A DNA stretch of 62,465 nt, filler included, from Stramenopiles sp. TOSAG23-2 (taxonomy: Eukaryota): assembly GCA_900128395.1 (NCBI GenBank). It is 7 parts of 7 records of this genome, joined end to end, with 100 filler letters (N's around TTAATTAATTAA, not from the genome) between each part and the next. Parts side by side here need not be neighbours in the genome. Positions count along the whole stretch, not along the records: positions 8,973 to 17,839 come from LT650157.1; 6 more parts are not named here. One strand, 5' to 3'. The position numbers and the translations under genes were made by a program. Of the stretch, positions 1 to 62,465 are shown one piece after another; the first letter of the stretch is position 1; each line of letters starts with the position of its first letter. The notes below the pieces were generated by a model, which saw only the letters and a list, made by a program, of their open reading frames with translations, was not told where the DNA came from and did not search any database.

Positions 1-265
1 AATTACGGAGGAGGGATTGTAGAGAGAGTAGGATCCTCTCTATTAAGAAGGGATTGTTTCTCTATCACATCTGATGTATCTCTCTCATTTGAGTTCAATT
101 GGACCGACTCTCAGCATATATGTAAAAAAAGAGTATTTTAGCTACTGTACGCGTATTTTATAGGGTGTTGGTTTTTATTTTTACGTCTCGTATGATACAT
201 ATTTTTTAATAAAATAAAACATTACTCTCATAACATATATACAATATTTTACGTTCACTCCACCA

Positions 266-1656
266 TCACACTACGTCTTTTTTTTTATTCACTGTTTTAA
301 ATCTTAAACTAGGCCATGGTAATCCATGTGGTGCCCTATTACTTGGTAAAATTGATATGAAAAAATTAGATGTTCCCATCACATGTTGCCAATTTTTTTT
401 ATAACCTAGATCGAATGGATTAAAATATAGTTTTCCATGTGCTAATGACTTATTCCGCTTCGATTTATTAATATAAAATTCAATGGTAGTTTGACCACTT
501 AACATTAAATACACATGCCAGAAAAATAAAAACGAAATTGCTATGGCTATTGAAGCACATATGATGAACATTAATGATATATTTGAACGATCTTTCGATG
601 GTATTTGGGGAAAGCCATAATCATTTCCATTACGTTTTGTTACCGCTAAAAATGGAAACAATGTCATCAATATAGCAAAAAGTGTACCAGTCCATAACCA
701 TAATAAAAACAAGAAAAAATATCGATAATTTCTCCATCCAACTACGTTAAACATCCACGGGCAATAATGATCCATTTTCAAAACTAATTTACGTGTAACT
801 CGATCATAATGTGCACGTGGTGGTTTTGGACCATTACTTTTTTTACAATGTCCCCATGCATATGGATTTTCAGCTGGTTCATCTTTTCTATTTCTAGCAT
901 CATCCGTATTAATAATTTGGCTTCTGACGCCCATAGAATTAGTAGTATTCATATCATTTGCTACTCGATTACGCATTTCATTATTTGGAGCAATTTGATG
1001 ATTTAATAATGGTTGTGTATCATTATTATTATTATTAGTAGTAGTATCATCATCATCATTGTCACTATCGTCGTCGCTACCAACCATTCCAGAATTAATA
1101 TTATTTAAAACATTAGGTGGTAAATCACCTGCTTGAACCGCTTGTTCAATCAAATTTTTAAAGGAAATATCATCATGTGTACCAGGATTTGTTCTAACGC
1201 AGTGATAATAATTATACAAAATATTAATACCTAAAAACGCAGTAAATATAGTGGATGCTAATCTAATTAGTGAATATGATGAGCCATATAATGGCAATAC
1301 ACAATTTACCCCAACATATAATACAAAAGATATTAACCCTGTCGCTACGATAACTAATGCTGGACCTAATATTAACATAAATGTCCTAAATCCGACTTCA
1401 AACAGTTTATTGAGAGCGTCGGAATATTTCTCTCCTGGTGATTTTGGTGCTATATATAATTGTTGGTTGTAATAATAAAGTATGAAAGTTAGTTTATATG
1501 TTTTTTATATCAATATTATAGACTATAAATAATTCTTTGAAGCATATAATTATTTTACAATATATATAGATCTATGATATATATAATAAATTATTATATT
1601 GATTTTTATTACTTACGCCATGCTTTCGCTTTCTTCTTCTTCTTCTTTTTTTCCAT
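266..1656 (-). CDS. DHHC-family protein S-acyltransferase (DHYC variant), 2 exons: 1656..1617 and 1449..266
   Basis: KPPRAHY...VLKMDHYCPWMFNVVG.RNYRYF, TTIE motif, NPFDLG...NW C-terminal motif, four hydrophobic helices. Upstream exon ATG..TGGC|GTAAGT, intron 1450..1616 with CTAAC branch point and TAG acceptor, joins in frame to give MEKKKKKKKAKAWPPKSPGEK... Confidence 0.92.
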
Positions 1657-2413
1657 AATAATTGTAATAACAACAATAATAATAATAAATGATTATAATG
1701 TGTTGATGATCTCGTTCATGTTCTATTTCCAATCATTTGTATATATTATAGTCGATTATAGTATTAATGATATTATTTATTTATTTATTTTATGTTTATT
1801 TTTTACATACAGATTCTGGATTGGCACATTGAGCATTGAGAAGAGTGCAAGAGGAGGAGATGCCAGTGAAAAGGAGATGTGCAGATGATTATACAATTTC
1901 GTTTTTTTTAGCACTTTATTAGCAAGCAGGTTTTAGCACTTAACCTAATATTAATAGCTATACATTAAGTAGAGTAAGGAGTACAATATATATATAATTT
2001 GTATCTGAAATTTCTGAGCTGTTGTCTGAGATGATAGAGTGAGATCTGGGATGGGAGATCACCACTCAGCAGACAGACTCCGAATACAACTGGACAGCAT
2101 TACGAGGCCTCGTATTTTACTAGAGACGACTATTATTTTTTTGCTTTTTTTTTGAAAATTTTGCGCCGTGATAAATTGGTTGTTTATTTATTACTAGGAA
2201 ATAGCATTAAAATTTCATTCTCCCGCAAAAAATAAAATTTGAAAATCACAACACTTTATATTATAGTAAGTTTAAAATCAAAAAAATATATATATATATA
2301 TACTGTATAGATATGTCATACCTCATATATATGGGTATGTATTATATATTACTATATACAAACTGTATTATTTCCACATTTGTTCTATTTCAATTGAAGA
2401 TATAAACTGCAAA

Positions 2414-4063
2414 ATGAAAACAGGAGATGGCCCATTTTCGACTCCTCAAATCAATCGTTTGATGACGCCGCAAAAAAAATCAGCATTAAATGCTTTGGAA
2501 ATGTTATCAAAAGAACCACCCATTTTTCCAATACAACAACATAGTGATACTATGCGTTACAATAATAGTAATGTAAGTGTATCCTCGACAACGATGTTGA
2601 TGGAAGAACCTTCCCCTGCACGATTGGAAGGTGCTAGTGCATTAGTATCGTTATTCAATCCATCTACACCTGGTATTAGTCAATCTCTAATGTCAATGAT
2701 GTCTGAAGCTGCTGAAGGATTTGATAAAAAACAGAATAACAATAATAAGAAAAACAAAAACAAACGTAAGGCTTCATCAAATAGTAATCTAATGAAGACA
2801 CCATCTGTACCGAAAGTCAGACGATATTCAACATCAAAAAAGCAGTTAGCGTTGGTAAATGCTAAAAATGCCAGTGGAAATAAAAATAGCACGAGAAAAA
2901 CCCCGAAAACAGTATCAAATCGAAAAGAAAAAGCATTAGGTTTGCTATGTCTACGTTTTGTTCAAGAATTTGAAAAACGTGGCAATTCTAATGGGGATGT
3001 ATTTTTGGACGAAGCTGGTAATAAATTAGGAGTGGAAAGAAGGCGTATATATGATATTGTAAATATTTTGGAAGCTTTGGATATTGTATCAAGAAAAGCT
3101 AAAAATTTATATACATGGCATGGAATAGATACGTTACCTAAAACAATTGCAACTTTTGAAAAAAGATTTAAAAGTGATTGGAATAAGCTTAGTGTAAATG
3201 ATAAAAAGAAAATCTTTATTGGTAGTAGGCCTATTAGCAAGTATAAAACGCTACGGGAGAATGGATCTTCGCGTGAAAAATCATTAGCAGTTTTAACACA
3301 ACAATTTATCTTATTGTTTTTACAAGATCTTACAGTTGCAAAGGAATTGATGAAGAAAAAGAAAATAAGTAAAATTGCTGGCAACGATAGTGGTAGTAGC
3401 AGCAGCAAACAGAACAATAGTAATATCGCTTCATATGCAGCATTAGTTACGTCGTTGGACAGTGCTGCTGGTCGATTAAGGCGTGGGCCGGAAGACCATT
3501 CACAAATGAAAACAAAAGTGCGAAGATTGTATGATATAGCTAATGTCCTATGTACACTGGATATTATACATAAAGTTCAATTAATGAGCAAACGTAAACC
3601 AGTATTTGCATGGAAAGGTACAACTAGCGTTGCATATACTAATACCAAAATTGGTGTCGATGGACTAAATGCACCAATTGCGATTAGTGAGAAAACACTG
3701 TTAGTATTAAGAAACAGTACATCTAATTTAGCGTATGAGACTCCATGTTTAGTTGTTGATACCAGTGTTAATAGAAATAGCAGCAGCAGTAGTAGTAGTA
3801 GTAGTAGCAGTAGTAAAAGAAGTTCCACAACTACAAAACAAAATGCTCGTAAAAAAAATCAAATCGAGAAGAAAAAGAAACGAAAAAAGGAGAAGAAAGC
3901 AAATGCGTCTGTTAGTATAAGTAAAAGTGCAAGCACCACAAAAAAATCTAAAACAACAATTAAATTAAAGAAAAAAAGTACTAAAAATGATATTGTTGTT
4001 GATGAAAAAATTACGAAGATGAACAACACGGTAGTTCAAACAGATGGAGTCGTATATATATAA
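2414..4063 (+). CDS. Atypical E2F transcription factor (E2F7/E2F8/DEL type, two DNA-binding domains)
   Basis: Two winged-helix E2F domains: RKEKALGLLC...LGVERRRIYDIVNILE and REKSLAVLTQQF...KTKVRRLYDIANVL. Confidence 0.92.
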   Translation: MKTGDGPFSTPQINRLMTPQKKSALNALEMLSKEPPIFPIQQHSDTMRYNNSNVSVSSTTMLMEEPSPARLEGASALVSLFNPSTPGISQSLMSMMSEAAEGFDKKQNNNNKKNKNKRKASSNSNLMKTPSVPKVRRYSTSKKQLALVNAKNASGNKNSTRKTPKTVSNRKEKALGLLCLRFVQEFEKRGNSNGDVFLDEAGNKLGVERRRIYDIVNILEALDIVSRKAKNLYTWHGIDTLPKTIATFEKRFKSDWNKLSVNDKKKIFIGSRPISKYKTLRENGSSREKSLAVLTQQFILLFLQDLTVAKELMKKKKISKIAGNDSGSSSSKQNNSNIASYAALVTSLDSAAGRLRRGPEDHSQMKTKVRRLYDIANVLCTLDIIHKVQLMSKRKPVFAWKGTTSVAYTNTKIGVDGLNAPIAISEKTLLVLRNSTSNLAYETPCLVVDTSVNRNSSSSSSSSSSSSKRSSTTTKQNARKKNQIEKKKKRKKEKKANASVSISKSASTTKKSKTTIKLKKKSTKNDIVVDEKITKMNNTVVQTDGVVYI

Positions 4064-4396
4064 AAAATACGTGTACGAAGTATATATTTACGCGAGTATC
4101 ATATTTAAAAATAATAAAAACTAATGATAAAATATATTTTTTTTAATTTTTATAAATTATTTACAGTATCATATGATATGATATTAAATATATATAATAT
4201 TAAATATTACAAATTATGCGTAAATTAATTATATATATATTACGAAGCTTCGTATATTTTTGTAACATTATACGCATACATATCTTATTTAAAATGCATA
4301 TTATATTTATTATAGCATCATATTATAATATAAAAATCAGCGCAGCAGTATGATATCACATATGATACGTATTATATATATCTCATATCATAATAA

Positions 4397-7300
4397 TCAC
4401 CTCCTTCCATTATTACTTTGTCTACCACTAAAACTACCACTGCTTCTTCTTCTTTCCATTCTTTTCATACGTTCAACCCGTTCTGTATATTTCTTTAATG
4501 AACTCTCATATGTTTTAGAAAAAACACCAAGTGTATTAAATGCTTTTGATACATCATATGTTTTTGGATCCTCACCAAAATATTGAGCAACAGTTACACA
4601 TAAACGGCCCATATCATCTAATTGTGTATGTAACATTTGAATTTTTCTCGAATCTTTTGATACAAATTCATTACATGCGGATGAAAATGCCATTTCCAAA
4701 AAATCACCTACATCATCTTCTTCAATGTGATTTGCATTACTAATACGCTCAACAGCTTCCATACCTGACTTCAAACGATTGAATTCTTTAACAATTTCAT
4801 TTCGACGTAATCTTGCAGCATTGCTTAAATCTTTTAACTCTTTTACCCACGATCCTGCTAAATTAATATTATTACCATTTTTTGCTTCTTCTGCTTCACT
4901 TTCAACTAAAAAATCCAACACAGTGGTCTTTTTATCCTGGCTTTTCGTCTGTGTCAATTTCAGCAAAGAATCCAATTTGAAGCCTCTTGCACCGCCTGCA
5001 TGCGTCCCTTGATTCATAGCATTTCCAATTGCTAAAACATTTCCCAATACTGATTTTAACGATTTAGAATCGGTTATGCTACGACATGCATTTGAAATGG
5101 TTGCAATCCGATTTGATATTTGTTTGAAATTATCATTAAATTGCAAAACGTATAGAAAAGTTTTACATTTTACTGGAAATTTGCTTGTTTTATTACATGC
5201 CAAAACCCACTGTTCTGCTTTACTTAACTTTGGCATATTGTTCTTTTTCATCACTTCAGTTCCATCTGGTGGCGATGCATTCCATTTCTTCTTGTTTAGC
5301 TTTAGAGTATTTAACACAGCTTTTGTCTCCAAGGGTGTTGGGCAAATATCTACTAATGTGGATACCTTTGCTGTTGTAAGTTTTTCTCGGTTCATTTCAC
5401 ACACCGCAGCAACAACATCATCAAACGTAGGAAATTGCTTATATTGTGCTAAACCAATTTCAATATTTTGAGTTCTTTTACCATCAATAGACGAACGTCT
5501 TCTTTTTTTCTCACCAGAATTACGACCATGTCCTTTTCCATTGCCTTTTTTTGTATTACTAGTTTTTGCAAATAATTGTTTCAACCTTGCGATATTATCA
5601 TCTTTGTTTGTATCTGCAGTACTTCCATTAACATTGGCCCATACAGAATCTTCCGGTACCTCTTCCATTTTATCCCAATGTAATTTCATTAAGTTTGACT
5701 TTGGTTTTGGAGTTGTTGTTATAGAAGATGCATTGCTGATGGTACCATTACCATCGCTATCAAAGAAATCACTGATATCAGCCGCCGAAATCTGAGCCAT
5801 CATCATTTTTTGTCGAACCGCTGGTGCAGGTATACCCATCGATAGCATCTTTTTAAACTTTAATAATTTGGGATTCATTGGTTTTGGTTTACTAACTTTT
5901 GTACCATTATTATTATTATTACTACTACTTTCACCAAAAAATGCATTTATCTCAGTTTGTGATATCTCAGCCATGATCATTTTTTGCCTTACTGCTGGTG
6001 GTGGTATACCCATGGAAAGCATTTTTTTAAACTTTAATAATTTGGGATTCATCGCCTTTTGCTGCGCTGGAGATTTATTTGAATTTCCATTTCCATTTCC
6101 ATTTCTATTTCTATTATTATTATTATTATTATCATTACCAAAAAATGCATTTATATCAGCTTGAGATATTTCAGCCATAATCATTTTTTGCCTTACAGCT
6201 GGTGGAGGTATACCCATTGATAACATTTTTTTAAACTTTGCTAATTTTGGATTAGCTTTTGTTTGTTTTAAAGACGACGTTTTATCATTTGCCATATTTG
6301 GTTGTAGATCTTGTTGGATTGCTTCATCTTCCCACATAGTTTCACGTGTTTTCTTATTGTAATAATACCATTTACCAGTCCCAGGATCTTTGCGTTTTCC
6401 ATCCCATTGTTTTACATTTTTATCCTTTAAATCATTATTCATATTTTGTGCAACAACGTTTTTAGTTGCCAATGCTTTTTCCTGCTGTACTGATGCAGCC
6501 TGTAATTGTTTAGAAGATTGCTGCTTGATACGATTGATAGTTTGGAAAAACTTTTCAATCTCTTGTGGTGGTACACGACCCATGATCATTTTTTGACGTA
6601 CACCAGGTGCAGGTACGCCAGCTTGAATCATTTTTAAAAATGGTTTTAAACGTGGATTAATACTATTAGAACCAATTTCTTGTACATTAGCACGCTGTTC
6701 TTTCATTTTTGATGCAGCGTGACGACGGAAAAATAAGTCAATGTCCTTTAATGGTATTCGTGCCTTTAACATTTTTTCCCGTACTGCACGTGGAGGCATC
6801 CCTCGTTTCAAAAAGGTTGTAAATTGATCTAATTTATTCGGCTGGCGTTTTCTTAAATTATCATCAGTATCAATTTCTGGGATAGGATTCATATTATTAT
6901 CGTTTTCATGATTCGGCTTCTTATTTTTATTTTTATCGATATATTCTTTTGCGTAATTCCTGCAAAATTTTTCCACCGATGATAATGGTATACGATCAAT
7001 AATCATCTGTTTTCGTACGGTTAATAATTGATTCCCATTATCCAATAGATTTCTATATTTTGTTAAATCAATTTCCTTTTGTTGGCCATTTTGCTGCTGT
7101 ATCTTTATTTGATTATCAACCACATCTGCCCATTGTGTTTCTTTTGTTTTTTTATTATAATAATAATAACGCCCGGATCTAGGATCTTTTCGTTTTCCAT
7201 CCCATTTTTTAGGAATTTCATTATTGTCCCGACTGTCATCCTTTTCCTTCATAGCCGCGCGTTTTTTTCCAGCACGTTTTATAGCATTTAATAAATTTTC

Positions 7301-8527
7301 TTCTGTGTTGTTATTATTAGCATCATTAATTTTGTCTTTTACATGTTCTAACTCTAATGATCCATGTGTTTGATGATTGTTATTTTGTTTTTTTATTTTT
7401 TTCAAACCATTCAAACCACCTTTATTGCGTATTGCTGCTAAAAGCCCACCACCACCACCACCAATGGCAGCATCATCATCCGCTGTTCCTTCTGGTATAC
7501 GTTTAGTTTCTTGTTTGGTTGGAGGAACTTTTATGTCTGAAAATCTTCTAGATAATAAATGTTGTGCTGTTGGGGACATTAATGGTTTATTTTCATTTTT
7601 CATTTTTTGTTTTTGCTTTTGGTTTAAATTGGATAACAAATATCTTGCTGTTGGAGATAATAAGGATGGATCATTTGTTGTGGTATTTGTATCAAAACTT
7701 TCATCATCATTATTATTATTTAATCCATTTAAATTCATTTGTGGACGTTTTTTCTTTTTCTTTTGCTTATTATTCATATTGTTGTTATTATGCTGTACTT
7801 CTTCTGGTAAATTTGTCCATATTTTAGGTACAGATGGGGCACTTGGAAGGATATCTGAAAGAGATTGTGATCTCAAATCACGGCCTGACATTAAAGCATG
7901 ACGATCCAACTTATTATTATTATTACTATTATCATTGCTCAAACCAGGATGATTCAATACAACATCATTATCATTTGCAACATCTGTTGTTTCTGCAAAT
8001 ATAGACAAATCAGCTGCACCTTCAATATTAGAATAGTCCCGTACTAGTGAAATAATTAAATTAATACAAGCAAAATCGTTATCAAAGTACACAATATGCC
8101 TCATATTTTTAAAACCTACAAACTGTGCAATGTCTACTTTAACAGTTTCTTTGTTACCACTTACGTCTGAAAGCGTAATTTTGAAATATTTTGCTTGATA
8201 TCCAGTTATTAAGTGCGTAGTATTTTCTCTATTTACATTATTATTATTCTTTTTCTTAGTTGAATTATCAAAAGCATATAACGTAACTTGTACTTGCTCT
8301 TGAGCTTGTGGAAATTTTACCATACTATTTACAATCGAGCCATCCGCAGTTAAAATAGTTTTTTCAGAATCTCTTCGTATAGAAACAAATACGTGTTGTC
8401 CATCTTGAACTTTTCCAGTACTCCCAACACCATACATAACCGATTTCACCTCAACAGCAAATAAAAAAGTCTCTTTTTCATGAAAACTTCTTGTAATTTT
8501 ACGTCCAAACCTTTTAATTAATTTCAT
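4397..8527 (-). CDS. Formin (FH2) with NT-C2-like N-terminus, WH2-like motifs, two WW domains and about six CCDC53/WASHC3-like repeats
   Basis: FH2: KLHW..., VLAIGNAMNQGTHAGGARGFKLDSLLKL...KTTVLDFL; WW: W...DP..G.YYYYN..T.ET.W twice; repeats P...KF.KML.MG.P..AVRQKM; WH2-like GGLLAAIRNKGGLNGLKKI; first ATG at 8527. Confidence 0.88.
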   Translation of the reverse strand: MKLIKRFGRKITRSFHEKETFLFAVEVKSVMYGVGSTGKVQDGQHVFVSIRRDSEKTILTADGSIVNSMVKFPQAQEQVQVTLYAFDNSTKKKNNNNVNRENTTHLITGYQAKYFKITLSDVSGNKETVKVDIAQFVGFKNMRHIVYFDNDFACINLIISLVRDYSNIEGAADLSIFAETTDVANDNDVVLNHPGLSNDNSNNNNKLDRHALMSGRDLRSQSLSDILPSAPSVPKIWTNLPEEVQHNNNNMNNKQKKKKKRPQMNLNGLNNNNDDESFDTNTTTNDPSLLSPTARYLLSNLNQKQKQKMKNENKPLMSPTAQHLLSRRFSDIKVPPTKQETKRIPEGTADDDAAIGGGGGGLLAAIRNKGGLNGLKKIKKQNNNHQTHGSLELEHVKDKINDANNNNTEENLLNAIKRAGKKRAAMKEKDDSRDNNEIPKKWDGKRKDPRSGRYYYYNKKTKETQWADVVDNQIKIQQQNGQQKEIDLTKYRNLLDNGNQLLTVRKQMIIDRIPLSSVEKFCRNYAKEYIDKNKNKKPNHENDNNMNPIPEIDTDDNLRKRQPNKLDQFTTFLKRGMPPRAVREKMLKARIPLKDIDLFFRRHAASKMKEQRANVQEIGSNSINPRLKPFLKMIQAGVPAPGVRQKMIMGRVPPQEIEKFFQTINRIKQQSSKQLQAASVQQEKALATKNVVAQNMNNDLKDKNVKQWDGKRKDPGTGKWYYYNKKTRETMWEDEAIQQDLQPNMANDKTSSLKQTKANPKLAKFKKMLSMGIPPPAVRQKMIMAEISQADINAFFGNDNNNNNNRNRNGNGNGNSNKSPAQQKAMNPKLLKFKKMLSMGIPPPAVRQKMIMAEISQTEINAFFGESSSNNNNNGTKVSKPKPMNPKLLKFKKMLSMGIPAPAVRQKMMMAQISAADISDFFDSDGNGTISNASSITTTPKPKSNLMKLHWDKMEEVPEDSVWANVNGSTADTNKDDNIARLKQLFAKTSNTKKGNGKGHGRNSGEKKRRRSSIDGKRTQNIEIGLAQYKQFPTFDDVVAAVCEMNREKLTTAKVSTLVDICPTPLETKAVLNTLKLNKKKWNASPPDGTEVMKKNNMPKLSKAEQWVLACNKTSKFPVKCKTFLYVLQFNDNFKQISNRIATISNACRSITDSKSLKSVLGNVLAIGNAMNQGTHAGGARGFKLDSLLKLTQTKSQDKKTTVLDFLVESEAEEAKNGNNINLAGSWVKELKDLSNAARLRRNEIVKEFNRLKSGMEAVERISNANHIEEDDVGDFLEMAFSSACNEFVSKDSRKIQMLHTQLDDMGRLCVTVAQYFGEDPKTYDVSKAFNTLGVFSKTYESSLKKYTERVERMKRMERRRSSGSFSGRQSNNGRR

Positions 8528-8872
8528 CCCGCGAATACAAACAAGCACAGCTGCAATTTTGACTCTACCAAAAACGAAAGAGGCGGATATTGATGTAAGG
8601 AAAGAATATCAAAATTAATTGTAATATAATAAAAATATTATTCCATGTAAAAATAGTGTATATCTTTTATATGTATATATATATACGTGTATGGACGCCA
8701 AACAAGTTTATGAAAAAAAAAACGTGATAGTAAAATAACGTAAGTATATATAGTATATCTATAAATACAATGATGCTTTGTTTACACACACTATTACTCT
8801 ATTATTTATTATTCCATATTTTAATTTGTATTATATAATTTTTTTTTTGGTCTTCTTTTTTTTTTTTTTTTT

Positions 8873-8972
8873 NNNNNNNNNNNNNNNNNNNNNNNNNNNN
8901 NNNNNNNNNNNNNNNNTTAATTAATTAANNNNNNNNNNNNNNNNNNNNNNNNNNNNNNNNNNNNNNNNNNNN
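8873..8972. other. Artificial contig linker (N44-TTAATTAATTAA-N44)
   Basis: Exact 100-nt spacer with stops in all six frames, occurring six times in the window. Confidence 0.99.
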
Positions 8973-10143
8973 GTTAGATTTGTTTCTTATAACTCTGTTG
9001 TTGTGATGTTTTAGTAATAAATATATACAATACCAGAATTACATTACTTATAGTAGTAGTATTAGTGTAGGTTGCATATACCTCGTAGTATCGAAAAAAA
9101 AAAACCGCAACTATAATATAAGAATAAAGAGCTCGCCATGGCTCTGCTCAGGGGTGGGGGGGGGAGAGAAAAAAGGGAAAAGGAAAAGGGGGGGGGAAAA
9201 AAGAAGAAGGGGGGAAAAGGAAAAAAAATCAATAGTGTATCCTTATATGTGTCTTAGGGTGTATTTATATGCTATATGAAAATAAATAACATTTCCTTAA
9301 AGCCCTTACTTAACTTTTTATGCGATATATGTGCTAATGATATTTATATGGTACAACCACTATATTCTACTATGCCCTGTGTAAAATACATGATATTTTA
9401 AACAAACAAAGAAACTACAATAGAAACAATTTTTGTATCCAATTTTTCTAAAAAATGATACAGTAGACCAACTATGATCATATTTAGTAAAATTGGTACT
9501 TTTGAGTATTCTGTATGTTGTTTCATACCTTGTATGGCGATGTTTTTCTCGATAACTTATTTTGTCTGTGCGATTTCAGATTGCTTTACAGAGAAATACT
9601 AGGAAAATTGTGTTTATACATCTTAAAAAGCGCAATTTTGCCCTAATTTTGGATACGATAATAATACTACACGTCCAGTAAAAGCCGAAGAAGCATATTC
9701 CAAGTTTTAACCTATCCATATTGATCAAATTTAGCAAAATGCAGTAATATTGTATATCATTCTGTTGGAGATTATTACTTTTTTCACTTGCTTCTGAAGT
9801 TTTTAATCTTTTTAATGGATGACGATCGTAAATCAAGTTCAAGGACAAAAGATGTAAAGATACTTCATAAACTATTTTGTGTATATTATATTATGATAAG
9901 CTGACATTTGTGGCTTTAAAGTTATTGATTTTGACAAACGTTACAGCAATTTGTTTAAGTATGTACAATCACAACGAAGTCAATCTGTTCCATATTTATG
10001 AAATTGACTTAGTCAATTAAAACTAATATTCCCTTTAATTTTTGTATATTACTATATGAAAAATAGTACTTAAATGACATTATAGCGTTCTATTAAAGAA
10101 ACCATTAAGGAAATGGGATAGCATGGACATAGCACAGGGGACA

Positions 10144-10375
10144 TGGGGCGACATGGGGCGACAGCAATGCTATGTACCTACTATTTGTTTTAATCCAAAA
10201 ACCATCATTTTGGCTAATATGGACATAGCATAGTGTTTCCGGAAGTCCCCAAAGTTTTGGGGCGACATGGGGCGACATGGGGCGACAGCAATGCTATTTA
10301 GTGTTAATCGAATATCTCCAAGGCCCCCCGTGGTATGTGCCTGCTATTTTTGTCGCCCCAAGCAATGGGGCGACA
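10144..10375. repeat. Cluster of TGGGGCGACA 10-mers (tandem and inverted), possible transposon subterminal repeats
   Basis: Copies at 10144, 10154, 10258, 10268, 10278, 10366 and an inverted copy at 10351 forming a 10-bp perfect hairpin. Confidence 0.7.
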
Positions 10376-11046
10376 CAATCTACTATAGACACAGCAAGAG
10401 CCAATTCCCCCCCCAAAAGATTATTAGCCCCGCCATTAAGCTGCTGGCCCAGGGCTGGCCTTGCCTTTTTCTTTTACTAACGTTTGCGATCATTCCACGG
10501 CATTGTGTGGGCCAATATTCCGAAAAAATCGGTATTATGAAACTACAAATATATCTACAATTTAATAATAGAACAAAATGTTTTAGAAATTTCATTAAGA
10601 GGAATATTTCGAATATGTGCAAAGGGCGTTACACAAATCATTGCTCTTCTTGTTTGTGCTGCTGCTCGTGGCTCGTTGTGGTGCTGGTGTGTGTGCTGGT
10701 ATGTACAATATGGTGGAGTTTATAGACTAGTCTACTATGTTACCTGTATTACACTACTACTAATAATAATCAATAATAATTAATAATAAATAATAATAAA
10801 AACAACAACTATTATATTAAAATACTGTATAATAATAATTAGATATAACTTTATTCCATTTGTATAAAGTAATTATAAAACTACAAATGAAAAAATATTA
10901 TACAACTCAATAATAATTAAATAGGCGGGAATAATCAATAAATGTAAATATACAAACTTTTAAATTACTTTATAAAATAAAAATTGTAAAACAACGTTAG
11001 TACCTGAAAAAAAATAAATTGTTAAAATAAGTCAAAGATTATAATT

Positions 11047-14000
11047 ATGAGTGAGCAAGAAAAAACCGAGACGCAAGAACCCGTCCAAGAAGAACAAGAG
11101 AAGAAAGAAAAACAAGAAAAACAAGAAAAACACGAGGAGCAACAGGAGCTAGAAAAAATGGAACATGGGGAGGAGAAGGAGGAGGAAGAAGACTCGGATG
11201 AAGATTCTGGCGAAGTTGAAGCAGAGCATCTACATTTTGAGGGAGTAGATTATGGTCTTTTACCAAACGGGGATGTATATACAGAAGAAGGTGAATATGC
11301 GGGGAAATGGGATCCAACAAAGCAGAAAATAATGAAGGAAGAAGAAATTGCACACGAACACTTAAAACATAGACTAACATTTGCCCCCCAAGAATTAAAG
11401 GGCTTAGAAGGCTGTTTTGAGATGATTGACGAGGATAAATCAGGTACGTTAGATTTCAATGAAATTTCAAAAATGTTGGTTGTTGCTGGTTGTATAGTTA
11501 AAGACGAAGTATTATTAGACATTTTTCCAAACTCCGCAACAATAGGTCTTACTGTTAGAGAATTTATAAATGTCTGTTCCCGTAATAAAGACGATCCAGA
11601 AAAAGGGCCAGTAATTGATAGCATAATGAAAAGCGCAGAAAGATTTGCTCTGAAAACATTTAAGAAAGATGAAATATTAGATAAAGAAGAATTGGACCAA
11701 CTGCGTTTATTATTGCGTAAACATTCATATGGTACAACAGGATTTGACCCTACCAAAATATTTAAACGTTGGGATAAAGATAAAGATGGAATGTTAGATT
11801 TCGATGAAATGCATGATTTAATATTTTCGTTAGGGCCAGATCTATCTGAAATAGAATATGAACAATTTTTCCAATATTTAGATCATGATGGCGACGATTT
11901 TATACAAGAGATGCAGTTCTCAGCGTTTATAAGGAAAGAGACTGGCAAAATTGTTCGTAAAAAAAATCGCACGGTAACAAATGCACAAGGAGACAAACAT
12001 TTTATTGATGGTATGCGTGATGATCCTGGTGATGCGAAATTAAAACGTTTCGATGGACGTGCAACTGGTGACGGGAAATGGTCCGCAGATAATATTCTTG
12101 ATGAAAATGAAATTTTAACAGTGAAAAAAAGAATACGTGCAGCTGCATATTATGGGGCTGAAGGATGTGACGTAAGACGTCTATTTAACGAATGGGATAA
12201 AGATCACAATGGCACATTAGATAGGGAAGAATTAGAAGTTCAATTAAAACGTTGCTTGCCAAAATCAGGAATAACAACGGAAGAATTAACACAACTGATA
12301 GATAAAGTAGATACAGGCGGAGATGGAGAGATACAAGTAGAAGAGTTTGTAAAATTTGTTGAAACTAATCCCGAAAAAGTATTGAAATCAAATGGTCGAG
12401 AGACTATTGAATCAAAGCGTGACGTGAAGGAAATAGTTGAGAGCAGAGCCATGTTTTCCCCGGCGGAATTAGTAGAATTGCAAAAATCATTTCAAAAAGC
12501 CGATATTAATAATAATGGGGAAATAGAAGCAGATGAAATGAAAGCAATTTTTGACATATTTGATGCTGATTTATCCGATGAAGCATTGCAATCAATGATA
12601 AAACATGTAGATACAAATAATGACGGCGTAGTCGACTTTGGAGAGTTTATAATTATGTGCGCTAATGCAAAGAAAAATAAGATGCATGATAAAATATTTG
12701 ATAAATTGGCTGCTTTTGCACATATAGCTTCTGAAAAAGTAGGAAATGCGGATGATGTTTTAGATGCTACAGAATTAGACCAAATTCGTATACGCTGGCG
12801 TACACAGTCATATTCTACAAAGGGCTTAGACGTTGAAGGATTGTTTAAAATATTCGATAGGGATAAAGACGATAGATTAAGTTACGATGATTTGCACTAC
12901 AGCATGAAGATTCCAGGAGAATTGAGCGAGGAAGAATTTTCACAATTTTTTAATTATCTTGATCATGACGATGATGATTATGTAAGATTGAAAGAATTCA
13001 AAGCATTCATCATGGTTCGAAAAAGAGGTGTAAGAAAACGTGTTGATAAAGAAATGACACTAGCTATGTCAGGGTCTATGTTTAACGCAGGTGTCCGAGA
13101 CGATCTTGTATTAGATCCGATATCAGATGCTAAATGGAATCCAGATGGGGTGTTGGACGATGATGAAATTATGATGATCAAACGTAAAGTTCGTGCGGCG
13201 TCATATGGAACTGGGGGGCAAAACATTAAGAGATTATTTGCTCAATGGGATAAAGATCAGAGTGGAAACTTAGATTTAGTTGAAATAAGCACTATATTGA
13301 AAAAAATCTTGCCAAAGGCTGGAATATCAGATAAAGAATTGCAACAATTTTTGAAACTTTTGGATAAAGACGACGATGGTCAAATTAGTTTGCAGGAACT
13401 GGAAGACTTCTTAAAGCCAAAAGATGGTCAAAAATATATATCGGCGAAAAAAGCTGAAAAGATAAAAGCTCGAAAAGCACGTAAAGCTGAGCAGGAAAAA
13501 GCCCGTCTAGAAAGCTTGAATGATGCTAAAAGTAAGGCAAAAAAAATTATAATACAGAAAAAGCCAACAATTGATAATTCGCACCAAGAAACAGCGGAGT
13601 ATAAACTGGTAAATACCGTTAGAGACACGTTTGGCTTGCAAGAAATCAATGAGATGAAGAAGCAGTTTAGACGTCTAGATAAAGACGATTCAAAAAAACT
13701 GGACAAATCTGAAGTTGCACAAATGTTTAATGGTTTCAACGTAAAGATAAGCGAAGAGGAATTAAATGATATGATTAAATTGGTTGACATTGATGGAGTA
13801 AGTGATGGGCTAGTTGATATCAAAGAGTTTTTATACATGTGTGCATTAGCAAAGAAAAGTAAATATGCAGATAAGTTTGAGAAGTTATCTCATTCAGTGG
13901 AAAAACGAGCTGAAAAAAACCCTCCTAAACTCAGTGAATACGATTTGCAGCAGATTTTATTGAATTTCAGGGACGCAGCACGGACTTTACGCGGGATTGA

Positions 14001-15879
14001 TCCGTTAAAGCTATTTAGAAGACTTGATAAGGACAAAGATGGATTTTTAAATGATGCAGAGTTTAAACGAGCTGTAAAGTCTATTATGCCCGATTTCACT
14101 CCAGCCCAATTTAATGAATTTCAACGTTACATGAATACAACCGGAACTGGAAAGATCGGTATTGCTGAGTTTTGTCATTTTGTCGATCAAAAGCCTACTG
14201 TGAAGCGAACAGCAACATCAAAAATAGATGGATTCAGCTCTAATATGCGTGCTGGTGCGGCGGCGAAAAAAGTACAGGATGTTTTGCATGGAAAGTTGAA
14301 TTGGACAGACGATAAGGATTTGCCCCAAGAGCATATTTTACAAACGCAAAGTACAATTTTGTCACGATCATATAAAATGTATGGAACAGATTTAGAAGCA
14401 TTGTTTACATCTTGGGATAGAGATTTTGATGGAAAGTTAAGCTTCAAAGAGTTTTATTTGGGATTAAGAAAATATTTAGATCTATCATCGTTTTCAAGAA
14501 AGGAATATATTATGCTGTGGCAACATTTAGATCGCACAAAAAATGGTTTTATTGAACTAGATGAGCTAGAAGCATTTCTAGAAAGAGACTATTATGACTA
14601 CGGTGCATCAGAAGGAAGAACGTTATCGGCTAAAGAGCTTGACCGTTTAAAATTTCAAATAAAAATAAAAGCATATGGGACACATGGGGAAGACTTATAT
14701 CAATTATTTCAAAAATGGGATAAGGATGATAGTGGCACCATGTCAAAAAAGGAATTTAGAAATTTCTTGAATAAGATAATGCCAGGAGTGCTTTCCCCCG
14801 CTGAACTTTCCATCGTTCTGAACGAATTGGATAAAGAAGGCGACAACGAGATATCGTTTGCGGAGTTTGAAACATTCGTAAATGCTGAAAGCCATACATT
14901 AAATTCTAATAAAAAAGGAAAACTCAAACAAACTTATGACATAGAGCCTGACGTTTTTGATAAATTGATGCCTTCTGAATTATTACAAGCCTTAAAAATG
15001 TCACATTTCAAAAGAACAGAAGAAAAGGAACTAGACAAAGTCGTTGCTGAGCTTGGTATGACCTATGAAGATGAAGAAGAGGCGAAAAAGTTGAGAAAGG
15101 CATTCCCAAATGCTGAAGTCGAATGGGCGGGAAAAAAGAAAAATAAAGAGAGAGAAAAGGTAGAATATGCAAAGAAATTAAGAGATGCTGTTATCATACC
15201 GGAAGGAAGCGATGAGACATGGAAAGTACGTGATGATGATCCCGAAGAATTGCTGGCAACTTCACATAGAGTAGCATTGGCAACTGCACAAAAAAATAAT
15301 GTCAAAACTATGAATAAAAATGGCAGTGTGGATCGTTTTTTTGCTGAACCAAACGAGCAGAAGATATCAATTCCTCCCACACGAGGTTTTGTCCATGGTG
15401 TATTTGCCATGCCAAATATAATGAGCTTGCAACATGGTGGTGCATTGGCAGATGATTTTGATGTAAGTTGGAAAGAATTAAACGTAGATTATATAGATCT
15501 TGTATTATCAGAAAGACATCAATTACAGGAAATCATGGAAGCAGCAAAAATGGATCAAATTTACAATGATCAAAAAGTTTACCCACGATATCAATATGAA
15601 GAACACAACTCGCATGATAGATTTGTAGATACATTGACTGGAAGACGAGCATCCAAAGCAGCTCGTGATAAACAGAAATTATTAACAAAAGGAATGTCCA
15701 CTGATAGATTGTCTCCAACAAAATCATTTGGCACACAAACCGAGAAAAAGAAAAGAAAGAGGAGAAAAAAGAAGAAGCTAGGCACAATTATCCCATCGCC
15801 ACCAAAAGGGAATGCATCTGGTGCGATATTAGCCAGCAATTCACCAAGAGCAGGAAAAAATCTAGCTAAAACGAAGTAA
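11047..15879 (+). CDS. Giant multi-EF-hand calcium-binding protein (about 10 EF-hand pairs)
   Basis: Repeated DxDxxGxxxxxE loops (DEDKSGTLD, DKDKDGMLD, DHDGDDFIQ, DKDHNGTLD, DTGGDGEIQ, DINNNGEIE, DTNNDGVVD etc.) in a single 1610-aa ORF. Confidence 0.93.
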   Translation: MSEQEKTETQEPVQEEQEKKEKQEKQEKHEEQQELEKMEHGEEKEEEEDSDEDSGEVEAEHLHFEGVDYGLLPNGDVYTEEGEYAGKWDPTKQKIMKEEEIAHEHLKHRLTFAPQELKGLEGCFEMIDEDKSGTLDFNEISKMLVVAGCIVKDEVLLDIFPNSATIGLTVREFINVCSRNKDDPEKGPVIDSIMKSAERFALKTFKKDEILDKEELDQLRLLLRKHSYGTTGFDPTKIFKRWDKDKDGMLDFDEMHDLIFSLGPDLSEIEYEQFFQYLDHDGDDFIQEMQFSAFIRKETGKIVRKKNRTVTNAQGDKHFIDGMRDDPGDAKLKRFDGRATGDGKWSADNILDENEILTVKKRIRAAAYYGAEGCDVRRLFNEWDKDHNGTLDREELEVQLKRCLPKSGITTEELTQLIDKVDTGGDGEIQVEEFVKFVETNPEKVLKSNGRETIESKRDVKEIVESRAMFSPAELVELQKSFQKADINNNGEIEADEMKAIFDIFDADLSDEALQSMIKHVDTNNDGVVDFGEFIIMCANAKKNKMHDKIFDKLAAFAHIASEKVGNADDVLDATELDQIRIRWRTQSYSTKGLDVEGLFKIFDRDKDDRLSYDDLHYSMKIPGELSEEEFSQFFNYLDHDDDDYVRLKEFKAFIMVRKRGVRKRVDKEMTLAMSGSMFNAGVRDDLVLDPISDAKWNPDGVLDDDEIMMIKRKVRAASYGTGGQNIKRLFAQWDKDQSGNLDLVEISTILKKILPKAGISDKELQQFLKLLDKDDDGQISLQELEDFLKPKDGQKYISAKKAEKIKARKARKAEQEKARLESLNDAKSKAKKIIIQKKPTIDNSHQETAEYKLVNTVRDTFGLQEINEMKKQFRRLDKDDSKKLDKSEVAQMFNGFNVKISEEELNDMIKLVDIDGVSDGLVDIKEFLYMCALAKKSKYADKFEKLSHSVEKRAEKNPPKLSEYDLQQILLNFRDAARTLRGIDPLKLFRRLDKDKDGFLNDAEFKRAVKSIMPDFTPAQFNEFQRYMNTTGTGKIGIAEFCHFVDQKPTVKRTATSKIDGFSSNMRAGAAAKKVQDVLHGKLNWTDDKDLPQEHILQTQSTILSRSYKMYGTDLEALFTSWDRDFDGKLSFKEFYLGLRKYLDLSSFSRKEYIMLWQHLDRTKNGFIELDELEAFLERDYYDYGASEGRTLSAKELDRLKFQIKIKAYGTHGEDLYQLFQKWDKDDSGTMSKKEFRNFLNKIMPGVLSPAELSIVLNELDKEGDNEISFAEFETFVNAESHTLNSNKKGKLKQTYDIEPDVFDKLMPSELLQALKMSHFKRTEEKELDKVVAELGMTYEDEEEAKKLRKAFPNAEVEWAGKKKNKEREKVEYAKKLRDAVIIPEGSDETWKVRDDDPEELLATSHRVALATAQKNNVKTMNKNGSVDRFFAEPNEQKISIPPTRGFVHGVFAMPNIMSLQHGGALADDFDVSWKELNVDYIDLVLSERHQLQEIMEAAKMDQIYNDQKVYPRYQYEEHNSHDRFVDTLTGRRASKAARDKQKLLTKGMSTDRLSPTKSFGTQTEKKKRKRRKKKKLGTIIPSPPKGNASGAILASNSPRAGKNLAKTK

Positions 15880-15919
15880 GCTCTGTATTTTGACTTGTAT
15901 ATATAATTTTTAATTTACG

Positions 15920-15994
15920 CATAATTTATTGTTTTTAATTTTACTCATGATAATTCCTACTCTTCAAAAGAATACAATAACTGAAATAATCTAT
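15920..15994. repeat. Dispersed AT-rich repeat, copy 1 (second copy at 20575..20656)
   Basis: cataattta...ttactcat(g/a)ataattcctactcttcaaaa...gaatacaa...tgaaataatctat shared with another contig. Confidence 0.7.
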
Positions 15995-16756
15995 ATATAT
16001 ATATTTTATTTAAAATTCTAAAATATCTGTGTACATCCCCTGTGTATTTGTATTAAAACAGTCGTCCAGCATTATACGACGTATATATATATATATAAAA
16101 AATTCTCTTACTTAAAATTTAAAAAGATTTTATTTACTCATAAATATATATAATATGTAAACACTAAAAACGATGAATACTTATAATAATATGTCAAAAG
16201 TAATTTCATAAAATGGAAAAGATATAACCGTATCCTCATGCAATTCCTTATATTGATTTCCGTCTTTAAAAGATCCCGTTATGCTTATGCCCCGGTCCTC
16301 ATCATGGGAGTTCTCAATTCTTGTATCGGTATAGATATTTTTTTTTGATTGACCGACGTGTGTCAGAATAGAGTCATTCCTGATGTGTTCCTCATGCAAT
16401 AATTTTATAACCGTGTGACCAATAGAGACGTATATATATATATATACTTCGTCGTAATATATATATATATATTATATATAATACTGTACCGTATATCATG
16501 TATATATATATATATATATATACATGTGTATAATTAGGGTGTATATGAGTTGTGTATGTACGCACAGTCGTTTCAACACACAAATTTTCTCTATACTACT
16601 TTAATGACTTTTCCCTCCTACCTATAGAGAGGATATTATTATTATAAAATTTAACATTTATTTACATCGATTTTGATATACTACAGTATATGTATATAAG
16701 TTGTGTAAAAACCAAACATATTTTGTACTATAGAAAACAATAGAATAACTTCAACC

Positions 16757-17824
16757 ATGTCGCGAGTTATAGGTAACATTAATAAATATTCTGCAATAAC
16801 ACCATCCTGTGGCACTTTGGTATTGATTGGTGGTGGAAATTATATGAATATGTTGCGAACGGTTGTTCAATTAGCAGGTGGTAAAGAAGATATTAAAATT
16901 TGTATAATTTGCACAGCAATGGAGCCGCGACACGTTGGCGCAGCATTTATGATGATGAAGGATTCTTTTGAAAGCATAGGCGTGAAGATGGATAACATTG
17001 TTTCATTACATGCAGCTGATCCTAGCGAAACGCTGGTTGAAGATTTTTGTGATGATATAGATTCAGCAACGTTGGTTTGGTTAGACGGTGGTAGGCAAAG
17101 AACGGTTGTTCAATTAGCAGGTGGTAAAGAAGATATTAAAATTTGTATAATTTGTACAGCAATGGAACCGCGACACGTTGGCGCAGCATTTATGATGATG
17201 AAAGATTCTTTTGAAAGCATAGGCGTGAAGATGGATAACATTGTATCATTACATGCAGCTGATCCTAGCGAAACGCTGGTTGAAGGTTTTTCACTACTAT
17301 ATCTAAGTCGTTGCAACCAAACCAATCTGCCACCATGGCAATGGAGACTATCTGATTCCTATTTGAATACACCGGTGATATCTGCATTACATAGATTATT
17401 AGGTCGAAATGGTGTTATTGCTGGAACATCTGCTGGTGCATCATGGATAGCATCGTACTTAGCCAGAGGTGATTCAGAATCTAATGTACCAATTGTTGGC
17501 GATCATATAATTGGCTCTGGACTTGTAAAAAACGTTGCTGTAGATCAACATTTATTAAGACGTAATCGACAATTTCAAATGTTGGAAATAGTAAATAAAA
17601 ATCCTACTTTATTGGGCATCGGGTTGGACGAGGCTACGGGTCTTGTCATACAAAATGGCAGAGGTATTGTTATTGGGAGTTCCTATGTCGTTTTTTATGC
17701 ATCTCAACAATATTTAAAGGAAATGCAACAGAGTCCATGGCATGAAGTTGGTGGTCCATTTATTTTTTTAAATCCCGGTAGCGTAATTGATTTGCAACAT
17801 CGAGTTATTTTACAAAAGCGATGA
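16757..17824 (+). CDS. cphB: Cyanophycinase (peptidase S51, CphB-like); contains a 243-bp in-frame duplication, native length about 274 aa
   Basis: GTLVLIGGG, GGRQ, nucleophile GTSAGA, DQH..RRNR, GIGLDEATGL motifs (Ser-His-Glu triad). Confidence 0.88.
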   Translation: MSRVIGNINKYSAITPSCGTLVLIGGGNYMNMLRTVVQLAGGKEDIKICIICTAMEPRHVGAAFMMMKDSFESIGVKMDNIVSLHAADPSETLVEDFCDDIDSATLVWLDGGRQRTVVQLAGGKEDIKICIICTAMEPRHVGAAFMMMKDSFESIGVKMDNIVSLHAADPSETLVEGFSLLYLSRCNQTNLPPWQWRLSDSYLNTPVISALHRLLGRNGVIAGTSAGASWIASYLARGDSESNVPIVGDHIIGSGLVKNVAVDQHLLRRNRQFQMLEIVNKNPTLLGIGLDEATGLVIQNGRGIVIGSSYVVFYASQQYLKEMQQSPWHEVGGPFIFLNPGSVIDLQHRVILQKR

Positions 17825-17839
17825 TGTATGAATTTATTA

Positions 17840-17939
17840 NNNNNNNNNNNNNNNNNNNNNNNNNNNNNNNNNNNNNNNNNNNNTTAATTAATTAANNNNN
17901 NNNNNNNNNNNNNNNNNNNNNNNNNNNNNNNNNNNNNNN
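17840..17939. other. Artificial contig linker
   Basis: N44-TTAATTAATTAA-N44. Confidence 0.99.
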
Positions 17940-18902
17940 CTTTTTTAAGGTTGCTAATCGTTTTGCCTCTTCTTCCTTGTCTTTCCTATTCAACTCTTCC
18001 CGTTCTTTCTCCTCTAATATTCGCAAACGTTCTAATTCTTGCTCTTCTAATTTCGCAGCCATTTCAACTTTTGCAGCTTCTTTCATTTGTTCATACAACC
18101 TTTGAAAAAATCTAACCCGTTTTGTTGTCTCCGCAGCCATTTCTTTGGTGCTTTCTAACTCTCGTTTTAAAAATTTGTTCTCTTTTGTACATGTTTTATT
18201 CTCATCTAACAATTTCGTTACACGATGGGACAAATAATGTAATTCAGTTGTCAAACGTGAATTTTCCTCAATAGTTGTTTTCGTCGTAGAATCTAACATC
18301 CGTTCTAGTTTACTCTCCATTTCCTCCCTAACATTTTTTACATCGTGGCGGCGTCTTCGCTCACCTTTTTCATGCGTATCTTGCACCTTTCGTTCCAACT
18401 CTTGTATTTTTTCAATGGTGTCTTGTGTCTGTTGCCTAAGTTTTTCTTTCAGTTCGTGTATTTGCTCTTCAAACTCTTGTTTTAATTTTTCATATGCTTC
18501 TAACGTCGCTAGTCGTTCTTCCAAGACTATAATTTGTTGCTTCATTTCTTGCTCAATATTTGCCCTTTCAATTCGAAAATGTTCTAATTTTTTTGCATGG
18601 CTTTTCACTGTATCTTTATTCAAAATAGTAAGAGCTTCCGTCTGTTCAGTCAGTTCAGCGACTTTACTTTCAGCTATTTTCAAATTTCTTGTCAAGTGTT
18701 GGTTGCTACCTTCTAATTGGTCTTTTTCCTCTTCAAATTGTTTTTTTAAGTTAATAATTTCCATTTTTGTATTACGGTTTTCCAACGCCATTTTAGAATA
18801 TATGTCATGCTGCGCATCTCGATCTAACATGCCACCCGTGATAGACAAGAATTTTGCCTTATCCTTAGTTGATAGCTCTGACATGTAGAAGTTGGACGCC
18901 AT
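17940..18902 (-). CDS. CFAP157: Coiled-coil cilia/flagella-associated protein, CFAP157-like (3' truncated by contig end)
   Basis: Coiled coil with LATLEAY...ELERK...LDSTTKTTIEENSRLTTEL...KLLDEN pattern resembling CFAP157, recognised by eye. Confidence 0.6.
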
Positions 18903-19559
18903 TTTTTAAAATGATCGCTGTTGGTAATATTTTACAAAGTGTGTGCACGCAAGTTAAAGTGTAATACAGTTACCAAATTACAATAATATATTGCAAACAA
19001 AAATAAAATGATATAACAAATGACAGCAATAAATGATATATGTATATAGGTACTATGAAAAAATTAGGCTAATTATTAAATATTCGTATAAAAGCAGAAA
19101 AGACTAAGAAGTAGAATAGATGTTCACGAGTGATCTTTCTTTCTAAATCATTTATTCTTGAATATGTTCTCTAACATCAATGTGTATCCATACATACATA
19201 AAGAATGTTTTATGCTGTAGTAGTATAATATTATTTGTACCAGGTAATATATATACAACAATAATAATAAAACGCATCTCCCAGACAAATTTTCACTGGC
19301 AATAGCTATTGACAGAACCCTATTTATAACTATATCTGGAAAAGAGTAGTCGCTATGATAGTGCTAATATCGGATATTTATATTGACACAAATCTATTAG
19401 TTTTGTAATTTCGGTCAACTGGCAGTGGTAGTACAAACAAATAGTTGCTGTTACGGCCTACATATTTATGCCCTTTAAATTCCCTATCAAATAATTTTCA
19501 ATCACTATATTTCTAATATTAAATTGATTAAATATTGAATTATTGGTATTAATACTTAC

Positions 19560-20020
19560 TGAGAGGGCATCTGGGCGTTCGTGTGTCCCGACTAGCTCTA
19601 GCGAGGGCAGGCACATAATTAAGTATGGTAGTAAAACATGTGGAAAATTTGGTGCCGGAGGTTGCAACTGCGGTTACGAAACATTTACAAACGACAATTT
19701 CAATTCATTCTTGGCCTCTTTATCTGCACCATCTTCAACTCCTCCTTCTCAAGAAGAATCCGTATCAAGTTGGATCGAAACAGGTAGGTACGCGGATAGG
19801 AAGCAGCAGGGCGATTCGCCATAGGGTAGGCCTTGGATATACCGTGGCAACTTGTCAAACAGCATGCAGCAATAATAGCTACAAATAATTTGCAATGCAA
19901 GATAATGATAATGGGCCTGAATGTTTTTGTGACCATGACTGAAGCCACCGGTAGTTTATTGCAACTACGTTTACGAAACAGTTAAAAAAATGACAATTCC
20001 GCTTCATTCTTGGCCTCTTT
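19560..20020 (+). pseudogene. Degenerate Cys-rich (WSC-like) repeat gene remnant
   Basis: Frameshifted fragments GYTVATCQTACS...FAMQDN..GPECFC and KYGSKTCGKFGAGGCNCGYE; internal repeat 19661..19721 vs 19959..20020. Confidence 0.35.
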
Positions 20021-20574
20021 ATTTAGTTTAGCCCAGAGTGGCCCGCACCCTGGGTTAGAGGGCGACAATTATAAACGGTATATTAAAACTAGAAACTCCA
20101 TGCCTGCGTGAGAGTATTAAGTACATATAATAATATGAGGCTACTGAGAAAATCACCAAACATAAAAAAATATACCTCTCCCTGGGCTCTCTCAATTTTT
20201 CATAACACATTATTATCGAACGTTCATACCATACGTAACGAATCATTTCCCTAAATCATTTTGCTGTCAGATATCCTTTGATATTCACATAGTATGATCT
20301 TGTTTCTAGTCCGTTGACTTCATAAACTCGTAATATCAAATATAGTTCTAGTCCGTGATTGACACTTCGTAAAACGCATAACATAAACGGTCTTATTATT
20401 ACCTTAATATCCTAAACACTGGATAAAGTAATAATCTATATCTCTTTGTTGATATTTAGTGAATTTAGCTATACTACCAGGTACTAAGTATTGTCCAAAA
20501 TCGTACTTATGGTTTATAGCGTGTGATATAAAATTTAGTATTAGTTGGTATAATTAACATAAAAACATGCATAT

Positions 20575-20656
20575 CATAATTTATATTTTAATTTACTCAT
20601 AATAATTCCTACTCTTCAAAAAGAATACAAGATATATGATCATTGAAATAATCTAT
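20575..20656. repeat. Dispersed AT-rich repeat, copy 2 (see 15920..15994)
   Basis: Near-identical to 15920..15994 on a different contig. Confidence 0.7.
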
Positions 20657-20774
20657 CTCACACACTAGTGTATTATATATTTTTACGAACTTCGTATAAA
20701 ATATTTTTTTATTATTTTATAAAAAAAGAGATATTTTCTATACATTTTCCCCTCTCACATATTTAAATTTTTGT

Positions 20775-21881
20775 TCATTTTACAACAGTTTCAACACGCA
20801 TCCTCTCATGTTGAATTGTTTGCTTTTTTTGCTTATCTTTCAAATATGCGCCTGCAAATAATGGGACGAACACTAACGAAGCATAGATAAAATGATAAAT
20901 ACCAAATGGCTTCGGAAAAAAAAGGAATGACAAAATTATAGTAAAGACTTTTCTCAAAGTGGATACAATTGTTGTATTTACACCTCCAATTAATTTGACT
21001 AATTTCAAATAACACGATACACCAACGAAGGTTGAACTAGCACAAAATATAGTCATTACAAATATGTCTGGTTGTGATAATAATGAATTAATAATATCAG
21101 ATACACCATTTGAAATGATAAATATAGAAAAGCTAATAATCGAGCTATAAAAATTCACATTCCCCATTGTATAAAAAGGTGAATGACCTTTTCTCATTAC
21201 ACGTTCTTGTATGTTTGGCGCTATGGAATCCAGTGTTATAGCAAACACAAGTAACAACATACCAAATAATGATGATGTTTGATAATTTGTTGTTTTACTA
21301 TTTGTTTTTGTAGAAGTAACATATGCAAAACCTGATAATCCAAAACACATGGAAAATGCAAATACATAATCAATTAATTTAATTTTTTTACCTTTAAACA
21401 TCAAAGTTGAAACAACCATTGTTGGAATTAATTTGCATGATTTTCCAATCACTTTGATGGGGTAAGTAACGTGTGTGATTGCCATATTTGCAGCACCAAC
21501 ACTACCATAAACCAATATAGTCAACAATAAAAAATCTTTTCTACTATCTTGTTTGTTGGAAAAAATATCTTTTAAAAAATTTATTGGTTCTACAAAATAG
21601 GCACCAATAAAACAACCTAAACAATCTAAAAAGCCTAACCATTTCCCTGAGGCAGCAGTTTTACCGAATCTATTTATTAGAAGTTCTTGAGTTCCATCAT
21701 GTACTAACATAGCAACAAAAAAAATAAAGCTATACAGGAAAACCATTTTGAATGTGGATACTGTACTATTATTATTTTTCACATCATCTATTTTATTATT
21801 GATAATTTGTTTTCGTCCTCCATTTTCCAGATTGTTCAAGATAGGAGATGGAGGGGATGAATTCATCTTTGATTTGTACAT
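20775..21881 (-). CDS. UAA-family nucleotide-sugar/PAPS transporter (SLC35B-like)
   Basis: About 10 TM helices; YPIKVIGKSCKLIPTM, D...PNIQE, STLRKVFTIILSFLFFPKPF motifs; start at first ATG (21881) or 21866. Confidence 0.9.
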   Translation of the reverse strand: MYKSKMNSSPPSPILNNLENGGRKQIINNKIDDVKNNNSTVSTFKMVFLYSFIFFVAMLVHDGTQELLINRFGKTAASGKWLGFLDCLGCFIGAYFVEPINFLKDIFSNKQDSRKDFLLLTILVYGSVGAANMAITHVTYPIKVIGKSCKLIPTMVVSTLMFKGKKIKLIDYVFAFSMCFGLSGFAYVTSTKTNSKTTNYQTSSLFGMLLLVFAITLDSIAPNIQERVMRKGHSPFYTMGNVNFYSSIISFSIFIISNGVSDIINSLLSQPDIFVMTIFCASSTFVGVSCYLKLVKLIGGVNTTIVSTLRKVFTIILSFLFFPKPFGIYHFIYASLVFVPLFAGAYLKDKQKKQTIQHERMRVETVVK

Positions 21882-22701
21882 GATAACAACACTCACGATT
21901 AACGATGGGTACGTACGAGTGATAATAATTTGTTCTTTATGACATGTACAGACACGCACTCTCTCTATATATACTGTATATATATTCTTTATAAAGATAC
22001 ACCTTGGGAAGTGCTATTACATAATCCCGTATAGCAAGCTGGGCAAGCTATATATTTGAAATTATCAATACGCATACTCGGTAGCTACTACTGGATTATT
22101 TTCCTTGCCGAGCTGATGGCTGGCTGGCTGGCCAGCTGGCCAGGCTCTGGCTGCCAGTAGCTCAGCTACTCTGGACACCAGAGATTTTCCTAGTACCTGA
22201 CAAGGAAAACCCAGCCCGCCAGCTGCGATTTTAATCTCCTTAAAAAGTGGTGGCAAATTTGTCGGTCTGGTATTCTAACGATATAGATAGGATATGGGTA
22301 TATACGCTTCGCTCGCAATGCTAAGTTTATATGTGCTCAGGACCCGGAGTATGATACGAGGATACCTAACTTGGGTACTATAGTGCTGGAGTGCTACTGT
22401 ATTGTACCTGTGCGGCTGTGCTGGTGTGCTGGAGTGCCAGTGTGCGAAAAAAGAAAAAAAAAAGCTTAAATCAGAGACTGCTTAAATATATTTTAAAGTG
22501 CTAAAAGCTAAGCCGCCAGTAAGCACGTAAAACCGCCCTTTTTTTCTCTATGGATTTCTGTTTTTATTTTACATATTTTTGCATCATTGCCATTATATAG
22601 ATCCAGATGTAATTCCAATTGTATATTCACAAAAAATAAGTATCTACGCGCATCTCACGCATAATTATTACCACGTGTCTAATAGTAGGGTGTTTGTTTG
22701 T

Positions 22702-23292
22702 TTAATTTCTTGGAGCACCAAACGCTTCTGGCATTCTTTCCACCGTAAAACGATGTTGGGATATGTACATAATTGGAACACCAGGTACTTTACGTATACG
22801 TCGTCTTAAATCTTTATCACATGTTGCAACAATGTAGCAACGATGCTGTCTTACACGTTCACATAAACAGTCGTCCGCATATGTTCCTTTATGCGTGCAA
22901 ATCAACCTAGTAAAACGTTCATCTTTTGCTATACGTAATGCTAAACGATATTTTGAACCTAATTTTTCCAATTCTGCAATAACGCAATCCGTTATGCATG
23001 GTATACATTTTGCTAATAAACAATCCATCATTGCTTGAAAAAGATCTAACTTATTCTTAATTGCAAAGTTAATAAAGTTAGTATCAACAATGATACGATA
23101 TGGCGGGCCTAGCTGGGTGTTATATTTGAAAAACAATGCTGATGGAATTTGTTCGACACGTTTGACTTTTTTTTTATTTTTTTTCCGTCCACCAATTTGT
23201 GATTTATTTTCATTCTTTTTTAAACGATCATCTTTTGGATTTAAACGCCTTTTTACTAATGCAAATTTTTTTGTCTTTTTCGTCTTTCCCAT
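22702..23292 (-). CDS. FCF1: rRNA-processing PIN endonuclease Fcf1/Utp24
   Basis: [11 protein letters not shown]..., [54 protein letters not shown]. Confidence 0.98.
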
Positions 23293-24739
23293 TGTTTCTG
23301 TATCTCTCTCTCTCTATGTATGTATAAATATATTACATGTACTTATGTAAAAACCCTTTCCTACTTTTGTATTTGATTAATTTTTCTCTCTGTCTCTATG
23401 TATATAAAACAGCAGTCCAGGCAGTGTTTTTTTATTTTGAGGCGGTGCATGCAGAGAGGAGGAGCGAATTAATTATAAAACTCTGTATATATAGTCGTCT
23501 GGTAGTCATAATCTTAAGGGCTAGCTCCTATCTGGGCCAGCTAGCCAGGCTAGCTGGCTAGCTAATAACATACAGTACTGTATCTACAGTATACTGTAGC
23601 TCTAGCTACTAGCTACAGTAGCTAGCTGGGCTAGCCGTATCTGACCATGAGTAAAAATATGAATAATAATAGCATAATTTCAATAATAGCTCTATGCTCT
23701 TTAGATACAGTATAGGTTTACTCTACGAGCGTAGTATTCCTGCTGATTACTGGGCGGCCCGCCCTCCGCCCTCCGCCTGATGTAGATCTACTGTCCTCCT
23801 GCTGTGCCTGTACCATTCATTATATGTTTTTCGACAGTTTTTTTGGTATATTTTCGTATGATGACTATCATTTTTCTGTATGAAAACGTATTGTTATACC
23901 GTATATTTCTATCTATCATTATATTAAATATTCGATATATTCCATAAACTGTATTCATAAAAATGACTAATTGACTGGCTTAGAGGAAATGTAGCGTAAA
24001 TATCATATTTACAGCTACAGCAGCAGCACCATTGATGGACGATTATTATACCAGGTATACTAGTTATTTATACTAATAGTAGTGCATTACTACATTAAGA
24101 ATTAATAATAAATAAATAAATACCACATTTATTATTTATAATCATACAAAAACATAGTACTTACATAAAATAATTAACTCATTTGCATCCTTTTTACAGA
24201 TTCCACAACAAAACGATTTAGTTTTTATAATACCTGTTGTTACGTTTTTTCTTATTCCTTTTTTTTGAATAAAATATTATTACAATAATAAATATTTTAT
24301 AGCACATTTTATAATAAGTCATTTTGTGCACGTATAGTTTTATTAGATTTTCTATAATATATATATATATATATATATACGGTTGTGTTTGTTTTTTTCC
24401 TTGTATATATAGCTCGAAGTGAAAAGTATCATTGGCAAGTTGTATATATCGTCAACTTTTTGAAGTATTTTTGTTTATTTTGTTGTTTTGTTTGATTGAT
24501 TTTTGAAATTGATATATTAGCATATATATTTAATTATATATAATCTTATATTTATATTTTCAACGACAAATTAACGAATAAAAATAGGAACCAATACATA
24601 TATTATTTATTGTTTATTTTGACTGCTCTTGATATAATATGAATTCATAATAAATTGATAAATAAGTGATAATAATAATTATAATAACTGAGAATAATAT
24701 ATATATATATATATTGCATCAATCTACAATATATATAGT

Positions 24740-24824
24740 ATGGATCAAGAACGTGGTAAAGCTATTACACGTGTATTAGCCGCTGTCCTAGGAAAGTTAG
24801 TTGCAACAAATGATTCGCAACAAA

Positions 24825-24865
<41 letters not shown>

Positions 24866-25531
24866 TGTCAAAGCCAGCAGCGAGGAGGAGACAATGGTGG
24901 TGTAACTAAGTTTCATGCATTGCGTGCGCCATCTATATCTATACAAGATTATTTAGATCGTATATTTAAATATGCATCCTGTAGCTGCGAGTGCTTTGTA
25001 TTAGCACTTATTTATATTGATCGTGTAATACAAAGGCAAAATTTTGTAATTAATTCATTAAATGTACATCGTATCATCATTACAAGTGTAATGTTATCCG
25101 CTAAATTTTTCGATGATCATTATTTTAAAAACGCATTTTATGCAAAAGTCGGTGGTGTACCATGTGCTGAAATGAACTCGTTAGAAGTTGAATTTTTATT
25201 TTTAATCAATTTTAGTTTACATGTGTCCCCAGATAATTATTCAAGGTATTACAACGAGTTGTGTAACCATGCCAGGACAATGGCTGATATGGTTGTACCA
25301 CCACCACTACCATCTCCAACACCGCATGGAAATGTTTTACATGCTCCAATGACAAACAATAATAAAATAAATGCGAATATGAATAATAATAACAATAAAG
25401 AAGAACAGGAACAAATGGCGGATGCTATTCAAGCAACAATTGTTGATAATAATAATAGGAATAGTAATAATACAACGGATGATAATACAATGGATGTTGA
25501 TACGTATGATGGAATTACAACCAGATGTTAG
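24740..25531 (+). CDS. PHO80-like (P/U-type) cyclin
   Basis: [77 protein letters not shown]. Confidence 0.95.
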
Positions 25532-26437
25532 CAACCAAATAATATTAATACGTATGCATATATGCATATCATCATATATATATCATATATATATCATATA
25601 TATATATGAATATGATATCATACCGTATGATAAATAATTTCTATATAATGCACTAAATGATGTTCAACAAAAAGAATCTATTATAATTATTTCGAGAGAG
25701 TAGAAAACGAAAATATTTTAAAATATACGACCCCATGTACAATTTTTGTTGTTGTGAAAAAATAGAAAGATGAAAAAACTAAAAAAATAATAATAATATA
25801 AAAGTGTAAGAGTAAACGCGACATCCAGCGATCCAGCGCGTTCAACGAGTGCGCAGTGAAGGATAGACACCCTACTCATGCTTGTAGAGTACGAATATTA
25901 GAGTGTAGACGTGCATTAGAGCTTTACTATAGTGTAGGATTGACTATTATTTCTGAGATAGAGTATTGAGCATAGTATTTACCACACGGGAAGTAAAATT
26001 ATTACGACGTATAATAACTTAAATTTTAACCACATCATATATGACCCATGTAAGCTGGTAAGATGTTAGATAAGGATCAGGAGGATCAGTACTAATATAA
26101 TAGTGTATATTTAAGTACAATATGTAGTATTCTAAACTAAACATTTATACCACTTTAACATAGTATTATTAATTTCTACTTTTTTTATTGAAAAACAACT
26201 CATGTGTGTTTTATTGTTGAAAATGGTACGAGCATACTCGTCAGAAGAAATAAATTTAATATGATACATTATACATAGGAGATAAAATACAACATCACAT
26301 ATCATATATAATGAATTATTAATATATAATTCGTATAATATGTATATAATATGAAAATATATGTGTCAATAACTCCTATAACATGAATTACTGAGATGAA
26401 ATATTTTTTCAATTCGTCATATTATCAACAAATAATA

Positions 26438-26785
26438 TTATGAGTTTTTTAACATCATCTTTTCAATAGTAGCTTCTGTATCACCATTCAAAATTGGTTC
26501 AGAAATAGATGAGATGCATAAAAAAGTGATAGCAATAAAATATGTTGATAGTATTTGAATATTGTATTGAACATCTTCATCTGTTTCTACAAAACGACCA
26601 TATCCAATAAAACTATCAGAAATAACAAACAAAACAGAACCTATTAAGTAACCAGGTGCACGCCATCTTGGCAATAAAACCATTAAATGTTTCATTTTCT
26701 TTGGCTCATCTTCTATGGTGTGACGTACCCTTTTCTCTAATCTATGATTCCAAAGTGCCATGAAAAACATCATACCTATTACAAA
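26438..26785 (-). CDS. YhhN/TMEM86-like (lysoplasmalogenase family) membrane protein, C-terminal fragment
   Basis: GSVLFVISDSFIG...RF...ILSTYF.A motif; 5' part cut by contig end. Confidence 0.7.
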   Translation of the reverse strand, partial: FVIGMMFFMALWNHRLEKRVRHTIEDEPKKMKHLMVLLPRWRAPGYLIGSVLFVISDSFIGYGRFVETDEDVQYNIQILSTYFIAITFLCISSISEPILNGDTEATIEKMMLKNS

Positions 26786-26885
26786 NNNNNNNNNNNNNNN
26801 NNNNNNNNNNNNNNNNNNNNNNNNNNNNNTTAATTAATTAANNNNNNNNNNNNNNNNNNNNNNNNNNNNNNNNNNNNNNNNNNNN
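26786..26885. other. Artificial contig linker
   Basis: N44-TTAATTAATTAA-N44. Confidence 0.99.
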
Positions 26886-27606
26886 AGTGTAATCAGATAA
26901 GGACCAACGCCATTGGTACGATAATACAGGAGCTCGATGAGGATTGGCAATACCTTTTGGTTTTCCTGTAGTTCCACTGGTATAGACAACAAAGGATAAA
27001 TTATCTAATGTAGCACGAGGAGCAGCAATTCGCTTTGCCTCCAATTGAGCAGCGTCAAGGTTTAAATCAGTTAATAGTGCCATGACTGTATCATAATTGT
27101 CATCAACTATAAATGTTGGTGCATTATCAACATTTTTTAATTTCGTTGCAAATGCTCGTGTTGTTAAAATAACTTTTTTTTAATTTCGTTGCAAATGCTC
27201 GTGTTGTTAAAATAACTTTTACTTGCGAGTCATCCACTACTTCACGAATTTTATTCAATGGAAATGAACTTTCAATAGTAACGAAACACCCACCAGCAGA
27301 CATGGCAGCCATCAAACTGATCATGTAATTCACAGATGGTTCCATATATACACCAACAGGACTGTCCAAACCAACATTAAATCTTGTACGTAAATGTTTC
27401 CCTAAAGCAAGTACTCGTAAATTTAATTCTTCATATGTTAACGAACGTTTATCATCAACTACTGCGACAGCATCAGGTGTAAGCAACGCTTGCCTATGAA
27501 ATTGTTCATGTAATGGTAATAATCGAAATTCTTCCGTACGTGTTTGTTTTGGCAATCTTTCTAACCATGTATTTAAATATGCATCTGTAGAAGTTATATT
27601 GGACAT
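26886..27606 (-). CDS. NRPS-like adenylation-domain protein (ATRR/NPS10-like), N-terminal part; frameshift caused by a 43-bp tandem duplication; truncated by contig end
   Basis: LHEQF.RQA..TPDAVAV, A1 motif SLTYEELN, A3 motif YTSGTTGKPKG followed by IANPHRAPVLSY; deleting the 43-bp duplicate (27138 vs 27181) joins the two ORFs in frame. Confidence 0.85.
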
Positions 27607-27920
27607 TTTCTTTATATATATATATAACTGTATTAATAATAATGATTTATTTCCCTTGATGAAATAATAATAATAATAAAAGTATATTGGTAAGATTTAT
27701 TAAATAGTTTTGTATAAAAAAATCTGGCAAATAATATTGATTATCACAGTAATGTATATGTTTAAATATATGTTAATTTTTTATTTGACACTCTAGCTTG
27801 AAAAAAGCTTTTCGGCTTCTTTAATATGTTTCTTTGTTTGTATAAAAAAATCTGGCAAATAATATTGATTATCACAGTAATGTATATGTTTAAATATATG
27901 TTAATTTTTTATTTGACACT

Positions 27921-29596
27921 CTAGCTTGAAAAAAGCTTTTTGGCTTCTTTAATTTCTTTCTTTGTTTTCAATTTTTTTAACTTTGTGTGTGTTTTTTTAT
28001 AAAAAATCAATCCAAGACCAGGTTTATCTTTGTAAAATACGCAAACAGTTTGGTCATAACTGGCGGCTGCCTTAGCCTTTTTCCCCGAATCAAAACATGA
28101 ATTCCCATTGTGGCCATTTAAATATATGTTGAAAATTTTTCTATTTTTTTCCTTTTCTGCTGCTAATTTTTGCTTCTTATTTGCAACACTTTTCTTCACA
28201 CGATAAAGATTTTTTGCTTTAAAGGCAGGCTGTTGTTTACGTGCTTTAATTTCAGGCCTTTGGTGATAATCCTTTTCGTATTGTCGTCTTTTTGCTTCAC
28301 GATGTTGTCGTTGGTGTTCAAGTCTATTTTCACGATATTTCATTTTTTCACGATATTTTTGTTGGTATGCTACTCTATTTTCACGATATTCTGAATCTGT
28401 CGCATACTTCAATTTCATCTTACGATTTTTTAAAAGCCTTTTTTCCTCCTTGGTTAAACCAGTACGGAAATTTTCATTTACTTCCCTCATTTCTTGCAAA
28501 CTCATTTTATTTTCCGAGCAAAACCATAGCAATAGCATCAATGCCCAAACATCATATAATGCATTATGATTTTGTTGGTTTTCTACCATTTTTTCAAACA
28601 GCAAAACCATAGCAATAGCATCAATGCCCAAACATCATATAATGCATTATGATTTTGTTGGTTTTCTACCATTTTTTCAAACTCAATAGGACAAAAATTT
28701 CCACATGAAATTTCTCCCCCTTCTTTAAACCATGATGAAATTATATCCGCAACTTTTTCTCCACTATTAAATCTATCTCCTAATGTGTCCATGGCAACAC
28801 TAGATTTATTTTCTTTAGAATTTAACAAAATTCTGAAAATGTTTACTGAATTTAAAATTGTGCATTTTGGCCAAATAAATTTATAACGCTTGAACAATGC
28901 TTCCATTTTACCAGTGTCGACTTTACCTCCTTGTTCAATAATTAAAACATCCTCTGCTTTTTCATTCCCAAAAAGCTCGTTTTTAATGGTTTCAATTATT
29001 TCGCGAGAAATTTCCGGTCGAGGGTTCTCTTCATCCTTTGCTTCATGCAACAAAATATCGTAAATACGATGGAATCTATGAACAAATTGTTCCCTCGGTA
29101 TAAACCCACTACTTTCACGATCTTTCAAATCGTGAACATAGTGGTTGTGACTTGTTACACCATCTTCTGTAACAATCAAATAGCTTAATTCATAGACGGA
29201 AAACCAATCCAAGTTTTTCCTATTTTTCTTATTTAAAATGAGAAATTCCAAATCTATAATAATCGACCTTTTTTTGATGGGAATACCAACAATCAAATAG
29301 CTTAATTCATAGACGGAAAACCAATCCAAGTTTTTCCTATTTTTCTTATTTAAAATGAGAAATTCCAAATCTATAATAATCGACCTTTTTTTGATGGGAA
29401 TACCATTGCTGTTACAAAACTTTGTCCAAAATGCCCAAAAGTTTTTCGGTGTTTTCATGAGTTCAAGTTTTGCCTTAACCCATGCTGCTGTCATTTCTAC
29501 CTTGTTGCTGCTATTACTACTACTACTACTACTGGAGCTACTACTACCAACCGAGGTAAGTCTTTTTCTTTTTTTTCTATTTCCTTTTTTTCCCAT
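27921..29596 (-). CDS. DEDDh (DnaQ-like) 3'-5' exonuclease with basic C-terminal tail; about 491 aa after removing 117-bp and 83-bp duplications
   Basis: ExoI IIIDLEF, following VYELSY, ExoII-like EQGGKVD, ExoIII HNALYDV; duplicates at 29171/29288 and 28517/28600. Confidence 0.7.
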
Positions 29597-29756
29597 TGTG
29601 CTTTGTGCGTGCTACTACTATTATTATTACTATTACTACTTATCGTGATACGTCAAGATACAACTGACAATACCAATAAGTTGTTCGACGTAGGTAACCA
29701 CACCTATTATAATATATGTATTTTAGGTATTGTCAGTTGTATGCTTGAAGTAAACA

Positions 29757-30134
29757 CTTTAAGCAAAATAAAAACGTTAAACGTGTGACGTTAAAATATA
29801 CCAAATACAACTTTAAGCAAAATAAAATACTTTAAACGCGTGACGGTAAAATATACAAATACGAACTTCAAGCAAAATAAAATACTTTAAACGCGTGACG
29901 GTAAAATATACAAATACGAACTTCAAGCAAAATAAAATACTTTAAACGCGTGACGGTAAAATATACAAATACGAACTTCAAGCAAAATAAAATACTTTAA
30001 ACGCGTGACGGTAAAATATACAAATACGAACTTCAAGCAAAATAAAATACTTTAAACGCGTGACGTTTTTGTTACAAAAAAATATATATATCGAATACGA
30101 ACTTTAAACAAATTAAAAACTTTAAACGCGTGAC
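29757..30134. repeat. 55-bp tandem array (5 near-perfect plus 2 degenerate units) containing ACGCGT
   Basis: Unit aagcaaaataaaatactttaaacgcgtgacggtaaaatatacaaatacgaacttc; tttaaacgcg at 29831, 29886, 29941, 29996, 30051; degenerate near 29777 and 30121. Confidence 0.95.
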
Positions 30135-30209
30135 TTGTTTGTTATGTGTACTAAAAAAAAAAAATTGAAAATCTTTGAAAGATTTTCACGACAAAAATAT
30201 AACTTGTTA

Positions 30210-30301
30210 GTATATATACATATTTGTACATGTGATGTATGTGTGTGTGTGTGTATATATATATTTATATATATGCAAGCATGTATATATATGTGTGTGT
30301 G

Positions 30302-30342
<41 letters not shown>

Positions 30343-30510
30343 ACATATACATGTAAATATAAATAAATAACATATACGTATACATGATGTATATGTTATT
30401 TATTTATATTTACATGTATATGTATACATACATATACATATATATATGTATATAAAGAAATATGTATGTTATGTATGTATGTATGTGTGTGTGTATATAT
30501 ATATATATGT
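30210..30510. repeat. (TA)n/(TG)n/TACA microsatellite region, partly palindromic
   Basis: Dinucleotide runs; inverted repeat around 30335..30445. Confidence 0.85.
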
Positions 30511-31708
30511 AAGTAGTACTTACTTCTTTTTCTTTAATACTTGTGTTTTTCTGTTATGTTTCTACCTTTTGTATTAGTTTCAACTAAGAATATATTTTAA
30601 TTTTAATAATAATATATATATTTTAAATTTCAAACAACCTTCATTCATTTTTTCGAAGAAGTGCGAGATGGTAAATAATTTCCGTGGTTTAAATCAACAA
30701 TATAGGAATAGGCTTGAATGCAGTATTTACATAGGTAAACGGCGAATATATACTTAACGAATACCAGGGAAATAACATGCAATACCGATAGCGACAAGCT
30801 GTTTCGGGATGAAATTCGTTTAAAAAAGAATTGATAGTTTAGCAAGAACATACCATCATATTTCAGTTCCTATATACCGCGCCTCGAAACTCGAAAATAT
30901 AACCAATAAGAAGTACAACTACTTTTCATAGTCTAACAAGTGAAAAAAAATGAAAAATTCACAACATTTTAGTACGAAACCATAGAGTACAAAATCACAT
31001 TTTATTGATAGGTAAAAATTCAAATTCCATGAAAAAATAAAAAGTTAAAAATAGCAAAAAATAAATACCATCACGGTGACGATTTTTGATGAAAACAAAA
31101 ACCTTAAAAATTAGTATACTATTTATTGTACTTTTTGAAATTGAAAAATTTTGACCGTACTGAAAACGGTTCCTGGCCAAATCCGTGAATTTTTAAAAAA
31201 ATTGTACTCATTAGTATATGGATTTATGTTTAAATTATGTGTTGTTTTATTTCAGGGCATATATAGGAACAATAATGTCAATAATGTGCCGTTATTTGAA
31301 AGTGAGATTTATCAAAAAATAACACAATAAATTATTTTGCAAATAATCTATTATTTTTGATAGGTAAAAACGATCATCCCCCCTGGCGACAAGTCGATTT
31401 ATACGATTGCTAGTGGAGTGTCTATGACTTTGTATTCTAAATACTACAGAAATAATATTAATACTATATAAATATACATTTAACATAAATATACATGTAG
31501 CCAAAACCAGCCAAAAAAATATATACATGCATATTTAAATACACTCATACATAGCTCTCTCTCTCTCTAAATATATATATATACATATATTACGATTACA
31601 TCCAACACAACATACAAATATATATATACTACATGAATGAATATTTCACTATACATATATAATATACATATAGTACAACAAATAAATAGGTGAACAAGTA
31701 CAAACAAT

Positions 31709-34502
31709 ATGTCAACAAATATTAATACAAATAATACCACCACCAATGGTAAAACAATATGTAACACCTTCACTTTACAAGAACACATGTATCTACAGAC
31801 GATATTACTTCATATGAATGCATCTGAAAACCTATCTACTGTTACGGAAGACTCGAACAATTCTAATAACATACAAAACGACGAAACAAATGTAACTAAC
31901 AACTACGTAAATAAATTATGGAGTTATGCGGATATTCTATACACACCAGATATTATACAAGTTGTACGGTGTGAAAATACGAAGGATGTCCAGGAAATAA
32001 AATCATGCAACTTGCACTTAACAAAAAAAAAAATGGAAGCACATTGTAAATGCACTTGTTATTATAACAATTTACAACCCTTCAAAGACATGAAAACAAA
32101 TATTGAACTATCCAAAAGAAGTGGTCCTAGTATGCAACCAACAGAACGATATGAATGGTTTTATCTACAAAGTTTACGACGTATTATTTGTTCTCGTGAA
32201 TTCAACGGTGGGCCATTACAATATGTAAAAGGTGGGAATTTAGTAGTAACTATCGGTGGTAAAAAAACCAAACCAAATGGTAATATTTTACATTTAAGTA
32301 CATACTCCAATGTATGCATTGGATCAAAAATTGAGGTATTAGATTCCGTTCAATCAAAGACACCAAAAGAAACAATTCAAATAGTGCAGGCAAAACCGTT
32401 TGTAGAATCTCTTGATCGTGGTGTTGTTAATCTTAAAGCGAATCAACGGTTTACACTCCCATCGTCAACAAACGAATACAATTCCAGAAAAAAGGAAGGT
32501 CTTGGAAATGAAAAACATCGTTTTCAAAACGAGCCATCTACAAGCAAAATTATGGGTATGATAGGCATGGCATGCAGCGGTAAAAATGGTGCCATCGCAA
32601 ATGTTGCTAATGACGTAGGTGTTACGATACGTTGGGGCGAGGAAGACGATTTACAAGCCTTTCAAACAATTCAAGACAGGAGAAATAATAATATCAATAT
32701 GAACGTAGATACGGGAAGCGATAATAATAACAATATTAATAGCGACATAACCGAAAAAAACAAGAAAAAAATTACCATGAATAAGACCACAAACAATCAA
32801 AAAGGTTTTGGATATTCGAATAACAATATCAATTGGATTACAGTTACATTTGACGAGGAATGTATGAACGTACCGGTTGATGCTACGTACAAAGATATTT
32901 ACAATTCCAAACGAGATCAAAGGAAAAATGGTGAATATAAAACTACCAATTGGAACCTTGCAATTCATAAATGGTTACGGAAATTACCAACAATTAAAAA
33001 TTTACAATTCCAAACGAGATCAAAGGAAAAATGGTGAATATAAAACTACCAATTGGAACCTTGCAATTCATAAATGGTTACGGAAATTACCAACAATTAA
33101 AAATTGTAACAACGATTGTAACTTACCAAGTAGATGGAGAGACTTCAAAGTTATGTTAACAAATTTGGATTTTAAACTGATACGCCCAGAATACAACGTT
33201 GGCAACGGTGTCGAAAAAAAGAAAACGTTTTTTTTCCAACATTGTTTTTTTTCTCCAAACCATACGTATTTATGGAAGTATATACGCAGACGTTCTGCAA
33301 AAGTGTCTAAACAATGGAAATTACAACCGATTTACCACCATAAATACAACATGCAATCAAATGACGGCAGTAGTTGCAAGAAAACAATGCAACGCGTTAA
33401 TCCACGAGCTAAGGTCAATTACATTACTGGATATGTATCCATCGATAAGAACAAAAAGATACAAGGTGTAACTGCATGGGAGACAAAACAAATATACAAT
33501 AAATTTGTACCTGTATCGATCTCCAGAAATTGTTATGTATGCCACGCTACATATCGATCCGATACGAAACAATTTTCAATTGCGTTTGAAGATATAACCA
33601 ACAACAATGACGGCGAGTTAAGTGCTGAGGAAAAAAACAAAGTAATGCAAGATAAGAAAGATATATTACAACATTATGTACAACAAGGTAATCGTGTATA
33701 TGGGATCGGTTTAAAATTATTAGCAACTATCGATTCCAATGTAAAGGTTCAACGAAACAAAGTGTTATTTAAATTAGAAAATTCGGAAACGTATGAGGAA
33801 CACGATATACCGACAGCAGGATTGCAATTAACAATTGAACATATATGCAAAGGATGTAACACGTGTAATAACTTTGTAAATCAACACAATATTATCAACG
33901 CGTACAACCGTTTATCGCATAATGAATTTTTTGAATTTTACAAAATATATCGAAAAGACATATCCAATATGGTATATTACATGTTATCGTCTCATAAGGT
34001 AGTTGATTTTACTCTTTCAGCAAAAAATCATCACAAAGCATTTTTAAAAGTAAAAAAAAAAGTAAAAGTAGGAAATGGTAAAGAAAGTACGGAAGTAGAC
34101 AAAAGTATAGGTATGATAGGCGCATTTTACGAATTTGTGTTGGATTATAGTGGACCCGATAATATATTTCATCAATACAACGATACCAAGGATGGTGGTA
34201 AATTGAAGTGGAGAAGAACAGAGAAACTAAAAGATGATTTCACTTGGCCTGTATTGACAGATATGTTTAATAAGAAAAATAAATGTAATGTTATTGCAAT
34301 TAAGTTCAGCAAATGGCTTCGAATAATGAATGAAAGATTAGGTAATGGGAAAAAATGGAATGGGCAACGATGGATAACGGAGGGCATAAACAACGAATCC
34401 AAGAACCCTTCCTCTTTTTTTCGGTCTTTACGTAACCACATTCTAACACTCTCTAGGAAGGTTTATAATTTCTTATATTTCCCTACTATATATAAAAATT
34501 AA
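31709..34502 (+). CDS. Large orphan protein (about 896 aa after removing a 103-bp duplication), Cys/His clusters
   Basis: Two long ORFs join in frame on deleting the duplicate 32897/33000; motifs HCKCTC, CYVCH, HICKGCNTC; no family recognised. Confidence 0.6.
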
Positions 34503-34557
34503 TGCAAATAACTTATTTTTTAATTTAACTCATATTATATTTTATTGCAAGCTATTC

Positions 34558-34920
34558 TTATTTCCTTTTTACTCGAATCTTGTACATACGTTTATTATTA
34601 GCTTTTTTCTTTTTTATTTTCCTTTTTTTCTTTTTCCAATCTCCACTATTATTATTATTATTAATATTATTAGTATTATTATTCATACCACCATCATCAT
34701 TTCGTCCTTGGAATGTGTTCCGATTATTATCGATATGTTGCATATTAAATGATGCATTCATATTCCTACCATCTAACATCATATCACTGCGGCGTCTTTT
34801 TTTATTTATTTTCAACGAAGAAGAAGAAACATTTCCAGCTTGTTGTTCCATTAATTTTGCATAATGTTTATACGACTTCTCCGCACAAGATGGGAAGGAG
34901 AAAAAAAGCCAGAAATGCAT
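34558..34920 (-). CDS. Hypothetical basic/Asn-rich ORF, partial paralog of 35116..35520
   Basis: Shares AEKSYKHYAKL..QQAGN.SSSSLKINKKR.RSD with the neighbouring ORF; no clear start. Confidence 0.3.
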   Translation of the reverse strand: MHFWLFFSFPSCAEKSYKHYAKLMEQQAGNVSSSSLKINKKRRRSDMMLDGRNMNASFNMQHIDNNRNTFQGRNDDGGMNNNTNNINNNNNSGDWKKKKRKIKKKKANNKRMYKIRVKRK

Positions 34921-35115
34921 TGGTGTAAGATTGTGTCTCTGGGATAGAGAAAGTTACCTACCAATGATACTTCCGGTTCACAAACTATATATATTTAATG
35001 ATGAGTAAAATCTTTTAATTATTTAAATATAAGAGAATTATTTATGATATAATATGATTATATTATAAAATATTATAACTTAGATTTTAACCATCATTTT
35101 ATATATACTCTTATT

Positions 35116-35520
35116 TTATTGTACCTGTACTAAATCAAGAAAGTCCTTCTTGATGCCCGACTTTCCTTGTTGCCTCTGATATTTTTTTTTAACTCGAACC
35201 TTTATTGTTGTGCCTTTCTTAATACCACCCCTCCTCATCATACCTTCTTTTGTAGCATTTGTATTGTCCCCTTTTCGCCTGTCCCTCATCCCAATATTTA
35301 TGAAGGAGCAGTTGTTATTTGATTCAACAACTACTCCAACATACACGCTCCCTTCATTTACCTCAGCATAGTCAATAAGACTTTTAGTACGATCAATTGC
35401 TTCTACGTTGTTATCACTGCGGCCTCTTTTTTTATTTATTTTCAACGAAGAAGAAGAACCATTTCCAGCTTGTTGTTGCGTTAATTTTGCATAATGTTTA
35501 TACGACTTCTCCGCAATCAA
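35116..35520 (-). CDS. S1-like (OB-fold) RNA-binding domain fragment
   Basis: EVNEGSVYVGVVVESNNNCSFINIG...EGMM...IKKGTTIKVRV resembles the S1 pattern (G....G.V......G.FV.IG...G.......G..V.V.V); 5' end scrambled at contig edge. Confidence 0.5.
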   Translation of the reverse strand: MIAEKSYKHYAKLTQQQAGNGSSSSLKINKKRGRSDNNVEAIDRTKSLIDYAEVNEGSVYVGVVVESNNNCSFINIGMRDRRKGDNTNATKEGMMRRGGIKKGTTIKVRVKKKYQRQQGKSGIKKDFLDLVQVQ

Positions 35521-35708
35521 GAAAGTCCTTCTTGATGCCCGACTTTCCTTGTTGCCTCTGATATTTTTTTGTAACTCGAACCTTTATTGTTGTGCCTATC
35601 TTTATAAGACTTTTAGTACGATCAATTGCTTCTACGTTGTTATCACTGCGGCGTCTTTTTTTATTTACTTTCAACGAAGAAGAAGAACCATTTCCAGCTT
35701 GTTGTTCC

Positions 35709-35808
35709 NNNNNNNNNNNNNNNNNNNNNNNNNNNNNNNNNNNNNNNNNNNNTTAATTAATTAANNNNNNNNNNNNNNNNNNNNNNNNNNNNNNNNNNNN
35801 NNNNNNNN
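35709..35808. other. Artificial contig linker
   Basis: N44-TTAATTAATTAA-N44. Confidence 0.99.
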
Positions 35809-36778
35809 GTTGACATAATGCAAATTTTATATATCTGATGAAATTTCTCAATTTTCGTACCCACTTTGGCGGAAGTTCTCAAAATGAAAATAAAATTGGC
35901 AAAAATATTCATGTTTGAGGTGTTATAGAATTGTAGTATAAATGTTGTAGTCTAATTTACATATTTTCGACAATATACTTAAAACGTGAGTACATCGATT
36001 TTTCTATCAAGTAGTATTCTTAAAAAGATGTTTTTTTGCCCTGCAGGTGAATAGCATTATAAAAATTACATGAACACAGGCCGTTCAACACTTTTTTTTG
36101 GTTGATTTTTGTTTGGAATTTTGATGTCTAAAAAAAATTACGATAAAATTGATGTTTTTCTTCCCCCTAAATCCACTAAACACCTTTCGATACGAAAACA
36201 AAAGGCCTCTTAGTTTTCGCACGGCTGTACAACAAAAAATACATGCATTTTTTACATTGTTATTAGTGTTAAAAGTTTGGTAATACAACGAACCCTACAA
36301 AATGCATTTTCTTCGCATTCCAGGCATTCCTTTTTTTCCTTTTACATCAAATGCAACAAAACATAGCAATCCTCAAATAAAATTTGGACCAGATTATGGA
36401 TATTTTTATTTTATTTATTTATTTATTTCGATATTTTGGTTTCTTGTTTGTTCCTGCCTTTTAATTAAGTCTATCCTATTAGTATTGTAATTGAAATGAA
36501 AATGAACATTGTAAAAAACTATGTAAAAAAATGGAGATTGGAATGCCTGAAATGTGCAAATGCCGTGAAGAATCGAACAAAGCACCAAAGCCAACGCAAT
36601 TCACCTCAGAAAAGAAGCACAAAAGTTCATTTAAAAAATAATAAAATAAAATTATATAAAAGTTGCAAAAATAGAAAATGTACGTACTATAGCAAAAAAA
36701 CAACAGAAAAAAAAACAACAACAAAAAGTTGTGGGAAAAGGTGGTGAATAATTGAACACATACGCAAGAAATACAAAC

Positions 36779-37107
36779 ATGGTTCGTGGACATGCAAAAG
36801 AAGCTGCACAGGTAAGTAAAAAAAAAAATATATAAAATGTACACAAAAACAAAATATACATTATTAAATGTAAATAACTAACATTTGTAAATATAACAAT
36901 AATTATAATTATAACTAGCAAAAACGTGCAAAACAAATGGCAAAACAAAAGAAAGCCACATCTACAAAAGGACAAGACACAAAAGGTGATTGGGCTGCTG
37001 CTCAAGAAGAACGTAAAAAGAAAAAAGCAGCAAAGGAAGAGGCGGCGAAAAAAAAAGCTGCAAAAGATGCTAAAAAACTAAAACAACAACAAAAAAAGAA
37101 AAAGTAA
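36779..37107 (+). CDS. Small 4F5/SERF/ZNF706-N-like basic protein (73 aa), exons 36779..36811 and 36919..37107
   Basis: MVRGHAKEAAQ|QKRAKQMAK...; intron 36812..36918 with GTAAGT donor, CTAAC branch point and TAG acceptor, phase 0; TAA at 37105. Confidence 0.8.
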
Positions 37108-37609
37108 AAAATGAATATTATAATTGATGAGGTTTTTGAGAGGATTAATCTGGATACGTCTTTACGTAAACACATTCATATTTATATTATCATATATAAT
37201 TTTAGCAATCTCCCTGGGATCTCTCCAAATGTGAAATAAAAGTGCGTGTGTGATTATATAATATAAATTTTAGTATTATAGACTGTTATTATATATATAT
37301 GATAGCTTTAAAACAACCATGACATGTACACCACCCGCACTTTTTAATGTTTTGTTTTATATTTACGAACACACACTCGCACACATAGTTTTATATTTTT
37401 CTCCAATTTTTTTTCCTTTTTCTAATTTTTGATAAAACTGAAAACATTACATCATATTATTTCATAGCATATATGTATGTGAATTGTTGAAATGCATAAC
37501 CACACACACATATCAATATAATTAATATCTACCGAGAAGTAATTTTACTATTCGCTTTAAGTATCCTTACACAATTACATATCATCAAAGTATTATATAC
37601 ACAAACAAA

Positions 37610-38405
37610 TTATAAACCTATGTTTGACATTATAGTACGAACACGTTCTTCATCTTCATCTAAACATGCTTTATTAAAAACTAATTGGGGTTGAAATTCA
37701 GGATTTAATAAACGTGTTAAATTTGTCTATGTTTGACATTATAGTACGAACACGTTCTTCATCTTCATCTAAACATGCTTTATTAAAAACTAATTGGGGT
37801 TGAAATTCAGGATTTAATAAACGTGTTAAATTTGTTGCTTCAACACTATTTGGAATTTTTAATATTAAATTATTTAATTCCTCCGCTTCTTGTTGTTTTT
37901 TACGTCGACGTCTTGATATTATACGTCGTTTTGCTTCTGCAGCTTTTTTTTTACCTTTCCTCTTATCAATTGTAACTCTTTCTTCTTTTAATTTTTTTTC
38001 ATTTAATATCTTTTCTTGTTCCATTTTTTCTTTTAATATTTTTTTACGTACACGTTCTTGACACATCATTGCCATAGTAATTGGATCTATTTTTTCTCTT
38101 ACAACTTTTTTTCTTCGGACATCATCTTGTTCCTCATCTTCTGATGTTGGTGAATTGTTGTTATATCCTTTTTTACCTTTCTTTTTCTTTTTATTTACAG
38201 CTTTTTTTTTCGGTGGAGACAAACCATTTAAAGCACGTTCATACATACGTTTATCATATGCATCTTGTTTTTCTTTTTCAACAGCTTCTTCATATATATC
38301 TAGTTCTGAAAATAATTCTGATTTTAATTGTTCACCTAATATATCACCAACTGCTAATTGTCTACGTCGTTGTGCAGCTAATTGATGTCGTGCGCCTAAA
38401 TGCAT
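37610..38405 (-). CDS. Hypothetical basic coiled-coil protein; C-terminus affected by a tandem duplication
   Basis: 235-aa ORF; region 37618..37725 duplicates 37727..37834; removing it gives ...RTIMSNIGL* ending at 37610. Confidence 0.6.
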
Positions 38406-38702
38406 ATTGTTTTAAAGATGATTGGATTAAATATGTTTTGATGAAGAATAGATGATGATCTATTTTTGTATATGAATGTATGTATATATTATGTCGTGCG
38501 CCTAAATGCATATTGTTTTAAAGATGATTGGATTAAATATGTTTTGATGAAGAATAGATGATGATCTATTTTTGTATATGAATGTATGTATATATATAAA
38601 TTATATTATACAGTACCTACTCTTATAAAAGGTATATGTTTTTTTTGTATTTTTATTTTGTCATTTTTTAATTGTATAACGTCTTTGATTTTCACTCCTG
38701 GC

Positions 38703-38969
38703 ACTGACCTGGCGACTGGACAATTTTCGGGAGATACAAATTTTTAGTTATACTTAAACACTATATTGAACTATCAAATACACAAATTAAATCGGTTTTC
38801 AATGGTATATCCTACTCGATTCCCTTCGTTCTTCCCTGCTACAGACCATACCTTAAAATATGAGTAGGTATATCCTGTTGTGGCGTGAGTTTTGTGAATT
38901 TGATAGGCAATACAGTGATTAAGTATACTAAAAAAATTGTAACCGAAAATTGACCGTGGCTGGCACAGT
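38703..38969. mobile_element. MITE-like long imperfect inverted repeat (arms about 110 bp)
   Basis: caattttcgg..tacaaatttttagttatacttaaacactatattg..ctatcaaatacacaaa matches the reverse complement of 38890..38952; inner ggtatatcctactc pairs with gagtaggtatatcc. Confidence 0.6.
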
Positions 38970-39571
38970 AAAATTAAAAGTTGAAGAATTTCCTATATCA
39001 TACAGTATACTACAAAGTATAGTATAGTATGGATAGAATAATCCTGAAAACGAATAGAATAGCATAAGAATAGCATTATACTAGAGTTGTAGGGTTCAGG
39101 CGGATTAAAATCTACCTAAGGCAAGCTGCTGTCAAGGTGAAAACAAATACAAGTAGCTACAACGCATGTATAAATGATTTGTGTACATAATCCTAAGGCA
39201 AGCTGCTGTCAAGGTGAAAACAAATACAAGTAGCTACAACGCATGTATAAATGATTTGTGTACATAATCCCTTAATCATCCTCATAAATACCTTAAACCC
39301 CCCCCCCACCAACTCCCGCACCACTCTTCCGTTCAACAGCTTCATATATTGTACACATTTATATATATAGAATCATAAACATGTACATATTGACAGACGA
39401 CAGACAGATAGATAGACAAACACCAAACAGAAGAGAAACTACACCACCCATTTGATCATTCTTCTTTTTCTTCCTCCTCCTACGTATAGAAACATATTGC
39501 ATTCTATATACACACACGCATAATATAATATATATCTATTCAGTACAAACAAAAAATTATTAACAGCAACC

Positions 39572-40498
39572 ATGACGGATTATTATAAAATATTAAATAT
39601 AAGACGGGATGCAACTTTGGATGAAGTTAGAAATGCATATCGTGTATTATCAATGTCATGGAATCCAATGAAAAATAACAATTCAGATGAAGCAGCAAAC
39701 ATGTTCCAAACCGTTGCGGAAGCATATGATGTATTGAGTACACCACAATATCGTGGTATTTATGATTTAAGAGGATCACGTGGTTTAAGCGAAGAAAATT
39801 ATGTATTATCACGAACACCAGAAAAAATATTTTCCAAATTTTTTGGAACATCAAATCCATTTGCACAAGTAACATTTAGCAGTGCATTTGTTGATGAGGA
39901 AACAAAAAGACAAAGCAATGTATTGTCCGTGCGCACTGCAGAGGCAGGCGTCGTTCTTAATTGCACATTAGAAGAATTGTATTGTGGTGCACAAAAATAT
40001 GCAAATGTTCCAACCATGTCATTAGCTGGGGAAGTGGTTGAAAAAACAATATTGGTCGATGTAAAACCAGGTAGTACCAATGGCAGTACATTCTTGTATA
40101 AAACTGTTGGAAATCATGACAAAGGGAAAGAACCAGGTGATGTGAAATTTACAATCAATCAATTGCCACATAGTTTATTCGAAGTCTCTGGCTCCAATTT
40201 GCATTACAAAGCAACGATTACATTGTCAGAAGCAATGGGTAATTGTTTGATTGATGTTCCAACGTTGGATGGACGTGGTGTATGTGTTGAATATGGTGAA
40301 GTCATTGCACCAAATGACGTGAAAGTTGTTGCTGGTGAAGGTATGCCTAATGGAAATGGTGGTTATGGCGATTTAATCATCCGTTTCGAAGTTACATTTC
40401 CAAAACATTTGGAATTAGACCAAAAAGAAACAATACGTAGTGTTTTAAGTGGCAAGCCATGTAAGTTTAGATGGGGTACTCAATCCAATAAGAAATAA
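39572..40498 (+). CDS. DNAJB13: Type II DnaJ/Hsp40, DNAJB13/RSP16-like (HPD replaced by NPM)
   Basis: DYYKILNI, AEAYDVLS, FFGTSNPF, CTLEELYCG, PGDV.F, VPTLDGR, GEGMP...GDLII.F...FP. Confidence 0.75.
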   Translation: MTDYYKILNIRRDATLDEVRNAYRVLSMSWNPMKNNNSDEAANMFQTVAEAYDVLSTPQYRGIYDLRGSRGLSEENYVLSRTPEKIFSKFFGTSNPFAQVTFSSAFVDEETKRQSNVLSVRTAEAGVVLNCTLEELYCGAQKYANVPTMSLAGEVVEKTILVDVKPGSTNGSTFLYKTVGNHDKGKEPGDVKFTINQLPHSLFEVSGSNLHYKATITLSEAMGNCLIDVPTLDGRGVCVEYGEVIAPNDVKVVAGEGMPNGNGGYGDLIIRFEVTFPKHLELDQKETIRSVLSGKPCKFRWGTQSNKK

Positions 40499-41066
40499 AC
40501 ATGTGTATTAAATATAAAACATTTTTTATTATAAAAATATTAATGCCGATGATGATGCGTATGTAAATAATCTTATTATACGAGGTGTAGTTATCGGATT
40601 AATACTGATAATCAAAATAAGAGACATGGAAAGGGGGACTATAAAATAATATTTAAAAAAACATTGAGACAAAACGTCACACCTGAGCAGAGAGACAGAG
40701 AGAGAGTGTGTGTGCATTGAGACAAAACGTCACACCTGAGCAGAGAGACAGAGAGAGAGAGTGTGTGCATTATTCATAAATAAACAACAGAGACAAATAT
40801 TTTTAAAACTTTTATAAAATTTTAAAAAGACGTAAGAGTACAAATGTAAAAAGAGAATAATAAATCTTCTAAAGTATGCATATATATATTTACATTGATT
40901 TTTATCACCCTCTCTGGCTTCTAATTTTTTTACCGAACGGTTCATACTTTTTTACTTTTGAATATTAAAATCTCGTAATATATACATATGCTGCATTAAA
41001 ACAAGATTCTCGTTTTCATTGGAAATCTTGTCCATTGCCTCTCCATTTTACCACAATTTCTTTTTT

Positions 41067-42053
41067 TTAACAACCAAAGAAAAATGATAATTGTTTTACC
41101 ATTTTACCTCTACCACGTTGACGACTTAATTCATATGCTAAATCCGTGACAGGATCATATTTATCATCTTCAATCGTTGAATTTGTTCTTTTTAAAATAA
41201 TTTGTCTTGCAGCATTTTCTTCCAAAATACGAAATGTTTCTTCATCATCATTTTGTTTTTCTTTTGTATGATTAATCGTATCATCATTATTATTACCAAT
41301 AAATTCAACATTAATTGGGGATGGTAAACCTCCTTGACGATTTAATAATGCAATTGCATCTTCATTATTATTTTTAATACTAGTATTATTATTATTATTA
41401 GTAGTAGTAGATAATAATTGTTGTTGTTTTGCTAAAAAATCATATTTTCGTAAATGCATCATATATAATTCTTTTTCAAGTTGACGAACATTTTGTACAA
41501 GGTTTTTATTACGTAAACTTTCTGTTTCATGTCTTGCTTTCCAATCATCAATTTCAGCATTTAATGTGTTCTTATCGCTTACAAATTGATTATTTAATTG
41601 TATACGATCTTTCGCCATATGTTCCAATCGCGACTCCAAGTCATTATTGATATTTTCCATACTACGAGCATGTTGTTGTGTTTGATTAAGTTGATTTTGT
41701 AACTGCTTAATTGCATTTTGACATTCGACTATCTTTGCATCTTTTTGTGCTAATTCTTCATGTTGTATTTGTTCGAAATACGCACGATCTTCTGCAGATA
41801 CATAGCTTCCAGGATTTACATGATGATGTATGATACTATTATGGTGGTTACTATGACCGTTAATAATATGTGCAGCATTGTTGTTGTTATTATTATTACT
41901 CATAAAACTATTATGTGGATGATGTTTTGAATATAAAGCACGTTGTCTTGGTGATATATGATGCGACGATGAGGACGATGAGCCATATATATCTGGTAAA
42001 ATGGATGATTGTGCTTGATGCATATGCATTGGTATTGTTTCTGTTTTAATCAT
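41067..42053 (-). CDS. Hypothetical coiled-coil protein
   Basis: 328-aa ORF with His/Asn-rich N-terminus and central heptad repeats (NNDLESRLEHMA...LEKELYMM..RKY). Confidence 0.7.
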   Translation of the reverse strand: MIKTETIPMHMHQAQSSILPDIYGSSSSSSHHISPRQRALYSKHHPHNSFMSNNNNNNNAAHIINGHSNHHNSIIHHHVNPGSYVSAEDRAYFEQIQHEELAQKDAKIVECQNAIKQLQNQLNQTQQHARSMENINNDLESRLEHMAKDRIQLNNQFVSDKNTLNAEIDDWKARHETESLRNKNLVQNVRQLEKELYMMHLRKYDFLAKQQQLLSTTTNNNNNTSIKNNNEDAIALLNRQGGLPSPINVEFIGNNNDDTINHTKEKQNDDEETFRILEENAARQIILKRTNSTIEDDKYDPVTDLAYELSRQRGRGKMVKQLSFFFGC

Positions 42054-43782
42054 GTTTTGTTTTCTTTCTTTTTTTTTTTACACAATTATATTACAAATAA
42101 ATGTTTGTTTTGACAATTATTTTCGTCTAAAATCTTACAAAATCTTAATGAAAAGAAGAAGAAGAATTTGGAAAAAAAAAAATTAATTCTTCTAATAAAA
42201 AAAATTTAATAATGGATAGCTAAATTTGACAATGTTTTTCTAATTTATTTTTGTTTCTTTCACACACGGATACTTTATGAACTAATGTATACTTGATTTT
42301 CACACAAAAGCAATATACATCTAATATATGTATTTCAGTCGTTATTGTTTGTTTTTAGTAAGATCGCGTGTTGTAATCTTAGTGCTATTTGGCTGCTATT
42401 TCGCTGGACTGAATCTTGTAACCGAGGATGAACTCGTATTTTAGTATAGCAGGCAAATAGGACTAAGAAATTTCTGGAACATTTCTTTACATCAGCGCAT
42501 CATCCGTAAATGGAACACGCTCAATTTACACATTCTGATACTAGATTAATAGGCAAATAGGACTAAGAAATTTCTGGAACATTTCTTTACATCAGCGCAT
42601 CATCCGTAAATGGAACACGCTCAATTTACACATTCTGATACTAGATTAATGACGATTTAGAGTACAGAAATATCATACTAATTGTGCACTTCAATCCGTA
42701 TTTTACAAAATAATAGTGCAGCGATACTTTATTTTAGAAATAGATTTTAAAGTTAATGCTTTTCAACAATTTATTTTTAAAAACAGAAGACTTGAAAGAA
42801 TACATAATAACTTTCCACTGTTCGTTAATGAATCTTTTTTATATTTCCTAGGTTTTTCACTTGGATTATTTTCAATAGTAATACTTGCAAATGGTTCTTT
42901 ATACTTTTCTAGAATAATAATAACTTCATAGAATTTTTAAACTTATCTAGACGATATGCTTGTGAGGGAAACAATCCAAAATATATTATATTATACCAGA
43001 TACCACCATGGTAGCACGATACACCAAATAACACCAAATCACAAAATAACAAAATCATTAGTTCGAAATAATAGTGCTATAGTTCTAATAGTGTTGTGAT
43101 TGATTTTGCTCATTGATAATTTCTTGTTTATTCCATTTATATATCAAATATCCGATATATTTATATTACAATAACAGTGTTGATATTATATTATTAGATG
43201 TACTATTCTATTGTTAGTGTATATAAATTATTCCACATATAATCCATTATAATTTACATTGAATCACTCTTTTGATCGATAAAACACTAGTTGGATTGGA
43301 TTTTATTTACGTATTACGTATGGCATTGTAGTAGGTAGTAAAAGAGAAAATCAAATGATTCACTCAACAAGACAAACAAAAACAAGTATAACAACATACA
43401 GATTGAAACAAAGACAAACATCACATATATTTTTTTGAAGACATATAGAAAATCTTGACCGTGTTTGTTGAGATAGTTTTCACTGAAAAATAAATAATAA
43501 TAAGAATTAAGAAAAAATTAAGAATTGGTGTTATAAATTATAAATTTAACAAAATCACAAAAATCATTATATTAATTAAAAATTGTGTTATAAGTTAATA
43601 AAATCAATTATAATATTTGTGATTTATATAGAACATTCTGAAAAAGAACGAACAAATTCGTATTTTATAACAAATTTAATATAGTAATTACGACTTGTGA
43701 TATATATACATATATATATATATATAGAACAGTTGCAACAAAACAAACGAAGAAAAAAAAACAACAAACTGAGCTACCAACG

Positions 43783-44630
43783 ATGCTTAAAAAAATCATT
43801 ACGACAATATATTTCATATATGCCATTTTTATGACATCATTTGGTGAAGTATATGGCACCACGGTTTGGGATTGTGCATCGTCAACAAATACAGGAACAT
43901 TTACACGTTCAACCGTTTGTACAATATCAGGTAATAATCACGTTGCCGTATCAAATACGTTAGAAATTAATGGTACAAATACAGATATGAATAATTTAAT
44001 TACGATAACTGCTGCGACCAATAAACGTCATTTTTATTTAAATAATGCAAATGCTAAATTAATATTACGTTATTTAAAATTAGTTGGTGGGGATGTTAGT
44101 AGTTATAGCAGTTCTCCTGACTCTACTGGTGGATCAATATGTATTTATACAAACGGTGGTGAATTAAATTTGTATTCATCTATTATATTTAATAATAAAG
44201 GAGGTGAGGATGGTGGTGGAATATATGCATATGGTGAAAGTGATACGAATAAGAATGCGATTATGAATATATATAATAGTATTATTCATAATAATGAAGC
44301 TGCTGTTAATGGTGGTGGTATTCGTATGACCTATGCTGTTGCTACTATTGTTAATACTACAATAGATAATAATCAAGCTAGTCAGTATGATGGTGGTGGT
44401 ATGTATATATTTACCAGTGATGTAACAATGAAGAATACAATCATATCAAATAATGATGCTCTTAATGGAGGCGGCCTATATATAGCATGGGATAGCACAG
44501 TCACCCTCCGTCAATCATCATTTATCAATAATGATGCAACTAATCTTGGTGATGAAATACATACATATAAATCACCAACCATATCATTAATAAATACATA
44601 TTTCAACAATCCAAATAATAATAATAATAT
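43783..44630 (+). CDS. Secreted/surface right-handed beta-helix (PMP/pectin-lyase-like repeat) protein, 3' truncated
   Basis: N-terminal hydrophobic signal; repeated N.A..GGG(I/M/L)Y and FINN.A motifs. Confidence 0.8.
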
Positions 44631-44730
44631 NNNNNNNNNNNNNNNNNNNNNNNNNNNNNNNNNNNNNNNNNNNNTTAATTAATTAANNNNNNNNNNNNNN
44701 NNNNNNNNNNNNNNNNNNNNNNNNNNNNNN
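44631..44730. other. Artificial contig linker
   Basis: N44-TTAATTAATTAA-N44. Confidence 0.99.
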
Positions 44731-45576
44731 TCACCTCGTTGTACCGAGTACAGCATATGTATACTCAGGTGTAGGAACTTTCCCCCTATCTGATGATGCT
44801 CGTGAATAACTATCTATTTGAAATCTACTTTTTTGATAGCAGGAACTACTAGTAAAATGCCGCATAAGTACCACATTGGTATTCTATACTTGCAAAGTGT
44901 TTTAGAATACATAGATTCTTAGATGGTTCACCTTATGCTATAAAAGCTCCTTAACCATTTTCTAGTCATCTTCGAAATCCCCTGTTCTACCACATTTCTG
45001 ATCAAAATTGTGGTAGAATAGCACGACCATTTTGTATACTTATAATCCCTATCTAAACTATTAAGGCATATCTAGCTCTGTAAATAAATTAATTATTTGG
45101 CCTCGATTGCATGATGCAAATAATATAGAATTATAATACTATTTCAAGTATAGGATCAGCGGTGCTAGTAGACGACTATCCTCTGTAAATAAATTAATTA
45201 TTTGGCCTCGATTGCATGATGCAAATAATATAGAATTATTTCTAGCATTACCTTAAAAATAGTACTACAAAAACTTAATAGTAGCTACCTCCTATTTATT
45301 TCACTACAAAAACTTAATAGTAGTACTCACGTTACAAAAACTTATCGGAAATTCTTATTCGTATATTCATTTGATTCATGGCTATTTTTGGATTTTTTGT
45401 ACACTTAAAATCGCGATGAAAAAAAAACTTTTCAAAAACAACATTTTATAAAATAAAATAACGGTGCTAACGTGTTAACCGCTGAGATGAACAACATGTA
45501 AATACCATTAAGAGCATGACTTATCAAACATATATATATCAAGAGATGTACATATACAAAGATAGAAAAAGTATTT

Positions 45577-45850
45577 GAAAGTGATAGATACGTACATTCG
45601 TAGATATAAATCCCAAGTAACATAAATACAGTGATAGATATTAATAATACAGTGATAGATACGAAACAAATCCCAAGTAACATAAATACAGTGATAGATA
45701 TTAATAATACAGTGATAGATACGCACATTAATAGATACGAATCCAAGTAAGATAATACAGTGATAGATACGAAACTCCAAGTAAGATAATAAACAGTGTG
45801 ATAGATATAAATTCAAGTAAGATAATACATTATTCCAAGTAAAATAATCT
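45577..45850. repeat. Minisatellite of alternating CAGTGATAGATA and CCAAGTAA(C/G)ATAA subunits directly upstream of the MAPK start
   Basis: About 7 GTGATAGATA and about 6 CAAGTAA units; a 60-bp unit is duplicated at 45608/45668. Confidence 0.85.
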
Positions 45851-45882
45851 TCTCTCCGATATAGACATATTAGAGTTACGAA

Positions 45883-48800
45883 ATGTACTCACGTTCACAT
45901 GCCTCCATCGGGTATAGACGCCATGGAAGTCGATCTTCCAGTCGTTCATCGTTGAAAACGCAACAAGAAAAAAAAGCAGCTTTGGAGAAACAGCAAAAGT
46001 TACGAGAAGCAAGGCAAACACAAATGTTATTCGAAGTACCATCTCATTTTCGTTGTTTACGAGTTGTTGGAAAAGGTGCATATGGTATGGTTTGTGAAGC
46101 GATTGATCGTAAAGCAAAGAAAGGGGAAGAACGTGTTGCTATTAAAAAAATCAAAGAAGCATTATACCATCCATTAGATGCCAAACTCGTGTTACGTGAG
46201 TTGAAAATTTCACGTTTGATTGGTAAACATCCAAATATATTAGGCATACGTGACTTGATAAAACCACCATCCAAAAGAAGAATGGATACAATTTATATTG
46301 TTTCTGATTTTATGGATACCGATTTATATCGTTTATGTCAGTCACAAGTTGAATTTACAGAAAATCATGTAAGACATTTATTGTATCAAATGCTATGTGG
46401 ATTAAATTTTATGCATAGTGCAAATATATTACATCGTGATATGAAGACGGCAAATTTATTAGTGGATCGTAATTTTAATTTACAAATTTGTGACTTTGGT
46501 TTAGCACGATTTGCTACTCCAGGTTTTGATTACAATTGTGAAGATTCAACTGGTAGTGTACCAGAAGAAGATGATGTAAAAAATGGACCACCGCCGTTGA
46601 CTGAATTAGTCGTGACATTATGGTATCGTGCGCCAGAATTAGTAGCTAATTCGCATTACAATAGTAGTATTGATTTATGGGCAGTCGGGTGTATTTTCGC
46701 TGAAATGCTCTTGCGTAGACCATTATTTCCTGGACGTGATCATTTACATCAATTGCAATTGATTACTGATATTATGGGTACACCAACTGAATCGGATATA
46801 CGCACAATTCGTGGAGCATATGCTAGACGGGTTTTACGCTCTTTGCCATATAGACCACCAAAAGCATGGCGTTCCGTATTTCCTAATGCAAGTGGTGCTG
46901 CAATTGATTTGTTACAACGATTATTAGTATTCGATGCAAGCAAACGTTTAACGGCTGAAGAGGCATTGGACCACCCATACTTGCGTGATTTAAAAACACC
47001 AGTTCGTGATATGCAAGTGGAAACGCCATTGAATAGTGAATTCGAATTTGATCAATTAACAAGTCCAAAGATGCATCCTATGAGACAATTAATCTATAAT
47101 GAAATCATGTTGTACCATGATCCTTCATCTGAATTAGCACAAGAGCGTGGTAGAGGTATTTCTAGACGCCCATCGTTTGGTAGTTCATCGAGCAGAGACA
47201 ATTCAGTATCACCAACCTTAGATAATGGTAGAACAAGAGGTCGTTCTTACAACAAAAAAACATCTAGAACTCGTAGTCGATCCCGATCTACTAGTCGAAC
47301 TAGACTTGGAAAAGGTACATCACGTACAAATTCGCGTAATAATAATAATAATAATAATAATAACATTAGTAATAATAGTAGTAAAGCAAATGAAAAAAAA
47401 GAGGCACCTACAAAAACAAATGAAAGAAAAGAAATGCCAACACGTACATCCACTGCTCCAGAAGGTGCAACGCGTTCTAATAAGCGTCCATCATCTGCGG
47501 CTAGAACACGTACACGCCCTTCCACGGTTGGAGGTAATACAAAAGTTTCAGCTGCAAAAGCTGCGATAAAAGTTGCAAATAAAGAATTAGATGAAGTGAT
47601 TGCCAAAGAAAAGGCATTTTTAGCTACTGGGCGCGAAGAATTGTCACGCCAATCAAAATTAGTAGATCGATTTGAAAAAATGAGAAGAGAAAGATCAAAA
47701 AGTCGATCACCTAATAAAAGTAAAGCACGTACAAATGCGTTTGTCGCTACTGCTACTGTTGCAAAGGTGGAAAAAGTGGAAAAGGAAGTGGAATACGTAG
47801 TATCACCAGCTATTATATCTGCAAAAGCAATATACAATGCAAACGATGATATTCCAAGACCACCATCTCGTGATTCAAATAGACCGCAAAGTAGGGATGG
47901 AAGACCACCATCTGCTAATACATCTTTAGCAACTTTTGGACCTATGGCATTTGAACCACCACCACGTCCACCATCTAGAGAATCAAGTCGTGGAAAGGCA
48001 ACGCCACCATGTTTACCACCATCGTTACCACCTCCAACATCAAATAGTAAAAATGTAGAAGCAAAAAGCGAGGCAAATGATCGAACAAGAGTAGCATCGC
48101 CAGTTCGTTTGAAAAAAGTTGAGAAACAAGAAGAAATTATTGTCGTTGAAAAGAAGAAGACACCACCAGTTGTTGGAGGAGCATTACAAGCTATTAAATC
48201 TGCGAGACAAAATGCTACTACTACACCAGCAAAAACATCGAGCGAAGAATCAAAAGGCAAGAAAAAGAAACGTTCTCCAGCTGGTACAGGTTTAGAAGCA
48301 GTGAAAGCGTTAAGTACTACGACTGCAACAGTTGTAGTAGCTGAGGATGATATCAAAGCAACAATAGCATCACCCGTTTCTGAAGTTGCAAAAGAAACTG
48401 TAGCTAAAGTTGATGCAAAAGCACGAGTAACAACAGATGAAGATGCAAAAGCACGTGTATCTGAAGCTGCAAAAGCGCTAGATGCAATTTTGAATAATAA
48501 TAGTAATAACAAATTCAGCGACAATAGTAACAGCAACAATAAAATCAATAATAATAATAACAACAACATCGTTCGTAAAGCAAAAAAAAGTTTTAGCTCT
48601 ACGGAATTACGTTCGAAATACAAGCCAACCAGAAGTAAAGAAAATAGTCGTCCAACGACTTCATCCACGTGGGTTTTTAAACCAACACAATTAGCAAGAA
48701 CTAGACGTAGATTAGCCGCTGTAGAAGCTGAAAAGAATGGCAAGACGGTGATGATGAATCCAATGTTAGCAAAAGCTGGAAAAGAAAAAGTAATCGAGAA

Positions 48801-48954
48801 GAAAAAAAAGAAAATAACAGTTTGCAAACCATTTAATTTTGCAACTAGTTCTAGATTCAGTACACCAAAACATAAAAAAGCAAGGGAGGCAGCGTTAAAA
48901 AGAAAAGAAAGAATTGCAAGGGAGGTGAGAAGACGACGTACGCATCGGTTTTAA
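45883..48954 (+). CDS. MAP kinase-family Ser/Thr kinase with atypical TEL activation motif and long disordered C-tail
   Basis: GKGAYGMVC, VAIKKI, LRELKI, FMDTDL, HRDMKTANLL, ICDFGLAR, TELVVTLWYRAPE, RLTAEEALDHPYL. Confidence 0.92.
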   Translation: MYSRSHASIGYRRHGSRSSSRSSLKTQQEKKAALEKQQKLREARQTQMLFEVPSHFRCLRVVGKGAYGMVCEAIDRKAKKGEERVAIKKIKEALYHPLDAKLVLRELKISRLIGKHPNILGIRDLIKPPSKRRMDTIYIVSDFMDTDLYRLCQSQVEFTENHVRHLLYQMLCGLNFMHSANILHRDMKTANLLVDRNFNLQICDFGLARFATPGFDYNCEDSTGSVPEEDDVKNGPPPLTELVVTLWYRAPELVANSHYNSSIDLWAVGCIFAEMLLRRPLFPGRDHLHQLQLITDIMGTPTESDIRTIRGAYARRVLRSLPYRPPKAWRSVFPNASGAAIDLLQRLLVFDASKRLTAEEALDHPYLRDLKTPVRDMQVETPLNSEFEFDQLTSPKMHPMRQLIYNEIMLYHDPSSELAQERGRGISRRPSFGSSSSRDNSVSPTLDNGRTRGRSYNKKTSRTRSRSRSTSRTRLGKGTSRTNSRNNNNNNNNNISNNSSKANEKKEAPTKTNERKEMPTRTSTAPEGATRSNKRPSSAARTRTRPSTVGGNTKVSAAKAAIKVANKELDEVIAKEKAFLATGREELSRQSKLVDRFEKMRRERSKSRSPNKSKARTNAFVATATVAKVEKVEKEVEYVVSPAIISAKAIYNANDDIPRPPSRDSNRPQSRDGRPPSANTSLATFGPMAFEPPPRPPSRESSRGKATPPCLPPSLPPPTSNSKNVEAKSEANDRTRVASPVRLKKVEKQEEIIVVEKKKTPPVVGGALQAIKSARQNATTTPAKTSSEESKGKKKKRSPAGTGLEAVKALSTTTATVVVAEDDIKATIASPVSEVAKETVAKVDAKARVTTDEDAKARVSEAAKALDAILNNNSNNKFSDNSNSNNKINNNNNNNIVRKAKKSFSSTELRSKYKPTRSKENSRPTTSSTWVFKPTQLARTRRRLAAVEAEKNGKTVMMNPMLAKAGKEKVIEKKKKKITVCKPFNFATSSRFSTPKHKKAREAALKRKERIAREVRRRRTHRF

Positions 48955-49023
48955 AAAATCCTGTACTCTTGTATATAATATATATATATTTTAACATATA
49001 ATACGCTATTTTAAACAGCAGTC

Positions 49024-49767
49024 TTATTTACGAAGCTCACATAACGTATTATGCTCGTCGCCGGTTTTAATTTTCTTGCCACAATAAGTGCAATAATTAT
49101 CTCCGTTTCTTCTTTCCAAGGCAGGAAAATTTTGTGTATCCAGTCGTTGCTTGACATGTATTGCAGACATTTGATAATCATTAAATTTTACACTTTTTGC
49201 AAGCTTATAAAAACCTGTACGTCGTTGTTTCTTTTTTATGTCATAAAATTTTAATTGACACTCATCTTCATCAATAATATTTTTATTATGATCGTTGTTG
49301 ACAAATTTAACATGTTCAATGCCACAAATCCTTTTTTGATTTGCTTTTGTATACCAAACACTTTTATAAAATCTTGTTCCCTTATCCTCCTCATATAAAG
49401 AAATTGTACCAATATCATTATTATTATTATTATTATTACTCTCAATTAGAAGAGATTGATAGATTATTTTGTCTTTTAATCTATCAATCTCTTCTACTAA
49501 TTTACGATTTTTTTCATCCATAGAGAGCAAAACTTTTTCAAATTTGTTTTTTAACTCTTCCATCATCTTCCTTCGTATTACATTTTCTTCCTTTAATCTT
49601 TCTACCTCCAGTAATTCTTCTTCTTTATTTTTCAATGCTTCCTCTTTTTTTTTCAGCTCATCTTGTTTGAATTCCAACTCATCTTGTTTGGATTCCAACT
49701 CATCTTGTTTGGATTTCAACTCCTTACTTGTATTTCCATCCATCTTTGTCATATAATTCACATGCAT
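49024..49767 (-). CDS. Hypothetical coiled-coil protein with heptad repeats and C-terminal CxxC/H/C cluster
   Basis: (ELxxKQD)x3 heptads; YCTYCG...H..LC. Confidence 0.55.
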   Translation of the reverse strand: MHVNYMTKMDGNTSKELKSKQDELESKQDELEFKQDELKKKEEALKNKEEELLEVERLKEENVIRRKMMEELKNKFEKVLLSMDEKNRKLVEEIDRLKDKIIYQSLLIESNNNNNNNDIGTISLYEEDKGTRFYKSVWYTKANQKRICGIEHVKFVNNDHNKNIIDEDECQLKFYDIKKKQRRTGFYKLAKSVKFNDYQMSAIHVKQRLDTQNFPALERRNGDNYCTYCGKKIKTGDEHNTLCELRK

Positions 49768-49839
49768 ATACAGCGACAGGGATAAACATATGTCTGTCTA
49801 GGTGTACATCTATCTTACTCTTCTTCTTACCAAATACTT

Positions 49840-50290
49840 TCTATATAATGAGATATATATTTAATGTGTTTTGCTTGAATGAATTTTCATACGTTAAAAA
49901 TGGAAATAATGATTATTTTTTTCAATCCATTGTAGATAAAATTTATAATGTATTATATATACTACAAGAATATATTATATATATATATTTATGGATATTT
50001 TAAACACATAAAAAAGTAGTCTGGAATAATGATCGTTTTGATTAGCTACCTCCTTTTGACCTCGAAATTGCACTTCCCTCCTGCCAAATTTATCAAAACA
50101 TTAGATAATGTATTAATAAATTTCCATAAAAATGTTTAATTGTAAAACTTTTGTACTGATTATAAATATAGTATAAATTTTATCTACTTTTGGTACAATG
50201 AACTTATAAAAATAATCATTATTTCCATTTTTAACGTTTGAAAATTGATCACTAAAATAATATATCGATAAAATATATATCATATAGAAC
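49840..50290. repeat. Imperfect inverted repeat (arms about 49840..50003 and 50113..50290)
   Basis: acgttaaaaatggaaataatgattattttt (49891..49920) and its reverse complement (about 50208..50237); homology extends through gtagataaaatttata. Confidence 0.75.
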
Positions 50291-50438
50291 ATGACCTCTT
50301 TCATGTCCATTTTTTTAAGTAGAATTATAAACAAAATCAAAAAACAAACAAAACAACAAAAGAACCAAAAGACTTCAATAGAAAAGGAGCGACAAAAGAC
50401 AAAAACAACAAAAAAGACTTCAATAGAAAAGGAGCGGC

Positions 50439-51065
50439 ATGGAAAAAAAAAAACCTTTAACAAATGCAACAAATAAAGAAAATAATGTTGATGAAACAAC
50501 AAATCTAACAAAAGTACGAAAAGAGTTTGAAGAATTATTGAAGTTAGAAATAAAAAATAACGAAGACGCCAAAAAAAACGTATTAGCAAAAGCTGCAACT
50601 TTAAAAGGTGAAGTCGGTGAATTAAAAGGTGAAGTCGGTGAATTAAAAGATGAAGTCAGTGAATTAAAAGATGAAGTTGGCGAATTAAAAGAAGAAGTTG
50701 ATGAATTGAAGAAAAGAATGGCAGCAGTGGAGCGAAAACTTAATGAGCTTGATACTAGTGTTGTTTTAAATGCTGAAGACATTCAAAATATCAAAGCTGA
50801 TATTTTAAATATTTCAAAAATGTTTGGCAAGTTAAGTCGAAGCAGAAATAAAGATACTGTCAAAACATCAAAATCATTTGATAAAGGTGCACAACGATGG
50901 GAAGACACAAGAAAGTTTTCAAGAGCAGCATTTAAACGCAAAGAAGACGAAACCAACCGTTTAGCCGCACGTCTCAAAAAGATCAAAATGCGAGAAGAAG
51001 AAGCTGAAAAGAAATTTTTAGCACGTAAAGAAGCTGCAAAAGCTAAAGCAGCAGCAAGAAAATAA
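50439..51065 (+). CDS. Hypothetical heptad-repeat coiled-coil protein
   Basis: 21-bp tandem repeats encoding LK(G/D/E)EV(G/S/D)E x5. Confidence 0.6.
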   Translation: MEKKKPLTNATNKENNVDETTNLTKVRKEFEELLKLEIKNNEDAKKNVLAKAATLKGEVGELKGEVGELKDEVSELKDEVGELKEEVDELKKRMAAVERKLNELDTSVVLNAEDIQNIKADILNISKMFGKLSRSRNKDTVKTSKSFDKGAQRWEDTRKFSRAAFKRKEDETNRLAARLKKIKMREEEAEKKFLARKEAAKAKAAARK

Positions 51066-51286
51066 GTACGAACCCACGTATGAAAACAAATTTTAAATCT
51101 GCTGTGCATTTTAACACATTTAATTTCAACATGTTTGAAATGGCGCTGGCCAGGCGCCCTGTACAAATAAGGCTTTTGTTCTTCCATCTGAGAAGCAACA
51201 CAACAAAAAAAAATGTTTTTTTTTTAATCAATATATATCATATATTTAAAAAAATGTTCTTTAAAATTGGTATTATAACGTCACAT

Positions 51287-53510
51287 TCACAACAACGGCA
51301 AACTGGTACTGTTTTTTGTCTTTTTCATCGCCTCCAACATCCTTTGTGTACTTTCTAAATTATGCATTTGTTGTTCTTGATCCGCTAATACTTGTCGACT
51401 TTCACGCAATTGTTTATTTTGATATCGAACTTTCTTACGCAATGCTTGTATTTCTTCATCTCTTGCTAAATATTGTGTACTACGTGATTCTTTTAAATTC
51501 GTTCGTAGTTCTTCTTCTTGCAATTGCATTCGTTTCAATTCTTTTGTTTGATTTTGATATCGATTACGGACATCATCGTATTTTCTACGTATTTTCTCAT
51601 TCTTCTCATGTTCAACACGTAGCTTTTCATTTTTGTTTGATTTTGATATCGATTACGGACATCATCGTATTTTCTACGTATTTTCTCATTCTTCTCATGT
51701 TCAACGTGTAGCGTTTCATATTCTTTTCTTAATTTTTGTTCATTTATCATGTGTTCTTCGAGTTGACTACGTAATTCAGATTGCATTCGTATTAAATCTG
51801 CTCGTTCCGTAGCATTTCTTTCTCGTTCTCGTGATGCAATTAAAACCGTTTCCGCAAGCTCATCGCGTTGTCTTTTTGCATCTGCAAATTGTTTTGTTTT
51901 TACTTTGACTTCATTTGAAACTTTACCTAAATGTTGTTTTGTACGTCTAAACTCTTCATTTGAAATTTCTAAACTTTCTGTTAATTTTGCTTTCTTCGTT
52001 TCTAACAAATTTACTGCTGCGACAACATCTTTATACTTTTTTCTTGATTCACGTATTTGTTCTCTTAACATAATCAATTCCTTGTCCATTGATGAATTTC
52101 TAGTCGATACATCTTCTAACATTTTTTCTGTTCTTATGACACTCTCTTGCAATGTCTCGCGTTCTCTTCCAGCTGCTTTCAATGCTTCAGATAAACTCTC
52201 ATTTTTTTCCTTTGAAGTTTCTAATTCTCGTTTCAATTGCTTTTCTACATTTATTTGCTTTTCTTTATATCGTGTCCATTCTGTACATTCTTTCAATAAA
52301 CGTTCAACTTCATTTTCAGCCGTAAATGCTTTTTTCTCAATTTTAATTCTTTCATTATCAATTTCGTCTAATTTTTTTTGTGATTCACGTGATAATTCAA
52401 TCAATTTAATATGATATTCATGCATTTTATTTTCAATTCTATCTTTTAGTTCTTCAATTTCAGATACCATACGTTTATTGTCCCTTGTTGCGCTCGATAT
52501 TGCACTTTCCAATCGACGCTCGCGCATGCTCCTTGCATGTGCTTCGTCTCGCTTTGCATTTGTCAATTCTCGTTCAGCAGCACGTTTCTCTTCCAATTTA
52601 TTTCGACGTTCTGTTTCTAATTTCGCTACACGTTGTTCCAATAAACGTTCTGCTGCTTCTGTTTCTTTTCTGACTTCATTAGCTTGATCTAATTCATGTC
52701 GTAATCTTTCATTTAAACGTTCGGCTTTCAATTTATCTCCAGTAATATTACTTAATTTTGAAGCTATAGAATTCATATCTTTCTTTTTCTTACGTAAATC
52801 TTCGGTAGCATCTTTCAATTGTTCTTGTGCGGTAGTTAATTCAATAATTTTGAAGCTATAGAATTCATATCTTTCTTTTTCTTACGTAAATCTTCGGTAG
52901 CATCTTTCAATTGTTCTTGTGCGGTAGTTAATTCAACGCGCATGGCATTTAATTCCGCTTCTTTTGCAGCTATACTCGATTCGAATAATGCAGTATTTTC
53001 CCCTTGCATTCGTTCAACTTTTTCTTCGAAAAATGCAACTTGATTCTTCAACTCTTGTGCTTTTTTCGTCTTTTCATCTAAGCTTTTTTCCGCTTTATCT
53101 AAACGTTCTTTTAAATCTTTTTTCTCTACTTTCAGTTGATCTATTTCCCATAATTTTTCTTTATCTTTTGTTTGAATATCTGTCAATTCAGCTTTTAAAT
53201 CATGTAATTTATCACGTTTTTCATTTAACTTTTCCTTTACTTCTTCTAATGCATTCCGTAAAACTTCTGCATGTGATTTAAAGCCATCGTTTGTTTTTGT
53301 TTTGCCATTCTCATCATTGTTTTTTCCTTGCGAACGAATAGATATATCCTTGATCACATGTTTTGCAACTAATTTGTCCTTGCTTGGCAGTGTACGTCCC
53401 AGACGCACAGGTTTTACACGTAGTAGAACCTGTTTCGTCTTGATATGTACCGGAAGGACATATTTGCTCGTTCTTGCTACTTGCATCTTTACATGAATAT
53501 CCTTGTTCAC
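51287..53510 (-). CDS. Long coiled-coil protein (about 680 aa or more), 5' truncated, split by 92-bp and 89-bp duplications
   Basis: Three ORFs join in frame after deleting duplicates at 52753/52845 and 51542/51631. Confidence 0.75.
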
Positions 53511-53551
53511 ATGTTTTGCAACTAGATTTAGTAGTTTTTCCTTGTTCGGTA

Positions 53552-53651
53552 NNNNNNNNNNNNNNNNNNNNNNNNNNNNNNNNNNNNNNNNNNNNTTAAT
53601 TAATTAANNNNNNNNNNNNNNNNNNNNNNNNNNNNNNNNNNNNNNNNNNNN
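53552..53651. other. Artificial contig linker
   Basis: N44-TTAATTAATTAA-N44. Confidence 0.99.
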
Positions 53652-54403
53652 GGTTGTTTTGTTGTTTAGTCTGCACGTCTGGAGGTAAATTCTTCCCATC
53701 TGAAGTATCTACTACAAAAGGAACTGTTTTCAAAGTTGATTTGTCATTGTATATTTTAAATAATATATTATAAAAAGTATCATATATCATACCGAGGATG
53801 GTCAAAAAATATTGGAGACAAACACAGTTTAGTTCTTTTTTAGAAATTAGACGCCGCAATACAATACGAACATTCTTAACCACATTCCAGCGATTCTATT
53901 GCACCACCAATTAATAAAAAATAAACATTCTTTTTATAAAAACTACGAATCGTTAAAAAAAAATATTGTAATACGCTCCAACTATTTTATTTGTGTTCCA
54001 TTTCTTATGTGCTATTTCAACAATGTAATTATAATTATGTATTATATACCAGATACACTATCAAAATTTGCCTATCAAAACGGGCGCAGAAGAAGAAAAG
54101 CAAACTAAGCAAAAGAACCCACCGACTTCTCGTCTGACGTCTGACTGTGAGGAAATTGCATTTATTTTAAAATACGTAAAAGGAATAATCTACAGAGATA
54201 AATTACTGAAAGAGAATTTTTTTACTTTTTATTCTCCCTCTAGAGCTATTATCTTCTTTTTCACATTCACACCTAAATGCAGCACTCCGTGTAATATCCA
54301 CCAACATTTTACATTCCCTTGACTTGTTTGATTAACAACTGCATCGTGCAACAACCACTTTCCATTATTATCAGAGCTGTAAAATCTTTTGTACGGGTCA
54401 TAC

Positions 54404-57400
54404 CTAGTTAACCCTGATATTGAGGTTGGTTATTATTCCACCTACCTCTGGCAGGAATAACGTTAAAATATATAGGCCGTTACTTATTACGTAAGGTTGA
54501 ACATTTTTCATACGTTGTGCTCGTGCTTTTTTTAAATCTTTCTGCTTATATACACGTGGTACTGATCCTGTATTATAAACACCACGTTTATCTAATATTG
54601 GCCGTCGATTGGTTGGTTTAAAAATATGTTTTCGATTTTTAATATTATTAATCAATTGCTTTACTTTTTCTGCTTTTGTTGGTTTCTTCTTTGTTGTAGG
54701 TGGTTTTGGTATATAATTTACCAAACTTTCAAAACATGTTTCTTGTAAACTTAACAACACTTCGTTATCTGATTTTTCATCGTACCATTTCTGTTGTACA
54801 GGTTTATTTGGATCACGTAATAATATTTTCGCCCTTCTACTTGCAGATGATGCCATATCATGTTCCATTGTTGTTGTTGTTGTTTCTTCCTGGGATATTT
54901 GATCTTGTTTTTTTGATGATGCTAATGGAGATGGTGGTGGTTTTGGAGTGAGTAACTTTGGAGTTGGTTGATTTGAAGTCGTCTGTAAATTCATTGTCAT
55001 ATTATTATTCGTAGTTATCTGGTCATTTGCACCAAATTGTTGTTGTTGTTGTTTCTTCCTGGGATATTTGATCTTGTTTTTTTGATGATGATAATGGAGA
55101 TGGTGGTGGTTTTGGAGTGAGTAACTTTGGAGTTGGCTGATTTGAAGTTGTCATTGTCATATTATTATTCGTAGTAGTATTATCATTGATCTGGTCATTT
55201 GCACCAACTTCTTTTTTCTCATTTTCTAACATTTCAACTTGCAACAATTCCGCTTTCTTTTCTTCGGACCCATTTTCTTCATCACCATCATTAGTGAAAT
55301 CAACTATATCACCTAAATCATAAATCATACAATATGTTGTGTTAGTAATTGTAAAAAAAAATATAGGAATAGAGACGAAAACGGAGGAATAAGTAGGTGG
55401 AATATGTCAGGCATGATGCATTTGGTAAAAGAAGCCGGTGCAAACGAAGGACAGCACCATACACATAGAGACGAAAACGGAGGAATAAGTAGGTGGAATA
55501 TGTCAGGCATGATGCATTTGGTAAAAGAAGCCGGTGCAAACGAAGGACAGCACCATACACTTCGTTCCACCTACTACTTCTGGTAGGTTATTGAAGGCCG
55601 GTGCAAACGAAGGACTGTACCATACACTTCGTTCCACCTACCTCTGGCAGGTTATACTCACTTGCAGCCCCTTTTGAACTCATTTTTAAACTTATTGCAC
55701 GATGAAGTTTCAATGGCCTTTTATGGACAATAATATTACCATGTGTATCTAAAATAATTGCATTTTCATCTGTATAATGCGGTTTTAAATCCGTATCTAC
55801 CAAGTACCATTCTCCATCGCTTCCATTTAAACGTGCATACATTGCTTTATAATGTTCCCCAGTTTCACTTAAATGTATATGGCCAATATATTTGCTTAAA
55901 CTGGTATGCCTTCTCCATATAGGAATGTTTTTATCACGTGGATTTGGTTGCTGCGTTTTGAAAAAATCTGTTAATAAAACCGTATCTTTCGTACCTTCTA
56001 ATGTAGAATCTACTTGCAAGAATCCATTAAGGTAGACAACTAAATCAGCAGCTACATCTACTCTTAATATCGTACCAACTTTATATACTTTCACATTTTC
56101 ATTGCAATCTTCGTAGATCCACACGTCACCAACTCGTGGCATTATCGTATCAGAAGTTTCTTCAATCGTCTTTTCTAAAGCAATAACTCTTGTTAACACT
56201 CGTTTCGATTCAATAGAAGGTATATTTTCCTCGCCATATTGCATGATTGCATCTGCATAATGAATACCATCATATGTAATTTCATTTGAAAATTCTGTAT
56301 TATATGTCGTTGGATCTAATATATTCCATGGTATTGGTTGGCCGAAATAACCTATTGGTGTACCAGCAAGTGTAAACATACATGCATAACCATCTCTTGA
56401 AGTTGTTACAATGTATAATTCAGCCCATTCATACGATTCTACTACACTTATCCCCGTTATACTTTCCTCATGTGCAACAAAATGCGCTTCCATTGTACAA
56501 AAATCATCTTCTGCTGGTGGATTCCCTAAATGATAAACTTTAATGGTTCCCATGTTGTCGCCACTCAATAAATAGGTTGATAACGAATCTATAGTAGCAT
56601 ATCCTTGCAAGGGCGTATAATGTAGACCATGATTTGCTTCGTATTTTGTGTATAAAGATGGAGTATCTCGAACGTTGAAAAAGTAGATACAAGCATCTTC
56701 ACATGTCACTATTAATAATTTCATCCGTTCCGACCATATCACACATGTAATAGGCGAATTGTCCGCGCATTTATATGTGAAATGCACAGCACCAGTATTG
56801 AAATTCCAGATAATTAATTGTCCATCCGAACAACCAGTCGCAACGAAACATGGTGAACAATATGTTAAACTACGTATATCACCGGTATGGTTCTCATGAT
56901 GAACATCGTTTGGTATTTTTTTATTGTAAAATAAATCATACGATGTATTGTTTTCATCTTCTTCATACCATACATGTATTTTTTTATCCCAACCAGCTGT
57001 AATTGTTACACGTTTTAAATGAACACCTTTATGTCCACCCAACATTTCAACAATTAAAGCATTTTCTACTGCAGAAATTTCTGTTAATGTTCGTGCACCA
57101 TATTTTTTCAATTTACTCGTCTGGTTAATATCTATATTAACAGTACTGCTTTTCCTTTTCATTGTATTCTTTTTCAACGGGGATGAATCAGGCATTGATG
57201 ATGTGGAAGGAGCAGCGGTATTTTTTTTTTTAATTGGCTTTATTACCGCCGCCGTTTTTTTCTTCCCTTTTTTTTCATCCTGTTGTTTAAATAATTCAGC
57301 TTCTTCTAAAGGACTATACTTATGCAATATCTTTAAACATTTGCAATTACTTGTGTTCCATACAGTAAGTGCATTGCCTTTATGCGTACCAATAATAACA

Positions 57401-59016
57401 CGTCGATGCCCATGATCCAATGTAATTGCCGTAATATCGTTTAAATCTTTCATGCTTTTCTTCGCTTCTCTACTATCACTTTCTGTTTCAACAATACGTA
57501 CAAATTTTCCAGTCTCCGCATTCCAAACGTTGAGAACGGAACTATGTTGTACTACTGTTATAATTTGACGAAAATTTCTATTGTACAAAACGTGGGATAA
57601 TGGTATTTGGTTTTCCTTTGTCTGTTCAGCTATTCCACCAACAGACAATGGCCATTGCGACAAGGTTCTTGATGCTGTTATTAATTTCATCGGCAATGTA
57701 TTGTCCATAATTAATGTACGAACGTGGTTAATACCTTCCCCGGGAAAAAGAGTTTGCAAGCAATGAGCATGCCGAATATCCCAAACTTTAGTTATACCTT
57801 CCACATCTAAACTGACAATTTCATTTGTATCTTTAATAGTACACAATGCCTTGACAGATGAATTATGCCCGGATAAACGTGATATATTATCAGGTGAAAA
57901 TGGGTTCCATAATAATACATCTCGTTCCACACCACAACTTGCCATTAATTTTGCACGTTCATTATATACAAAACCATTACACGCTTTAACATGTCCACGA
58001 AAAGTCGATCGAACTCTATTTACACGTTCAACTTCAAATATTTTCACAGTAGAATCTAAACTTGCAGTTACTAATAATTGAATTCCAGGAATATATTTCA
58101 TATATGTAATGTGATCCGTATGATGTTTAAAACGTTGAATTTTAGTATAATCTTTAAATTGAATATTTGGTGGTACATTTCTTGGATCTAATATTATTGG
58201 AAAATGCCCATTATCATAAAACGTATATATAGTGACAATGCCGTCATGATCAGCAATAATTAAATATTCAATAACTTTCTTTTCATCAAAATAATAAGAC
58301 AATGCCATAGGCGTTGCATGTGCTAATAACCATGGTGGAATTTCATCATAGTATCGAACAGTAAACAATTCGCGATTGACAATATCGTAAATTTTCACGC
58401 CCGACGTTGTTGCTACTACAAGTCGATGGCTATGATGCATATGTACAACACTTGTTATCCAATCTAAACCAGTTAAAACAACGTTATGTAATTGTAAATT
58501 TCCTGCATCCCATGCCAATAATTTACCATCATGAGCCGCAGTAATAAAAATATCCTTGTAATATGTAAATCGTCGTGTTAGCCTATATATTAATAATATT
58601 GCATCAGCATGTCTAACATGTGAATATGGTGCATCTATGGAGTTTGGAAAAATTTCACGTAAATTCTCGTCCTGTATATTTGGATTTGTTAATTTCTCAG
58701 ATAAAAATAAATAATTAGAAAATTCTTTCCATGTCACGGTACCATTGGAATCCGCATCAATCATCAAAAATAAATTTCTTAAATCTTCATCATCAAATGA
58801 ACGTGGTGTTGTATCTTCAATTACATCATCAGTATTTTCTTTGTTAGTATTATTATTATTGTTTTTATTTGCCGATAGAATATTTTGAATAAGTTCTATA
58901 AATTTAGGTTCTTCGACTGCACCTAATTTTTCAAATGCTTCTTGTACTTGTTTTAATGTTTTCAAAGAAAATTGCGATTGCCATATTTTATTTGCTGTAG
59001 CATTGTTTGATTCCAT
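54404..59016 (-). CDS. EF-hand plus WD40 protein (WDR49/CFAP337/EFCAB8-like); intron 55313..55661; tail affected by a duplicated segment
   Basis: LFLMIDADSNGTVTWKEFSNY EF hand; WD repeats (TASLDSTVKIFE, SCGVERDVLLWNPF, TAGWDKKIHVW, ATGCSDGQLIIWN); GTGAGT donor at 55661 and CTAAC...TTTAG acceptor give an in-frame join to ...DIVDFTNDG; exact 3' end uncertain. Confidence 0.8.
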
Positions 59017-59162
59017 GTTGAAACAAAAAATAGAATCGTTGTTTGGAATTGTTTTTAAAAACGTAGTATTTATATACAAACTTTAAAAAAAGAAAGATCA
59101 AAGTTGGAATTAATTGTAAACACACACACATATACGCAAATATAATTAAAAAATAATTAAAA

Positions 59163-59882
59163 ATGGCTGATGAAGAAGAAACTGCAGCACCAACATATTC
59201 AGTTGAATATTTAGGTGCAGGTAAAACAGAAGAACCTATTGGTTGGATCTCAAAAGCTGGTAAAGCAGATGTAAAATATGCAAATGGTGATACGTACTGC
59301 GGCGATTACAATGAATTGAAACAACGTCATGGACGTGGTAGATATACGTACATCCGTAAAGGAAATGAAGAGGATGAAGAAGCAAAGCCAACAACTTCCG
59401 TATATGATGGTGACTTTCGCTTAGGTAAAAAACATGGTATGGGTACAATGACATATCCAGACGGTGGCAAATACAATGGTAGTTGGGAGAATGACAAGAA
59501 ACATGGTAATGGATCATATGAATACGCAAATGGCGATATTTACAATGGTGCATGGGTCGAGGATAAAAAAAACGGAGCTGGTAGTTATTATTACGCATCA
59601 AACAAAAGTCAACTTGTTGGAGAATGGAAAGATAATAAATATGTTAAAGGAAAATGGGTACATAAAGACAATACTAGTTATCACAGTTCATTTGACAATA
59701 ATTTGCCTGTAGGCAACGGTATATATTATTTCGCAAAGAGTGGAAATCAAATGGATGGTACTTATTCAACGGAAAGTAAAGGTGAAGATGAAGGTGAAGA
59801 AGGTGGTGCTCCTTCATCAACATGGGTATCTGGAAGTTTAACTAAAGCAAGTGTTAATGCTATTGATTTGACTCAGTCATAG
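59163..59882 (+). CDS. RSPH1: MORN-repeat radial spoke head protein 1-like
   Basis: About 6 MORN repeats (Y.G.....KHG.G.Y.Y..G) with acidic termini. Confidence 0.75.
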   Translation: MADEEETAAPTYSVEYLGAGKTEEPIGWISKAGKADVKYANGDTYCGDYNELKQRHGRGRYTYIRKGNEEDEEAKPTTSVYDGDFRLGKKHGMGTMTYPDGGKYNGSWENDKKHGNGSYEYANGDIYNGAWVEDKKNGAGSYYYASNKSQLVGEWKDNKYVKGKWVHKDNTSYHSSFDNNLPVGNGIYYFAKSGNQMDGTYSTESKGEDEGEEGGAPSSTWVSGSLTKASVNAIDLTQS

Positions 59883-60267
59883 GGTGGTATAATGTGATTT
59901 TAAAAAGGGTGTACAACATTAGGAGATATTTATATTGTCGCTGTGGAGAAAGCGGTTTTGGTTGTGTGTGCCAACAGTGTGGGTGTAAAAAAAATTAAAA
60001 AAAAAAAGTTATTTTAGCGGTGCAAGAAAATACGTAGAAATATACCACACATATAATTACATATGCATCATCATATATACGTATACATTTTATACATCTA
60101 GATTAATTTTTTATTTTCTTACAAATAGTGTGCGTGGACACACTCTGTATTTTTGTGGTTTTTCCCGGGCATATTCATCTTTGGACCGCATGGTGGTACT
60201 TCGTATCATCTAGATAATATTTAAAAATATTTAATGTATGATGTATCATACGTATATGATGATATTT

Positions 60268-61797
60268 TTACAAAAACATCTCTTTTAAACCGTCTTGCAA
60301 ATCTTGTAAAAACGATGTTAAAACATATATATGACCATTATATATAACTTTCATCACAGCAATACGTTCCGGTTTGTCTTCATTCACTTTTTCAAGATAC
60401 ATCTTCATATTTGCTTCTAATTCTTTCAACTCATCGTATAAAATAAAATATAATAATTCATATCGACAACGTAATAAAATATTAGTATTAATACTATCAT
60501 CTTTCCTTTCATTTAATGAAAATATATGTTTAATATTAGTTTCCCTATGATATAAATTAAATGGCCCATCAAGCATTTCTTTTGAAATCAATTGATAATC
60601 ACGATTATTACATTCTTTTTGTATACCATTTTTAAATCCATCGTTTGGATTATCGCTACTGTAATAATATCTATTCCTACTATAATGATTCCTACTATTG
60701 TAAATATTATCAACACCATATTCATATAAAATACGATCAATTTTATCATTTGAAAGATATAATGAAAAACATGCGCGATCTTGATCATCTAATACAAATC
60801 CACTACGACGAAATAAAATCACATTACAATGTTTATGTACTCTACCGTGAATAGATCTATCTTCAAAAACTTCAATAGGATCATATGAATTAAATAATTC
60901 ATCACCTGGATTTCTATCTTTATCAAAATTAAAACTTGCATAATAAAATTTTGATGTTCCATCATGTGGATTTGCTATTTCAACTGGACCTTGGGGTCGT
61001 CCATATGTTTCATGGTTTAATAAATCAATACCAGGTAAAAACATATTTTGAAATTTCGTTTCACCATTAATTGGACCATATGCACCGTGAGAAAAAAAAA
61101 GCAAATATGTACGGGTATATATATCCAATCTTACTTTTGGATTCATTGAAAAATAATTCTTTAAAGCATGAAACAATGTAGAATATTTACCATTGTAATT
61201 ATTCTTTAATGTTTCGATATAATGAAAATTATTAATAATTATTTGACGAGCTTGTAAAATCCATTTTTGATCTATTGTTGGCAAAGACATTAAATTGATG
61301 TTAGAATCAGGATGCATAGGCATGTACTTAAATGTATCATTATTGACTATATTAAAATATGGAAACCATTTCGATGATTTCCCATTAACCCTTTCAATTA
61401 ACATACCAAGTGGAAATAAAAGGTGCGGATCTTGTTTTATACCAATATTATGTATTGGCCAATCATTTACAAATTCTTGCAATGTATCATATTCATTGAT
61501 AAAATAATCTGTTGACATAATTAAATCTGTTGGTAATAATATATTTAAAGATCCTTTATTTCTATGTTTCAATGTACGCCATCCACGTCTATTATTTTTT
61601 TCAGGAAAATTGTAAAGTTCCATATCATCAATTTGACCACCATTGGATATTAACCATTTTTCAAATAATTTTTCCGGTGTTATATTATTATTATTATTAT
61701 TAGTTGCCGCATTTAAAAATGTAACATTGATGATGACAAAAATTGCAATGATGATGAATAATTTATATCTACAGGTATCATTAGATGAAAAATGCAT
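60268..61797 (-). CDS. SET-domain lysine methyltransferase (SETD3/Rubisco-LSMT class) with N-terminal hydrophobic leader
   Basis: FEKWL..NGG, RRGW, SKWFPY, MFLPGIDLLNH, PGDELFNSY, L..RSGFV. Confidence 0.8.
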   Translation of the reverse strand: MHFSSNDTCRYKLFIIIAIFVIINVTFLNAATNNNNNNITPEKLFEKWLISNGGQIDDMELYNFPEKNNRRGWRTLKHRNKGSLNILLPTDLIMSTDYFINEYDTLQEFVNDWPIHNIGIKQDPHLLFPLGMLIERVNGKSSKWFPYFNIVNNDTFKYMPMHPDSNINLMSLPTIDQKWILQARQIIINNFHYIETLKNNYNGKYSTLFHALKNYFSMNPKVRLDIYTRTYLLFFSHGAYGPINGETKFQNMFLPGIDLLNHETYGRPQGPVEIANPHDGTSKFYYASFNFDKDRNPGDELFNSYDPIEVFEDRSIHGRVHKHCNVILFRRSGFVLDDQDRACFSLYLSNDKIDRILYEYGVDNIYNSRNHYSRNRYYYSSDNPNDGFKNGIQKECNNRDYQLISKEMLDGPFNLYHRETNIKHIFSLNERKDDSINTNILLRCRYELLYFILYDELKELEANMKMYLEKVNEDKPERIAVMKVIYNGHIYVLTSFLQDLQDGLKEMFL

Positions 61798-62241
61798 TAT
61801 CTTGCAAGTGGTCGTTTTATCGCTATAGGTATATTGCTTTGCCGTCGTGATATGTATTGTTGCTGTCTGTGTTCTTTTCTCTTGTATAGGGAAAAACCCA
61901 CATCATCATTGTTTTATTATTTTTATGTGAAAAACGGTATCTTTTTTATTATTTTTTTTTACATTCTTTTACAACACTGTTAAGGTATATTATCTCAATT
62001 TTTGGTATACTAAAACCTGTAAAGTATATAAACTTTGACTGGCATGCATTGGAGAATATGCGTCTTATTTCCTTATAAGAATTTCTTTATTAAAGGTTTA
62101 CAATTAAATTGATGTATATATAAATACAACATTTGTCGACTAAGAAATATATAGATAGATAGATAGATTTATTAATGCATTAGAAAGAAAGTAGTATAGT
62201 AGATAAGATATACGAGAACAGTGTAAAAGGTAATAGATATC

Positions 62242-62465
62242 ATGGCGTCGTTATCTGAACAACCACCTACAAAACGACAACGTACTACAAATGCATCGAC
62301 GATCGAAGCGTTACAACAAGAACGGGCACCACCACCAATTGAAATTGGTATATTGCTTTTACCAGCTGGATTTGAGTCTGCTTGCGGTATAATGACAAAA
62401 ATATTTTTATATTTAGATATTCGATCATTATGTAATGTGAAACGATCATCTTTGATACAACAATG
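62242..62465 (+). CDS. Probable F-box protein, N-terminal fragment
   Basis: ATG at 62242, open to window end: ...LLLPAG...IMTKIFLYLDIRSLCNV resembles an F-box. Confidence 0.5.
   Translation, partial: MASLSEQPPTKRQRTTNASTIEALQQERAPPPIEIGILLLPAGFESACGIMTKIFLYLDIRSLCNVKRSSLIQQ

Follow-up and report, generated by a model that had tools for sequence, protein, structure and literature searches.

The open reading frame at 16757..17824 carries the motifs of a bacterial cyanophycinase in the genome assembly of a stramenopile, which raises the question of whether such a gene truly belongs to the eukaryote and what its product might hydrolyze. The window analyzed here, 62,465 nt from Stramenopiles sp. 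TOSAG23-2 (GCA_900128395.1), consists of seven contigs of about 8.8 kb each joined by N44-TTAATTAATTAA-N44 linkers. The piece at 8973..17839 carries both an EF-hand gene and the frame of interest, which belongs to peptidase family S51. A first-pass annotation, made from the sequence, had described a horizontally acquired cyanophycinase with an intact S51 motif set, of about 274 aa once an internal duplication was removed, with which a grazer would mine the cyanophycin of its prey.

Reading Frame and Internal Repeat

The frame is open on the plus strand from 16757 to 17824 and encodes 355 aa as it stands in the record. It contains a direct repeat (16857-17048 versus 17100-17291, spacing 243, 97% identity). 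The native 5' part, which takes in the start codon and extends as far as the GGRQ loop (16757..17093, +; codons 1-112 of the 274-aa form), is colinear with the metagenome contig L001, the X1 and X2 contigs, and the X15 RNA contigs. The native 3' part (17337..17824, +) is supported by the sequence, the run contigs, and L001, and ends in the TGA stop at 17822-17824. TGA is the stop in three of nine Pfam-supported host ORFs. The contig ends 15 nt past this codon, where a linker (17840..17939, unstranded) begins; at the other end, the start is preceded by an in-frame stop at a distance of 17 codons.

Between the two native parts, a 243 nt block has been inserted at 17094..17336 (+), with a joint that slides by up to 5 nt. 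It holds a diverged direct copy of 16857-17048 (17100..17291, +), with five differences, four of them synonymous and the fifth D96G, followed by a 45 nt stretch (17292..17336, +) that is a complement-only, non-reversed copy of 17049-17093, with no mismatch over its 45 bases. Contigs of X1 and X2 (DNA) and of X15 (polyA RNA) pass directly from 17093 to 17337 and skip the 243 nt, and the block is absent from two independent metagenome contigs, L001 and L002. A protein cluster of 29 members is likewise headed by the 274-aa form (P0001), which has the length predicted without the duplication and is taken here as the native form. The 243 nt duplication, correctly reported earlier as present in the record, is therefore a sequence artefact and not a gene feature, given the complement-only 45-mer and the absence of the block from the runs and metagenome contigs.

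It is extremely improbable that the duplication is instead a real allele, that is, a polymorphic in-frame tandem duplication. The block does keep the frame (81 codons), and the variants of its second copy look natural, D96G recurring in both L001 and L002. However, no biological process is known to yield a 45 nt complement-only stretch, the block breaks up the GGRQ loop, and it is missing from all three runs covering the site as well as from both metagenome contigs. Moreover, the window holds a second exact 45 nt complement-only pair elsewhere and about 20 more short tandem duplications. Non-biological edits of these two kinds may mislead readers of the assembly.

Family Assignment

The S51 motif set reported for this frame was found in it as GGRQ, GTSAG, DQH..RRNR, and LDE. 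Against PF03575 (peptidase family S51), the native form scored 53.9 bits and the window ORF 42.2 bits, both above the gathering cut-off of 23.9. Against TIGR02069 (NCBIfam cyanophycinase), the scores were 102.2 bits for the native 274-aa form and 96.9 bits for the window ORF; neither reached the equivalog cut-off of 126.6 bits, which two bacterial relatives, P0008 and P0011, exceeded (137.8 and 141.4 bits). The native form obtained 25.2 bits with the PepE profile NF003642 and failed its cut-off of 156. By sequence, the closest solved structures were CphB 3en0 (E 7.5e-20) and 7uqw, and no PepE chain was found in that search at E<=0.01.

An AF2 model of the protein (pLDDT 88.8) points to a CphB-like fold: Foldseek aligned it to CphB 3en0/7uqw with a TM of 0.77-0.78, 26% identity, and E of about 2e-18, compared with a TM of 0.62-0.67 and 15-17% identity for PepE and Xenopus dipeptidase E. 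The top Foldseek E-value was that of 7uqv, "pseudo-CphB" (1.9e-19, TM 0.75, 27% identity). Matches in the ESM Atlas were to bacterial cyanophycinase clusters only. Profile scores, structure-sequence matches, and Foldseek thus agree in placing the ORF product, a bacterial-type S51 peptidase, with the cyanophycinases rather than with peptidase E, as the first-pass annotation had claimed.

Catalytic and Pocket Residues

Alignment to 3en0 placed the predicted nucleophile at Ser144 (codon 17429..17431, +; CphB Ser132), the predicted catalytic histidine at His184 (17549..17551, +; CphB His174), and the predicted catalytic glutamate at Glu211 (17630..17632, +), which fell on the Glu within the "IDED" stretch of CphB. 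This Glu (Glu201) is the presumed triad member in CphB. Ser144, His184, and Glu211 were invariant across 40 aligned rows. In the same alignment, the CphB pocket positions Gln101, Asp172, Gln173, Arg178, and Arg180 were kept, and Arg183 was replaced by Gln193 (17576..17578, +), leaving five of the six. The earlier remark that an Arg after DQH is Gln in this protein was thus borne out. PMC3235067, with reference to Law et al. 2009, describes all six positions as critical for CphB activity. In addition, CphB Asp100 corresponded to Arg113 in the protist protein. Across 434 S51 domains, the residues at 113 and 193 vary together, with R/D in 329, R/Q in 15, non-R/R in 43, and R/R in 2, CphB itself being D/R. 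The bacterial sister clade carries Asp at position 193.

Phylogeny and Transfer

All named relatives of the protein were bacterial, at 38-48% identity. The gene nested among bacterial sequences, as expected of an acquired gene: it fell within a 92-row bacterial clade with an SH-aLRT of 100 against 12 CphB-type domains, the outgroup in the trees being such CphB-type (non-R/R) domains of unnamed proteins and not named cyanobacterial CphB. Its sister, with support of 95/80, was the C-terminal domain of P0139, a Saprospirales-type Abhydrolase_10 + S51 fusion (44% identity over 261 residues), a donor placement that comes from a single 54-row tree and a long branch. The end branch of the protist gene measured 1.38 to 2.35 changes per column, compared with medians of 0.38 to 0.44. 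Of the 76 columns with 90% or more conservation among 39 bacterial relatives, the protist protein deviated at 10; the relatives themselves deviated at 2 in the median and at 8 at most. The lack of a signal peptide noted earlier was confirmed, the N-terminus not being hydrophobic: its highest 9-residue Kyte-Doolittle mean was 0.27, against at least 1.5 in all 39 chosen bacterial relatives.

The gene is a product of bacterium-to-protist transfer accompanied by loss of the leader; bacteria-to-eukaryote transfer of a cyanophycinase has already been published for fungi. Our literature search found no paper linking cyanophycinase to a protist gene, and we know of no assayed member of the bacterial R/D clade. 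None of five genomes of the bacterial clade held a cphA over the cut-off, and a scan of 23 loci of the clade, covering two ORFs per side with a crude ORF caller, detected neither cphA nor isoaspartyl dipeptidase at E<=1e-10. At three of the 23 loci, the S51 gene stood directly behind SusC/SusD genes.

Genomic Context and Transcription

The flanks of the gene are rich in microsatellites, with the (TA)n runs that had been noted, and have a GC content of 26-30%. An AT-rich spacer with (TA)n runs (15880..16756, unstranded) separates the gene from the EF-hand ORF, and contigs of all four runs break there. No contig of X1, X2, X6, or X15 bridged 15910-16535, which is evidence in neither direction. 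L001 matches the window at 15928-16095 with its positions 1-166 (93%), lacks a spacer block of about 330 nt (16096-16426), and diverges upstream of about 16427. Rfam returned just sub-threshold miRNA-like matches within (TA)n for 15880-16760, and a phage DNA search with 16096-16430 gave no match. The EF-hand gene, cited earlier as a sign of a eukaryotic contig, is indeed on the same piece, without an independent bridge across the gap. The start context caaccATG is also common to the S51 and DnaJ genes, but it occurred at only two of 15 starts inspected, and the DnaJ gene is on another piece. The DNA is eukaryote-like; nevertheless, the contig argument against contamination is weaker than had been claimed because the pieces are joined by linkers, the EF-hand link is unbridged, and a proven artefact lies on the same contig.

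In composition, the gene resembles its host, with a GC3 of 0.26 compared with 0.19-0.28 in nine Pfam-supported host genes and an RSCU correlation of 0.76 with them. On L001 and L002, it is neighbored by an ORF of 474-476 aa with polyQ and an acidic tail, whose relatives are solely unnamed environmental proteins; the convergent downstream ORF of L001 showed an RSCU correlation of 0.94 with host genes. Pfam found no match in two other L001 ORFs. As proposed earlier as a check, polyA RNA was considered, and X15 contigs covered 16734-16941, 16982-17521 (block absent), and 17589-17757, while RNA cover of the spacer bins at 16404-16739 was 0 to 0.19. The stretch was found in nine small organism-labelled runs from two studies. 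Five further RNA runs had a word share of 0.19-0.28. X6 gave no cover on the S51 gene itself in the approximately 55% of the run that was read, though the index listed X6. One cluster member is catalogued under ENA and eukprot, and IMG/VR yielded no pattern match for the gene. Among three haplotypes, 5 of about 186 synonymous sites and 2 of about 636 non-synonymous sites differed, a pattern that speaks for purifying selection.

Bacterial nesting, host-like composition, neighbors, and polyA RNA together indicate that the gene is resident in a eukaryote and transcribed, a verdict given with the physical link to the EF-hand gene unconfirmed. We consider it highly improbable that the gene derives from bacterial contamination or a eukaryote/bacteria chimeric contig. 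Such an origin would fit with the proven artefact on the contig, the unbridged 15910-16535 interval, the unlikeness of L001 to the window upstream of about 16427, and the existence of AT-rich bacterial relatives, some with RSCU correlations of up to 0.77 with host genes. It is opposed by the joint presence, on two metagenome contigs, of the gene and the polyQ/acidic-tail ORF with its host codon usage (0.94) and its unnamed environmental relatives, and by the polyA-RNA contigs over the gene. The microsatellite-rich flanks, the merely 44-48% identity of the nearest bacterial protein, and the 93% match of L001 to the window at 15928-16095 argue in the same direction.

Possible Functions

The explanation that we favor, a transferred 274-codon S51 gene for a cytosolic beta-aspartyl hydrolase with the 243 nt block as an artefact, has, taken whole, about an even chance of being right. 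The real gene would be a single-exon gene of 274 codons in an AT-rich marine eukaryote. It would have been acquired horizontally from bacteria, with a donor within the large clade whose exported members carry the NCBI name cyanophycinase and with the C-terminal domain of Saprospirales-type alpha/beta-hydrolase-S51 fusions as the nearest sampled relative. The signal peptide would have been lost, and host codon usage gained, during or after transfer, and the transcribed gene would be under purifying selection. Its product may be a Ser144-His184-Glu211 hydrolase that cleaves beta-aspartyl peptides (cyanophycin-type, beta-Asp-Arg/Lys) in the cytosol, a mechanism that we infer; the location is read solely from the non-hydrophobic N-terminus. 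Soluble oligomers reaching the cytosol would be a likelier substrate than granules in a food vacuole. Several observations count against this explanation: the TIGR02069 score of 102.2 bits is below 126.6, whereas P0008 and P0011 pass; Gln replaces Arg183, which is described as critical and which CphB and CphE share; the protein departs from 10 of 76 conserved columns and has a long end branch; the sampled bacterial clade (5 genomes, 23 loci) has no cyanophycin-gene link; and the top Foldseek match by E-value is the "pseudo-CphB" 7uqv.

Other functions can be set beside this one. The grazing role proposed by the first-pass annotation, in which the enzyme digests the cyanophycin granules of cyanobacterial prey in a food vacuole and so mines nitrogen, received no direct support and is unlikely. 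The gene does belong to the cyanophycinase branch, its bacterial relatives are exported, and transcripts occur in seawater polyA RNA. Yet the protein has neither a signal peptide for the food vacuole nor an N-terminal extension, the in-frame stop lying 17 codons upstream, and it has lost one residue described as critical, Arg183. Most of the abundant open-ocean picocyanobacteria, moreover, are not known to be cyanophycin storers. The three bacterial loci behind SusC/SusD do resemble the "cyanophycin utilization locus" described in PMC10206079, a point in favor of the grazing role. Possible, although doubtful, is that the whole Arg113/Asp193 ("GGRQW...RNRQFD") clade acts on another substrate and contains no true cyanophycinase, the protist enzyme then having a cytosolic role unrelated to cyanophycin. 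The co-variation of residues 113 and 193, the absence of cphA from all five genomes, the fusion of the closest subclade to an alpha/beta hydrolase domain, and the precedent of a "pseudo-CphB" in the PDB are consistent with this. So is the lack of cphA or isoaspartyl dipeptidase near the 23 loci; according to PMC10206079, by contrast, 45 of the 52 genomes that lack cphA but have both genes keep them clustered. On the other hand, bacterial members exceed the curated equivalog cut-off, five of the six pocket residues are retained, the swap may relocate the Arg to another loop and so keep the pocket charge, and the locus scan was confined to close neighbors.

It is very unlikely that the protist makes, or takes from prey, a cyanophycin-like beta-Asp-Arg polymer as a cytosolic nitrogen store mobilised by the leaderless enzyme; a store of this kind accords better with the missing signal peptide than vacuolar digestion does and, if real, would give the first case of a eukaryote that metabolizes cyanophycin. 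Should the cytosolic hydrolase that we favor act on cyanophycin-type peptides, a bacterial tool for beta-aspartyl nitrogen would have passed to a marine micro-eukaryote that is abundant and uncultured, and one more link would tie protist nutrition to the nitrogen stores of bacteria. The gene offers a clean, expressed example of transfer from bacterium to protist in which the leader peptide was lost. It also draws attention to a very large clade of bacterial proteins to which the name cyanophycinase is assigned automatically; its Asp100/Arg183 pair is swapped, and no cyanophycin-gene link appeared in the samples.

Comparison with Known Systems

PepE and Xenopus dipeptidase E (1fy2, 6a4r, 7c9b) share the S51 fold and show that a eukaryotic S51 enzyme already exists, but they belong to a different branch, as the profile score (25.2 bits, cut-off 156), TM (0.62-0.67), and identity (15-17%) indicate. 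The "pseudo-CphB" of Pseudobacteroides cellulosolvens (7uqv), which gave the best Foldseek E-value, exemplifies a CphB look-alike that is not regarded as a true CphB; unlike the protist protein, it retains Asp100 and Arg183. CphB of Synechocystis PCC 6803 (3en0, 7uqw; TIGR02069; MEROPS S51) has a similar predicted fold (TM 0.77-0.78), no signal peptide, and the nucleophile Ser, the His, the aligned Glu, and five pocket residues in common with the protist protein, which differs in its 26% identity, the Arg183 to Gln and Asp100 to Arg changes, a score below the equivalog cut-off, and its eukaryotic host. Extracellular CphE (Pseudomonas anguilliseptica, P. alcaligenes) belongs to the same S51 cyanophycinase branch; its export and its occurrence in non-producers are shared by the protist protein's relatives in bacteria. 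CphE is set apart here by description rather than by sequence: the protist protein has no leader peptide, and CphE keeps an equivalent of Arg183, Arg233, according to PMC3235067.

The nearest system is the exported bacterial GGRQW...RNRQFD clade, including the Saprospirales Abhydrolase_10-S51 fusions P0139, L009, and L013, with 38-48% identity, Arg113, and the sister position in the tree. Its members are bacterial, begin with either a signal peptide or an extended N-terminal domain, and have Asp193, whereas the protist protein has Gln193 and a long branch. The Pezizomycotina fungi (Pyrenophora and others) differ as hosts, and their proteins are predicted to be secreted according to PMC3612039; compared by description, one transfer and two are indistinguishable. 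As in the protist, however, a bacterial cyanophycinase-type gene is found there in a eukaryote, and its top match in the same paper, Spirosoma linguale (47%, Cytophagales), comes from the same broad bacterial group.

Gene Structure and Internal Duplication

The first-pass annotation had described an open frame of S51 type, and a frame of 355 aa with a Peptidase_S51 match was confirmed at 16757..17824 (+). The frame contains a direct repeat (16857-17048 and 17100-17291, spacing 243, identity 97%), and the 45 bases after copy 2 (17292-17336) are the exact same-direction, base-by-base complement of 17049-17093. No known replication or recombination event yields a complement without reversal. Four public sequencing runs were aligned to window 14500-17839, namely X1 and X2 (small organism-labelled DNA runs), X6, and X15 (a polyA metatranscriptome). 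One contig each of X1, X2, and X15 joined 17093 straight to 17337, skipping 243 nt, and X6 gave zero cover at this block, which was also missing from two independent metagenome contigs carrying the gene, L001 and L002. The best database relative, P0001, is a 274-aa form without the duplication and represents a 90%-identity cluster of 29 members (NCBI, ENA, JGI, Logan, Tara, and EukProt). Four synonymous changes and D96G set copy 2 apart from copy 1; as D96G is the allele found in L001 and L002, copy 2 resembles another haplotype pasted in. The duplication, the oddest-looking part of the earlier observation, was therefore rejected as part of the gene and is an artefact of the record; there is next to no chance that it is real.

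A second exact 45-nt pair related by complement without reversal was found at 34405-34449 and 34891-34935. Its members, flanked on both sides by 5 identical bases, are 486 nt (2 x 243) apart, and ORF 32877..34502 contains one of them. The signature matches that in the S51 gene. About 20 more short tandem duplications, mostly two-copy, occur across the 62 kb (identity 96-100%, spacing 43-630 nt), for example at 27709 (+128), 28517 (+83), 29171 (+117), 32897 (+103), 37618 (+109), 38385 (+106), 42451 (+100), 52753 (+92), and 55369 (+96). Unlike this majority, the repeat at 29815 (spacing 55, ~190 nt) appears to form a longer array. Where the duplication at 32897 lies, ORFs 31709..33037 and 32877..34502 overlap, so it may disrupt some gene models. 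Together, the second pair and the tandem duplications point to a problem of the record as a whole and not of the S51 gene.

Genomic Context

Six N44-TTAATTAATTAA-N44 linkers (8873-8972, 17840-17939, 26786-26885, 35709-35808, 44631-44730, and 53552-53651) divide the window into seven pieces whose length decreases slowly from ~8.87 to ~8.81 kb. These pieces look like separate, size-sorted contigs joined in series rather than one molecule, so gene neighbourhood across a linker is meaningless. Piece 8973..17839 carries the S51 gene and ends 15 nt past that gene's stop codon; a 1610-aa EF-hand ORF (11047..15879; EF-hand_7, E 2e-88) is on it too. The proposed sharing of a contig with the EF-hand gene thus held for the piece itself, but no contig of X1, X2, X6, or X15 bridged 15910-16535, where AT-rich repeats interrupt the run contigs. 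L001 aligns from 16427 on and at 15928-16095 (93%), lacks 16096-16426, and ends 49 nt before reaching the EF-hand ORF. Because of the missing bridge and the gap in L001, adjacency of the two genes is plausible but unproven. The caaccATG start shared with the DnaJ gene (39572..40498), previously offered as a host argument, carries little weight, being present in 2 of 15 starts inspected. The DnaJ gene is on a different piece.

The ~330-nt block 16096-16426 that is missing from L001 has ACGTATATATATATATATA on each flank. X1 and X2 contigs fall into 39-159-nt pieces within it, and its depth in a seawater metagenome and in polyA RNA was several-fold over that of the flanking genes. It contains a 72-aa ORF (16181..16399, -) and gave no Rfam or phage match. 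It could represent a repeat, a mobile element, or a polymorphic insertion.

Eukaryotic Residence and Transcription

Plainly eukaryotic ORFs (DHHC, E2F/DP, formin FH2, cyclin, protein kinase, and WD40) occur elsewhere in the window. The GC3 of the native S51 gene was 0.26, compared with 0.19-0.28 in nine host genes, and its RSCU correlation with these genes was 0.76 (host genes mutually, 0.86-0.97; 76 bacterial relatives, median -0.34, maximum 0.77). Its TGA stop is also used by three host ORFs. Downstream, L001 (1463-2887, -) and L002 (811-2241, -) carry a convergent ORF (474-476 aa; polyQ runs, acidic tail), whose codon usage correlated at 0.94 with host genes. A Pfam search of this protein gave no match and its only relatives outside its own cluster were five unnamed environmental proteins (identity 51-67%); it is an orphan protein. 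In L002 (643-765), TTA replaces the TGA stop of the S51 gene and the frame continues for 40 codons, and the C-terminal end of a 277-aa database protein (P0122) also differs; both reflect either variation within the population or misassembly of the same gene.

Transcript evidence came from X15, whose polyA-RNA contigs cover the native gene at 16734-16941, 16982-17521 (without the block), and 17589-17757. Depth on the gene was similar to that on the EF-hand gene, and spacer bins at 16404-16739 had 0 to 0.19. Nine small organism-labelled runs from two studies contained 0.61-0.74 of the words of 15400-17839, and a search of IMG/VR for the gene returned nothing similar. Residence in this eukaryote is well supported, and contamination is very improbable.

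Family Assignment and Active Site

The window ORF scored 42.2 bits with Pfam Peptidase_S51 (cut-off 23.9) and 96.9 bits with NCBIfam TIGR02069 cyanophycinase, under the cut-off of 126.6. The native form reached 102.2 bits with the cyanophycinase equivalog model (cut-off 126.6) and 25.2 with that of peptidase E (PepE; cut-off 156), which favours cyanophycinase as first proposed, both values being under their cut-offs. Sequence search of solved structures recovered CphB, the intracellular cyanophycinase of Synechocystis PCC 6803 (3en0, E 7.5e-20; 7uqw), together with 7uqv and 6nqc, and no PepE chain at E 0.01. An AlphaFold2 model from 40 sequences (pLDDT 88.8) resembled CphB (TM 0.77-0.78, identity 26%) better than PepE and Xenopus dipeptidase E (TM 0.62-0.67, identity 15-17%), and the modelled protein has the S51 fold with an intact triad. 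When the protein is aligned to 3en0, its Ser144, His184, and Glu211 match Ser132, His174, and Glu201 of the CphB catalytic triad, and Gln114, Asp182, Gln183, Arg188, and Arg190 fall on Gln101, Asp172, Gln173, Arg178, and Arg180. The third Arg after DQH was correctly noted as replaced by Gln: Gln193 occupies the position of CphB Arg183, which bears on membership. Citing Law et al. 2009, PMC3235067 names Gln101, Asp172, Gln173, Arg178, Arg180, and Arg183 as critical for activity and states that the extracellular cyanophycinase CphE retains all six but Gln173. Judged by sequence, the protist protein lacks one defining feature of cyanophycinases (Arg183) and scores under the curated cut-off.

Positions 113 (CphB Asp100, directly preceding the pocket Gln) and 193 co-varied strongly among 434 S51 domains, a set biased to relatives of the query (stored proteins plus the 76 of 80 loci with an ORF). 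The pair was R/D in 329 domains and non-R/R in 43, so a very large clade auto-named cyanophycinase has the swapped pair; R/R occurred in 2 and R/Q in 15, the three examples shown being protist cluster members. This covariation may reflect a swapped or relocated pocket charge.

Relatives and Origin

Named relatives were all bacterial (identity 38-48%) among the best 80 of 557 confirmed loci, and at least 120 protein matches agreed. They belonged to Bacteroidota, Gemmatimonadota, Acidobacteriota, Planctomycetota, and Pseudomonadales, with no cyanobacteria among those 80. Among the 50%-identity representatives, a 145-aa fragment from the cluster of the gene itself matched at 98%, and the next were bacterial-looking proteins at ≤55% over part of the length, with nothing between. 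The neighbour gene differs in having relatives at 67% and at 51%, so the S51 gene may be restricted to a single narrow lineage.

A fast ML tree (104 rows) placed the protist protein inside a 92-row bacterial R/D clade (SH-aLRT 100 against 12 CphB-type domains); its branch was very long (2.35 vs median 0.44) and its placement within the clade is unsure. A more careful tree, restricted to 54 rows of that set, gave the protist protein a sister in the C-terminal domain of P0139 (95/80), a Saprospirales-type Abhydrolase_10 + S51 fusion 44% identical to it over 261 residues, followed outward by two Saprospiraceae proteins (70/94) in an 8-row Saprospirales-type long-protein group (91/81). Such fusions appear to be the nearest sampled subclade. 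Fusions of ~950 aa between Abhydrolase_10 (PF20091) and a cyanophycinase-like S51 domain at the C-terminus were seen in P0139, P0150, and loci L009, L013, and L014.

The protist protein differs at 10 of 76 columns conserved at ≥90% in 39 bacterial rows; for the bacterial rows themselves, the median is 2 columns and the maximum 8. Across three haplotypes, 5 sites varied synonymously and 2 non-synonymously, giving a ratio of ~0.12 from few counts. The gene is real, transcribed, selectively kept, and of bacterial descent, a single exon of 274 codons in eukaryote-like DNA. The lack of a signal peptide was borne out: the protein has no hydrophobic N-terminal leader, unlike all 39 single-domain bacterial rows chosen for alignment, and the ATG is preceded in frame by a stop 17 codons upstream.

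Predicted Function

We propose that the protist enzyme is cytosolic and would hydrolyse cyanophycin-type beta-aspartyl peptides, probably as soluble fragments rather than food-vacuole granules. Vacuolar digestion of prey cyanophycin is unlikely, as the protein has no leader. A more serious alternative, though still a doubtful one, is that the whole R/D clade acts on another substrate. None of the five bacterial genomes tested, out of 80, had cphA above the cut-off, and neither cphA nor isoaspartyl dipeptidase was found at E≤1e-10 among 92 neighbour ORFs, two per side, at 23 loci (36 tried; the ORF caller missed the target in 13). PMC10206079 reports the two genes clustered in 45 of 52 cphA-less genomes having both cyanophycinase and isoaspartyl dipeptidase, and cites a "cyanophycin utilization locus". 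Overall, our sample is only a loose fit to exported scavenger enzymes, leaving room for another substrate. The PDB title of 7uqv, "pseudo-CphB", indicates that CphB look-alikes are recognised, which also favours this alternative. SusC/SusD lies directly upstream of an exported S51 gene in three Bacteroidota loci from Chitinophaga (L041 1627-5824), Mucilaginibacter (L047 1428-5900), and Pedobacter (L055 3990-5324), the last with two consecutive S51 genes.

Our literature search found no paper on a cyanophycinase-type gene in a protist, and structures of eukaryotic S51 enzymes from the PepE branch have already been solved. Transfer of cyanophycinase to eukaryotes is already known from fungi, to which a protist host is an added case: as a passage of PMC3612039 describes, Pezizomycotina fungi likewise hold bacterial cyanophycinase genes, which moved into them from Cytophagales-like bacteria.

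Follow-up and report, generated by a model that had tools for sequence, protein, structure and literature searches.

What kind of event could give a protist genome a stretch of DNA that is the base-for-base complement of a neighbouring stretch without being reversed? The question is raised by a locus of Stramenopiles sp. TOSAG23-2 (assembly GCA_900128395.1), which was analyzed within a window of 62,465 nucleotides. This window, the whole stretch of DNA considered here, consists of seven pieces of 8.8 kb that are sorted by size and joined by six artificial linkers (44 N, a 12-nt stop linker and 44 N; one of them lies at 17840-17939). The original prediction held that 45 nt at 17292-17336 on the plus strand (block 1) are the exact complement, without reversal, of 17049-17093, and a direct comparison verified this at 45/45 positions. 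Simulation of 20 windows with an order-3 Markov model gave longest unreversed-complement matches of only 16-19 nt, so that a match of 45 nt is not attributable to chance. In the real window, unreversed-complement pairs longer than 16 nt occur exactly twice, both of them 45 nt long, and with a low-complexity filter the next longest match is 16 nt. All letter permutations, forward and reversed, were also searched over the whole window (filtered; top two each) and none produced a match longer than 21 nt besides the two 45-mers.

Block 1 is part of a 355-aa open reading frame (16757-17824, plus strand) that is composed of a 274-aa cyanophycinase-like peptidase of family S51 (Pfam Peptidase_S51; best protein match P0001, 274 aa, a cluster of 29 members) and 81 artefactual codons. 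The tandem repeat that had been described for this frame (16857-17099 and 17100-17342) is present in the file. Copy 1 (16857-17098, plus strand) carries an Asp codon (GAT) and copy 2 (17100-17341, plus strand) a Gly codon (GGT), and between them stands one extra base at 17099, probably a gap filler, where the natural sequence has a T and runs on into the gene. Over the 192 nt preceding block 1, the copies of this 243-nt offset repeat differ at five places. Four differences are synonymous (16912/17155 C/T, 16924/17167 G/A, 16960/17203 G/A and 17002/17245 T/A) and the sole amino acid difference is Asp/Gly at 17043/17286 (A/G), all as previously noted. As a real duplication, however, the repeat did not stand, as it proved to be two alleles placed end to end by the assembly, and the GAT>GGT change is a natural allele and not a mutation in a second copy.

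Independent sequences were used to decide whether the block and the duplication belong to the organism. Marine metagenomes and polyA libraries are among the runs in which the stretch occurs, and the best of these runs contains at most 0.74 of the sampled words of 16560-17839. Four of the 24 listed runs were compared as Logan contigs, in which rare variants are lost and which can demonstrate presence rather than absence. Contigs of X1 (DNA, depth 301), X3 (DNA from another study, depth 863) and X15 (polyA RNA) pass from 17093 straight to 17337 and leave out the intervening 243 nt, with no loose ends at the joint. No contig of the four runs covers 17094-17336, and the depth over 17119-17333 is 0 in all of them; for the fourth run, X9, no contig was placed although 0.65 of the sampled words are present. 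One of the two DNA runs may be the source of the assembly itself and hence not independent; independence holds for the RNA run and for the second study. X1 and X3 are identical to the window over 16560-17093 (0 differences) and thus match copy 1. The G that distinguishes copy 2 stands ahead of the natural 45-mer in X15 and also in both metagenome loci that were found (L001 and L002), each of which has a single copy and lacks block 1 on either strand. The suspicion of a software artefact voiced in the original prediction therefore gained support from contigs of three of the four runs and from all relatives that cover the site, which read naturally.

The protein relatives provide the same picture. 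P0001 lacks the 81 extra residues, and all 15 listed members of its 29-member cluster have a single copy and read naturally into the WRLSDSY motif, which is the very reading predicted to result when block 1 is complemented back. The peptide encoded by block 1 occurs in 0/149 stored proteins. Exact look-up of six window reading frames found 0/6 in the protein collection, so the absence of the two block-bearing proteins from it says little. The Asp/Gly site is covered by 13 listed proteins of the cluster, ten with Gly and three with Asp. Asp is accompanied by a downstream Ile (3/3), and a downstream Val, the residue of the window, by Gly (3/3 listed proteins), a linkage which identifies copy 1 and copy 2 with its downstream sequence as two real haplotypes. 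Each allele is found as a single copy, Asp in X1, X3 and three proteins and Gly in X15, L001, L002 and ten proteins. A further oddity of copy 2 is the A at 17245 (T in copy 1), which is complementary to the letter that X1, X3, X15, L001 and L002 have there; this may reflect the same error acting on a single base of a flipped piece, or a rare allele. Both the block and the duplication are present in the file and absent outside it and, judged by the sequences compared, they are not a real feature of the organism.

A scan of the whole window for further complement-only matches, proposed earlier as a check, did return a second 45-nt pair on another contig piece. Block 2 (34405-34449, plus strand) is the unreversed complement of 34891-34935 at 45/45 positions and is likewise an artefact, here standing in place of the genuine end of a gene for 876 aa. 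The affected reading frame (32877-34502) has one cluster of relatives (P0121, 876 aa, 54 members), to which it is 99% identical up to block 2 and different thereafter. The complement of 34405-34449 encodes the last residues and the stop codon of P0121. At the protein level, the only level at which block 2 was compared, the un-complemented form is read by 12/12 members that cover the site among the 15 of 54 that are listed; of the remaining three, one carries a diverged version of this tail and two stop short of the site. The P0121 gene as a whole occupies 31709-34502 (plus strand), has no NCBIfam family and no precomputed Pfam domain, and is split by a 103-nt repeat at 32897-33105, which is absent from the P0121 relatives. 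The two blocks are alike in that the wrong copy lies inside a contig piece and the right copy at a misjoin.

The two blocks also share a precise geometry. Each is flanked on both sides by exactly five bases that are identical between the wrong and the right copy, which gives 5+45+5 = 55. The 55-mer with block 1 (17287-17341, plus strand) lies inside the second contig piece, whereas its natural copy (17044-17098, plus strand), which matches X1, X3, X15, L001 and L002, starts right after the last allele difference and ends the first contig piece. The 55-mer with block 2 (34400-34454, plus strand) lies inside a contig piece as well, and its natural copy (34886-34940, plus strand) starts exactly at the misjoin where a match to 35412-35515 ends. 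Furthermore, the 243-nt repeat opens with an identical run of exactly 55 nt (16857-16911), directly followed by the first allele difference, and from the last such difference to the end of copy 1 there are again 55 nt. The putative contig boundary between the copies is accordingly made up of 55-nt ends and one extra base. These four 55-nt stretches ending at branch points have the look of vertices in a k = 55 de Bruijn graph, and we infer that 17287-17341 is the vertex at which the two allele paths rejoin. For single-cell data, 55 is the largest default k of the assembler SPAdes. Pooled marine single cells have been assembled with a chain of assembler, scaffolder and gap filler in at least one published example (PMC5128809, as far as its available text describes the procedure).

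A software artefact at a 55-mer, rather than biology, is the explanation that we favour, at a probability of about 97%. The gene is present once with two alleles, which would form a bubble between two 55-mers in a k = 55 graph. The assembler would write 'upstream plus allele 1' and 'allele 2 plus downstream' as two contigs, and a scaffolder would then link the two across a single filler base (17099), so creating the false duplication of 243 nt. The inner 45 bases of the 55-mer in the second contig would then have been taken from the opposite strand, reversed but left uncomplemented. The simplest cause would be that these 45 bases stood in lower case when the contig was flipped by a reverse-complement routine that translates upper case only. 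As a sequence that is reversed without being complemented is the unreversed complement of the truth once the contig is flipped, such a routine would yield the observed letters. To simulate this, L002 was taken in minus-strand orientation, the 45 nt were masked and an upper-case-only flip was applied; window positions 17252-17436 were reproduced with 0 mismatches. The simulation proves that the flip is sufficient and not that it is the cause, as the outcome follows from the identity itself. The 55-mer at the start of the repeat (16857-16911) also lies inside a contig piece, yet it is uncomplemented, and the explanation thus requires that the first piece stayed unflipped. The graph, the scaffolding step, the lower-case masking and the program at fault are in this sense reconstructed from their traces, and for the masking step in particular we hold a modest preference. 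Within the same artefact explanation, a strand-handling bug in an assembler or mismatch corrector is possible but somewhat less probable. Letters of the opposite-strand twin of a graph vertex would have been inserted uncomplemented at mirrored positions, which results in the same letters and fits both the 55-mer geometry and the absence from the run contigs. Why the margins are 5 nt wide and why only some vertices are hit would have to be explained separately under this route, and both routes fit the available evidence alike.

The duplication itself has a described counterpart. In heterotype false duplication (PMC8081667), two haplotypes likewise stand end to end in a scaffold and mimic a tandem duplication, with allele variants between the copies. 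At this locus, the haplotype variants exist as single-copy alleles and the junction between the copies has no support in the contigs of the four runs, and the 243-nt duplication belongs, as a small case, to heterotype false duplications as the accessible part of that source defines them. It differs from the cases described there in its length of only 243 nt, in being bounded by the 55-mers of a short-read graph and in its complemented 45-nt core, a type of block which that part of the source does not describe. The literature search covered papers and found none that describes a complemented core or a corresponding bug; supplements, software manuals and source code lay outside the search and may describe it. 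It is likely that these sites represent a systematic pipeline bug which silently rewrites 15 codons at graph vertices, visible twice in 62 kb and not found in print.

Explanations outside this class were weighed against the same observations. The original prediction had also considered a deliberate in-silico edit, for example a planted control or a watermark, and both blocks being error-free and exactly 45 nt long would suit such an edit. Nevertheless, the two blocks share not only their length but also their place, each being centred in a 55-mer of which its contig has two copies and which adjoins a misjoin, and an editor would have had to choose graph vertices as targets, which makes this option very unlikely. 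Extremely unlikely is a real molecule, made by a polymerase that copied 45 nt with the new strand parallel to its template, be it in the cell or in the course of whole-genome amplification, and present at a level that the Logan contigs dropped. Synthesis in parallel direction has been claimed for PCR (PMC4304224), but in the text available to us the claim rests on primers that already bear the designed sequence and has no bearing on genomes. Short-range template-switch mutations (PMC9435742) are similar to block 1 in that a short block is derived from nearby sequence and placed between normal flanks. As presented in the accessible text, however, these known switches yield in-place inversions or reverse complements and are present in reads, whereas block 1 is unreversed and absent from read-derived contigs: it is covered in 0/4 runs, and contigs of three of the four join across it. 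Two such events of identical length, both centred in 55-mers, point instead to a constant in a piece of software.

An error in colour-space (SOLiD) decoding can turn a stretch of sequence into its unreversed complement, and this had been put forward as another option. Two colour miscalls of equal value would complement all bases in between, and each block indeed corresponds to exactly two colour changes, both of value 3. Such a pair of equal changes holds, however, for any complemented block. The changes fall at colours 5 and 50 of the 55-mer in both blocks, whereas miscalls at random would give blocks of varying length and type. Both blocks (2/2) are 45 nt long and of the complement type, and matches for the other two colour-type swaps do not exceed 14 nt in the same direction. 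As a decoding error would neither fix length and position within a 55-mer nor limit the swaps to one of three types, this is the least likely of the explanations considered.

Other parts of the window show irregularities of assembly as well. Nine exact head-to-tail repeats of 79-118 nt were observed, at 28517/28600, 29171/29288, 32897/33000, 37618/37727, 38385/38491, 39115/39192, 42451/42551, 52753/52845 and 55369/55465, with an offset equal to the repeat length within 3 nt and several of them inside open reading frames. They are probably unmerged contig overlaps; the one that was compared with relatives (32897) is absent there. At a contig end, near-identical pieces of 50-110 nt, repeated two or three times, form a mosaic over 34782-35708, which looks like misjoined or chimeric contig ends. 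At 51535-53486 (minus strand), two coiled-coil reading frames lie across the 92-nt repeat 52753/52845, where one ends and the next starts with the same residues, and probably constitute one gene frameshifted by the repeat. Two frames at 26886-27606 (minus strand), which judging by a motif we take to be pieces of an adenylation domain, are broken near a 43-nt offset repeat (27133/27176) and cut by a contig end.

Blocks whose partner copy is missing were also searched for. An order-4 Markov scan was weak for this purpose, as it ranked block 2 at 42 and block 1 at 5263 of 61,500 windows. Its top-ranked candidate (20369-20413) lies outside any long reading frame. The second-ranked candidate (49204-49248) was rejected, as its sole homolog (P0150) matches the window's own frame, and 45-nt complements tried over 49150-49329 always lowered the alignment score, from 613 to at most 557. 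A search for 45-nt complements that remove a stop codon gave 18 groups of matches, none of which was singled out and most of which lay where genes end naturally or in shadow frames, and was uninformative.

Once the artefactual codons are set aside, the real gene at the first locus encodes, as far as sequence comparison can tell, a marine protist's cyanophycinase-like peptidase of 274 aa. Residues 21-234 of P0001 align to the cyanophycinase structures 3en0, 7uqw and 7uqv in the PDB (E value 7.5e-20). The GTSAG, DQH and G.DE motifs of the cyanophycinase CphB (peptidase family S51) are kept in P0001. Residues S144, H184 and E211 are invariant in 11 aligned sequences and align to 3en0; presumably they are the catalytic Ser, His and Glu of the S51 active site. 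The gene differs from CphB in its TIGR02069 score of 102.2 bits, under the curated cut-off of 126.6, and in its location among eukaryotic genes, and cleavage of cyanophycin by the encoded protein is putative. Genes of eukaryotic kind in the window encode an EF-hand protein, Fcf1 and a nucleotide-sugar transporter; the protein of many EF-hand pairs (1610 aa, 11047-15879, plus strand) is encoded directly upstream of the peptidase gene. The peptidase gene itself (16757-17824, plus strand) is free of introns, is found in polyA RNA and has 29 near-identical records. Among the other 119 matches listed for P0001, identity is 32-50%, and wherever an organism is named it is a bacterium. These names and identities provide a lead to a transfer from bacteria, for which the gene is a candidate. 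Such transfers are reportedly treated in one study of fungi (PMC3612039). If a transfer did take place, one may speculate that the peptidase could let a grazer digest cyanophycin.

Biologically, block 1 is without weight, as it is absent from the organism as far as independent sequence shows. Its consequences concern the predicted proteins. Two genes in the window were given a wrong protein, one through a stretch of 15 residues beside a conserved motif and the other through a false C-terminus, with no frameshift or N to flag the error, and one of them also received a false duplication of 81 codons. As a block is visible only where a partner copy lies nearby, two blocks in 62 kb are a lower bound. 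Other findings from this assembly can be screened in a simple way for the 5+45+5 signature, and odd short stretches and exact head-to-tail repeats in the assembly deserve caution before they are given a biological reading.
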